Below, piece by piece: positions 1 through 64,000 of a stretch of 64,000 nt of DNA. The stretch spans positions 49,552-113,551 of the forward strand of contig MCFE01000254.1 in assembly GCA_002104905.1 (NCBI GenBank). The letters are read 5' to 3'. The translations under genes and the position numbers were made by a program. Each line of letters opens with the position of its first letter. The first letter of the stretch is position 1. This DNA comes from Basidiobolus meristosporus CBS 931.73 (taxonomy: Eukaryota; Fungi; Basidiobolomycota). A model generated the notes under the pieces. It had not been told where the DNA came from. It searched no databases and saw only the letters and a program-made list of their open reading frames with translations.

Positions 1-600
1 AAATATTCAAGCAGTAGATCATATATTCTCCCTTACTAAAGTTGAGAGGGTTCTCCTGAATCTCTTTTCTTGCAATACAATATCTTGATGGTTCAGTATT
101 ATCAGCAAGTCTTGCAAGCTTAAGTCTGTTCCTATACACTAAGTCTTCCCAGATATTGCCTTGTTTGTCCACTAGTTGGTAAGTTGTAAATGGACATTCT
201 CTAATGATCTTGAGTGGTCCTGTCCATTGTGGCTCAAGCTTCTTCCAAGTGTTATATCTTAGCAATACAAAGTTCCCAACTGTCAATTCTTCTGGTGCTA
301 TAGTCTTATCAAATCCCTGCTTCATCTTTTCTGCACTTTGAGATACTTTGGTCTGTACCTCTTGATGTCTTTGTTCCAGTTGCTGGTGTATACTTGGCTG
401 ACTGAGCTCATCATGTAAGGTGTCTGTAATCTTGGGTTGTGTGAGATCTCCTGGAATCCTTGGTTCACATCCATAAACTGAGTAAGATGACAATTGTTGA
501 GGGAGGCCTCTTCTTTCTTCAGGAGGGATGTTTCTGATTATTGCTGCTACCAATGCTACAAGTCTTGGTATAAGAGTTTTAGAGGAATAGGGAGTTTAGC
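1..600 (-). mobile_element. Ty3/Gypsy integrase C-terminal remnant
   Basis: Minus strand near 190-250 reads KLEPQWTGPLKII (GPY/F module of Gypsy integrases); degenerate and CpG-depleted; boundaries approximate. Confidence 0.6.
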
Positions 601-1464
601 TAGTATTGTATTCATTAAAACTTGAACTGATCTTTATTGAGATTCCAGCAGCTGCTTATATACATTTTGCCAGATCAACTACTGACTAATTGTATTTCCC
701 AATGTTGGCTGTGGCTGATGACACATTTGATTGCATCATCATCACCCAATAAGATCCTACTTAGTATAACTATTTCTGTCTGATAAAGATATGCTGATTC
801 ATTTGCTGAGTAATGCTACTGATTTGATAGGTAACACTGATACACTGATAACCTAAACATATAAATAACTGATTTGGCTAAAAACTGATCTAACTTAAGC
901 ATTTAAGTGGCAGATCATAACATTGTAAATACATGTTGTTTCATCCATATTAAAGCCTAAGTCTTTGAATAATTTCTGTAGCCATATAGCCTCCTTAGTT
1001 ACTTGGCAAGTAGCCATGTATTCAGCTTCATTTGTAGAAAGGGCCACAGTTGGTTGTTTCTGGCAATTCCAAGCAATTGCTGCACCAGCATAAAGAGATA
1101 TATACCCAGTTGTAGAGCATCTGTCAATCAGATCTCTACCCTGATCTGAGTTACTGTAACCATCAACTTTCTGCCTATTAGCTGCTCCAGAGTACACTAG
1201 TACCATATTTATGGTACCTTATAGATATCTGAAAATCCGCTTAACTGCTGTAATTTGACCTGATCCATAATTCTGCATGAATTGACTAACTATTCCAACT
1301 GCCACTGCAGTATCTTGCTTTGTAGACACCATCAAGTACATCAGGTTACCAGCCATTGATTGATAGGAAACGTTTTGGTCCATATTTGAGCTGTTTTCAC
1401 CAGAAACTGGCTGAGATTTGCTCAATTTCAAATTATTGTCCATTGGGTAGCTGCAGGCTTGCAA
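600..1464 (-). mobile_element. Old Ty1/Copia RT/RNase H fragment plus LTR-like segment (about 600-890)
   Basis: ORFs 895-1206 (GYSNSD...STTGY...KQPTVALSTNEAEY) and 1219-1464 (YQSMAGNLMYLM...AVKRIFRYL). Segment 600-890 has TATATAA and AATAAA on the minus strand. Confidence 0.7.
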
Positions 1465-1489
1465 TTTTCCATTTTAGAGCAAAATATCC

Positions 1490-3215
1490 TTATGAACCTA
1501 TATTTTGTACTGGAATTGAGTCTGCATTTCCTGGATTATTCTCTTCTGCTGCACAAAAAGTTGTCCTTCTTTTTTGATTGTCAGAAGTGATTGTCAGCCA
1601 TAAGCTTCCATCAGGTCTGTTATCAGCTTGTAGAAGACATTTTCTCTCATAAGGTTGTCCTAACAATACCTCAATAGTGGGTCCATTGGCAACAATGAAA
1701 AAGGGAGAAGTAACCCTGATTCCTCCAGCTTCAATTGTCACAGAGTGACAAAGTCCAAGCATCTTCTCTGTTGCACCTGTAGCAGTTCTCATATTCCAGT
1801 CAACTTCTGTCAATGGTAATTTGATTTTTCAATAGTCATTGCAGTTATAGCATTGATTTCTGATCCAGAATCAAAAACACATTCCACTGATAACTTTCTG
1901 TGTGATTGCAGTAGTGTCATTCTTATATTAAGATTGCAAGTGTTCTTTTTGGATTTTTGATGTTTTTGGCTGTACTGGTATTTCAACAACTGGCTGATTT
2001 CTCTTGGTGGTAAATACTCATCTAGGATCGCTCTTGGAAGAGATATATTTTCTCTTATCAATAAGGCAGTCAAATTCTTCAACTTCCTCTTTTTCCTTTA
2101 GATATTCTTGGACCTGCCCTGATGGGTCTGATATTGTGAGTATGTAACATTCATTGCTTGGAATTTCTGCAGTCTTTTGGATTTGTATAAAATTTAATGT
2201 TGTGGTGCTTTTACTTGATTCTTCTTGAGCAAGTATATAGGACCTCATTCCACCGTAACCTTGGTTGATAGGCAAGGGGTTTCCTGCAATATCACAGATC
2301 TTCCCATAGCAATTAGTCATAACTTTATGACTGTCAATAATGATATTCAATATTTGACAACCATAACAACTATGTTCAGCAGATTCACAGTACACACAAT
2401 ATTTGGTTTGCTGTGGATAATTACTGGCTGTTTTGGGATTTTATGTTCTTGCCTTGTTGATGCTTGATGATGGTACACCTTGAGAGTCTAACTTAAGCGC
2501 CAGTTTTCCTGATGCATCAACTAACTCATTAACCTGATTACTTTGTGGGCTATTTGTACAATGAAGAATTTGTTTAGCTGGGGTGGGAATCCTCATTTGA
2601 GTATTGAGGGAATCCATGACTTGTCTCCCTAATTGATAGTTTAACACCATTTGTTTAACACTGTTGTAGGAGCTAGTAGCCTGAACTTGCTGGCTAATGG
2701 CATTATGTATCTCAGGAGGCATATTCATCAGAAAATAGTTTCTTTGATAAAATCTTGGAATTCCAATAGCCACTTCAACATGCCTTGCTTTTGACTAAAA
2801 CTTTTGAATGCACTTTTGCAAGGTTTGGGTCATGTTGTAAGGCATTTGTAGCTCATTTAGTGTAACAAACTGTGCTTCCTTTTGGTACTCAGCTAAAATA
2901 GCTTGTTGAGCAGTGTCCAAGTTATAGTCAGTGCCAACAGATACCTCAAATGGATTGAAACTTTGTAAGAATCTTGATACTTCAACTTTGCAGAGAAACA
3001 GAAAGAACTGAATTTTGTTCTTGTGTGATAGCGCAAATGCTGCAACTTTATTGTTAAACTCTTCTAGAAACTCAGCAACATTCTCTCCTGAGAATTTTAC
3101 TGGGATGGCACCCTTGAAAGTGGCTATTATTGCTGGGAGTGGTGTGTTGGTCATTCTTGTAATGTTTGTTGATGCTTGTAAAGTGAAAGGTTCAAACTAC
3201 CCAGGTCCTCCACCA
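1490..3215 (-). mobile_element. Ty3/Gypsy gag-protease region, degenerate
   Basis: Gag-like ORF 2795-3154; zinc knuckle CVYCESAEHSCYGC (C-x2-C-x4-H-x4-C) near 2398; aspartic protease motif VFDSGSEIN in 1810-2082; several stops and frameshifts. Confidence 0.75.
3200..3215 (-). promoter_or_regulatory. Primer-binding site of the Gypsy element (tRNA-Ala-like 3' end)
   Basis: Minus strand TGGTGGAGGACCTGGG just upstream of gag; its complement ends in UCCACCA, typical of tRNA-Ala. Confidence 0.55.
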
Positions 3216-3611
3216 AATTCTTGTTGTATTGTATTATGACATAGGCACAGCACCTGTGAGAATATCACATGATATGATGGGCTGGCTCAAAAGTTACACG
3301 CAATCAAAGTCACAATAGTAATCCTAGCAATAGTGGCCTAGTATATGTAATAATTGGGCTCTTTTGGTCATAAATTCTTAAGTACTGCTTCAAATGAGCT
3401 GTAACTTGAAACATGTGTTGGCTACTGCATGTTCTGTATGACATAATATTCTTGGGTGGATTGCCTGTCAGAGTCTGGAGTATTTGTCATTTAAAGTTGG
3501 ATTTTCTTGATCTTTGACTTGTATATTACAATAGCAAAAAGCAAAATAAGGAAATGGGTGCAATATTGGTTTTGATATATTGTAGTAATGGAATACTTTC
3601 CATTACCACAG

Positions 3612-6600
3612 ATCTAAGTGACTAAGTTAGGTGAATGTTAAGGTGGAATTACAGATTTTTGCAACACTCCCACTCAGCCAAATGCTCATACCAACTAGTC
3701 CCAATTTTGACCTAAGATATTTAAACTTGTTTCTTGCTAATGGTTTGGTAAATATGTCTGCAATCATTTCATCTGAAGGATAGTAAGTTAAGCTAACTAA
3801 GTTATTCTCTATAGCTTCATGTATGAAATGATGTCTAATATCTATGTGCTCAGCTCTAGCATGAAAAGCTGGATTTCCACTTAATTGTATACACCCTGAA
3901 TATCTTAAAAAAAGTAATAGGCCTTTTTTGATATATGTTTAAATCTGTAAAAAGCTTTCTTAGCTGCATTGCTTCTTTTGTAGATTCACATGCTGACATA
4001 TACTCTGCCTCTGTGGTAGAAAGTGCTATGGTTGGTTGCATCCTTGAATTACATGAAAGATGTATCCTATGGTGGATCTTCTGTCTGCCAGGTTTTGTCC
4101 CCAGTCAGCATCAGTTTATCCCACAAGATCCAGTTCTTAATCCTTATAAGTGTATCTTAAGCGGATATCAGTAGTTCCTTTTAGGTATCTAAAAATCCGC
4201 TCAACTGCTGCAATATGATCAGATCCATAGTTCTGATTATGCTGCCTGACAACTCCCACTGAATGTGAGATGACTGGACATGTTCCAAGCATGATGTATA
4301 TCAGACTTCCAACTGTAGATTGATAAGAAAAGTCAGGGCTTTCAGATGGCATCACGCTATCTTGATTTGGTTGAGTTTTACCAAGTTAAGGTTTGTCTCC
4401 ATTGGGGTAGCTGCCAGCTTAAAGTCTTTTGTTTTGAGCTTCTTCAGTATATCTTCAATATACTTGGATTGGCTTAGGGTAATGGTCTGGGTACCTCTGC
4501 CTATGGAAAGCTTAATCCCTGGGTAGTAACTGAGTTCTCCTAGATTGGACATCTTGAACTCCTTAGAAAGGCTGGATTTAGTCTCTTGCAATGTTGCTAG
4601 GTTATTGGAGGCTGTAATAAGATCATCTACATTTAAAGCTAATAGAACTGGACTTGCTCTATCTGGCTTATAGTATGTACCATAGTCAGTTTTACTCCTT
4701 TTGAAACTCAGAGACTCCAAAGAAGGATCTATCTTACAATTCCAGGCTCTTGGTGATTGCTTAAGACCATATAGAGACTTTTTAAGCTTGCAGACCAAAT
4801 GGGGTCTATCTTGGTCAACAAACCCATCAGGCTGGTCCATATACATATCCTTATCAAGTTCTCCACTGAAAAATGCAGTTCTTGCATCCATTTGATGAAT
4901 AAATGACTTATATTTGGCTGCAATAGCCAATAGTAATCTGATGGAATTAAACTTGGCTACCTGTGCAAAGGTCTCAGTCTAGTCAACTCCTTTTGTTTGA
5001 GAGTATCCTTTGGTCGCAAGTCTTGCTTTGTATCTTTCAATTGTACCATCAGCCTTGTATTTTGTCTTGAAGACCCATCTGCATCCAATTGATTTTTGGT
5101 TGATTGGTAATTTGACCAAGTCCCAAGTTTGTTGTTCCATTAGGGCCTGAAATTCCTCAGTCATTGCAGATCTCCAAAGCTTTGTCTGAGGGCTATTTAG
5201 GGCTGCTTTTACAGCCTGGGGTTCATCAATATGAACTGAATAGGCAGAGGCTATGCTTTACCCTCACTGATATAGTAATTTGGGCTCTCTCTGGTCTGAT
5301 TGGATCTCCAGGCAATTGATACTGAAGTGATCACTTCTGAGATATTCCTGGGCACTGCTTCAGGCAGAACCATGGTTTTAGAGTCATCTGGAGTGAAAAG
5401 ATCTTCATTGTTTTGCTCTGATTCAATCCTGACAGTTGGTGGACTTGAGATCAGATTTTTGTCATCATCTGATGTTGTTTTTTGTAAATATTTTGAATAT
5501 TCCTCAAACAGCACTTGCCTGGACTTGATTGACTTCTTTGCTTTGGTACTGTAGAGTCTGTGTGTATTACTCTCATTGCAGTAGCCCAAAAATATGCATT
5601 TTACATGTTTTGGCTCACATTTGGCTGATTTCCAGGCAGCTTCTTGGCATATACTCTACACCCAAATATTCTTAGATATTCTGCACATGGTCTGTATCCA
5701 TACCATGCCTCATATGGTGTGGAACTAGAAAATATTCACTTATAACTCCTATTTTTAAGGTATCCAGCTGTGGCAACTGATTCCACCCAAAAATCAGAGG
5801 GAAATTTTTGATCATAGATATTGCCATATTAATTATTGCTCTGTTTGCACGTTCTGCTATTCCATTTGGCTGTGGGGAGTAGAGTACAGTAGTCACTTGC
5901 TTTATCCCAAGAATCTTGCAGAAGTGGATGAAGAGTTTTGAAATATATTCTCCACCATTGTCAGAGAATATTTTCTTGATTTTTTACTAGTTACTCTCTC
6001 CACCATGGCTTTAAGCTCCCTGAACTTGGACAGAGCTTTTTCCTTTTTCTCCATGAAGTAGTCCCATGTGCTTCTTGTATAATCATCAATAAAAGTGATT
6101 AAATACTTCATCTTACCTAAGGATTAATTTTGCATAGGTTCACACAGATGTGTGTGAATTAGATCTAATTTTTTGTTAGGTTTGATTAAGCCAGAGCTCT
6201 TGAACGGTTGTCTGGCATGTTTCCTATATATGCAGGCCTCACAGTGCCCCTAATCAGCTGAGGGATCATTTTATACTCCAGAAATTAGCTGATCTTTGAT
6301 CATTTTGCGCAAATAATCAAAATTGATTTGCCCAAATCTCCTGTGCCAAAGCATTGGTGTTTCTTCATTTAAGTTACTTATATTGGCTTCTAGATATGCT
6401 GGAATATAAGTCAACTTGTATAGATTCTGATATCTGATACCCAAAGCAATATGGGCACCATTTTGATCAGTGATTTTGCATCCAGAACTGTCAAAGTTGA
6501 AACTGAGTCCTTCTGCATTGGCCTTGCTTACATATAGATGGTTCTTGGCTATTCCTGGTACATAGAGTACTTCTTTGAAAGTCAGAGTATGGCTTCCTTC

Positions 6601-7834
6601 ACTATTTCTAAGGTTTACTTGGGCAATTCCTTCTCCCACTGCATCAAGTGTTCTATTGTCACCCACTAAAACCTTCTAAATTGGAATTTCTTGATATTGG
6701 GTAAAATGTTCTTTTTGGTGTGAGAAGTGTTGAGATGCTTCAGAGTCAATATACCATGTCTGAGAATCCTTGTTTGTGCTTGTATTTAGTGCAGATATGA
6801 AGAGCCCATCATCAGTTGTTGCAGCATTTCCACATTCAGGCTTCTTTTGTTGATTATCTCTCTTTTTGAGACACCAGTCTGATGTGTGTCCTTTCCTTTT
6901 GCAGTAGTTGCAAAACAGGCTGCTGCTGCCTTTGTAGGGTTTTGGGTACCTCCTTTGTTGGTTATCATTGCTTATTAAAGCATTTTCTTCTTCCTTCTCA
7001 TTGGTGCTTGATTTTCTTAATTCTTCATCCAGAAGCCTTCCAAATCTGTAACTTAAGTTCAAATCTTCAGTTTGGGACTCTAGAGCTGATACAAGGCCCT
7101 GGAACTTGTCTGTCAGGCTATTCAGGATGGCAACTATCATATCCTCATCAGTTGTTGTTACACCCACAGATTCCATCTCATTTACCAGCAGGGTAACTCT
7201 GTAAATTAGATTTTTCATTTGTTCTCCTGGCTGCATTTTTGTAGTAAAGAATTTTTGACTCAGATATATTTTCTTAGCAGCTGAGCATGACTGATAGGTG
7301 TCTTTTAATGCCTTCCAGGCATTCTTTACTGTTTTTTGCTCTTGAGCATTGAATTTACAATTTGTCTTTAACATTATTGCACATGCAGTTAAAGGCACTT
7401 TTTTCGTTCTTCTGGTACTTTGAGGCTGTCTTTCCCATGTTTTTGGGAGGGCATTCTTCCCCCATGACAATATCCCAAAGGCCTCTTTCTTGTAGCAGCA
7501 TTTTCATCTTCACCTTCCACACTTGGTAGTTAGATCCATGCAACTTTTCAGCCAAGGGAAAAATTCTAGTAATAGCAGTAGTAGACATTGCAGAGAGTGA
7601 CAGCTTGGGGCTCATAACCTGTTAACAGAGTCTTAGAGATGTTGAAAGTGATTGGGAGGACAAGTAGATTATGTGGTTTTCACTTAATAGGTTATTGAAT
7701 GTAAAAGTTGTATTTATACTTTTACATTGTCTTGGCATTAAAAACATGTATAATAGGTTAAGATAGGTCCCAAGAGCATGTGTGCAAAGTTTGGGGATGT
7801 TTGGATAACTTGAGAATTTTCATGTTCTAGGTAC
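3612..7834 (-). mobile_element. Copia-1: Ty1/Copia element, frameshifted; 3' LTR truncated, 5' LTR split by Copia-2
   Basis: Order on minus strand: LTR part 7620-7834, PBS, gag 7355-7615 and 6676-7470, protease/GAG-pre-integrase 6271-6666, integrase 5251-6111, RT 4137-5164, RNase H to about 3680, polypurine tract, LTR start TGTTG at 3666. Confidence 0.9.
7608..7619 (-). promoter_or_regulatory. Half-tRNA(iMet)-type primer-binding site containing the gag ATG
   Basis: GGTTATGAGCCC directly after the LTR end, complementary to the initiator tRNA anticodon arm; identical at 50941-50952, degenerate near 8183 and 16471. Confidence 0.8.
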
Positions 7835-8182
7835 TGTTGTAAAAATTTGTAATTCCACCTAAATATTCACCTAACTTAGTCACTTAGATCATTACACTCA
7901 AATCCTAGAGAATACTGACCAAATTCCTTGTCAGGATTTACTTGGAATATTTTCACCAAAATACCAGGTACCCAGAACATGAAAATTCTCAAAGTTGTCC
8001 AAACAGCCCCAAACTTTGCACACATGTTCTTGGGACCTTTCTTAACCTATTCTACATGTTTGTAATGCCAAGACCAGGTAAAAGTATAAATACTACTTTA
8101 AATTCAATAAATCATTAAGTGAAAACCACATAATCTACTTGTCCTCCCAATCACTTCCAATATCTCCAAGACTCTTACAACA
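7835..8182 (+). repeat. Copia-2 5' LTR
   Basis: TGTTGTAAAAAT...GACTCTTACAACA; homologous to the other LTR copies in the window. Confidence 0.9.
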
Positions 8183-9601
8183 AGTTTTGAGCCCCAAGCT
8201 GTCACTCTCTGCAAGGTCTACTACTGCTATTGCTGGAATTTTACCCTCTTCCAAGGAATTGAATGGATCTAACTACCAAGTGTGGAAGGTGAAGATGAAG
8301 ATGCTGCTACAAGAAAGAGGCCTTTGGGATATTGTCATGGGGGAAGAATGCCCTCCTAGAAATGTGGGAGAGGAAGCCTTAAAGTACCAGAAGAAAGAAC
8401 AAAGTGCCTTCAACTGCATTTGCCTTAATGTTAAAGACAAATTGCTAATTCAATGCTCAAGAGCAAAAACGGCAAAGAATGCCTAGAAGGCATTAGAAGA
8501 CACCTACCAGTCATGTTCAGCTGCAATGAAAATGTATCTGAGACAAAAATTCTTTACTACAAAGATGCTGTCAGGAGAAGAAATGAAAAATCCAATTAAC
8601 AGAATTACCCTGCTGGTAGATGAGATGGAATCTGTGGGCATACCAACTACTGATGAGGAAGTGATAGTTACTATCCTGAATAGCCTGACAGACAAGTTTC
8701 AGGGCCTTGTATCAGCCCTAGAGTCCAGAACTGAAGATTTGACCTTATATTACATATATGGAGGACTCCTGGATGAAGAATTAAGAAAATCAAGCGCCAA
8801 TAAGAAGGAAGAAGAAAATGCATTAATAAGCAATGATAACCAACAAAGGAAGTACCCAAGACCCACAAAGACAACAGCAACCTGTTTTGCAACTACTTCA
8901 AAGGGAAAGGACACACATCAGACCGGTGTCTCAAAAAGAGAGATTATCAGCAAAAGAAGACTGAATATGGAAATGCTGCAACAACTGAAGATAGACTATT
9001 CATATCTGCACTAAATATGACTACAAACAAGGATTCTCAGACGTGGTATATTAGACTTGTTCTATTGTACCATGCCAGGGCGCACGGCACAATCCGTGGT
9101 TGTAAAGAACAATTGGGCACAATATTGTAGCTACCGGAAGGCAGGATTGTTCTTGGACAATTTTGCACCATGCAGGACAATCTTGCACACTATGGCACAA
9201 TCCAACACAATGAGGTTGGCACAGATGATTGCACCAACTTGTAATGTTTGCCCCCAATTGGCTCATTGACTACTAAAAAAGCTACCTGATTTGCCATCAA
9301 ATATCCCATTTTGCCCATAGAGCAAGTAAATCCCTGATCCTAGTGATTGGACAAGGTGTCATAGGTAGCACTCAAGCGATTGTGTAGGTGCAAAACAGAT
9401 CCAATAGCTGCACTGGTATTACAGATGATGTATATATATGCAGGTGTTTATTTATAGGGGTTCTGTCTCAAATGTGAGACGACCTCGATATTACTTATAT
9501 CAAAAATTTGATGATCACTGATTTGCAATGGCTTGATTTGGATTGCAAAAAAAATGGGTTGTTGGGATCATTACAAATGTGAGCAATTCAAAGCAATCTC
9601 A

Positions 9602-10834
9602 TCATCTTCTCCTGGGTTTTTTTCTCACAGGGATGACTACTGAAGCATTTGGTAGTGACTCACTTTGCACACCTATACTACTTCCTGGCTGACTATCATC
9701 TTGGCTACTTGTGTATTTGTAGTCAGTATTTTGCCTCCTAGTTGATGAGTGCAATGCTGCAGCTTGGCCGCACTGAATTGCTGCAACTGAACCAACTGAA
9801 CTGGCCTGTAGTGCCATGCGCTGACGCGTTCTTTTACTTGCCAAGGGCTCCGGTAGTTGAGGCACTTCATGTTGGTCATCATCAGTCAGTTCACCAGAAG
9901 TAACTCGCTGATGGTCAGGCAAAACAGCACGCACAGGCGCGCCTTGATGCATTGAGATGGCCCTTGGCTGAGTTCAATGTGATGCTGCATGTTGACACGA
10001 CTTGGTCCGCTCCAATGTACTCGTGTCTAAATGAGCAGTTTGGCAAGTTCTTGTAGTTTTACTCTGAAGCACACGCATTGACTTGATGCGGGGCGTTCTG
10101 GTAAAGGGTGTTGGCATCGACTGAACTGACGTGTGCCAGCACGCTGTGATTGCAAGAGATGGTAGGGAATCCAGCAAGGTGTGCTGGCGCAATCTGGACA
10201 ATGTTGCTTGCGGTCTGTATTCCTCCTCCTGAAGCTCACCATCTGATTCCTCAAGGTATTCACTTACCCTCTGTCTGATACTTTGGGGCTGTTGCCTGTA
10301 TGAGTCCTGTGTATATTGCTCTTGGAAGCCACTTAGCTCTACTAATATATCATGTAGTACATTAGTCATTTGAGGCAAAAACTCATTCAAAATCTCTTTG
10401 GTTCCCAAAGTTGAGGCACAAACGGATGCGTCCAGTCTGTACTGTGCAAATTGCGTGCAAAATCATTCCCGTGCGGCTGCTTTGTCAAATTCCCTCACTC
10501 TCAGCTCATTCTGGATTTCAATACTTGTCTTGTTATATATCTTTGTACATACATTGGCTGGCATCTTGATGTAGAACTCATGCCACAGCTTTCTACCCAA
10601 ATTCTTCCATCTTTGTCAACTCTCTGAGGTATCTAGTTCTGCTAGATTAATCAGTAGAGCCCAAATATTTGTATGAAGGCTCATCATAGACTCTTGGGCC
10701 GTACTAAAATCATTTGGCAAGTACTTGAATGGATCCAACATTGACTTTTCCAGTCTAGACCGCGCTTGTGAGCTGGGGGATGGGTTTTGTCTGGGTTGTA
10801 CTAAAGATGAGTTGAGGCTTGGTGTGGGGACCAT
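9602..10834 (-). pseudogene. Companion ORF of the PHIS element (possible Myb/SANT-like protein), broken
   Basis: Collinear ORF pieces 10616-10834, 9974-10408 and 9602-9952, divergent from the transposase; QRWKNLGRK resembles a trihelix W motif; PIF/Harbinger elements typically carry a second ORF. Confidence 0.5.
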
Positions 10835-11195
10835 AGCAACGGATTTGGATACTTATACAGCAGTATATTGGCATCAACCTGGTCTTATATGAAATATATA
10901 TGAAAACTAATGTGATTGTTGAATTTTCCATATATTATGCATGATGCATCTTGGATTGCGTTGACACGGATCAGATCACATCAATTGCAGATTTCCTATT
11001 TGATTATAGACCTATGATTAAAGCATCAGTAAAAGTACCAAGGCATTGTTTGCGGATGCATTTTTTGCGACATAATGATGGGATACATGGCAATTGATGG
11101 AGATTTAACCATAATGTATTAAAAATCAGATAAATAACGCAGATCGTGCCAAATCAATTCAAACCGCCTCCATACAATCATCCACCAATTTTAAT

Positions 11196-12081
11196 ATGAC
11201 TTACTCATCTGAATGGTCTTTTCTCATCAATCCCATCACCACCACTGGATTTCCTTTTGACACACTAGAGGAGATCTATTCCAAGTACTGTGGACCATCA
11301 ACCCCAATCAACTCAAGGAGATCCCTTGTTAAGCTTCTCTGCTATTACAAGAACTATTGCCCTACAAGGTTTCATCCCACCATCCATGGCAACAAAAGTC
11401 CTAGAAGCTTTCATTCCCAGCTGACAGCTATGGAGAACCACCTTGCAGAGGGTATGAATGACTTATAGCAAGCTTGGAATACTAGGCTCAGAAGCTCCAA
11501 TAGACTTGCATATCCCAGAGTGTTCAGCAACAGGTTCCATATCAGGAGTATTTTGGATACCTTCCCAGTGAGTATTAACAGACCTTCTAGTGGGCAGAGG
11601 CACTTTTATTCTGGCATGTACAAGGCACACTGTGTGAAGTTTCAAGCACTGTCTGACATTGAGGGTAACATCATCTGGTTTAGTGGGCCATTTGCTGGAA
11701 GTAGGCATGACAAAGCACTCTGGGTAGAGAATCATCCTGAATTTGGTAGAGGGGAGAAATGTATCGGCAGACTTAGCCTATATAGGAGAGGATTGTCAGA
11801 GATTAGGATGTATTACAGCTTATAGGAAGCCAAGGAATGGTGTGCTTAGCAGGAAGCAGAAGCTCTACAATGAGATATTTAATCATTTCAGAGTGAGGGT
11901 AGAGTGCACATTTGGATATCTGAAGAGATTCAGCATATTGGCAGGTAAATACAGAGGAAAGTCATATATAGGAGAAAACAGCAGAATAGGTAAAATAGTT
12001 AAGATACTTATTAATGCACAGTATGTTCATACAAGAAGACATCCACTGAGAGAAATGTGTCTGGAGCATTATGAAGAGTAA
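11196..12081 (+). pseudogene. DDE_Tnp_4-type (Harbinger-like) transposase, disrupted
   Basis: Motifs ILDTFPV...FYSG...KFQ, GSRHD, ADLAY, RVRVECTFGYLKRF; in-frame TAG at 11466-11468 and a +1 frameshift near 11765. Confidence 0.85.
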
Positions 12082-12264
12082 ATAAAGCAAGGAAAGCACT
12101 ATTCTGAGCAACATAAGTAAGATTGAGTAAAATTACCAGTAACTGTATCATACCACTGGCATCATGGTAGAAATTATAGTGCCAGATAGTGCTGTAGAGT
12201 GCCAGATCAATCCGGCACCATAAACAGGCTGGCACTATGTGGCACTATCCAACAGAACAAGTCT

Positions 12265-15200
12265 ATTGACTCTGGAGCTTCTCAACACTTTACACACCAA
12301 AAAGAACTTTTTACCCAATATCAAGAAATTCCAATTTATAAGGTTTTCATGGGTGACAATAGAACACTTGATGCAGTGGGAGAAGGAACTATCCAAGTAA
12401 ACCTTAGAAGCAGTGAAGGAAGCCATACACTGACCTTTAAAGAAGTACTCTATGTACCAGAAATAGCCAAGAACCTACTATCTGTAAGCAAGGCCACTGC
12501 AGAAGGACTCAGTTTCAGTTTTGACAATTCTGGATGCAGGATCACTGATCAAAATGGTGCCCATATTGCTTTGGGCATCAGAGATCAGAATCTATACAAG
12601 TTGACCTATATTCCATCATATCTGGAAGCCAATATAAGTAACTTAAATGAAGAAAAACCAATGCTTTGGCATAGGAGATTTGGACACATCAATTTTGATT
12701 ACTTGCGTAAAATGATCAAAGATCAGCTAATTTCTGGAGTGAAAATTGATCCCCCAGCTAATTTGGAGCACTGTGAAGCCTGCATATATGGGAAACAAGC
12801 CAGACAACCGTTCAAGAGCTCTGGGTTAATCAAAACTAAGAAAAAATTAGATCTAATTCACTCAGATCTGTGTGGACCTATGCAAAATTTATCCTTAGGC
12901 AGGATGAAGTATTTAATCACTTTTATTGATGATTATACAAGATACACATGGGTCTACTTCATGGAGAGAAAGGAAGAAGCTCTGTCTAAGTTCAGGGAGT
13001 TTAAAGCCATGGTGAAGAGAGAAACTGGTGAAAAAATCAAGAAAATACCCTCTGACAATGGTGGAGAATATACCTCAAAACTCTTCATCCACTTCTGCAA
13101 AATTCATGGGATAAAGCAAGAGACTACTGTACCATACTTCCCACAACAAAATGGAGTAGCAGAACAGGCTAACAGATCAATAATTGATATGGCAAGATCT
13201 ATGATCCTTGATCAAAAATTATCCTATGATTTTTGGGAGGAATCGGTTGCCACTGCTGTATATCTTAAAAATAGGAGTTATAACAGAATACTTTGTGATT
13301 CTACTCCACTTGAAGCATGGTATGGATACAGACCAAGTGCAGAACATCTAAGAATATTTGGGTGTACAGCATATGCCAAAAAACTGGCCAGAAATCAGTC
13401 AAAATTTGAGCCAAACAGTGTAAAATGCATATTTTTGGGCTACTGCAATGAGATAAGGCATACAGACTCTACAATTCCAAAGCAAAGAAGCTGATCAAGT
13501 CCAGGGATGTGTTGTTTGATGAAAATTCAAAATTTTCACAAAAAATAACATAAGATGATGATGAAAATTTGATCTCAAGTCCACCAATTGTCAGGATTGA
13601 ATCAGAGCAAAACAATGAAGATTTTTTCACTCCAGAGGACTCTACAACTGTGGTTCAGCCAGAATCAGTGCCCAGGAATATCCCAGAAGTGATTGTTCCA
13701 GTATCAAATGCCTGGAGATCCAATCAGACAAGAAATAGCCCAAACTACTAAATCAATGAGGGTACAAACTTAGCCTATGCCTATTCAGTCCATATTGATG
13801 AACTCCAGACTGTAAAAGAGGCCCTAAATAGCCCTCAGACAAAGTTTTGGAGATCTGCAATGACTGAGGAATATCAGGCCCTGATGGAAAATCAAACTTG
13901 GGACTTAGTCAAATTACCAATCAACCAAAAATCAATTGGATGCAGATGGGTCTTCAAGACAAAATACAAGGCTGATGGTACAGTTGAAAGATACAAAGCA
14001 AGACTTGTAGCCAAAGGATACTCTCAAACAAAAGGACTTGACTATACTGAGACCTTTGCACCGGTAGCCAAGTTTAATTCCATCAGATTAATATTGGCTA
14101 TTGCAGCCAAATATAAGTTTTTTATTCATCAAATGGATGTAAAAACTGCATTCTTGAATGGAGAACTTGATGAGGACATGTATATGGACCAGCCTGATGG
14201 GTTTGTTTACCAAGATAAACCCCATTTGGTCTGCAAGCTTAAAAAGTCACTATATGGTCTCAAACAATCACCAAGAGCCTGGAATTGCAAGATAGATTCT
14301 TATTTGGAATCTTTGAGTTTCAAAAGAAGTAATGCTGACTATAGTATATACTATAAGTCAGATAGAGCAAATCCAGTTCTATTAGCTCTATATGTGGATG
14401 ATCTTGTTATAGCTGCCAATAACCTAGAAACATTGGAAGAGGCTAAATCCAGCCTATCTAAGGAGTTCAAGATGTCCAATCTAGGAGAACTTAGTTACTA
14501 CTTAGGGATTAAGTTCTCCATAGACAGAAGTACCCAGACTATCACCCTAAGCCAATCCAAGTATATCCAAGATATGCTAAAGAAGTACCAAATGGAAGAC
14601 TGTAAACCAGCAGCTACCCCAATGGAGACAAACCTTAACTTGGTCAAAGCTCAACCAAATCAAGAGAGCTTGGTGCCATCTGAAAGCCCTGACTTTCCTT
14701 ATCAATCTATGGTTGGCAGTCTGATGTATATCATGCTTGGAACACGTCCAGATATCTCATATTCAGTGGGAGTTGTCAGCCAACATAATCAGAACTATGG
14801 ATCTGATCATATTGCAGCAGTTAAGCAGATTTTTAGATACCTAAAAGGAACTGCTGATATCTGCTTAAGATACACTTATAAGGATTCAGAACAGGATCTT
14901 GTGGGATACTCTGATGCTGATTGGGGATGAAATTTAGAAGACAGAAGATCTACCACAGGATACACCTTTCTTTACTGTAAAGGAGCAATTTCATGGAATT
15001 CAAGAAAGCAACCAACCATAGCACTTTCCACCACAGAGGCAGAGTATATGGCAGCCTGTGAAGCTACAAAAGAAGCAATGTGGTTAAGAAAACTTTTTAC
15101 AGATTTAGGCCTATGTCAAAAAACGCCTATTACTTTATTTCAAGATAATCAAGGATGTATACAATTAGGTAGAAATCCAACTTTTCATGCTAGAACCAAG

Positions 15201-15370
15201 CACATAGATATTAGACATCATTTCATATGTGAAGCTATAGAGAATAACTTAGTTAGCTTAGTTTACTATCCTTACAGATGAAATGATTGCAGACATATTT
15301 ACCAAACCATTAGCTAGAGACAAGTTTGAATATCTTAAGTCAAAATTAGGACTAGTCAGTATGAACATTC
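12265..15370 (+). pseudogene. Copia-2 pol (protease, integrase, RT, RNase H) with a few disabling lesions
   Basis: IDSGAS, HRRFGH...C-x2-C, IHSDLCGP, SDNGGEY, QQNGVAE, MDVKTAFLNG, LYVDD, YSDADW; frameshift near 13460; TGA at 14928-14930. Confidence 0.9.
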
Positions 15371-15383
15371 AGCTGAGTGGGAG

Positions 15384-15717
15384 TGTTGTAAAAGTTTGTA
15401 TTTCCACCTAAATATTCACCTAACTTAGTCACTTAGATCATTACCTTCAAATCCTAGAGAATACTGACCAAATTCCTTGTTGGGATTTACTTAGAATATT
15501 TACCCAGAACATGAAAATTAGATAAGTTGTCCAAACAGCTCCTAAACTTTGCACACATGTTCTTGGGACCTTCCTTAACCTATTCTACAGTGTTTGTAAT
15601 GCCAAGACCAGGTAAAAGTATAAATACTACTTTTACATTCAATAAATCATTAAGTGAAAACCACATAATCTACTTGTCCTCCCAATCACTTCCAATATCT
15701 CCAAGACTCTTACAGCA
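15384..15717 (+). repeat. Copia-2 3' LTR
   Basis: Follows the PPT; TGTTGTAAAAG...CTTACAGCA. Confidence 0.9.
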
Positions 15718-16948
15718 GGTACCTGGTACTTTGTTGAATACATTCTAAGTAAATCCCAACAAGAAATTTGGTCAGTATTCTCTAGGATTTGGAGGTAATG
15801 ATCTAAGTGGCTAAGTTAGGTGAGTATTTAGGAGGAATTACAAATTTTTACAACACTCCCACTCAGCTAAATGTTCATACTGACTAGTCCTAATTTTGAC
15901 CTAAGATATTTAAACTTGTCCCTAGCTAATGGTTTTGAAAAATATGTCTGCAATCATTTCATCTGAAGGACAGTAAGCTAAGCTAACTAAGTTATTCTCT
16001 ATAGCTTCATGTATGAAATGATGTCTAATATCTATGTGCTTGGTTCTAGCATGAAAAGTTGGATTTCTACCTAATTGTATACATCCTTGATTATCTTGAA
16101 ATAAAGTAATAGGCATTTTTGACATAAGCCTAAATTTGTAAAAAGCATTCTTAGCCACATTGCTTCTTTTGTAGCTTCACATGCTGACATATACTCTGCC
16201 TCTGTGATAGAAAGTGCTACGGTTGGCCTTTAACATTACAGCACATGCAGTTAAAGGCACATTGTTCTTTCTTCTGGTACTTTCAAGGCTATGTCTCCCA
16301 CATTTTTAGGAGGGCATTCTTCTTCTATGACAGTATCACAAAGGCCTCTTTCTTGTAGCTGTATCCTCATCTTCACCTTCCACACTTGGTAGTTAGATCC
16401 ATCCACCTTTTCAACAGAGGGAAAATTTGAGTAATAGCAGTAGTAGACATTGCAGAGTATGACAGCTTGTGGCTCATAAGCCTGTTGTAAGAGTCTTGGA
16501 GATATTGGAAGTGATTGGGAGGACAAGTAGATTATGTGGCTTTCACTTAATGATTTATTGGATGTAGATGTAGTATTTATACTTTTACATGGTCTTGGCA
16601 TAACAAACATATAGAATAGGTTTTGGAAGGTCTCAAGTGTTGTAATTATTATGTTGTCATCTAAATATTCATGCTAACTTAGTTACATAGAGCTTATTCT
16701 TTGATTAGCATTCTGTCCTGACAAAACTTCTTGTTGGGATTTACTTATAATATTCTCACCAGATTATCAGGTACTCAGATTATGATCTTTCTCAAAGTTG
16801 GACCACTTTGAGAATTTTCATGTTCTGGGTAAATATTCTAATTAAATCCTGACAAGGAATTTGGTCAGTATTCTCTAGGATTTGAAGGTAATGATCTAAG
16901 TTACTAAGTTAGGTGAATATTTAGGTGGAATTCCAAATTTTTACAACA
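15718..16948 (-). mobile_element. Internally deleted Copia derivative (LTR-PBS-gag 5' end fused to RNase H 3' end-PPT-LTR) with LTR fragments
   Basis: LTR end at 16483, PBS, gag start to about 16230, abrupt switch to RNase H, PPT 15856-15866, LTR start at 15855 continuing to 15718; inverted LTR piece from 16638. Confidence 0.75.
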
Positions 16949-17289
16949 TTTGTAATGTTTGCCATCAAATATATTGGAAATATTTGGGCTTGATTGATAC
17001 CAAGTGCAGCACTTTATAGCTTCACAATATTTTTGTACTGCATGGGGTTCTGTAGATAGGATGGTACTGGAATATATCCAGAATGTGAGCAATTTTTCCC
17101 CTATGGTGGTGGATTCACAACAAGGGGGACAACTTGCAATGGTGACATTTTCTGATGTGAATGCCATGCAACTTTTAACACATGCTGGTATCAGGACAGT
17201 CTTGGGCCATGTTGCAAGCTGCAAGATAGTTGCCCATATGCACCATGTACATGATAAGTTGCATCCTGGATTGATCTTGGCAAGAAGCT

Positions 17290-18130
17290 AGAGCAATTCC
17301 TCAAAGCCCCCATTACTGATATAAGTGGACACACACTACTTCTCTAGCCAATACATTACATCCACTCCCACTGATTCCATCCCATCAGCCTATTGGATAT
17401 TTCTGTGGAACAGATACTTAATTTTTTCCCCTAGAGACATCTTTGTAGTCAAGCATCTTATCTCAAATGCATTTTCTTTGCAGCTGAGCATGACAGATGG
17501 GGGCCATTTAAGACCTTGCAGATGTTCTTTGCTGCTTTATCTTGTGCTCAGTGAGGTTACAACTTGTCTTTCCTATTTAGGCAGGTGGACTTAAGGAGGC
17601 CTTGTTTTCATTTGTACATTTGATTTTTCTCACTTTAGGTGCACTGTTCCCCCACAACAGTATCCCAAACACCTCTTTCCTGTAGCATTATTTTCATTTT
17701 AACCTTACAAACTTAGTTGTTAGAGCCATCCAACTTTTGGGAAGTGGAAGATACTCTAGTAATAGCAGAGGGAGATATTCTAGTAATACCAGTGGTAGGC
17801 ATTCTAGAGAGTAAAAGCTTGGGGCACATGGCCTGTTGTAAGAATCCAGGTGATATTGAAGTGACATTGGCAAACATGCAGTCTTTATAGTTTTTGCTTG
17901 ATGATATATTGTATGTAGAAGTGGTATTTATACCTTTACATTGCCAGGTTGAGCAAGCATGTGAAGTATGCTTAGGAAGGCCCCAAAAGCATGTGCACTA
18001 AGTCTGGGGCTGTTTAGACAACTTTGAGACTTTGAATGTCCTGGGTGCATGACATTTGGTTAGAGTATTTTGCGCAAATGCATGTTTATAAATACAGAAT
18101 CTACAACAACCAAGACCATGGGGGAAAACG
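17290..18130 (-). mobile_element. Highly degenerate Copia gag and LTR remnants
   Basis: Eroded matches to the gag and LTR copies above. Confidence 0.55.
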
Positions 18131-18567
18131 CGCCTTTATGTTGAACTCACTCCAACTCACCTGGTACAACAGTTTCGCAAAATTCAGCTTGATACATGAA
18201 TAATCTCAATCCAATGAGCCAACCAAGAAACTATGCTTTCTTCTCCAATTCCTCATGGATCAATTTAGGTAACAAGAGAGCCAGCACCGTATCCTGTTGG
18301 GAATTCAATAGACCTTGGAAGCACACCCGAAGCACACCCGAAGCATACCCAGTAACTTATTGCTCTATACAGGACAGGGTTGCGATCCAATTATTCACGG
18401 ACCAGAAATGGAATTCAATCAGTCAATGGGGTTAACTTGAAAAGGTCATGGGAAACTGATTGGTGTAGCTGGTTTAAGGGACGACACATCTCCCCATCCA
18501 TGGTGCCACGAGCGAATCTTATCGCAACCACTATAAATGATGCCCTCCCATTCGAGACTACCGTAAT

Positions 18568-19278
18568 ATGACCCTGCCACCCGTTTTATCACTTATCTCC
18601 GAGCGTCATTGCACCCGGTCCTTTGATAGGAACAAGCCCGTGCCCACCACCATCCTGCAGGACATACTGAATGCTGCGAAGCAAGCGCCTTCCTCACAGA
18701 ACAGCCAACCGTGGTCAGTCACCGTGGTTCAGGGGGCGAAGCGAGACGAGCTTTCTTCGGTGTTGCTGGAGGTCTATGACCGACAAGAGGACGGGGTTCA
18801 CCGTAAACCCGACTACAAGAATCGACCCGACCAGCTCTCAGACCGGTTGAAGAAGGAGGTGGATGCCTACGGCAAGGCCCTCTACGAGACACACCTGGGA
18901 CTGGATAGAGGGGATTTGGCGACCAGACGTCTGGAGTATCGACCGAACTATCAGTTTTGGAACGCGCCCGTCCACATGATCCTGCACCTCCCTCCGGAGT
19001 CGGCGCAGGGCACTTTCCTGGATGCCGGCTGCTTCCTGCAAAACATCCTGCTGGGCTGTGCCGCCTACGGTCTGGAGGCCATCCCCCAATTCTCGGTCGC
19101 CGCATACTCCCCGGTAGTGAAGAAAACGCTGGGATTGGACCCGGAGAGGATCATCGTGTGTGGTATCAGCGTCGGGTGGCCAGGGAAGGCAGACCCGGGT
19201 AGCTCGTTGGTCATGAGCGCCGGGCCTTGGCATCCACGACGACTGGAATTGGAGGAATTCGTTGATTGGCAAGAGTAA
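18568..19278 (+). CDS. Nitroreductase family protein (FMN-dependent), intronless
   Basis: 236-aa ORF with R-H-C-T-R-S-F, APSSQNSQPW, NAPV, DAGCFLQNILL and ISVGWP motifs; TATAAA at about 18532. Confidence 0.9.
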   Translation: MTLPPVLSLISERHCTRSFDRNKPVPTTILQDILNAAKQAPSSQNSQPWSVTVVQGAKRDELSSVLLEVYDRQEDGVHRKPDYKNRPDQLSDRLKKEVDAYGKALYETHLGLDRGDLATRRLEYRPNYQFWNAPVHMILHLPPESAQGTFLDAGCFLQNILLGCAAYGLEAIPQFSVAAYSPVVKKTLGLDPERIIVCGISVGWPGKADPGSSLVMSAGPWHPRRLELEEFVDWQE

Positions 19279-19362
19279 CATTTGTAATTGGAGGATTCGT
19301 TGATTGGCAAGAGTAGCATTTCATGAATAAACGAGATTTATTAGCAAACAACAAGCGGCATT

Positions 19363-21613
19363 CTATTCGTAGGACGGTGGCTCGTGGGAATATCCCCTAG
19401 CAATGCCAGCCCGCCCCTCCTCCGCCTTCTCCACCTTGCTCTCGCCGAGGTCTTGCTGAAGCCCGCGGAACGAGCGAGTGCTCAGGTATTCGCCGGCAGC
19501 ACTGCCCAGAAGGGTGGAGATCTGGTTGTTTTGATCACGTAGCGTCAGGTCCTTCACGGCGTCGGTGATGCTGTCATTGTCGGCTACGGACCACAAGTCA
19601 ATCAATCCAACCTCAAACAAACAAATCAACCTCGAATGAACCTACCCTGCTTCCCGTATTTCCGGGATTGCTTGAATTGACCGGTCACCAGCGAAAAGTG
19701 TGGCTCGTCGTCGCTCTCACTGGCATCCTCCTGATCGAGTAAAATCGGTTAATACGCGGTAGCTCCAGTCGACCTGATGCCTGGTTCACTCACTGCTGCT
19801 GCTTCTCCTTCGTTAGCTTCATCTGAAGGGATGGTTAGAAGGATCTTCGGGGTCAGCCAACCGAGAGACACTCACCTCTGATTAGTTCTTGGAACTCAGT
19901 CACGTAATCTCCGGTCCACTCCTTAGTTCTAGGATGCCGGTTATTCCAGAGGGCCATGATGTCACCGGGGCAAAAACTTACTTGGACAGGGCGATCTCCA
20001 GCTCGAAAGGAGTGACCACAGGCCGGTAGAATTCCTGCAGATCGCCATGTGAGCAACGCCTCACAAACAGCACTCAGAACGGGTGTGGCCTACCTTTGAA
20101 TCGATCAGGGAATTTTCTGGACAGGCCACCAGGACGTAGATATCGATCTCCATGAAGTTGGCCATCTTCGCAACATTCAGCTTGCCCATCACGAAGACGT
20201 ACGGCTTCTTGCCGGCCTTTTGGATGAGGCTCTTGAGATGCTCGATCATACTCATGTATGATGCTAAAGAGAGCCAAGCGTTAGATGCACTCTGCTTTCT
20301 CTCGATACTCCACACCGATTCTCCTTACAAACGCCGAGAGTTCCAACCACAATCCCAACCACGTCGGCATCCTTGGCCTTTTGCACCAGGAAATATCTAC
20401 AGGATTGATCGATGAGCGAACGCTACAAGAGGGCATGGCAGACAGGTGGGAAGGACCTTTTCATGAGCGATCTATTTACCTGAGCGCTTTCTTTCCGGGT
20501 CTCTTTTGTTTCTGGTTGATAGCTGAATACCTGAAGAGCGGTTAGAGAAGATCACGTCGCTAGGCTTGCCGGGTGGGAAGGGACGTACGGTGCATTTGTT
20601 CTTCGTCATCAGGATGTTGGTCAATGTGAGGCTTTCGGTACCGATATAAAAGAGCGTGTAATCGTTGATATCTTTTCCTTCGGGGATGTTATAATTGCGA
20701 CCATTCTCCTCGGTTCCCCTGTCGCCACGGAAGGGTCAGTAAACGGGGGAGACTCAACTGGGTTGGTGTTGAAGGAACGTACTCGATCGATTCCAATCTA
20801 ACGGTGGAGACGGCCACGTTGTCGTAACCTCTCTCGCGTATCTTTGCTGCGAACTCATCTAAATCGTGGCAAGACTAAGTACAGCCCTCAGGTCACGACG
20901 TAGTGCCGAACCTTACCTATACAGTGAGCATAGATCACGTCATACACGACCCCAATCGGCTGGCTACGGTCTTGCTGAAAGAGCTCCTCAAATTTCTCCA
21001 CGCAATCCTCGGTGTCTATAGGATGTCTTCCGAACACATACAGAACAGGCATGCGAGCAGTTCTGAGGTTGAGGAGAGGATTAGACAAAGCGAGTAAGGG
21101 GCTAGATAAAACAGGCATGCTAACGGGCTGAGGCAAGAACGGCCATAGTGTATGATCAAGTCGGCTTCTGATGTGCTGGGCGGCAACCTCGTCTACACAA
21201 CAACTACCGTTTTCTCGATGAGACATTTTTTCACACGGTTTCTACCGAACCAAAACGGGACATACTTTCCGTAGGAAGTGTCGGCCAGGATGAAAATCTC
21301 CTGACCGGTGAGCTTTCGTAGGGTAGAGGCGACGTCGGCAGCGTCCGACAGCAGGTCGTCGGAAAACTGTAGCGCGACCTGACAAAGGGGGAGAACGATG
21401 AATTTCCACTCGTCCCGAACACTCCGATACTCTTTGGCTTACTCTGTGATATCCCCCCTCCAGTATAACCTTGACGCACCGCTGAACCTCATATACTTCC
21501 TGGAGCTCTTGTTGGCCAGAAACCAAGGATTTACTATGCACTTCTAGCGTACGCTCGATAACTGAGCTACCATCGTCAGCAAAGGTAGCTGGGCCTGATA
21601 AAGTAGTGGACAT
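19363..21613 (-). CDS. DPH2: Diphthamide biosynthesis protein 2 (multi-exon)
   Basis: [21 protein letters not shown]; [12 protein letters not shown]; [28 protein letters not shown]; C-terminal GRAGIARGY. Confidence 0.92.
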
Positions 21614-21820
21614 GAGGACCGAAAGGTAAACACAGCCTCGACTGAGCTACATCACTTGGTTATCTGGAGCAAGTGGTCGGAATTTTTTTTGGGTTTCTGT
21701 CTAAGCCGCCAGATCATTGGCTGCAGATTGGAAATCAAAAATGACTATTTCAGTTGACTTTAATATACAAGCCATCAAGGTTTGGCTCCAGTCTACATTT
21801 ATCAAGGGGAATAAAGGAGA

Positions 21821-21870
21821 GAGTGGGAGTGGGGGGAGTGGGGTGGGAGTGGGAGTGGGAGTGGGAGTGA
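21821..21870. repeat. (GGGAGT)n microsatellite
   Basis: About 8 imperfect units just past the TMF1 stop codon. Confidence 0.85.
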
Positions 21871-21894
21871 GAGTAGGAAGTTTAGGTGTGGGAA

Positions 21895-24800
21895 TCATTT
21901 GCGCATTAATCTTTCAATTTTGTTGACTAGCTCGGCGATTTGCACACGGTACATCTCCTTCATGTCGGAGATGTCGGATTTGAGTTCTTCCACCAACTCG
22001 GACTTTTCGGCTAGCTCGCGGCGCACTGAGGCGTACCTGAGATGGTGCGAGGTCAGACTGGGTAGTGGATTGAGGTTAGGGTTGGGGTGATAGAGGCAAA
22101 CCTTTCTTCCAGATCGTCATCGCCTCTGGCTGTCTTCGATGTGTCTAGGCTAAAAATGAGCAGCGGTTAGGCACGGGAGTAAGCAGATCTGGCGGATTGT
22201 ACTACATACGTTTCCTTGTGCTCCAGAGTCATCTGGACTAGCTCGTTGGAGATCTCATCTAAAAGAACATTACGAATTGAGTACAACTCCTTGAACACCC
22301 GCAAAGTGCAAACTCACCGCGGTCTTTGATTGTCAGCTGTAGTTGCGCCTGTAGGGAGGTGATCTGGCTCTCAAGGTTTTTGATCTGGGCTCGAAGGACC
22401 TCGTTCGACGAAGATGAGATCATCGGCGATAGAGGGAATGCTAAGCTATCGAAACTCATGCGAGTTGGGCTGAGTATATCACTATCGGGACCTCTCTGGA
22501 CAATTCATAACATGAGCATGCCGCTAACAAGTATGAACTGATTATCCGCTACCTTCTGGTCGTCGCTGGGCGAGCTTACGCTGTCAGTATCCTTGATCGA
22601 CTCGAGGGAGGCTTGAGTTAACTCTTCCTTCTGCCTAAGCAGCTGCTCCTATCGAAGTGAGCAAATCTTTGAATAAAACGCCACGTCAATCGGCTTACGC
22701 TCCAACACCCACCTCATAATCTTGCTTGATCCGCTCTATCTTTTCCTCATTGGCCTTCTGCACACCCTCGAGTTTGTCGGTTAGCTCTTGGATACGCAAA
22801 TGGGCTTTTGTGCTCTCGTCTTTCTCGGTCTAGATTGAGTCTCTATCAATAGAAGTCCCAAGATCTGTAACACGTCGGGCGGAAACCAACCTGCAGGTGT
22901 CCCTGTGCCTCGATAACCTGCTTTTCATAGGACTGCAGCCGAGCCTCAAGCTCTTGTTTGGATTGATTCTGGTGAACGATGTCAGATGCAAAGAAGCTCG
23001 GCTCCGGAAAATCAAAGTGTCCATACCAACTCCTCCACACGTCCATGATATTCCTTGAACTTGGCCTCGCTCGACTCGAATTGCTTCTTGGCCTCAGACA
23101 GCTCCTTGGTCAGCCTAGGAAACTAGTCAGCTCGTCTGCACAGCACAGTATTCGAGACGCCCTACGTACCTCTCCTCTATCTTCTCCCAGTGCTTTTGCG
23201 CAGTGCTGTGACGACCCTCAAGGGTTTCGATTTGCTTGAGCAATGGTTGAGTGCTGTTCATATAGCTTGCGTTGAGATCCTGGAAGCGTCGCTCAGATGA
23301 CTGAAGCCGCATTTGCAGAAGCTACTCAAGGATGGTTAGATCTTCGTCGGGGCCGTAGAGGCAACTAGCTTTCTACCGAAATCTCCTTGCGTAGCTCGTC
23401 CTCGTTGTCCCCTGCATCGTCGTTCAAGCTGGTGATTGTGTTTTGCAGCTCGGCGACCTATTGGAGTGGGGATCAGTCCATTTGTTCATAAATACCTTTG
23501 GATCGGCCATACCTCTTGCTTGTAATTCTCGACCGTCTGCTCGTACGTGGTTGTGGTTTCTTGCAAACGCTTCTGAAGCTCTTCGCGGATCTTATCCTTG
23601 AAGGCAGGGATGTTAGGTTCTGGCTTGCGCTTGCATCACGTAGAAAAAGCTAACCTCGTTTTCTTGGCTTTGTTTTTTGAGATCCGCCAAGGAGTCGCTG
23701 AGAGTTTTGCGGGACTTGTTAAGGTCATCCCAAGCTCTCTCTAACGCCACCTACAACCAAATGGTTACGCTTGTGTAACATGGACAACGCCGGCTTTGGC
23801 TTACCTGCAAATCAATCTGTGCCTCCTTGGATTCCTGTAGCTGAGATTCCAATTTGCTGATTTTGACATTTTGCTCGTCGTTCGATTTTCGGAGAGACTT
23901 GCAGGCATCTACAACAATAGCAATCGGTTAGAATTGGATTTGGGCACCGAACCCGACCGTCCCTAACCGTTCAACTTTCTCTCGCTTTCCGCGTATTTGG
24001 CGTTTCGGCTCTTAAGGGCAGCTATCTCCTTTTGTGAATCGCTGCACTGTCTCTTCAGCTCAGCAATGGTCTTTTCATTCTCAACTCCCTTCGCCCGTAG
24101 CTGCTTTACCATGTTGGTAAGCTTGAGCTCTTGCTTGGACGATCTCTCACCTATCCAAAACACCCAAATGGTCAGTAGATGCACTTCACCCTTTGTGCAC
24201 GGTTAGCGGTACCTTCAGCAAATAGTTGCGAAATCTTTTCGTCTTTTTGAGAAAGAGTCTGTTGCATCTCTTTTTGCAGGCTAGCCAACCTCTCTCGAGC
24301 TTGGTCACGTTCCTGATTTGAAACACGCTCAGCATCCCTGCCGGTACTTCCAGATATCAAGGACTAAATAAAAACCTTTGTAGCGTTCTCGAGGCGCTTT
24401 TCTAGAACGCCGTTTCCTGAGGAGCTTGCTTTGAGAGCATTCCGATTCTCCTCTTGTATACTCTTGATACGGTCACTAAGTTTAGCGATGGTTGCATTCA
24501 AAGTGGCATTCTCTTTAATTCTATTCGCCAACTCTTTCTCCTGCTGCTTTAATCTATCTTGGACCGATGGGTCAGGTTTGTGAATAGCAGCATCCTTCTT
24601 CTCTGCCTCTTCAGAGTGCTCTTCATCAGCCACCTTTGCCTCCCCAAGATTCTCCTATATAAACGGTTGGTATTGGTGAACTTCGAAGTACTCGTTGAAT
24701 TTCAGCGATATTTACTTGGTTACTGACGGTATCTGGTACTTCGGCAGGCGGATCTTCAGGCTCTTCACGTGCTACGTCGGACGCCGTTTCTTTGGAATCA

Positions 24801-25765
24801 TCCTTGGCATTAACATCATCACCCACATCGATGCTTTCTTCCACTGCCGAAGTAGCGGGATCGAGTACGTCGCTGTCGGGGATTGGTGTTTCGACGCCTG
24901 GTACGTTTTGGCCCTCCTCTATATCTTCTTTTGCCGCGTCTGAACTAGGATCGTTCCCAATACTCGTGGGGGCATCAGTTTCCAGAGCAACGCCTATTTC
25001 CTCTGGCTCATTTGGGGGACTCGTTGGTTGAATGGGTGTGCTCTCCTCTGGTGTGTTTTCAGGAGGTGATATCTTTTCGTTGGTTGTGGTTTCTGCTGAT
25101 TCCGGTGGCTCAACTTTATCATTGGGTTCATCCGATTCGCTTTGTGGGAGTGGCACTTCCATAGCAATATCAGGTGTGCCCAGGGGACTTACCTGGTCCT
25201 TGCTCGTAGTGTCTTCAGGTGCCACAGGAGTGTCGCAGGTTCGTTCAGAAGCCCTGTCAGGCTCTGAAACAGTGTCACTGGCACCCTCAGCACCTTGAAG
25301 CGGATCCCATGTCACCTCTGTGGATGATCGGGTTGATACGCTTTTGATAGATAGCGCATCCTGTTTGTTAATATCAAGATTCGGGCTAGATGACGGTTCC
25401 TCAAGAGACTTTGCTTCACTCAAAGGCTTTTTTTTCGCACCAGCTTTACTTTTCTTTCCTTTGGTAGCTTTCTTAGGCGCGCCAGCGCCAGAAACTGCTG
25501 CTGCCAACCTGGCAGCTAAACGATCCTGGTCCAAAGAAGGCTTTGCACCTGCGGTGGGAGGTTTAGCTAAGAAGAGAAGAAGCTCATCGATCAGCCCACT
25601 GACAGGTCCGCGTATACCTATTCATCACACTTACTCACACTTAGTTAAAGACTCTTGCTCCCTCAGTTTATCTTGGGCAGCCTTCTCCAAGCTAGTCTCT
25701 ACCGAGTTTATGGCCTGTTTCAAAAACCCGCCCCACGAAGCACGATTGTTTTGCGAACCCTCCAT
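21895..25765 (-). CDS. TMF1/SGM1: TATA element modulatory factor / Golgi coiled-coil protein (multi-exon)
   Basis: Inferred start MEGSQNNRASWGGFLKQAINSVE; acidic low-complexity exon; long coiled coil; C-terminus EKSELVEELKSDISDMKEMYRVQI (TMF TATA-binding domain). Confidence 0.82.
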
Positions 25766-27069
25766 CTGGCCGTTCTTGTTTGGAAAGCTCGTGAACTTGC
25801 TAAGGAAGAAACGTATTCCTCACCAACCAAAGTTAAATGTGTTTAGGAGATTGGTATAATTGATTAGGTTTCCATGATTAGAGATTAACTTAACCAAATC
25901 CAACATCAGGAACTCGATTTGAGTGGAATTTCTGGCTGAATCCCCTCCTGCGTGTTCCATGGAGTATCAAGATGGATTGGTTGTAACCTGCCTTCTACAG
26001 TTACTGAATAATTCTGAGCTGGACCTTATATAGCGAGCGCAATAGAAGCACATGTGTCGAAGCTAATGTCAACCCAGGCGCAACCCAGCAATCACACAGC
26101 CCACCAATCCCCCATGTCGCCCTATGGACCGCGCGATACCACGCTCAACTGACATCTCGACGTCAAGCATGTCTCGGAGCACAGAGTATATGGCAACAGA
26201 GCTTCAAGTACAGCCAGCAATTGGAGGGCAGTTCGACTCGATAATCATGAATTACCCCTTCTGGCTTACAGTGGACTAGAACGCACCTTGACGATTTAGT
26301 AATTCGAACATACAGTCACTCCAGTAATGGTGAATGATGGATAATGTTATAGAATACTATAATGAGGCCCTTCGAATATGCAGGTTAAACGTAGCCATGA
26401 TGTAGAATGACTTCACACTGACCATTGGCCAGCATCGCCAAGGAGGGAGAAGGAGCCCTGATTTGGAGCGAATGGACCAGCTATTCTAGATTCATGGGGT
26501 GGGGTGCTCCTTGAATTTGAGTTGTATTGGTGGGTATTACAGAGATGGTCCTCGCAGAGACCGTCCAACTAATTAGATAATCAGCTATGATCCTGAGAGG
26601 GGGTACAATCTGTTGATCATTTAGAGCTGTCCCATTTGAGGCGTATTCCTGCACCGAAGCGGCGCTTTTTCCAAAGAAATCCGTGTCTTAGCTAAGAATT
26701 ATGCCTTTTCCAATGGGATTCGGATGCTCGATATTTACGCTCTCCACTTGACCGAACCCTTCTCGGATCGTCCTGGTAGATCCACGAAGGGATCTGTATA
26801 TTTCAATGCATCGCCAGTCTTGAGCACGGGATACTGATTCATACTTGCTTTTCCGGTTTCGACCAACAGAGTTACACATGCCATTTTTGGAAAGATAATT
26901 TTTACCAATCATGGCCAGATTTGAGTATAACCAATTAGGTCCGAGTGAGATATCCTCGGGGCTTTGTATAAAAGGTGTTTCGTCAGAACCCTGAACAAGC
27001 CAACCTGCGCCTTATTGCGTTGATCTCCAGTGCTATTTATCTTTCTCGCGTTACAGTACATTCCTCATC

Positions 27070-28089
27070 ATGCCCGCGCCTATTGACTATACCGCACAAT
27101 GTACTCCAACATTCCAAAAAACTCCTAGGGCTGAACCCGCTGAAATAGCGAACTTTGAGTAAGCATCTCAACGAACTGACTTCTTCGTCCGCTCGGATAT
27201 TAATGATTCTCTGTTTTTCAGAAGCTTCGATTTTCAGTTCCCCAATGTGTATGAGCCCCAGCCCACTGAGGAGGACTTCCTCCAGCCCAGAGACTTGGAG
27301 GGCTCATTTTGTAGAGATTTCTCATGCTGTGGCCTTATCTTAGAAGACCTCCATGACTTACTTCAACACTTCGAGGAGTGTCACGTTCGCTTCGAAACCG
27401 ACGATGCCCAGGGTTTATACCAAGAGGATGACTGGTCAACCTCTAGTGACTCGGGTGTTACCACCCCCTCCTCTCCCGTCTCCGACCCCTCCCTTGCCGG
27501 GGATTTCAGACATGAGGTCATCTCTCTCAACGATGTGTACTCCGAGGAGTCTCTCTTGCAAAACGAGACCTTCGCTTCTGCCTTTGACAATTCGATCCTT
27601 AGAGCCGGCCAACCTACAAAGAAGCGTATGGCCGCAGAAACCCTGGTCACTCCTGCCAAGAAGATCGCTCCCTCATACGTTTTTGATGTGAGCACTCTCC
27701 CCCAGACCTTCTCCGAGGAGGAGCTCTTCACTGGAATCCCATCCATATACTCCCCAGATTTTGTCGCCGGTGTGGATGATCTTCTGCAAGCCGCTGCTGG
27801 TGTGGTTCCGGTCGAGAACGTCGAGGTCAAGACTGCCCCCGCCGAGAAGCCATACAAATGTCCGGTTCCAGGATGCGAGAAATCCTACAAGAATGCCAAC
27901 GGATTGAAATACCACAAGCTCCACGGACACTGCTCCAACGGAGATGGCTCCAAACCCGTCATCAAGCCATACAAGTGCTCATACCCCGATTGCGGCAAAA
28001 GCTACAAGAACCTCAACGGATTGAAGTACCACATCGAACATACCCATGTCTTGACGTTAGCCCAGACCGCCACCTCCATCGCCATCTAA
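27070..28089 (+). CDS. SFP1: Sfp1-like C2H2 zinc-finger transcription factor (one intron, 27159-27221)
   Basis: FCRDFSCCGLILEDLHDLLQHFEECH plus two KPYKC...GC.KSYKN.NGLKYH fingers; GT-AG intron joins MPAPIDY in frame. Confidence 0.88.
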
Positions 28090-29515
28090 GTTCGCCCAGA
28101 CCCAGCTGGCGGAAGCATTTCTCCGCAGACGCATTTATATATAGCATTTTATTTCCCACTTGCTGTGGAACAAGAACACGTACCATATAGATTGGGATTA
28201 CTTCGTATACTTCTCAGCATATGCGGGAGTGAGGCACTCTGCGCAGTATTTACCATCATTCACACCCCGCCAGTTTCAGAATGTATATAGCCTGCCCTCC
28301 AAGTCATTCACAACTATCATAGAAACCATCCATCATCATAGCAAGATTGTCCTGAATAAATCGTCTTGACACACAATAGCGTCCACTGATTGTACCACGC
28401 ATTTCATTAATCGGCCCAATCAGGAGGGTCCATGCCCTAGGCTACACACAGGGAATACCATGGGGGATGAATGCAGAGAAAGGGAACACTGGGTGGCCGT
28501 TGTGCGACGAAACCCTTGTTAGGCAATGGATCTTGGACCCTACTCGGGTTTCTTGTACTGATCATCTGGCAGGGGATTTGTTCGGAGCATCCAAGTCCTA
28601 GTCATTGCTGATCTGGTAACGCTCTGTGATCTGTAGCACTTCCGCGCAGATAAACTCAAGGTATTGCTTTACTCGGTGCATATGTATATACTGCGCGACG
28701 TATGATAAGGTGAGCGAGCACAGCACGAACCATTTAGACGGATATGGAAATTCGCTTGTTTCTCCACCTGCTTCGATACATATAAACGACCGATCCGGTC
28801 GTTTGAACACAGGCCTCCTAATGCAGCACCATCGCGAGCTTGTACCTCATTGAGTTGCTAAATCCTTGAGAAACCCACCCATTTCCCACAGTCCTCTCGT
28901 TGGGATCCAATTATCGGGTAAATGAGCGGGCCAGGGACACGAGTAATTGTCAAATCCGCGTAGGTGCAGGTGTCACAACCACACTTGATGGCCGCTTGTT
29001 TCTACACTTGGTCGTAGCTGGGGTTGAGTGGATGGCCAGGTTGAGGGTTGGGGATCACTCGATTCCAGAATAGTCAATTTATACATTTGGAGTATCATTG
29101 ACCAAGCCAAACGTTGATCCACAGTAGCGTGGTTTGTCTTTCAATGGAGGCTGAAATCGAGAGTACGCTTCAGGGTAGGTTACTCACACACCGGGTGTAT
29201 GCAATCCCCAGGGCCGTTGAAGGATTTGTACCTCACGCACCAATATCACATCCACGCTACGTCTTTATGCGTTATTCAATATTGGCAGGATTCTGGCTTA
29301 TATATGGCTGCGACCATAGTGGATTTGGATAGCCTCGCAGCATTGATTCAATCCACCCATCGGCCCAATCAGATGCCGAATGGGACTCAAGCTAATTTCC
29401 TAAACAGAAAATGGTGGTTGTTGTATACAAGTTTGCTCTTTGGTTGATTTAGAGGTTACTGTCGACGATACCACTCCCATCTTAGTTATTCGAGATAAAC
29501 CGTTTCCTTTCACCC

Positions 29516-30965
29516 ATGACTCAAAGTGACCTCGATCGGTAATATTTCCAACTCACATTTCTCATCTGCCAAGTCCCATCTTCTCACTTCTGGAAATCCC
29601 CCTCGTAACAGCCAGATTGAACAACTAAGACGTTGTGAGATCATCACCGAAAACGAAGTGAAGCAGCTATGTAACAAAGCTCGCGAGATCCTCATCGAGG
29701 AAAGCAACGTCCAGCGAGTAGATGCGCCCGTCACGGTATACCCTTTGTTCACTATCCATTGCTTTTGACTGGCTTACCGTAAGGGTGCCCAACCATGGAA
29801 TGATAGTAACTCCTCGCGTCTCTAGATCTGCGGAGACATTCACGGACAGTTCTACGACCTTAAAGAGCTCTTCAAAGTCGGAGGCAAATGCCCCGACACC
29901 AACTATCTGTTTATGGGTAAATTGCTACCAATCTCTTCACCATCTGTTCCATGCTGACCCAGTTGTCGACGTAGGGGATTTCGTGGATCGAGGTTTTTAC
30001 AGCGTCGAGACTTTTCTCCTGCTACTCGCCCTTAAAGTAAGCCACGCATCCGTGTTGTCTTGAACGCAGTGTATTGATGTGCTGAATTTGACCAGGTCCG
30101 CTACCCCGATCGGATTACTTTGATTCGTGGCAATCACGAGAGTCGCCAGATCACCCAAGTATACGGCTTCTACGAAGAGTGCCTTCGAAAATACGGCTCC
30201 CCTAATGTTTGGCGCTACTGTTGTGAAATATTCGATTATCTCAGTCTCTCCGCCATCATAGACGATAAGATATTTTGTGTTCATGGCGGACTCTCTCCCT
30301 CAATCACAACTGTTGATCAGGTATCACCTATTTGTCACAGGAATTGTATGCGTCTCCCCGACATCGTACCTAATGCCACATCTCCAATAGATCCGTACAA
30401 TCGATAGAAAACAGGAGGTGCCTCATGACGGTGGAATGTGTGATCTTTTGTGGTCGGATCCAGATGGTACACTTGATGCTATCACCTAGATGTTTGTGCG
30501 CTTGATTAACACTGTTGGCAACTAGAAATCGAAGGGTGGGGGCTGAGTCCGCGTGGTGCTGGCTATCTATTCGGTGGGAATATAGTGAAATCGGTAAGTG
30601 TCGCTCGGGAGGGCATTGTATATGGAAGGATACTCATGCTGCGTATCTTGTAGTTCTTGCATGCCAACAACCTAGACCTGATCGCCAGAGCGCATCAGCT
30701 TGTCATGGAGGGGTATAAGCTAATGTTCGACGACACCATTGTCACTGTCTGGTCCGCGCCAAACTATTGTTACAGGTAAGCTATCTAGAGTCGACCCGTC
30801 AACGTTTCATGGGCTGATCCCAATCATGATCCAAGGTGCGGCAACGTAGCAGCGATTCTGGAGTTGGATGAGAATCTGAATAAGAACTACAAGATTTTCG
30901 AGGCGGCGCCGCAAGAGGTTCGAAACGTCCCTGCCAAGAAGCCTGCCCCGGATTACTTTTTGTAG
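29516..30965 (+). CDS. PPH3: Ser/Thr protein phosphatase 4 catalytic subunit (multi-exon)
   Basis: [65 protein letters not shown]-terminal DYFL. Confidence 0.93.
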
Positions 30966-31207
30966 ACGGGATGTCCCCCAAGGTGGACACCCTTCGTCGA
31001 ACCTATTCATTATGTCAATAGCACTTCCCACGATCAGAATCATGTATATTTATTGGATCTACGCAACGTTCTCAATAGCTTTCATACTTCCACCCTGGTG
31101 TTCCATTCGATTCGACCCCTCCCTTCCGCTCCAACCACCTTCCCATTCCCCACCTCCTGTTGATTTCGACGCCCTCGAGGTTTGGTTGTCCTTTGGTCGT
31201 ATGATTA

Positions 31208-32279
31208 TCACTTGACCTTTGATGTTGTTCCCGGGTACACCGTATGGGATTGTGCAAGCAAGCCATTTATTTCCACAGTAAAAGGTGAACAGGGGAGGGG
31301 ATCGAACCCTATTGGAACTCCAGAAGAGTACTTGAGAAATAAAGAGAAAGAAAAATCTAAGGAAACCCCGAGCAAACCGCGTGAGAACCACAGCCCATTA
31401 TGTGTGCGGTATCTCAGAAGATCGGTGATGGTGATCATCTTGATATCATGGCTGAGAGCAAACGCCTTGCAGTCATCTCGACGTGCCATGGTACCATCGT
31501 CATTGATCAACTCACAGACCACTGATACGGGGCTTAGGCCAGCTAATCTACATCGATCTAGAATGGAGCGTTGAGCGTGTGGCTTGTGCCGTACGATGGC
31601 ATATTCCATTTACCCACTCCAGCTTCTGTGTGTCCTATCCGAGTGAGTATACCGCCGTCCCGTGCACACAGAGGAAGAATGTGCCCGGGTCGGTTGAATT
31701 CGGATGGCTCAACGAGGGAGAAGTCGGCCAAGCTTCGAGCGGTCAAGGCCCTATCATGAGCCGAGATTCCTGTGGTGGTGTCTAAAGATTCGCGTTATGT
31801 CGATGCACTTGCGGTTGTGACAGACAATTGGAGAGGGGCGTACTATGACGATAGTCCACGCTAATGGTGTAGGCGGTCTTCTGAGGGTCGCTGCTTATGC
31901 GGACCGTGAGTGGGAGCTGAGGTTGGTCCGCCCGCTCGTTGGTTAAAGGAACGCAAACATAGCCACTAGGGGAAAGTAGTGCGTTTATTGGGTAGACTGT
32001 ATGCAGAAGATGGGCTTAGGAAAAACCTCGTGTGGCGTATCATAAATGCCAGCGATTCGGTGGTGGCCTTTTCGGTCGCCAAGATAAGATCCCCTTCGTT
32101 CTCCCGAACCTCGTTATCCACTACGATCAGGAATCGGCCTGAAGCTAGAGAATACCAATTGAGACGGGCTGGACGAGCGACCACACGTAACCTTTAACAC
32201 TCCACTCACCAAAATCCTTCAGGGCGGAAGGGATGTCGTCGAACTCGCATATCACCTGGCGCGGTGAAGGGGTGGTCAT
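31208..32279 (-). CDS. RIB3: 3,4-dihydroxy-2-butanone 4-phosphate synthase (multi-exon; 3' end uncertain)
   Basis: [64 protein letters not shown]. Confidence 0.92.
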
Positions 32280-32465
32280 GCTTAGCTGGGTCGCAGCAAG
32301 CTTGGGAAGTAAGCAGACGTTCAAGACAGGTGGGCATAGGCGGTCACGTTTATTTGTCATGTTGAGGGGGATTATGGATGGGATGGGTTGGGTTGGGAGG
32401 GAGAGGGGGACGTAAATGATTACAAGCGTAGTGTGGAAAAAATACATTTAAATAGAATATACACT

Positions 32466-33627
32466 CTAGAATCGGGGCTTACGCTTTCTGGCGGTGTACT
32501 TGGAGTCGCGCGGGACATTCTCCTTACCACGGGTTCTTGATAGCTCCTTCTTACGGAGGACCCAATTCTTATCCTTGATGGGGCGTCTGCTTCCCCTGTT
32601 GCTACGACGCTCGATAACCCTAAGTTGAGCAAAGTTAGTACGGGTGGTCCACCTATCGGCCGTCTCCCAGAGGCGTACCTTTTGTTTGCGTAGGTGACTC
32701 CGTTGGATTCGTCCTCCTCACCAAGCGCCTTGGGAAGGTCTTGTGGGGCGGACTGACCGGCGAAAAGACAGAGATAGAATTTCTTGGCCTTGTTGCTGTT
32801 GGGGTAGTCGATGACCAAGCCACCGGTGAAACCGGACTTCATGGCAGCGTTCATGATCATCTCGATTTGATCGTCGTTTTCCGGGTAGAATTGGAAGACC
32901 GCGCGGGCCCCTCGCTTCAACGCCATAAACAGGGTGGAGAAGAAACGGGCCAGTCTGGCCTTGGGATTGTGGATCTGCTTATCCGCATTGCAAAGCCATT
33001 GAAGTACAGAAATACTGAATTGATGGCGAGCGGGGGTTAGCGGGATGTGGGGTTGACACACGAACCGGTTGAAAACACAAACCTCATGGCTCCGTCGAAG
33101 GTACCTGGCCTGAAGCCCATCCCCTCACCAGCATCCTGAAGGAACAAATCCCCCTCGACCTCACGTTCCAACGCGATGTCTATCAAGAACAAGTAAGTAT
33201 GGGCGCGCATATACACCGCAGCGAACGAAACGGATGCATACCGAGCATGGCCGGGGCGATATCGAAACCAATCCAAATGTGCCCTTCCTCGTCTAAAATC
33301 TCCCCACTAAGGCCGGAGCCACAGCCGATATCCAACAAGAAGCAGGACTGATCCTCGGGAAGGTTGAGCAGCTCCAGGGCACGAAACGCCATCTCAGCCT
33401 GAATGGCCGCGATACGGGTGCTTTGAAAACGGGGAAGCAGAACTTAGCGTTGGTTGTCCGAGAGAAAGCAAACGGGGCAAACCTTTGGTACGTACTTGGA
33501 GGTGTATTTGGCTGCCTCGACGTCGTTGTAAACCTGGTCAACAAGCGAGTGAGAAGGGGACCGGGGGTATCGTTTGACACCGGGCACTTACGAATTCCGG
33601 GGGACCTTGATGCTCGGGACGTGACAT
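32466..33627 (-). CDS. BUD23: 18S rRNA guanine-N7 methyltransferase (multi-exon)
   Basis: [50 protein letters not shown]-terminal [12 protein letters not shown]. Confidence 0.93.
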
Positions 33628-33789
33628 GGTCGATAGAATTTCAATAGAACGTACTTCCTCTACGGTGCACTCGATGCTTGCCCGAAGTGGCCGATTTTTC
33701 TACGGAAAAAAAATGGAAAAAAAAGAAATAGGTTTGGTGTGGGCAACTGGAGTTTAATCAGGATCTGGGATTCGTGCATAGGAATCTTC

Positions 33790-35766
33790 CTAAACTTCGC
33801 GGAAATCACCCACAATTAGGCATTTCGGAATTTTACTAATTATCAATAGGTTAGGTGGAGGGAGGGGCGGGGAAGGGGGTCTACACTTTGAACTTAAGAT
33901 GAGACTATCCAAATCATCTTTGTTTAACGGGGTGAACTTCTGGTTCCCCTTAGTGGTGCTGTTCCAGATGGGCGCGTTGGTGGAAGCAAGTGTATTCATG
34001 GAAGGTCCATTGCTACGCTTAGGCTGCTCCTTCTGGCCCAGATTGTCAAGTGATACAAGGCTTCCATGCTTGCCCCAGATGTCGTCTATGTTCAAGTTGG
34101 AGAATTGCTTATTTAAGTCAGGCTAGAAACGCAAAGTTAGACTTCGAGTCGGTGGGAGGGAGCTCTTTGGCGAGTACCTTGTTAGTCTGTGGTGGAGATT
34201 GCTGAGAGGCGGCGTGGCCCATGGGTGATAGGGGTTTAGATGTGGAGGTGGGGGACAAAGTATTGATCGAGTTGGTGGGCTTGTTGTTGCTCGCTGGGAG
34301 ATCGCTGGAGAAGAGGTCAAAGTCCAACAAATTGGTAGTCGTACTAGTACCATTCTGCTTGCCTGAAGTCTGTGGTGCAGACAGTGGCATTACGGGGGCG
34401 CTAGAAGTCAACACAGGTGCGGGGGCCTGGGAGCTTTGAGGCGTAGTTTGGAAATCGCCAAAATCATCATCTAATCATAGCAAGCATAGGTTAATGCAAG
34501 AAACACCCAAAAGGTATGGCACAGCAGTCTACCATCAGCAGTAGCTTGGAATGTTCCCCACTCATCTTCCACTGCGGCGGTTGGTTGACTAGGCTCGTCA
34601 AAGCTGAAGAGATCCATGGTGGGGGCTGGTTCCTTTTTGGTGGCCTTCGTGTTGGTGTCTGAAGTTGCCTTGGGTGTGAAATCACGTTTGGTGGCTTTGG
34701 AGGTGTAGCTGCTACCATTACCAAAGCCATTGCTCACATTGTCGTCGTCGTCGTCATCATCATCATCAAACGCACCTAACAAAAGGGTTAATAACTTGGC
34801 AGGTGTGAAGTGCAGCACATCCCCATTTACCCGATTGAGAGTCGTAGTTGCTATTGCTGTTGGAGTATGAATCGCTGCCGAAACCCTGGTATCGTGAGCG
34901 GCTCCCGCTTCCACTGCTGCTTCCAAATCCACTATCGCTCCCAAATCCTCTGTAACGTGACCCTGAATCCCCGCCAAAGCCAGCTGCTTCCGAGCTCACA
35001 CCAGTGTATTTGTTCCGATTGGCCTTGGCCTTCTTACGCTCCTCTTTGATGTCCTCGGAGTTGCTTAGCAGGTCGACGATTAGCTTCGCGCGTGTACGAA
35101 CTACCAGACGGTGTGTGGTTAGGGACGTAGGACTCCGTCATACGCAAGTACAGATAACAAATACCATTGACTCCTTGGTCCTTGTTCTTTTCGTCAATGT
35201 AATGGAAGCTGCGGAACATCTTGATCATGGATAAATGGCCGCGAGCATCGTCTATCACCTTCTCAGACCCATTCTTGATCAGATACTCGAGAAGCGTAAG
35301 AGCCTGGCAAAAAGCAATCAGTACCATAGGTCTACCCGGCCTATATATCCAAGTATTCTGGAAAGGCGCCAACCTTGTAGATTTGTCTCCAATCTTTGGC
35401 CTCCTTCTCGGTAAACCGCTTGTATATCGTTCCCATAATCTCGTTGAAGTATTGGCTGTTCATAAAGGGAACTTGTGTGAATGGAGATGGCCCCGTTGAG
35501 AATAAACAAGGAAGCAGCTTACAAGTTGTAGGTCCCTTGGGCGATTTCTTGCATCAACGTGCTGGAAGCCCCCCACGGATCGTTGTTGGTGGCTTCTCTA
35601 ACCTTCGCCTCCATCTCAGTGTAATTGTAGACGACATTCTTCCTAAAAATCAGGCGAAAGAAATCAGATGGGCCGCTGCCTTGGTTGTCTGGGGAGAGCG
35701 TACTCACACTTTGGTGATCACCTCTTTGATGTCCCAGAGCGAGTTGATGGAGTTGAACGAGTTCAT
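33790..35766 (-). CDS. ENT3: ENTH-domain epsin-related protein (Ent3/CLINT1-like, multi-exon; 3' end approximate)
   Basis: KNVVYNYTEMEAKVREATNNDPWGASSTLMQEIA; ALTLLEYLIKNGSEKV; DDDFGDF and DLF motifs. Confidence 0.82.
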
Positions 35767-36098
35767 TGCTGATATTCACTTCTCTAGAACAAAGTGACCT
35801 GCGAATACCAAAATTCCTCACGTTTATCACACTCCCAGCATGAAAGGACGATTGTAGCTTTGTAGAGAGTTGATTGGACAGAAACACGCATTCATTTCCA
35901 CAAATCCAATATGATGGCCATGTTAGTCGACTCACTGATCGATCCCCCACCCGTTCTGGCATAAACTGCAACACAAGCCAACGATTTCATATCATTCAAC
36001 TCACATACACACTCTCAATACTCTTTATGGAACATCATACATGCGTAATATACTACGTTGTGCGCAGGGTTTTATTGGAATGCTTTTAATATAGTAAT

Positions 36099-36593
36099 TT
36101 ACAATTGACCACAGGCATCAACGGTGATCTTCTTGACAGTTCTACCGCTGGAGGTACCGAACTTCTCAACAGCTCTGATAACATCCATTCCCTCAACGAC
36201 GGAACCGAAGACGACGTGCTTACCATCCAACCAGGCGGTCTTCTCGGTACAGATGAAGAATTGGGAGCCGTTGGTGTTGGGTCCAGCGTTGGCCATGGAG
36301 AGGATACCGGGTCCGGTGTGCTTCAAGGTGAAGTTCTCATCGGGGAATCTCTCGCCGTAGATGGACTTACCACCGGTACCGTTGTGGCGGGTGAAGTCAC
36401 CACCTTGGCACATGAATTGGGGAATGACACGGTGGAAGATGCTGCCAGCATAACCGTATCCCTTCTCACCAGTGCAGAGAGCACGGAAGTTCTCGGCGGT
36501 CTTGGGGACAACATCGGCACGGAGTTCCATGACGACACGACCAAGGGGTTGGGCATCAGCAGAGATATCGAAGTAGACACGGGGGTTGGACAT
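36099..36593 (-). CDS. CPR1: Cyclophilin A (peptidyl-prolyl isomerase)
   Basis: 164 aa; [61 protein letters not shown]. Confidence 0.97.
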
Positions 36594-37229
36594 GGTGAAG
36601 AAAGTCTGAAGGAAAGACTGGTTGGGTTACCCAATAGGGATCTGCAAGATTTATATATCAAGCCCGATCGTTCCTGAGGAAAAAAAACAAAGCAATAAAC
36701 CAACAATGCTTGGCCGGGTCTCCCATTGGTCTACCGGAGATGACGCGTCATGGTATTTGCACTGGTAAATGTTGAGCATCAATTTTGTGCAAGCCAAAAG
36801 AATCCTGTCGAAACTTCATGATTCGCCTCGAATGTTCACCTGCCATCTGCCTGATTGCTAGATTGCCTGATTGCCTGATTTACTATGATTCACCTATCCT
36901 TTGCTATTACCAGACATCCGTTTGCTTCGCGAATTATTTGTTGCGGAATAGCAGAGGCTGTATGATATTGGTGAATCCTTGTTTTGTCAGGATGTGGCTT
37001 GGGTGTAGATGCGTCATGAAAGATAAGATCATTTCCCTGAGGATGGCAATATCAGCTCAGTGTGGTCTTTATTTGGCTGCTTTGGTTCTCAGCAATGGAA
37101 GCATTGCTGTTATTGGCAATTCGAGGATGGCGGGTGGTGGGTGGTGGGTGGTAGATAGTAATTAACATTATGTACATGGAGGAGATTGCCAGTGGGTTGG
37201 GTTAGGGTTGGGTGTGTCGTTCACACGCT

Positions 37230-39570
37230 CTAATATACAGTTCTCGAGTGGATCGGTGTCTCCAATGCATTGGATGCCTTCGTGCAATTTCTTAGCTCTC
37301 GAAGTAAAGCCTTGGCTTCCTCCTTTTCCTATTCAGTCTAATTGTTAGCCTTCTTATGTGAGCCATGGCTCGGCTTTTAAGGACTTACCGGCCCATTGTA
37401 CTTGAGCACTTCAGTGACATATTCTTCTGCCTCTTTGAAGTTCCCTCTTTTCTTTTCGTAGTAAGCAAGGAACAGGCATGTCTCGACCAGATCAATGCTA
37501 TGGTTCTGGAAGACGGGTTAGCACGGATACGAGGGGTCCGGGATATACGAGTGCAACTCACATCTTGGATCTTGGTTTGCTTCAAGCTCAAGTGATAATA
37601 ATATGCGGCCGTATCTTGCTGATCCAGTTTCTTGTAGAGATTTCCCAACTTGTTCAGAGCAATCACCTCATTCTCTGAGCCCAATAAGGCTCGTTTGTAG
37701 CATTTGATTGCTTCTACGTCTTGATTTAGGATTTCGTAGCAACCAGCAAGGGCACACCACATTCGTGCGTCGTATGGTCTATTCAAAGCAGAGGTTAGTT
37801 TGGTGAGTGGGGCAAGACTCGCCCTTGGTGCCCTTACCTCAATGCGGTGGCTCTCTGATAGTAATACAAGCTATAATATGGCATCCGCAAAACCTCGTAC
37901 GTTTGACCAAGACCGTACCAGGCACGGTAGTCCTTGGTATTGATATCTATAACAACGATTGTTGTTAGCTGGTGGATGCCAGAAGGAATCCAATGACTGA
38001 AGCTTACCAACGGCTCGGCGATACGCTTCAATAGCAGCATGCGTATTCTTCATCTCAACATACTCGTGACCCATCAAAGTCCAAGCAGAAAGATACTTTC
38101 GGTTCAGCTTCAGAGCTCGTTTAAAGTGAATGACCGCCTTTTCGTGCTCTCCTTTGAGACTAAAGTAATTTCCTATGTGAAAGATGAGCAACCACAGTCT
38201 AGCGCATGAACGGTTTAGAACTCCAAATTCACCTATGATACAGCACGTCTCGGGGCGATATTTGTCCACACAAGCGCTATTGTGAGCCAAGAAGCTTAGC
38301 TTGGCCTTCTTTTCCATGACGTAAAGCACATTAGAGTAGGTGTCTAGATTGTCCAGGCGGAAGGGGTCTTTCTCAATCAGCTCATCGAAAATGGCCTCTG
38401 CTTCATCAAATTCTGCAACGACGTTTGTTAGACGCACTCTCGTACCGTGGGTGGCGTAACTTACTTACCCCGTGTATTGTAGAAATGCATGGCTTTTTGA
38501 GTTTTCAAATAATCACTCCCCGGGAATAGGCATAGCAGCAACTCCAGGTCTTGCTGTATCAACTCGGTGTTGAAATGTAGCTCGTTCGCCGTATGTGTGA
38601 CGAAGAATTTCGCCATGAAATGGTTGTTCAGCTCCGGGAGGATTTTCTCGAGCTGGGGGAAAGGAATCAGACATGTTCACTTCTACCGAGCGAAATGAAG
38701 CATACATACAGTATCTTGATTGCTAATACATCCGGAGAGCTCAAGCCAAGCACTCCAGTTGTACGGGTACTTGTTGAGTGACTTCACCAGAGCATCCACC
38801 GCCTTCTGCTCCATGTTCTTCTTCAAAAGGATCAAAGCATACCTGGTCGCGACGGTTTAGCGAATCTACACGGTGCTTGCCAAGTGAAAATAAAGTTGAC
38901 GTACAGATACAAACAAAAAGAGTCCAACTCGTCTACAAGATACAACGGCTCCAAGTCTTCCAATATTTCCGAAACATTCTCGTTCAGAATTCGCTTTTCG
39001 TCGGCCAAGCCTAGGAATGTTTAAGCTATTCAACGGAAGGATAACTTGACCAATAGCCGCGATCACCAACATACCCATGATGTCTTGGTTTTTCTCCTCC
39101 TTTTTCTTTTCGCCCGACTAAATCCAATTCAACCGCATCAGCACGTGCGCTATCCAACCAGCCATACCGCTCTTTCTTACCAGATATTTCGCATACAACT
39201 TGAGGAATCTCGATTTGTTGTCCGAGGCGTCTCTAAGGGTGTAGCTGCATCTGTCGAATTCCCTCAAGTCAAAATACGACTTGGCCAACTGGTATCTATC
39301 TGCCACCTGTGGCTCTTGGAAGACCTCGCTCTCGGCTAGCTCTAGAGTATTTAAATCAAGAAAAGGAAAATCACCAATATTAATAGGCTCCGTCTCTTCA
39401 AGACCACTCAACGTCTCTGAAAGCCTGTATGTTTGGACGCATGAGTATCGGTCCCCGCTTGCAACTTGACTGAAGAACAGCAAATACCATTTTGTGCTGT
39501 GGAATAGCCCTCGCTCGCCACAACGTCTTACTCCCTCACGTAATTGATTTCGAATGATGGCTTGGGGCAT
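37230..39570 (-). CDS. CDC23: Anaphase-promoting complex subunit 8 (multi-exon, TPR repeats)
   Basis: [69 protein letters not shown]. Confidence 0.93.
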
Positions 39571-39869
39571 GTTTGATTACGATGACACTATATCTTCTAT
39601 AGGAAAATGCAAGTTCAAGTATTTTTCCCTTCAAGCAAGCTGCTCAGTGTATTTACAGTAGTAAGTATACCAAACAGAGTGGAGTCAAGCTAATGTTTAT
39701 GCTTCCACAAAAACCCGCTCCATGCACGTGACCTGAAGGGTCAAAATAAACAAAGCTTTTTTATGGTATTTCCAGTGAATGGCCGAACGATTCGGCCATT
39801 GGGCAGATTCGGATGAAGCTATCTCGTTCGAATCATTTACGTTCCGAGTGCACTTGAGACACGTCGAGT

Positions 39870-42728
39870 ATGTTGCCACCGGAAGATACTTTTCGTATAT
39901 TGATTGCCACAGACAATCACTTGGGGTATTTGGAGAAGGATCCCATACGCGGGAAAGATTCTTTCACCGCATTTGAAGAGATATTGAAGTTGGCTCGAAG
40001 GGAGCAGGTTGGATATACACTTCTATTTTTATGACTGTGGTTTGAGGTGATGATGGTCGCCGGGTGTGTCACCAAGTACGAAACACTGATCCCTTTCTAT
40101 CTCCTTTCGAAAAGGTGGACTTTATTTTACTGGGTGGCGACTTGTTTCATGAGAACAAACCATCAAGAAAAACCTTGTACCAAACCATGGCCTTACTCCG
40201 TGAATATTGCATGGGAGATAAGCCATGCAAAATGGAATACCTCAGTGATCAGTCAGTCAACTTCCCTGACAGGTTTGTGGTGATAAGTAGACGCTCCATC
40301 AACTGTAACAAAGAGTAACGTCCGATTCGACCTCGAATAATTCAGGTTTGCCACCGTGAATTATCAGGATCCCAACTACAATGTTAGCATACCAGTGTTT
40401 TCGATCCATGGAAACCACGATGATCCTTCTGGTGTAAGTCTATAGTACCCTTCAAGCAGTGTTGATTGTTCTACTCAAACGGTTTTTCCATCAGGACGGC
40501 AACTTGGCAGCCTTGGACCTTCTCTCGGTATCAGGGCTAGTGAATTATTTTGGGAGAGCGAAGGAGGTAGATGAGATCACCATCAGCCCAATCCTGCTAC
40601 GCAAAGGAAACTCTAGGTTGGCCTTGTATGGCCTAGGAAACATACGAGACGAGCGTCTCCATCGCACCTTCATTCAGAAGAAAGTAAAAATACTGCGCCC
40701 GCGGAAATCATCGGACGTCTGGTTCAACTTGATGGTTTTGCATCAAAACAGGTATTAAGGCAAGAGTCTTCGCGGCATCGATGATCTTTCAATCTAACCA
40801 AGGCTTGTGGCCTCATCCAGGATTGCACACGGCGCAACCAACTACATCCCAGAGTCATTTTTGGACGAGTTTCTCGACCTTGTGCTTTGGGGCCATGAGC
40901 ATGAATGTCTGATCGATCCTGTCATGAACCAGCAGCAGCAATTTTACATCACGCAACCTGGCTCCTCAGTCGCGACATCCCTTTGCGAAGGAGAGTCCCA
41001 GCTCAAGTAAGTAGGAAATGAACACCACCCGAGGACAAAGGCAGAAAGAGCTAACCTTCGGCCCAAGACACATAGCCATCCTGAATATTTGCAATAACGA
41101 GTTTGAAATGGAGAAATATCCATTGAGAAGCGTCCGACCCTTTATTATTGAGGATGTGGTTCTCTCCGAGGTTGATGGACTGAGGCCCACCGACTCCAAA
41201 GGGGTGATCAAGCACCTCAATGAGAAAATCACCGACCTCATCGGCCAGGCCAAGGAGAGCTGGGAGCAGAGAATGGCCGAGACCGGGGAGGCAATCGACG
41301 AGAACACCGAATTCCCAAAGCCACTTATCAGACTGAGGGTACTTGATTTCCCTTTGCATCCCATGCGCCTCGTTTTCTCACCTCACTTTAGGTCGAGTAC
41401 AGTGGTGGGTTCAACTCCTTCAACCCACAAAGATTCGGTCAGCAATTTGTGGAGCAAGTCGCTAACCCCAAAGACATTATTCACTTCTACCGACGCCGCA
41501 GCTACACAGGTACGTGGGTTTCACAATGCCTTGACGGGTCGGCATTCTAACCGAAGTCAAGACAATAAGAAGATAGCGAAGATCACGCCCGAGCAGCTTG
41601 CAGGGATTATACCAGAGCGGCTGGACCATTTCAAGGTGGAAGATCTGATAGAAGAGTTTCTAAATGCCCAGAAGTTGGACGTGTTGCCCGAAACCGAGCT
41701 TATCGACGCTGTCCGGATATTTGTAGAAAAGGACGATCGAGACGCGATCAAAGAGTATGTTGCATATGCCGGTCGGATCTTGTATGCAAAGGCTTCTAAC
41801 ATGAATTGGAAAGGTTTGTCTCCGGCTCGTTGGATAAGACCAGGGGATACCTTCATAATGAGGCCACCTCCATTGATGACTCTGAGCTGAAGAGAGAGGT
41901 AGACACAAGCACTGTACGCGGGTGTAATCCTTATTAACCCTCACATGATCACCAGGCCGCAAAGGAAAAAAAGCAAAGACTTGAGCGATACCTTCAAACC
42001 CATTCGAACAGAGACGCAGTCATCATTGATCATAAGGCACCCCTTCACCGAAACCAAAAACTCCACCTTATCATGAATACTAACCTGGGTCAATGTAGCC
42101 ATCCAAAGAACGAAGCGAAGCAACATCGGATCAGCAATCCAGTTCCGAAGAGGAGCTCTCTGCGCCGACGAAGATTCGAAAAACCACGGCCACCAAAAGA
42201 GGGGGCAAAAAGGCTGCTACCACGAGTCGAGCCGCTGCACCCGCGAGAAAGCCACGAGCAACACGAGGTCGCGCCAAGATAGTACCATCCGAATCGGTAA
42301 AACCCCATTCAACAGCAAAGCTCGAAAAACACTGACTGATCTTTGCAAACTCAATCTACAGGAGATCAGCGAGGATGACCTACTAGTCGAAGCCACCCCA
42401 ATGGAGACCGATGAAATCGAGGATGTGGCGCCCAAGTCGTCCACCCAAAGGAATAAACCCAGAGCAGCTCCGTATGAATCTTCTCCCCATCGCTTATCAA
42501 CACTAGGAATGCTAACCACGATGCCAGTACTCTTTCTAGGGGCACTCGACAATCAAAGCTGAATTTCCTAAGCTCCCAGAATGATCATGTATGCAGCGTT
42601 TTTCTTGGATTGGCCTATTCATATGTACTAACCGAAGAAAACAGAATGCCGGTGAGGAAGACACATTCGCCAGCTTCACCTCTGCTGCGGGCACTGGCCG
42701 TAGAAACCTCCGACGAAACAGAGGATGA
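39870..42728 (+). CDS. MRE11: Double-strand-break repair nuclease Mre11 (multi-exon; ends approximate)
   Basis: [61 protein letters not shown]. Confidence 0.93.
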
Positions 42729-43116
42729 TGTGCACAAGAACCTTTGCTTGCTTCTCGCATAAGCTAACAGTAACAAATACATCGATTTCAACATGCATCT
42801 ATCCCGGCTTGATTGAAATGGCATAAAATACCTAGTGTTGCTAGACGATATTCAAGGATCCCAAGTATAGCCAGGACCTTGATACGCGAAATAGCAATCA
42901 ATCTACAAATGCAATTTACACATAATTCCGGAATTTCGCGATAGCATTACATGGATCTGGTTGTCAATGATTTAATTAAATGGGATTTATTTTCGTGTAA
43001 AGAGAAATTTGACGTTTCAAGTTCAAACAGATACTACAAAAGGTTTGATTATATCTAATGACAACGAAACGCATTCGTGTGGGTTGTATAGGGGAAGAGA
43101 GGCCATGAATACTCGT

Positions 43117-43684
43117 TTAATAGTTGGGGTTAACGACGTTAACGTGCTCGTACTTGTAGACACAACCGCACTCGGGGCAACGATCAATATCATGACCCTT
43201 CTCGACGGTGATCCAGATGTTTTCGTGTGAGTCAGATGGGAAACCGGTGCATCCAATGTAACGGAAATCATCACAAGTCTTCACCAAGATAGGGTTTTGC
43301 TTGGTTCCGTGGTGGGTCAAGGTCAAAGGCTCCATATCGAAGAACTCCTTGCCTTCCATCTTGGCCAAAATTTCCATACGCTCTAAACCGGTAGATTGCT
43401 CAAGATCAGTGGGAATGGTACCGGCTTTAGCTCCAGGACCAAGGAGAGGCTCGACTTCCTTGTGGTGATCGTCATGGCCGTGAGCTAAAGAAAGAGGTTA
43501 GGCTCGGACTTCAAAGGCTTCAATGGAATGGCAGAACGGGTAAAGGTAACGCAAAGGGTGAGAAAAGGTATTTACCGCCAAAACGAGCAGGAAGAACGGA
43601 GAAGGCCTTGACTTGAGTTCTGGACAAAGCGTTGGCTCTGACGACAGAGGAAACAGCAGCACGACGGAGAACAGCGAATGACAT
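43117..43684 (-). CDS. COX4: Cytochrome c oxidase subunit 4 (COX5B family), with mitochondrial presequence
   Basis: Arg/Ser-rich N-terminus; PTDLEQSTGLER; RYIGCTGFP...RCPECGCVYK. Confidence 0.92.
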
Positions 43685-44658
43685 TTGGTTTACGACTGTA
43701 TCAGGGTAAAGGAGTACTTAAAAGAGGACAGAACGAGGTTCTCGAGGACAAAAAACTGATGGAGTAGAACAAATGGACTTGTTTAGTGTAAGTAATCTTA
43801 ACCACGATCGAAAAAATTTGGGGTAAAGTGCAGGGGTTAGCTTCTCTTGGGGAATTATCCTGACTCCTTCATTGACCAAATCCTGATAATATTAAGCATT
43901 TGTATGGCGTCCAAAAGAATCAAACAAATGTTGGTGAGGATTTAGTTGGAGTTGCTTGCAATAGCACCATACCCCACACTCAATCCCCCCACAATGAACC
44001 CAGCCTTCGCGAAGTCTGGATGGAATCTGAATCACCTTCCATTCGTTCTAGACTCTTGATACCCAGGTACTTGATGAAATTTTATCCCTATTTCCGCTAA
44101 CGATCTACAATTAGCCAAAACCTGTTTAAACGGATCAATTGGGTTAGATTTGTGTTTAGTGGTGCTAAGCTGTTTAGTCGGGCAGAAACCATTGGAGTGT
44201 CCTATTTGGATGTACGATAAAATCGAACTCGTGGCCACTGCTGCATAGCCAATCAACGCTACTGATTGAATTTAAGCGAACTGGCCGAGTTAATCATCAT
44301 TGGATCGGCGGACAAAACTCACTTGAATAAATCTCTGAAAGTCAACAGTGGTGCAAGCAGATCCATTAGGTCCTTGCTTTTTCCCTTTAAGCTTAGCATA
44401 CACGCTTCGTATGGATTCCCAAGATTTTTCCTTACCATCGATGCCCGCCCAACTGACTGTATCAATTTTTTATCTGGAACTCACGGGAACATGGATAAAA
44501 ATTTCCAAACGTTAAATAAACCTGGACGTCCCCTACTCGTCAATTTTTCCTTGCTGTTCTCCATCTCCCTTAACTTTCCAGTTGACCCTTCATCCAAGTT
44601 CTTCCCTAATAGAAAGCCCTACTTTATTACCCAAGTCAGCTTACCTATACATAAAACA

Positions 44659-45502
44659 ATGACTAGCGTATTGTCTTCCACTTCAACGCCCCCCAACGGC
44701 CTTAATGTAAAATTGCGACTTTCACAATCAGAGGTGTCATCTGTCCCTCAGACAGATTCTTCTCCTGACACGACAGAACCAGACTCAACTATCTTTACTC
44801 AAGAGAAGCCAAAGGAGACTTCAGATTCTACCTCCAGTGTTGATACGACCCCTAGCAAGAGGCCACTTTCTAGGTATCTTTGATATTTCACCCAAATCTG
44901 TGCCCTATCGAGTGCTAATCTTTTGTTAGCCCCGACAGTATTAATCGTAACGGCGCACCCATTCATGAGGGTAAGTCAATCTGTACAGATGATCATAGAG
45001 TAATACCAAAACCAGTGCACAACGAGAGTGTTAAACCTTCGCTTTTTTCACAGACTCAATTGCCAATAATGCTCAAGTAGACACTAAACTCGCGGGAGTA
45101 GAGCGCCCAAGAAAATGGCAGAAACGTGCCTTAGTCATTCGAACTCTAACAGGGGAGGTATCTTTTTCTTCATGGCGCCCAGGTACACACCTCTGTAGAT
45201 ATATCGATTGATTAAACATAAGACTGACTTCTTTAACTCATCCACTAGATGGCCCACCTTTGGTTAAACGACCTGTCGTGGTCGAGAAGTTCAACTCACC
45301 CCACCCTGTTGTTGACTCTACCAGGCCTGTACCATGCACCTACCCAGGGTGTAATCGTAACTTTGCAGACCAGAATGGTCTCACTAAGCATATGGTTGTT
45401 CATGGGCCGAAAACATTCTTTTGTGGTTTGGATGGGTGTGTGAAAAGCTTTGCAGATCGCACGCGCTTGAGAAGACATCAGCGAGGTGTTCATGGGCAAT
45501 AA
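44659..45502 (+). CDS. Small two-finger C2H2 protein, YY1/Iec1-like (multi-exon; structure approximate)
   Basis: CTYPGCNRNFADQNGLTKHMVVHGPKTFFCGLDGCVKSFADRTRLRRHQRGVH; S/T-rich N-terminal exon. Confidence 0.7.
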
Positions 45503-46706
45503 GATGATTACGGAGTTGCCATTCAATGATATCCTTGGCATATAGTATGTAGTATGGTGCCACACGGAGCTGCACCTTCTTTGTACAATTTTTATGAGAT
45601 ATAGATGATTGTCCACTTACGCCGCTTTTATTACCGGAGATTTTTGTCTGTAGATAGTCATAACCACATCCAAACTTAACACTTCAACTAGGGCATTTTA
45701 ATTGTGAATTGTGAGAGCTTCGGATTACTAGCAGTATTATTAATATCAATAAATCCATGAACCAGATTATTTTACATTTGAAACGTATTTGATCAGAATG
45801 TATATATGAACGATGATTCCTTCCATATTGCTGAATCGCAATTAGCTATCTTTCAGCAACGCTGATCGTCGCGTAACAAGGTAATCGTTTAGAGATAGAC
45901 CCATGTCATTGAAAATCTGTGATCATGTTGCCAGCACTTTTGTTGGCTCCTTAAAGTTCATGGTTCGAAAAGATGTCTGTTGTTTGTAATTGAGGGAATT
46001 CTCAGGTCAGCAGTCGATACAACCCGGGTTGCAATCCGAGTGTACCTGGGTTTTGTTAATCACAATTTAGTAATAACACCCATTTACATCATAAAGAAAA
46101 CTATTGTTATTATTAAAATAACAGGTAAAAGTTTCCTACTGAGAATTGATTTCACCCACTCCAGAATCAATACTTTTAAATCTGACCATCTCATTAGGGA
46201 TATTGTGGGATTTTATATATTGAAGATTCCTAATTTTCTTGATTCGAACCAAACCTCCCTGCATCGTTCACAACTGCTGGTTGACACAGGCGATGGGATC
46301 TTATACCCTTACAAAGGGTACCTTTCAAGTGGTGAGACGCATAAAATCTGCCAACCGCATGTAGGAAACACTTTTTTATCTCTAATTCATAACTTGGTAC
46401 CTACATGGATCACTTCAAATTAGCCAAGTATCGTATATTTTGGTGATGTTTCTTAGTTGTGGAAATGTCTAAAATATGGGCCTTTTCTCAAAATTTACAT
46501 CATATATCACACTCCCCCATCTTCAGTTACCCTTGACGGTAAACGACTATCATGTGTTTATTCAAAATAACCGCACTCATATTATTCCAGACCAACAATT
46601 CTCGAATGCTTACAAAATTTTCGACATGGGACATAGCTAGATATTGCACAGCATCGATTAGTTACCCGTTGGACGAGTAAAATATATATATTCAATATCA
46701 ACCGAA

Positions 46707-46779
46707 GGCCTCGTAGCTCAGTGGATAGAGCGTCCGCCTCCTAAGCGGAAGGTCCCAGGTTCGACCCCTGGCTTGGTTG
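46707..46779 (+). tRNA. tRNA-Arg(CCT) with imperfect acceptor stem
   Basis: D-arm GCTC/GAGC, anticodon arm TCCGC-CTCCTAA-GCGGA, T-arm CCAGG-TTCGACC-CCTGG, downstream TTTT; acceptor stem has two mismatches. Confidence 0.78.
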
Positions 46780-47794
46780 TGTTTATTTTACGTAGGTAAT
46801 TATACAGCGTTCAATATAAATCATTTTGGGAATGTTCTACAAGTAATCTCATGTTAGCAGCATGTATATCCATGTTGCGTTCATATGTAAGCCATATGCA
46901 CTTACTGCACCTTGGGTCAAAGAACGAAGGTAAAATGCGTATGATCCTTGGTTACCAAAGGCGAGAAGAGTTCACTGTGCTCCAGTGGCCAAAAGGCAGG
47001 GGGATCTTATTAAATTTCACGCTAGAAACCTCCACTCAGGTTTGCACCACATATATATTCACTATACGCTTTAGTAGCATACCTATGTGTCTTGAAGATC
47101 GGTAGGCTGTACAAGCATCAACCATATTGCAATAGCTATCCTTGTAATTCCTGAATAATGTGAGAAGTCCTTCGATGGGTAATCAGTCCGTATACTTACG
47201 TGTTGGTCTGGAACGCACGCAAATTCAGGACGTGAAACATGTGTATATTGGTAGTAGTTCCCTCTTCCTAGCCAAAAACCCTCAGAATTCATGTGCTTCA
47301 AAGGGGGCAACAATTTTTTAGTGTAAGGATACGACCAATTTTGCTCCATTCAGCGATTTGCTTCTCATGTCAAAATTCGGCCACAACAGTATCATTGATG
47401 ATTCAAACCCATGTCATATACGCAACCCTCCACATTGGTTTTATGGAATCAAAGAAGACTCGGAATCTACTAACCATTTAGGAACAACAGGGAAAGTGAA
47501 GTATCGTCAATTGTTTTGTAACATATTCAATACTCTATGCATGGAATCAAATGATATTTGGCCTACATCTACTCCACGAATAGAAACTCTGGATTGTTTT
47601 TTCAGGTCGTTTGGGCCAAAATTTGTTCGGAGTTTTTGACTTCTCTCGCTGCTTGTGCTCAAGGTTATTCTTCCCATTTTTCTACAAACAACATTCCTTT
47701 TAAAACTCGCTCTCCATCAACATTTGTAAGCTCTTCCACCTTATTTAAAATACCCTTTCAACCTCATAAAGTAAAGTGCAGCGAGTAAATAGTC

Positions 47795-48370
47795 ATGCCA
47801 AACTATCTCCCTGTCCCACCAATATCCCAAATCCGCCCCTCGACAGCGGTTTCAATAATCTTAAAACAAGACCAAAGAACTGGCCGCCAAGTTACTGGTT
47901 ATGTTGGCCAAATCCTCACCCGCGGAGACCACCCACGCGGCGTTAAAGTCCGCCTACAGGATGGTCGAGTAGGCCGAGTCCAAGCCATTATCTCGCCTGA
48001 TTTAGTCAAGGACCCTTCCTTTTCAGCCACTGCTGGCGAAGGCGGCTCCTCACAGCAAATTGCAGTTGATGGTGGTAATGGAGGGGCTAGATGGGCGAAC
48101 AGAAGATCTGGAATGGAAAGACGGTCAAAAGGTGGCGATAGACACGCAATTTTAGAACTACCGGCTGAGCCGCAGCGGGAGTATGATTTATCTGCTTTCA
48201 TAAAGGAGAAGAAGGGAAAGTCTAGGGGTCGAAAGGGTGACGAGATTGCGAGGGACGAAGTATCGGAGACTAGGAAGGAGGAGAATATTCTTTGTTGTCC
48301 CGTTTGTGGGTTATTCACAGGAGATGAGAGGGCTGTGGAATGGCATGTTGGAACTCATTTCGATGCTTGA
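47795..48370 (+). CDS. YwbE/DUF2196-like protein with C-terminal C2H2 (UBZ-like) motif, intronless
   Basis: VSIILKQDQRTGRQVTGYVGQILTRGDHPRGVKVRLQDGRVGRVQ; CPVCGLF...VEWHVGTHFD. Confidence 0.78.
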   Translation: MPNYLPVPPISQIRPSTAVSIILKQDQRTGRQVTGYVGQILTRGDHPRGVKVRLQDGRVGRVQAIISPDLVKDPSFSATAGEGGSSQQIAVDGGNGGARWANRRSGMERRSKGGDRHAILELPAEPQREYDLSAFIKEKKGKSRGRKGDEIARDEVSETRKEENILCCPVCGLFTGDERAVEWHVGTHFDA

Positions 48371-48621
48371 GGAGGCTAGGTGTTGGCTCAAACTGCCCTT
48401 GATAGACGAGCTTCATGTATATACTTCAGCATTGTATATATCAGATCATGTGTTCTTCACATTTCGCCATTCCCAGCAGCTTTTTGATCGGTTGAATAAA
48501 TATTTAATTTCACAGCAAAAATACCAAATATACTGGGCTACTATCTTTGTATATGTTTGACCTGGGCTGCTAACAAATCATACTGTAAATATTTCAAATT
48601 CTGAATTTTCTTGGTGCTTTC

Positions 48622-51600
48622 TGTTGTAAAAATTCGTAATTTCCACCTAAATATTCACCTAACTTAGTCACTTAGATCATTACCTTCAAAGCCTAGAGAA
48701 TACTGACCAAATTCCTTGTTGGGATTTACTTAGAATATTTACCCAGAACATGAAAATTAGATAAGTTGTCCAAACAGCTCCAAACTTTGCACACATGTTC
48801 TTGGGATCTTCCTTAACCTATTCTACATGTTTGTAATGCCAAGACCATGTAAAAGTATAAATACTACTTTTACATCCAATAAATCATTAAGTGAAAACCA
48901 CATAATCTACTTGTTCTCCAAATCACTTTCAATATCTCCAAGACTCTTACAACAGATACTGGGTAATAAGTTCTTCTTGGTGTGTAAAGTGTTGAGATGG
49001 CCCAGAGTCAATAAACCATATCTGAGAATCCTTGCTTGTAGTCATATTCAGCACTAATATATTCTGCTATAACTCCTATTTTTAAGGTATACAGCAGTGG
49101 CAACTGATTCCGCCCAAAAATCATAGGATGATTTTTGATCATGGATCATAGATCTTGCCATATCAATTATTGATCTGTTAGCTTGTTCTGCTACTCCATT
49201 TTGCTGTGGGGAGTATGCTACAGTAGTCTCTTGCTTTATCCCATGAATTTTGCAGAAGTGGATGAAGAGTTTTGAGGTATATTCTCCACCATTGTCAGAG
49301 TGTATTTTCTTGATTTTTTCACCAGTTTCTCTCTCCACCATGGCTTTGAACTGCCTGAACTTAGACAGAGCTTCTTCCTTTCTCTCCATGAAGTAGACCC
49401 ATGTGTATCTTGTATAATCATCAATGAAAGTGATCAAGTACTCATCCTGCCTAAGGATAAATTTTGCATAGGTCCACACAGATCTGAGTGAATTAGATCT
49501 AATTTTATCTTAGTTTTGACTAACCCAGAGCTCTTGAACAGTTGTCTGGCTTGTTTCCCATATATGCAGGCTTCACAGTGCTCCAAATTAGCTGAGGGAT
49601 CAACTTTCACTCCAGAAATTAGCTGATCTCTGATCATTTTACACAAATAATCAAAATTGATGTGTCCAAATCTCCTGTGCCAAAGCATTGGTGTTTCTTC
49701 ATTTAAGTTACTTATATTGGTTTCCAAATATGATGGAATATAAGTCAACCTGTATAGATTCTGATCTCTGATGCCCAAAGCAATATGGGCACCATTTTGA
49801 TCAGTGATCCTGCATCCAGAATTGTCAAAACTGAAACTGAGTCCTTCTGCTGTGGCCTTGCTTACAGAGAGTAGATTGTTGGCTATTTCTGGTACATAAA
49901 GTACTTCTTCAAAGGTCAGTGTATGGCTTCCTTCACTGATTCTAAGGTTTACTTGGAGAGTTCCTTCTCCCACTGCATCAAGTGTTCTATTGTCACCCAT
50001 GAAAACCTTCTTAATTGGAATTTCTTGATAGTGGGTAAAAAGTTCTTTTTGGTGTGTAAAGTGTTGAGATGCTCCAGAGTCAATGTACCACGTCTGAGAA
50101 TCCTTGTTTGTGGTTGTATTTAGTGCAGATATGAATAGTCTATCTTCAGTTGTTGCAGCATTTCCATATTCAGGCTTCTTTTGCTGATTATCTTTCTTTT
50201 TAACACACCGGTCTGATGTGTGTCCTTTCCTTTTGCAGTAGTTGCAAAATAGGTTGCTGTTGCCTTTGTAGGGTCTTAGGTACCTCCTTTGTTGGTTATG
50301 ATTGCTTATTAGAGCATTTTCTTCTTCCTTCTTATTGGCGCTTGATTTTCTTAATTCTTCACTCAGGAGCCTTCCATACACGTAATTTAAGGTCAAATCT
50401 TCAGTTCTGGACTCTAGGGCTGATACAAGGCCCTGAAACTTGTCTGTCAGGCCATTCAGGATGGTGACTATCACATCCTCATCAGTAGTTGGTACACCCA
50501 CAGATTCCATCTCATCTACCAGCAGGGTAATTCTGTTAATTAGATTTTTCATTTCTTCTCCTGGTAGCATCTTTGTAGTAAGGAATTTTTGTCTCAGATA
50601 CATCTTCTTGGCAGCTGAACATGGCTGGTAGGTGTCTTCTAATGCTTTCCAGGCATTCTTTGCAGTTTTTGCTCTTGAGCATTGAATTAACAATTTGTCC
50701 TTGACATTAAGGCAAATGCAGTTAAAGGCACTTTGTTCTTTCTTCTGGTACTTTAAGGCTTCCTCTCCCACGTTTTTAGTAGGGCATTCTTCTCCCGTGA
50801 CAATATCCCAAAGGCCTCTTTCTTGTAGCAGCATCTTCATCTTCACCTTCCACACTTGGTAGTTAGATCCATCCAACTTTTCAGCAGAGGGAAAAATTCC
50901 AGTAATAGCAGTAGTAGACATTGCAGAGAGTGACAGCTTGGGGCTCATAACCTGTTGTAAGAGTCTTGGAGATATTGAAGATCCACCACAGGATACACCT
51001 TTCTTTACTGTAAAGGAGCAATATCATGGAATTCAAGAAAGCAACCAACCATAGCACTTTCTACTACAGAGGCAGAGTATATGACAGCCTGTGAAGCTAC
51101 AAAAGAAGCAATATGGTTAAGAAAACTCTTTACAGACTTAGGCCTATGTCAAAAAATGCCTATTACTTTATTTCAAGATAATCAAGGATGTATACAATCA
51201 GGTGGAAATTTAACTTTTCACACCAGAACTAAGCATATAGGTATTAGATATCATTTCATACATGAAGCTATAGAGAATAGCTTAGCTGACTTAGTTAACA
51301 GTCCTACAGATGAAATGATTGCAGACATATTTACTAAACCAATAGCCGGAGACAAAATTAAATATCACAGGTCACAATTAGGACTAGTCAGTATGAACAT
51401 TTAGATGAGTGGAAGTGTTGTAGAAGTTTGTAATTCCACCTAAACATTCATCTAACTTAGTCACTTGGATCATTCCTACAAATCTTGGATAACATTGACC
51501 AAATTCCTTGTTGGGATTTACTTAGAATATTTTCATCAAAATATCAGCTACCCAGAACATGAAAATTCAATAAAGTGCTCAAACAGCCCCAAACTATGCA

Positions 51601-51762
51601 CACATGTTCTTGGGACCTTTTTATACCTATTCTACATGTTTTTTATGCCAAGACCTTGCAAAAGTATAAATACTACTTTTACTTTCAATCAATCATTAAG
51701 TGAAACCACATAATCTGCTTGTTCTCCCAATCACTTCCAATATCTCCAGGACTCTTAGAGCA
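48622..51762. mobile_element. Rearranged Copia composite: + LTR (48622-48954), inverted gag-PR-IN (48955-50975), + RNase H-PPT-LTR (about 50978-51762)
   Basis: Homology to Copia-2 parts in mixed orientation; flanks CTTTC and GAGAG do not form a TSD. Confidence 0.85.
49434..50948 (-). CDS. Copia gag-protease-integrase N-part (504 aa; 1-bp frameshift near 49445, integrase core continues to about 49057)
   Basis: UBN2-like gag, CNYCKRKGHTSDRC knuckle, WYIDSGASQH, LWHRRFGH, IHSDLCGP. Confidence 0.88.
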   Translation of the reverse strand: MSPKLSLSAMSTTAITGIFPSAEKLDGSNYQVWKVKMKMLLQERGLWDIVTGEECPTKNVGEEALKYQKKEQSAFNCICLNVKDKLLIQCSRAKTAKNAWKALEDTYQPCSAAKKMYLRQKFLTTKMLPGEEMKNLINRITLLVDEMESVGVPTTDEDVIVTILNGLTDKFQGLVSALESRTEDLTLNYVYGRLLSEELRKSSANKKEEENALISNHNQQRRYLRPYKGNSNLFCNYCKRKGHTSDRCVKKKDNQQKKPEYGNAATTEDRLFISALNTTTNKDSQTWYIDSGASQHFTHQKELFTHYQEIPIKKVFMGDNRTLDAVGEGTLQVNLRISEGSHTLTFEEVLYVPEIANNLLSVSKATAEGLSFSFDNSGCRITDQNGAHIALGIRDQNLYRLTYIPSYLETNISNLNEETPMLWHRRFGHINFDYLCKMIRDQLISGVKVDPSANLEHCEACIYGKQARQLFKSSGLVKTKIKLDLIHSDLCGPMQNLSLGRMST

Positions 51763-53216
51763 GAGAGGTGGAATGGCAGCTAGGGATGAGAATCAGTGGA
51801 CTGTCAGAGCACCATATAAGAAAAGTCATGTATGCATCTGACAAGCATTAGACAACCATTGAGCTATTGTCAGAAGGCTGTTGAGTTTTATAGCATATAT
51901 GGAAAGAGCCTGTATGCACTAAGAGCTTATGATACCACTATAGTGCTGTTGAACAAACAGCATTGCAGCATTTGAGTACTATATGAATGCAATATAACAT
52001 AGTATCAAAGGCATATCATAGATTAAAAGCAGAGTAAGTGTCAAATTTTCATCTGACAATTGTTGCAGCACTGTCAAATGACTGTTGGATTATCCATCAT
52101 GTATTGAGATAGATGCAGCAGCATTAAAGATACAAAATACTGTCAGAATTCCATTGTAATTTTGGCAGGGTAGAGTTGAAATAAAGGTTTATTATCTGAT
52201 ATCAATGTCCACCAAATTGCAAAATGTAGGCTGTTGAAATTGTGGTGGAGTACTGTAGGGAATCCAAAATGCAGTTTCTCTGACAGGATTTTGGCAGGAA
52301 TTAGCCATGTTAATCCAGATCTAAGCTAACTTTGTCCCAGTAATTTTTGCTAGGGTATTGTGCTACAACATGCAATAATATATCGAATTTAGCCTAAATT
52401 TTATTCTCATAAATATGAGTTCTTGGGAATTTTTAAGTAATCCTGGTGCCACTACTGCTTTCCTAATACAACACTGGAGCAAATATCTGCAAAAACTGTG
52501 GAGTGGGTACACCTATTGCCATTAGGGAGTGTCTAGTAGGACTGCCTGCTACCACAAGTCTTCTACAGCTTTTAGATTACACCCAGTCATTTATGATACT
52601 ACCAGCATTAGAAGTGTCTGTTGCAATGTTAAGTATTTTACCCAATAACTCCTATATTATGAATTGGTACTTTGTTATTTATCATAGTAGTAATTATTAG
52701 CTTGGAAATTAGTTTTCAAGATACTTGCTAATTCTCAGAAATGGTTAAAGTCCTGATTTATATCAGAATTTTCAGATTTGCACACAAAGTCCTGGGACCT
52801 TTCTCCAAACAATCTTATTATTACTTTTACCAACTTCTGCAATAGGTATAAATACTCTGTTGCTACTCAATAAAATAACAAGTGAATGTGACAAAAAGCA
52901 TATATTTCTCCAAATTACTTCAATACTCCCCAAGTCAACTTGTAACAGTGTCTTCACTCAGATTCAGGTTAGTGAGGATCATTTATAATTTATAGTTTAG
53001 ATTTTTGAAGAGATACAGTACTCTCTAAGAGATATAGAGGCAGGTCATACATTGAAAAAGGCTGCAGTTGCAAAAGGTGGTGAGAATATTGTCCAGTATG
53101 AGGTATATGGACATCCAGACACCACCAAAGTGAGAGCTTGATGTCATTGTATGAAGAATGATGGATTTGAAGAAATAAGTAGGGTATCAGTGTTACAGTA
53201 TGCAACAGGGTTAAAT

Positions 53217-53569
53217 TGCTGTTAGAGTCTTGGAGATATTGGAGGTGATTTGGAGAACAAGTAAAATGTGTGATTTTCACTTGGTGATCTATTGAATGTA
53301 AAAGCAGTATTTATACTTTTACATGGTCTTGGAATAACAAGCATGTAGAATACGTTTAGGAAGGTCCCAAGAATATGTGTGCAAGGTTTGTGGCTGTTTG
53401 GACACCTTATCAGATTTTCATGTATGGTTATGGGTAGCTGATATTTTGATGAAAATATTCCAAGTAAAACCCAACAATGAATATGGTCAGTATTCTCCAA
53501 GATTTGTAGACAATGATCTAAGTGACTAAGTTAGGTGAATATTTAAGTGGAATTACGAATCTTACAACA
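53217..53569 (-). repeat. Solo Copia LTR with perfect 5-bp TSD TAAAT
   Basis: TG...CA ends; TAAAT at 53212-53216 and 53570-53574. Confidence 0.88.
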
Positions 53570-54591
53570 TAAATACCCTGAAGGGCAAACAGCCAAACAT
53601 GTCAGCATGTACCTTAATGCAATTAAACGTTCCAGAACACAGTACAATTGGCATGATTCAACAGAACAAGTCGTTGACAACGATTAATACTTGTACAGAT
53701 TCTTGGCAAGTAAACTCATAGAATATGTTTAGAAGGGTACTAATAGCATTTATCCAAAGTGTGGTTCTTTTAAACAGCTTTGAGAAATTTCATATTCTGG
53801 GTACCTGCCATCTTGGTGAAAATATTGCAAGTAAATCCTGACAGTAAAATTTGGTCAGGAGGTGGTAAGTTCATAGACTACTGTTTGAGTAGCGAAGTTA
53901 GTAGGATAACTAGGTGTAGTTTGATTATTATATCAGATCGATGTAGTGGCAACAAACGGGCCAGCATATTATCAGATATTTCAACGCATGATGAAAAACT
54001 TGCCAATGCCTCATTCGAGTCGTTTGTCCTATCATCATCGAAAGCCATGGTCCAATCAAAACGTCTAAACCGTGGTCCTAGATCAGGGTTTTAAAGAAAC
54101 TTCCAATATGGTTTACAATTGGTAACAGTGGCACAAGCCATCCGAGTGATTGCCCATTTGAGAAGGCATTCGAGCGATTACTCCTTTTTAGCTTACACAG
54201 AAAACCAAGAAAGCATGCAGGAGGCTGGGTCATAGATAAGAACATGCGTTACATAGCAAGTAATGCTGGTAATGACGGGCCCTACTTTAGCAGGTGTCTT
54301 AGGTTCTTTCAGGGCAAGTCACTTCTGAAAGGGCCAATCTGAGCGTATGCACGAACCAAGAAATGCACTCAGATTGGTGTAAATGGAGCCAATAAGACAA
54401 TAATGGAAAGCGGATGATATATGTAGGGCAGGCCAAGGAAACAGCCAATGATGGCTTTCAACGCGACCACTGCTAGGTTTGTTGAGGCTCTTCACACCAT
54501 ATAGTGCAAGGCCGTGATGGCAGATAGCAATGTCTGTGGTGCGATCTGATATAAATAACTTGAAACTACCTCGTGCTCAACCGTCGCAAGC

Positions 54592-55833
54592 ATGTATTTT
54601 CCCCTACTATTTCTGTTATACCTTTACTTGGCGCAAGCGGTCGATATAGAATTGACCTTTCATAACTATAATTGGCCCTACCTCGATGCCAAGTCCCTCT
54701 ATAGCAGCGTGATAGTTCCAGAAGGATATGCGCCTGAAACATCTTATTGGGGTGTTTATATGTGGTCATTTGGCTACTTCGGCATTCAGAATATGAATGG
54801 GTCTGTCAACTACATTATGTCAATTTGGAACGACGGTAACAAAACGGCCCGAGTAGATCTTGGGCTTCTCAGAGGTGAGCCTTCTGATTGCGAGAATGCA
54901 ACCGGTTGCATTGAAGGAGCAGTTGCCCATGATCTCGTCTACTCAGAGCCCTGGAAACCGGGTGTACCGTATAACTTCATGCTTGATTGCGAAGGCGACG
55001 GGAAAACTAGGAAATTGTCAAGCTACATTTTTAAGAATGACCATTGGATATTGATTACTCAGTTTGTCCTCCCCGGTTACAACGAATGTTACTCCCCTCC
55101 GTTCTTTCAATTTTTGGAGAATCCGGCGTGGAATAGCGGTTCCTGGCCGCTGGAAAAATCTGCATCCCGCCACCAAAGGAGAGGGATTTATTACAACCAA
55201 TACATGAAACAAGTCGGCTCTGACGAGTGGCTTCCGGGCACCCAGGCTACTCCTTCTTTTAACCCGCCGGGCGATAAACCACATGACGAGTTTTACGAAG
55301 TACTTCCATGGCCAGAGCGGAATGGAGTCATGTTGGTTTCGGATGGGGCCAAGCCCGGAACGGAGGTCCCTAATCCGTATTCTGTTGTCAATTTCAACAT
55401 TTCGAAAATGGAGCCGCCAATTCCTTTGGATTATACACCCAAAGGTAAGCACACTGTGACAAGGGCCGAGACTTATATGTCCTACCAAGTGATCACCGAG
55501 TCGCCGGTAACGACCACTATCACGCACCAGAGATGGGCCACCAACTTGCAAACCGCAAAAGAATTCACCTTAACGGAGACTGAACTAACAACTGCAACCA
55601 GTACTGTCAAGACTAGTGCCACTGAAACCCAGACATATACAGTAACTCTTCCTACCTATGTGGTGACTGAGCTGACTGATGAGACCCAAGTGGTGACCGA
55701 GGTGCATACCGCAATTATATCCGTCAAGCCACGCACCTCTACAGATATTAAGGTAGATGAAAGTACAGTTACCATATATGAGACTCAAGAGTCCACCGTA
55801 TATGCTCCCGCAGTTACAGTTTATAGAGAATAG
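54592..55833 (+). CDS. Secreted protein with DUF3472-like domain and Thr-rich tail, intronless
   Basis: Hydrophobic signal peptide (cleavage near AQA/VD); GYFGIQ...IMSIW...PWKPGVPYNF...FLEN...RRGIYYNQ pattern; T/E/V-rich C-terminus; TATA-like motif near 54550. Confidence 0.75.
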   Translation: MYFPLLFLLYLYLAQAVDIELTFHNYNWPYLDAKSLYSSVIVPEGYAPETSYWGVYMWSFGYFGIQNMNGSVNYIMSIWNDGNKTARVDLGLLRGEPSDCENATGCIEGAVAHDLVYSEPWKPGVPYNFMLDCEGDGKTRKLSSYIFKNDHWILITQFVLPGYNECYSPPFFQFLENPAWNSGSWPLEKSASRHQRRGIYYNQYMKQVGSDEWLPGTQATPSFNPPGDKPHDEFYEVLPWPERNGVMLVSDGAKPGTEVPNPYSVVNFNISKMEPPIPLDYTPKGKHTVTRAETYMSYQVITESPVTTTITHQRWATNLQTAKEFTLTETELTTATSTVKTSATETQTYTVTLPTYVVTELTDETQVVTEVHTAIISVKPRTSTDIKVDESTVTIYETQESTVYAPAVTVYRE

Positions 55834-55860
55834 CAAGTATAGAGCTGGAAGAGTCGTTTC

Positions 55861-55945
55861 ACAAGTAGAGATGAGTGTCTTTCATAGATTTTGATAAACA
55901 AGTAGAGATGAGTTTCTCTCTTTCATAGATTTCGATAAACAAGTA
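55861..55945. repeat. Tandem duplication (about 37-41 bp unit, 2.2 copies)
   Basis: ACAAGTAGAGATGAGT...TTTCATAGATTT(T/C)GATAA repeated. Confidence 0.85.
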
Positions 55946-56493
55946 TCAGGATTTGATAAGTTACCATGTGATTGATTTTCTCTTCAATCATAGTAAGCAT
56001 CATGATATTAATGTACATGTATCAGTACCCAAGCAATTTATTGACAAGTGGGGTTGGATGACGTCGACTACCACGGAATGTGTCCTTTGGCTAGGGTTAA
56101 GGTTGGGTTTGAATAAATAGAAAGACTTGATGGATGCTGAACCCAATCCACACTCTCTCTATCGAACTTGGCCACGTATCTCCAAAATGGGGAAAATACC
56201 AAATATAGATCAAGCCAAATACGTTAGTTGAAGAGTTGGCTAAATTCCTCCAGATTGCATGATTAGAAGGGCAAAAAAACGTCAGCCACCAGATGAATTA
56301 TATTTTAGTGCACATATATAATTACGAAGGAACAAGTATGTACCAGGTTTGGGTAATCCGGATAATTGGCCTGTGCCAGGTTTGGGTAATCTTGATTGAT
56401 GGTATTGAGCAGATTTATTGCGCTCAAAAAACACCGTGGTTTGCTCAACCAAAATTCAGGGCCTACCATAATGCTCAATCTGACAAATATCCG

Positions 56494-56587
56494 GTGGATG
56501 TGCCCAAATACTAACAAATACGGTGCCTCCAGTGGATGTGCCCAAATACTAACAAAATGCGGTGCCTCCAGTGGATGTGCCAAATAC
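56494..56587. repeat. Subtelomeric tandem repeat (38-39 bp unit, 2.5 copies)
   Basis: GTGGATGTGCCCAAATACTAACAAA..CGGTGCCTCCA repeated. Confidence 0.85.
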
Positions 56588-56748
56588 GTTCTTTGAGTTA
56601 CCCCAGAAGTGAGCAGTAGTCACAGCCCATGTAGAAAAACCCCAGCTGGCCCAAAAGAAACCAGTTGCTTCTTTTTAGAATATTGATCTCGTTTATATAT
56701 ATATATACAGGTGAAATCTTTATTTCAGTTGAAACAAAGAAGCCAGCA

Positions 56749-59517
56749 CTAGTGTTGTAGCTTTGATACAAGAATGTGTAGCTGAGGGGAATTTGTAGGT
56801 AAGTTAATAAGAAGTGAAGACAGTTCTTCAGTGCTCAAGACACTGTTCAGTGGGATGGGGGGTAGCAAGAGAGGTAAGAATGACTTGTGAACAACATTAA
56901 TGAGGGGAATGTGATAAGGATTGATATTCATCATAAAGGGAGTGTGCTGCTGCAGATATTGCTGCCAAAGGTCTGTCAAGTACTTCAGGTAGGCCAGCTT
57001 GGGTTTTTCTGACTGCAGAATAAATTGAGCAAATATCTTGACTTCAGGATCTCCAAGTATAGTTCTCCAGCAGAAGCCAGGTGTTGTGTGGTGTGTTCTC
57101 TTCCATGCCTTAATAAGTGGGTTATTGCAGTGGTGAAGCCTGATATATAATCTGGTTCTGAGGTAGAGAAGTCTGATCTTATAGGGCATAAACCCAAAAG
57201 CACCAAGAATAGCATGTCTGTAGGGGCATTCAGGCAAATGAGGCACCAAGGAGGTAATGCACCATACTGCAAACTTGTCATGCTTAGTGCAGTCTCTAGA
57301 AGTAAGAGAGAGAAGTGGTAAGCCAAATTCCAGGACAGGGAAGACAAACTGCTTGAGTAGAAGGAGGCAGCTGGGAGCTGAGGTTGTAGGAGGAGTAACA
57401 GCCAGTAGCTTGTGGAGTGCCTGTCTTGCCAGGATGATTCTCTTCTTCAGGTGTGCTCCAGAGTCTAGTCCAGTAGGAAGGAAAGGAAAGCCAAGATATG
57501 TAGCAGAAACCTGAGCTGGTAGAGTGGAGTTCTCCAAGTTGATGGGGCAGCCCAAAGGTACTGTCTTTGCAATGGAAAGCTGGAGATTATTCTTCTGCAG
57601 ATACTGATGGATGGTCTGAGAGTCTTGTTGCACACTGGAGGAGGATATTCTGATGTCATCAGCAAAGAGAGTAACCAGGCAGTCAGCTGAGAGTCTTGGG
57701 AAATCATTCAGGAAGATGGCAAACAGTATAGGACCAAGCACGGAGCCTTGAACCACTCCATTAGGAACTGAGAACACAGCTGATTGCTCACTTGGGTGCA
57801 GAATTCTTGCTTGTGGATCCAGAAACAGAGACCTGACAAGGAGGGTGAGAGAGGTACTGGAGAAGCATTGCAACTTGGACCAAAGCAGATTTCTGTCAAC
57901 TGAATCAAAGGCCTTGGTAATATCAAACAGAACAGAGGGATACTTGCACTGGAGAGAGTGATCTTGGCTAAGTATGACTGCATATTCCAAGGAGAGGCCA
58001 GGAACAAAGCCAAACTGTGCAGGGTGAAACTTGAGGGAGTCAGAGTAGAGCTCCTGAGCAAGCAGAAGCTCAAACACCTTTCTGCAGGTGGGCAGCAGAG
58101 ATATTGGCCTGTAGGAGCTAGGATCCAGGTGCTTTCCTTTACCTTTGTACAGTGGCAGAACATTTGCAAAGGACCATTCCTCAGGAGTAGAAAGCTGGGC
58201 TGAGTATTGCTGAAACAGTGGAAGCAGAAGTGCAGACATGGCCTTGGTACTAATCTTCAGAAGCTCATAAGAGATTGTGTCCACACCTGGAGCAGTAGAG
58301 TTGGGAAGCCTCTTGAGCACATTATGGATTCTCCTTTGATCAAGTGCAAGTGGAATGGGCAGAGTCTTGAAGTCAGGATGAAAGTCAGGAGTTGAGTACT
58401 GCTTTATAGAGAAGAAGATGTTAGCCAGCTGTTCTGTTGAAGGTAACTTCCTGGAAGAGGGCCTCATTGCCCTGTAGAGTCTTGATACTGTTCTTGTTAT
58501 AGAGTTGGAAGATTGCAGAGGCAAAGAACTCATAATATGATCCCAGAGCTGAGTATGCAGAGTGTGGTGAATTGCCTTGGAGTGGTGTATGGCTGTCAGG
58601 AGGAGTTTCTCTCTTTTTGGGTTAGGGAAACTCAGGTAGCTTTGTTGCAGGGCTGAAACAATGGATTCCCATTTTCTTGAGGTAACAGCAGTAGTCTTGC
58701 ATGGCAGTGAGAGGGAGGCAGACACCAGAATCAGATGCTTCACAAAGAGCCAGGCATAGTTGAGATCATCAGGCAGAGAAAGTAGCAAACTGGCAAGCTT
58801 CAAGTAGTTCCCAAAGTCTTTCTTCTGATTCTTGGTAGCTTTGTGGGTGAGCACAGTAAGTTTTGGCAGCTTCTTCTTCACAACTGGTTGCATAGAAAGG
58901 GACCAGTCTGGGTGGTCAGAGGCTCTCAAGGATCCTAGCTCAGCTCCAGAGAATTGCTTAACTTCATTCACAAAGTAGAGGGCAGCAGCAGAAGGGCAGA
59001 TCCAGTCAACACATCTTTTCTCAGATTGAGCACCTAGTGCTAGCAGATGGCTTTCTCTCAGGAAGTTCAGTAGGAATGTAGACCTTGGCTTCATTCTTGC
59101 AGTCAGAGTAGTCTTGTTCTCAGGATGGGGAATGTTGAGATCTCCAAGCAAGATAATAGGTGTTGATATAGATTGCTGGTATTGCTGAACTTTCTGGCAT
59201 ATAACTTGCACTTCCTGAAGGGCAAGACTTGGAGGCGGATAGCAGAGCACCAGACTGATAGTTGGCAACTGGAGAGCAGCACAGTAAGGGGAGTAAAGAG
59301 GAACACAGAGCTGAGGAGTATTGATGGTAGAAGAGATAAAGCAGATAGAGGAGGTATTCTTTGTTCTAGGAGTAGAAAAGCAATATAGATTAGTCAAAAG
59401 TATAGAGGGTAGCTGGACATCAATCAAACACAGGAGGGAAAATCTTGAAAGAAGTCTCTCTAAAGTTGGTCTTGATGGCTGTATGCTGTTGCAGTTAAGC
59501 AACAGAACTTCAGGTAG
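56749..59517 (-). CDS. Family A ORF2: APE-like endonuclease plus reverse transcriptase, no start ATG
   Basis: LLLNCNS, CYPPP, ILLGDLN, CVDW, SDH; RT motifs APGVDTI, YRPISLL, QFGF, DITKAFDSV, GVVQGSVLGP, FADD; uninterrupted for about 920 codons. Confidence 0.93.
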   Translation of the reverse strand, partial: LPEVLLLNCNSIQPSRPTLERLLSRFSLLCLIDVQLPSILLTNLYCFSTPRTKNTSSICFISSTINTPQLCVPLYSPYCAALQLPTISLVLCYPPPSLALQEVQVICQKVQQYQQSISTPIILLGDLNIPHPENKTTLTARMKPRSTFLLNFLRESHLLALGAQSEKRCVDWICPSAAALYFVNEVKQFSGAELGSLRASDHPDWSLSMQPVVKKKLPKLTVLTHKATKNQKKDFGNYLKLASLLLSLPDDLNYAWLFVKHLILVSASLSLPCKTTAVTSRKWESIVSALQQSYLSFPNPKREKLLLTAIHHSKAIHHTLHTQLWDHIMSSLPLQSSNSITRTVSRLYRAMRPSSRKLPSTEQLANIFFSIKQYSTPDFHPDFKTLPIPLALDQRRIHNVLKRLPNSTAPGVDTISYELLKISTKAMSALLLPLFQQYSAQLSTPEEWSFANVLPLYKGKGKHLDPSSYRPISLLPTCRKVFELLLAQELYSDSLKFHPAQFGFVPGLSLEYAVILSQDHSLQCKYPSVLFDITKAFDSVDRNLLWSKLQCFSSTSLTLLVRSLFLDPQARILHPSEQSAVFSVPNGVVQGSVLGPILFAIFLNDFPRLSADCLVTLFADDIRISSSSVQQDSQTIHQYLQKNNLQLSIAKTVPLGCPINLENSTLPAQVSATYLGFPFLPTGLDSGAHLKKRIILARQALHKLLAVTPPTTSAPSCLLLLKQFVFPVLEFGLPLLSLTSRDCTKHDKFAVWCITSLVPHLPECPYRHAILGAFGFMPYKIRLLYLRTRLYIRLHHCNNPLIKAWKRTHHTTPGFCWRTILGDPEVKIFAQFILQSEKPKLAYLKYLTDLWQQYLQQHTPFMMNINPYHIPLINVVHKSFLPLLLPPIPLNSVLSTEELSSLLINLPTNSPQLHILVSKLQH

Positions 59518-60609
59518 TCAGGCAGAGGTTGTAGCTTCTTCAGAGGCAGCATTGACAATGTGACCTGCAGAGTCCCAGAGCTCTTCAAATGGTGCATCAC
59601 TTAAGTCAGCAAGGAGGGAAATGGCATGATTCTTGAGGAAGTATGCCACATCATAGGAGGGGGCTTGTCTCTTGATGGCAGCAAAGAATGACAGAATGGC
59701 AACATGGGCTGGAGGCTTGTTGAACAGTAGAGAGTCAGAGGATTCAGATTCTTCAGGCACTATCTTGAAGTCAGTTTTCAGCCAGTTAAGGTTCTTCTCC
59801 ACAAAGGCAACAAATGAGTCAGCAATGTTTTGGTCTAGGATAAACTCCAGAATCTTCCCTTTTCTCCAGGCCAGGTTGACAATTCTTGAGAGCTGAATAT
59901 TGCATGCCTTGAGTGCTTTCCTGATGTTGGAAATGGGAGTCCAGGGAACTTGCTTCAAGTACACCACAGTCCAGGTAGAAGCTGGTGGTAGGTTTGCTGG
60001 GGGCTTGTAAGTCCTTCTGTGTTGCAATGGAGCTGCAGTAGTCAGATTGGAGTCCACATTCTCAGTAGAGGGTTTTCTTGATGTGTTTTGCTGAATGGTA
60101 CTGGAGCTGGATGTGCTGATAATTCTTGCTAGAACCTTGCCTGCATAAGTCTGAGGAATAGCTGAGGTGACTGTAGAGGTGGTGGCAGCTGGTGGAGGTG
60201 GAGAGGCAGAAACTGAAGCAGGAACTGAGGTCACCTGGGAGAAGGCAGTAGAAGCAGGTTTTCTGGGAGGAACAGAGTTCACTATCCAGTTGTTCTGTAA
60301 AACACTGGAGTAGCTTTTCTGTGGAACAGGATCTTGCTCTTGAACAGGAACAGAAGCAGGAGGCTGGGGCTGAGCAGTAGTGGTAAGGCAGTGGCACTCC
60401 AAGGAAGCTTTTTGCAAGGCATCTCTGGCAGTTTTCAGGGCAGTATTGGCTTCATTCTTGAGCTTCTTGCATTGAGCATCCAGTCTCTTGTTTTCAATAG
60501 CCAGGGCAGTATTGGCAGCCTCTAAATCAGCAATTTTCTTCTCAATTGTAAGGAATCTCTGAAGAAATGCATCAGTAGAAGTGCTGGCATCTGGGAGAGC
60601 AGTTGCAGG
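59518..60609 (-). CDS. Family A ORF1 (coiled coil, S/T/P linker, RRM-like domain), open to the 5' junction, no ATG
   Basis: My translation extends the track ORF to PATALPDASTSTDAFLQRFLTIEKKIADLEAANTALAIENKRLDAQCKKLK; WTVVYLKQVP...IRKAL...IVNLAW domain. Confidence 0.8.
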   Translation of the reverse strand, partial: PATALPDASTSTDAFLQRFLTIEKKIADLEAANTALAIENKRLDAQCKKLKNEANTALKTARDALQKASLECHCLTTTAQPQPPASVPVQEQDPVPQKSYSSVLQNNWIVNSVPPRKPASTAFSQVTSVPASVSASPPPPAATTSTVTSAIPQTYAGKVLARIISTSSSSTIQQNTSRKPSTENVDSNLTTAAPLQHRRTYKPPANLPPASTWTVVYLKQVPWTPISNIRKALKACNIQLSRIVNLAWRKGKILEFILDQNIADSFVAFVEKNLNWLKTDFKIVPEESESSDSLLFNKPPAHVAILSFFAAIKRQAPSYDVAYFLKNHAISLLADLSDAPFEELWDSAGHIVNAASEEATTSA

Positions 60610-60627
60610 AGGGTTAGGGTTAGGGTT

Positions 60628-61568
60628 CTAGTGCTTTATTGGGATAATGAGTATTGTAATGGAACATACACACTAAAGGAGCCAATACTAGCTGATGTGA
60701 AGCCTGTGTAAGCAAGAGGGATAGCTGGGAGTGTTCAGAGTGTGAAAATTATGTCAAAGTGGTTTGAACATGAAAGGGATAAGGTAATCTCATAGTAGCT
60801 GGTAATCATTTGTGTTAGTGGTACAGATATTTCAAGGCAGAAGCTCAGGTCTAATTGCAGCTATTATGCAATTTAATCTTCTGACCAAAGCTCTCTGAGT
60901 ATGAAACTGGAAGAGTGCATCAGTATCCTTGAATTCAAAGCATCTTTCAGCATGAGTATAGTAGAAGGGCTGCTTGCAGATTGGGCACTTGGAGCCCAGA
61001 CATATGGTATTCATCCTCCATCTTATAGCCTGGAGGGAATAGAAGGTGCTCTTCAGGTACAATGACACATCAGCACCACTATGTGTGTGTCTACTGTCTT
61101 TTCTGATAAGCCTAATTCTATCCCTTGATGTAGTAACTTGTGATATATTCTGAAGTCTCCTTTGATGCATTGCAACCCAAAGGGGAATCTGTCCACCAGG
61201 AGGTGCACTGCTGTTGGCTAGTACATATTGTTCGTAGCCAGCTGGGCAATGTACTCCTTTTTTGATTAAAGAGTTTGGAGTAGTGTCTATTCTTCTTCCT
61301 ACAATGGCATCTACCAAAGCCCTCAATGGGTTGTCAGGGCTAGACTTTGCAAAGTGCTGGCCAAACCTGATACTTAAAGTCTCAAATCTCTGGGATACTG
61401 ATTCAATGCCAGTCAAGCTTTGAATCAATCTATGGTACTGTTTAGTATGATACAGAAAAGAACTTACTACCCAGCCTAAGCTTTCCCTTTGTATTAGTTC
61501 AATTCTGTGCAAGATATCAGGACTGAGAGTGAAGTGCATCATTGGGGCAGAGTACTCCCAGCAAGATC
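60628..61568 (-). mobile_element. Telomeric non-LTR family C, 5'-truncated 3' fragment
   Basis: RSCWEYSAP post-RT motif; C-terminal CPICKQPFYYTHAERC zinc knuckle; stop at 60832; about 200-bp 3' UTR ending AATAAAGCACTAG; telomeric repeats on both sides. Confidence 0.8.
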
Positions 61569-61580
61569 TTAGGGTTAGGG

Positions 61581-62077
61581 GGGGGAGACAGTCACCAAGA
61601 GGTGAAATCTTTATTTCAGTTGAAACAAAGAAGCCCGCGCTACTGTTGTAGCTTTGATACAAGAGTGTGTAGCTGAGGGGAATTTGTAGGTAAGTTAATA
61701 AGAAGTGATGATAGTTCTTCAGTGCTCAAGACACTGTTCAGTGGGAAGGGGGGTAGCAAGAGAGGTAAGAATGACTTGTGAACAACATTAATGAGGGGAA
61801 TGTGATAAGGATTGATATTCATCATAAAGGGAGTGTGCTGCAGCAGATATTGCTGCCAAAGGTCTGTCAAGTACTTCAGGTAGGCCAGCTTGGGTTTTTC
61901 TGACTGCAGAATATAGTGAGCAAACTTCTTGACTTCAGGATCTCCAAGTATAGTTCTCCAGCAGAAGTCAGGTGTTGTGTGGTGTGTTCTCTTCCAGGCC
62001 TTAATCAGTGGGTTGTTGCAGTTGTGAAGTCTGAGGTATAATCTGGTTCTAAGGTAGAGAAGTCTGATCTTATAGGG
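61581..62077 (-). mobile_element. Family A 5'-truncated copy (A')
   Basis: Closely matches 56707-57186; begins after TTAGGGTTAGGG (61569-61580) with a G-run. Confidence 0.92.
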
Positions 62078-62695
62078 TGTTGTATCCAAGAGAAAGTGTA
62101 ATAAAACTCTTGAATGGTTTAACTGAACCAAAGGGACAATTAAGTGCAGAATCTTAGAATTGTCAGAGAGTGGCGGAAATATTAGCAGAAAGATTCTGAT
62201 CTAATATTGGTCTTGGAAATAGCTGGGTTGGCTATAAAGGCAATGATATTTGTTTGCTAGGCAGGCTAGGCTTGGTGTTCTTTGGAGTGCTAGATATACT
62301 AGGCTTGGATAGAAACTAGAACGGAATTGTTGGATTCTTATTTTTGCTGAGACAGAATCTTGATTTTGTTGAGACACACACTAAACCAAAAGGTTCAGTA
62401 CACTTTATTTATACTTTTCTGATCAAGTTGAATTAGTAAGTGCCAAGAGACTGGATTGATGGAAATCAATTTGGGTGTTCATAGGTGCATAGGATAAATG
62501 AAAATTACATCATCAATCAACTGATGTCTTGGAAGCTGCACAGTGGTTGGATAGATCTCAGATGACTAATCACCTGGGAAGGCTTGGCAGATAGGTTGAT
62601 AACGTGATGACCATTTGAAAATAGATCAGGTGTGATAGCTAAAAATAGATTCTGAGGTGGGATCAAATAAACTGTAACTGGGATTTGTTATGTTT
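62078..62695. other. LTR-like non-coding segment (D) starting TGTTG, capped distally by telomeric repeats
   Basis: Abrupt loss of A homology at 62077; TGTTG start, TATAAA and AATAAA motifs; no ORF. Confidence 0.35.
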
Positions 62696-62724
62696 GGGTT
62701 AGGGAAAATCAGTTAGGGTTAGGG

Positions 62725-62836
62725 GGGAGACAGTCACCAACAGGTGAAATCTTTATTTCAGTTGAAACAAAGAAGCCAGCGCTACTGTTGTAGCTTTGAT
62801 ACAAGAGTGTGTAGCTGAGGGGAATTTGTAGGTAAG
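62725..62836 (-). mobile_element. Family A 110-bp 3'-terminal copy (A'')
   Basis: Matches the A 3' end; preceded by TTAGGGTTAGGG, followed by GGTTAGGG. Confidence 0.9.
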
Positions 62837-62844
62837 GGTTAGGG

Positions 62845-63286
62845 GGAGGAAAGTCACCAAGTGGTGAAATCTTTATTTACTTATGACAAGTATCTAAAGA
62901 AGCCAAGTTAATCTGAAGTAGTTCCTAGTTAGCTAGGTCTGAGAGAGGTTTCCTGGAAAGCCAGGCCTGAGAAGTGAGAATCTGAATAAATCTGAGCTAA
63001 GTTATACTGGTTTGCGGTAGCTGAATTGTGGCCGGAATGGCCAGTAGACTGGGGGAACTGAGATGAATTTCTGGGCAATCACTGGCCAAATTCACTAGGC
63101 AAATCTGGCCAATTAGCATTTCAAGGATTTCAGCCAATCAGAGCCTTTGCTTTGCCCGATGGTTGATCAAGCCATCTCCCAATGAGCACACATCAATTTA
63201 TTGATCAAATTTTGCTGGATCCTGGATTTGAACCCACAACCATGGGTATGGAAGGGTTAGGGATAACCACAAGGCTAAGTGTTCTT
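62845..63286 (-). mobile_element. Element B: putative full-length tRNA-headed SINE sharing the family A 3' tail
   Basis: Minus-strand head TAGCCTTGTGG (A-box-like, starts 63277) and GGTTCAAATCC (B-box-like, starts 63234), 43 nt apart; no ORF; 3' end AAATAAAGATTTCACC-N4-GGTGACT as in A. Confidence 0.72.
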
Positions 63287-63294
63287 GGTTAGGG

Positions 63295-63432
63295 GAGGAA
63301 AGTCACCAAGTGGTGAAATCTTTATTTACTTATGACAAGTATCTAAAGAAGCCAAGTTAATCTGAAGTTATTTCTAGAAAGCTAGGTCTGAGAGATATCT
63401 TCCTGGTAAGCCAGGTCTAAGAGTTGAGAGGC
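63295..63432 (-). mobile_element. Element B 5'-truncated second copy (B')
   Basis: Identical to B over the 3'-terminal about 75 nt, then diverged; flanked by single TTAGGG units. Confidence 0.88.
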
Positions 63433-63438
63433 TTAGGG

Positions 63439-63762
63439 GGGAGACAGTCACCAACAGGTGAAATCTTTATTTCAGTTGAAACAAAGAAGCCAGCGCTACT
63501 GTTGTAGCTTTGATACAAGAGTGTGTAGCTGAGGGGAATTTGTAGGTAAGTTAATAAGAAGTGATGATAGTTCTTCAGTGCTCAAGACACTGTTCAGTGG
63601 GAAGGGGGGTAGCAAGAGAGGTAAGAATGACTTGTGAACAACATTAATGAGGGGAATGTGATAAGGATTGATATTCATCATAAAGGGAGTGTGCTGCAGC
63701 AGATATTGCTGCCAAAGGTCTGTCAAGTACTTCAGGTAGGCCAGCTTGGGTTTTTCTGACTG
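63439..63762 (-). mobile_element. Family A 5'-truncated copy (A''') directly under the telomere
   Basis: Matches A' sequence; ends at ...CTGACTG then GGTTTAGGG(TTAGGG)n. Confidence 0.93.
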
Positions 63763-64000
63763 GGTTTAGGGTTAGGGTTAGGGTTAGGGTTAGGGTTAGG
63801 GTTAGGGTTAGGGTTAGGGTTAGGGTTAGGGTTAGGGTTAGGGTTAGGGTTAGGGTTAGGGTTAGGGTTAGGGTTAGGGTTAGGGTTAGGGTTAGGGTTA
63901 GGGTTAGGGTTAGGGTTAGGGTTAGGGTTAGGGTTAGGGTTAGGGTTAGGGTTAGGGTTAGGGTTAGGGTTAGGGTTAGGGTTAGGGTTAGGGTTAGGGT
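63763..64000 (+). repeat. Telomere (TTAGGG)n, about 39 repeats, first unit a TTTAGGG variant
   Basis: Perfect repeats to the end of the window, G-rich strand running toward the end. Confidence 0.99.

Follow-up and report, generated by a model that had tools for sequence, protein, structure and literature searches.

The chromosome end contained in the window (the whole stretch of DNA analyzed here, 64,000 nucleotides) carries, between telomeric repeats, a short repeated element, B, which we interpret with a probability of about 0.58 as a non-autonomous, non-coding Basidiobolus retroposon with the three-part build of a SINE: a head of RNA polymerase III (Pol III) type, a unique body, and a tail corresponding to that of LINE A from the same stack of elements. 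B is short (under about 600 nt), non-coding and repeated, as in SINEBase-type definitions of a SINE, and its family combines a defined 5′ end with 5′-truncated copies. The internal Pol III promoter of a SINE is present in B at the level of motifs only, and the 3′ tail shared with a partner LINE at the level of sequence only.

The window ends in an array of 39 perfect repeats, (TTAGGG)39 (63766–64000, plus strand), and the plus strand is therefore the G strand of the chromosome end. All units within 56710–63762 lie on the minus strand with the 3′ end facing the centromere, and the spacing between them consists of one to three telomeric repeats only. From the centromere-proximal side, the stack comprises A1 (56710–60613), a 5′-truncated LINE A and the presumed partner of B, with an ORF1 fragment (59518–60613) and a 917-residue ORF2 (56749–59502) that has a match to RVT_1 (E=2e-25) and weak ones to APE-type endonuclease models; C (60626–61568), a stump from another LINE whose 3′ end differs; A2 (61581 to ~62085), a LINE A stump; D (62086–62712), a non-coding unit; A3 (62728–62835), a 108-nt 3′ stump of LINE A on the centromere-proximal side of B1; B1 (62847–63284), the 438-nt SINE-like non-coding retroposon; B2 (63296–63432), a 137-nt 5′-truncated copy of the long form of B; and A4 (63442–63762), a 3′ stump of LINE A and the outermost unit below the terminal telomere. 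B1 is flanked by the telomeric junctions GGGTTAGGGGG at its 3′ end (62836–62846, plus strand) and TTGGTTAGGGG at its 5′ end (63285–63295, plus strand), and a further telomeric junction, TTAGGGGGG, occupies 63433–63441.

A second Basidiobolus meristosporus contig, MCFE01001036.1 (L022), holds a stack of its own (12465–16509), in which A, B and D are represented by copies 93–98% identical to those of the window. At the start of this stack a lone GGGTTAGGGGG adjoins unique DNA, and the ~1.9 kb of non-telomeric sequence beyond 16509 represents either an internalized former end or an assembly join. Several features of the neighboring units were also recorded. In A1, the innermost LINE, the second half of the tail hairpin is missing, and (TA)n forms the end of the copy where it meets unique DNA (56690–56712); a similar hairpin-less relic of an A tail is found in a B. 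ranarum contig (L023, 4244–4299) near a DUF3472 paralogue. The DUF3472 ORF that adjoins the window stack (54592–55833) has its best named matches in B. meristosporus CBS 931.73 (62%; the match is encoded on L022) and B. ranarum (52%). LINE C encodes the tail of an ORF (276 residues) with a Cys/His motif, ends in ...CCCAATAAAGCACTAGAA followed by CCCTAACCC, and has no similarity to LINE A by blastn or tblastx. Unit D (~630 nt, non-coding) is without the tail hairpin of A and B and has a second copy at L022 15868–16503; its 3′ end (...GGATACAACA) is joined directly, at a CCCTA/TAGGG microhomology, to the truncated A2 end in the window and to a B copy cut at the internal telomere motif in L022. 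The first 24 nt of D (CTGATTTTCCCTAACCCAAACATA) match a coding segment of A ORF2 (58616–58639, SFPNPK) that is conserved in relatives too, and no match was found for D beyond these 24 nt. Elsewhere in the window, ORFs of copia-type LTR retrotransposons (gag-pre-integrase, rve, RVT_2) occupy 12199–14930 (plus strand) and 49434–50948 (minus strand), and repeats of ~350 nt at 48600–53600 are 77–87% identical to several places of L022.

Read along its sense strand, B1 has its 5′ end at the G at 63284 and starts GAACACTTAGCCTTGTGGTTATCCCTAACCC...GGGTTCAAATCC. No reading frame in it stays open for more than 51 codons, and B2 is 95% identical to it over 104 nt in a repeat search; no further B copies were found in the 64-kb window. 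The original prediction, an element of about 440 bp without an ORF that occurs twice between telomeric repeats, holds with coordinates shifted by 1–2 bases, except that the second occurrence is 5′-truncated and the window copy is not a full unit. The family unit is 514 nt long, and B1, full-length at its 5′ end, lacks 77 nt internally with a breakpoint near 62919–62922. In an alignment with the L022 copy, the 77 missing nucleotides fall between two direct repeats, CTAGCTAACTAGGAA and CTAGCTTTCTAGGAA, which accounts for the loose end that the reads show at 62922. The body is unique, and the full unit includes a tandem duplication of ~76 nt. Within the body, a 15-bp imperfect hairpin or palindrome is formed from TTGGCCA(G/A)ATTT (63081–63113, sense index 172–204), in which the family majority letter at 63093 converts a G-U pair into A-U; the whole element folds no better than shuffled sequences. 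Two CCAAT motifs (63109–63113 and 63133–63137, plus strand; GGCCAATTAG and AGCCAATCAG) lie antisense to B and face the chromosome end, and a third is present in one L022 copy of B; these motifs might act as Pol II promoter elements that drive TERRA-like transcription outward.

To characterize the family, contigs from two runs of one DNA sample (X1 and X2) were aligned to 62800–63300. Between ~1,930 and ~1,970 contigs matched the B region per run, and the summed word depth over B was 4–10 × 10^5, compared with about 90–100 for unique-looking contigs. The B family is thus very abundant, probably with thousands of copies, a rough figure from runs whose kind (labeled 'DNA?') is a guess, and some of these copies may have arisen by recombinational array amplification and not by retroposition. 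Pieces 90–97% alike to B are also present in samples X5 and X7. The depth is flat at ~500–560k through the head to 63275 and falls to ~100k right at 63284 (by arithmetic on the 63276–63292 bin), so that about 80% of the depth or more shares a sharp 5′ boundary. The family accordingly has one fixed 5′ end, at 63284–63288, 7–11 nt upstream of the A box described below. Joints lead from 63286, 63290 or 63294 straight to 62839–62843, the tail of the next B, with 1–8 letters between, while joints of 5′-truncated copies leave B at 62878, 62883, 62902, 62945, 62969, 63022 and 63059 and enter new units. Upstream, B tails are preceded by diverse sequences ending in TTAGGGTTAG.

The L022 contig provides an independent view of the same end. 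Its segment 14831–15344 is a full-length B of 514 nt with an identical 5′ end (CCTAACCAA/GAACACTTAGCC) in a different neighborhood. In the B copy at 15375–15867, the sequence breaks off exactly behind the internal GGGTTAGGGAT, where the 3′ end of unit D is attached. The TTGG found at the 5′ junction of B1 recurs at the independent L022 copy, and the RNA may therefore start up to 4 nt earlier (CCAAGAAC). All B copies of the window and of L022 are joined to telomeric repeats and share one orientation. Two expectations raised beforehand are borne out by these data: (i) that other copies with the common 5′ start lie beside TTAGGG, as seen in very many contigs and in the full-length L022 copy, and (ii) that the copies stop there instead of continuing into a coding element, as judged by the drop in depth at 63284 and by the joints into the next unit.

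The tail module common to B and LINE A (62847–62906, minus strand) measures ~60 nt, so that the sharing had been anticipated correctly and its length, put at about 35 nt, had been underestimated. It consists of GGCTTCTTT, a variable spacer, AAATAAAGATTTCACC-NNNN-GGTGACT.TC and a C run, followed by TAACCC. In B1 the hairpin TCACC-ACTT-GGTGA (62854–67) is followed by CTTTCCT and by the C run into CCCTAACCC. Covariation, judged by eye (an invariant 4-bp core, and an outer pair with one compensatory change and two mismatches), was rejected as support for the hairpin because the changes are too few to count.

LINE relatives with 48–79% ORF2 identity, from metagenome and Logan contigs (P0001–P0005, L001–L008, L020 and L021), retain the tail module, which stands at the 3′ end with CCCTAACCC behind it, and other short units in their stacks carry variants of it. 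In some of these contigs the full-length 5′ end of a LINE directly follows the previous tail, which makes head-to-tail telomeric stacking a property of the whole LINE lineage. LINE A ORF2 is only about 28–30% identical to insect jockey/R1-like reverse transcriptases. Since the tail of LINE C differs, the presumed partner of B is LINE A or an A-like LINE. The 5′ UTRs of the related full-length LINEs contain no B box, indirect evidence that the head of B is not simply a LINE 5′ end; an origin of B as an internally deleted LINE A is likewise excluded only indirectly, because the full-length 5′ end of LINE A lies outside the window. No B-like or tRNA-headed unit was found in the stacks of the relatives on the short contigs L001–L008, L020 and L021.

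The head of B (63205–63284, minus strand) follows the layout of a tRNA gene when numbered from G1 at 63284. An A-box-like motif, TAGCCTTGTGG (63277–63267, minus strand), spans +8 to +18 of the element, and the B box, GGTTCAAATCC (63234–63224, minus strand), is a perfect match to GGTTCRANYCC. The distance from A-box start to B-box start is 43 nt and the A box begins at +8, as in a tRNA, which confirms the two motifs and the seven-base interval after the initial G that had been proposed for this element. Counted from G 63284, T8-A9-G10-C11 and the D-loop GG fall at their tRNA positions; GGTTCAAATCC sits one position short of tRNA 52–62, comparable to tRNAs without nucleotide 17, and the A14 of the A box is a T. 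A regular-expression search on both strands of the 64-kb window for A and B boxes at tRNA spacing returned only a tRNA-Arg gene (46714–46768) and the B head, and the same expression had no match in 100 random 64-kb sequences. The B box alone has 4 matches in the window against 0.42 expected. These comparisons with random expectation place the head motifs well beyond chance. Conservation of the box spacing among copies, on which the prediction also depended, is seen in L022 14831–15344, where it is the same as in window B1, and in the reads, which flag no indels in the head and no variant at 63224–63284 across the B family. No site is polymorphic among 61 nt of the head, compared with 6 sites among 282 nt of the body, a difference that is not significant.

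The likeness to a tRNA extends to the T arm and the two promoter boxes and not to the whole molecule, so that the earlier description of the head as tRNA-like stands in part. ARAGORN, with default and relaxed settings, found no tRNA in the head, and the Rfam tRNA model gave no match at E≤10 on head sequences of 901, 93 and 89 nt from the window and L022 copies; the only Rfam match, a weak one to a scaRNA, was dismissed as meaningless. When the family majority sequence (which has A, not T, at 63223) is paired by hand, 2/7 acceptor, 2/4 D, 1/5 anticodon and 4/5 T-arm pairs form, and the head folds no better than shuffled sequences (z = +0.56). In a near-ungapped alignment with the window tRNA-Arg, 37 of ~72 tRNA positions are alike, mostly in the boxes. 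A metagenome scan with the A-box 14-mer TAGCCTTGTGGTTA and the B box as query returned 11 loci, none of which is B; each is a SINE-like head of another kind, located in an unrelated context that is not telomeric. These loci (L009–L019) comprise four repeated types of SINE-like head with identical TAGCCTTGTGGTTA and GGTTCAAATCC at a spacing of 20–45 nt, and ARAGORN calls none of them a tRNA. Two of the heads with the same boxes (L012 and L010) are missed by the Rfam tRNA model too, which makes the negative result with this model on the B head a weak one. On the strength of the promoter layout, we infer that the B head most likely descends from a tRNA gene in which the other stems have decayed or been overwritten.

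Whether B is transcribed by Pol III bears on the most serious of the competing explanations, which we consider possible and clearly less probable than the SINE-type interpretation. It holds that B is a non-autonomous telomeric retroposon that depends on an A-type reverse transcriptase and is copied from a Pol II or read-through transcript, its boxes being an inert relic of a tRNA fragment acquired by template switching. No T-run terminator follows the B tail, and a Pol III transcript would consequently read into the next unit; both this and the lost tRNA fold of the head are in keeping with a Pol II or read-through transcript, as are the CCAAT motifs in the body and the precedents of HeT-A, MoTeR2 and the R2 SIDEs. 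With such a Pol III transcript, the reverse transcriptase would have to start internally, at the tail, which would be plausible for a LINE of the stringent, tail-recognizing type. The B sense strand is without TTTT (p about 0.04–0.08), and depletion of T runs was considered as a Pol III signature. It was dropped because the sense strand of LINE A (56710–60613) is also poor in T runs (of its 61 runs of at least T3, only 5 reach T4 and none T5, compared with 16 runs of at least T4 on the antisense strand), and the depletion is therefore not specific to B. That it is shared with a LINE of Pol II type again suits the competing explanation. Against it, however, (i) the constant 5′ end lies exactly where a tRNA-type promoter places the start, (ii) the B box is a perfect consensus that has stayed free of flagged variants together with the rest of 63224–63284, and (iii) the CCAAT motifs are on the antisense strand.

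A further alternative concerns the internal telomere-complementary motif CCCTAACCC (GGGTTAGGG on the plus strand) at 63254–63262 (minus strand), which occupies the position of the tRNA D/anticodon stem and is also present in the L022 copies of B. The head could in principle be an accidental composite of a precursor ending in ...TTCCATACCC, a telomerase-added GGGTTAGGG and a 22-nt stump, with coincidental box spacing and spread by read-through or recombination. We regard such an origin as improbable, even though the inter-box motif is a perfect 1.5 telomere repeat in G-strand register, one L022 copy of B ends exactly after it, and in unit D, too, CCCTAACCC lies 8 nt from the 5′ end. The depth does not change across 63254–63262, which indicates that the internal GGGTTAGGG is intrinsic to the B family and not a junction. 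Moreover, within the window and the loci searched, the 22-nt segment on its far side is confined to B heads, and an A box at +8 with the exact tRNA distance was absent from all 100 random 64-kb sequences. Finally, the notion that B forms the 3′ untranslated part of a longer element with coding capacity, its copies being 5′ truncations as every LINE copy in the window stack is a 5′-truncated stump, is largely refuted and very unlikely given the sharp boundary common to about 80% or more of the depth, the joints that go directly to the next unit, the independent full-length L022 copy with the same end followed by telomeric repeats, and the lack of any non-telomeric loose end past 63284 among the best-supported ones listed.

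For B as a SINE-type retroposon, we propose the following cycle. Pol III would start at, or a few nucleotides before, G 63284, and the LINE ORF2 protein would bind the tail hairpin of the transcript in trans, as the shared tail suggests. The CCCUAACCC following the tail could then pair with a TTAGGG 3′ end, either a natural overhang or a G strand that the weakly APE-like domain would have nicked. Reverse transcription primed by the paired TTAGGG end would set the 3′ end of B, facing the centromere, directly on telomeric repeats, and an early stop in copying would yield the 5′-truncated units that are observed. Before the next unit lands, telomerase would add the one to three repeats seen between neighbors.

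More tentatively, and with considerable doubt, the B SINE may be a working part of end maintenance and not a mere passenger, its internal motif serving as a seed for telomerase or for the next element. Because the head contains CCCUAACCC, each completed copy would leave GGGTTAGGG 22 nt from the new DNA end; one L022 copy of B is cut exactly at the internal motif and extended by another element. Were this the case, a Pol III transcript and a LINE reverse transcriptase would cooperate with telomerase in building Basidiobolus chromosome ends.

Pairs of LINEs and SINEs that share a 3′ tail and are of the stringent type are known from eel (UnaL2/UnaSINE1) and zebrafish (ZfL2 pairs; PMC4176376), and the general architecture of SINEs has been described (PMC5786205). 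Like the SINEs of UnaL2/UnaSINE1-type pairs, B is short and non-coding, and between a head of Pol III type and a LINE-derived hairpin tail it has an unrelated body; like stringent pairs, its family is high-copy and includes 5′-truncated copies. Unlike them, B targets the telomeric repeat or chromosome end, not dispersed sites, and is without target-site duplications; its 3′ end runs into CCCTAACCC, not into short tandem repeats or poly(A), its head has lost the tRNA fold, and its recognition by the LINE protein is putative.

The nearest fungal parallel is found in Pyricularia (Magnaporthe) oryzae, where MoTeR1 and MoTeR2 insert only in TTAGGG telomeres and are arrayed head to tail, their units separated by short telomere tracts (PMC8381367, PMC7367193) that can drive array amplification (PMC8381367). 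As with the MoTeRs, an autonomous element and a shorter non-autonomous partner share the Basidiobolus stacks, and the telomere-like sequence carried by the MoTeR 5′ end may be compared with CCCTAACCC in the B head; by analogy, the interstitial telomere tracts from B may make chromosome ends recombinogenic. MoTeR1 reportedly encodes a reverse transcriptase with a restriction-enzyme-like endonuclease, of the CRE/SLACS type, in contrast to the APE-type ORF2 of LINE A (a weak match). To our knowledge, MoTeR2 shares both ends of MoTeR1 and has no Pol III-type head.

TRAS1 and SART1 of Bombyx mori are APE-type LINEs specific for the telomeric repeat, inserted in fixed orientation beside telomerase repeats; they end in poly(A), unlike the tails of LINE A and B, and we know of no SINE partner for them. 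In Drosophila, the consortium of HeT-A, TART and TAHRE combines autonomous and non-autonomous elements, arranged head-to-tail with centromere-facing 3′ ends, that build the chromosome end. In contrast to the Basidiobolus stack, telomerase repeats are absent between these units, and HeT-A, the non-autonomous partner, encodes Gag and is a Pol II transcript, whereas B is non-coding. The Athena/Coprina elements are endonuclease-deficient Penelope-like elements. They resemble LINE A and B in a telomere-complementary 3′ end able to pair with the G overhang, in sharing one orientation and in the short repeats between units, and differ in the class of reverse transcriptase and in having no known Pol III-headed partner.

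Full-text literature searches found neither a telomeric SINE nor anything on Basidiobolus telomeric retroelements. Partnerships of LINEs and SINEs and telomere-specific LINEs are already known; a Pol III-headed SINE confined to telomeres would apparently be new. If B is what it appears to be, a parasite of a parasite can inherit the very narrow chromosome-end target simply by copying a tail of ~60 nt, and its small size and high copy number would suit it to work on the recognition of an RNA and a telomeric primer by a LINE protein. The ends of an early-diverging fungus would then be mosaics of telomerase repeats with LINE and SINE copies, and those of Basidiobolus would take a place between the situation in Drosophila and that in Bombyx and Magnaporthe.
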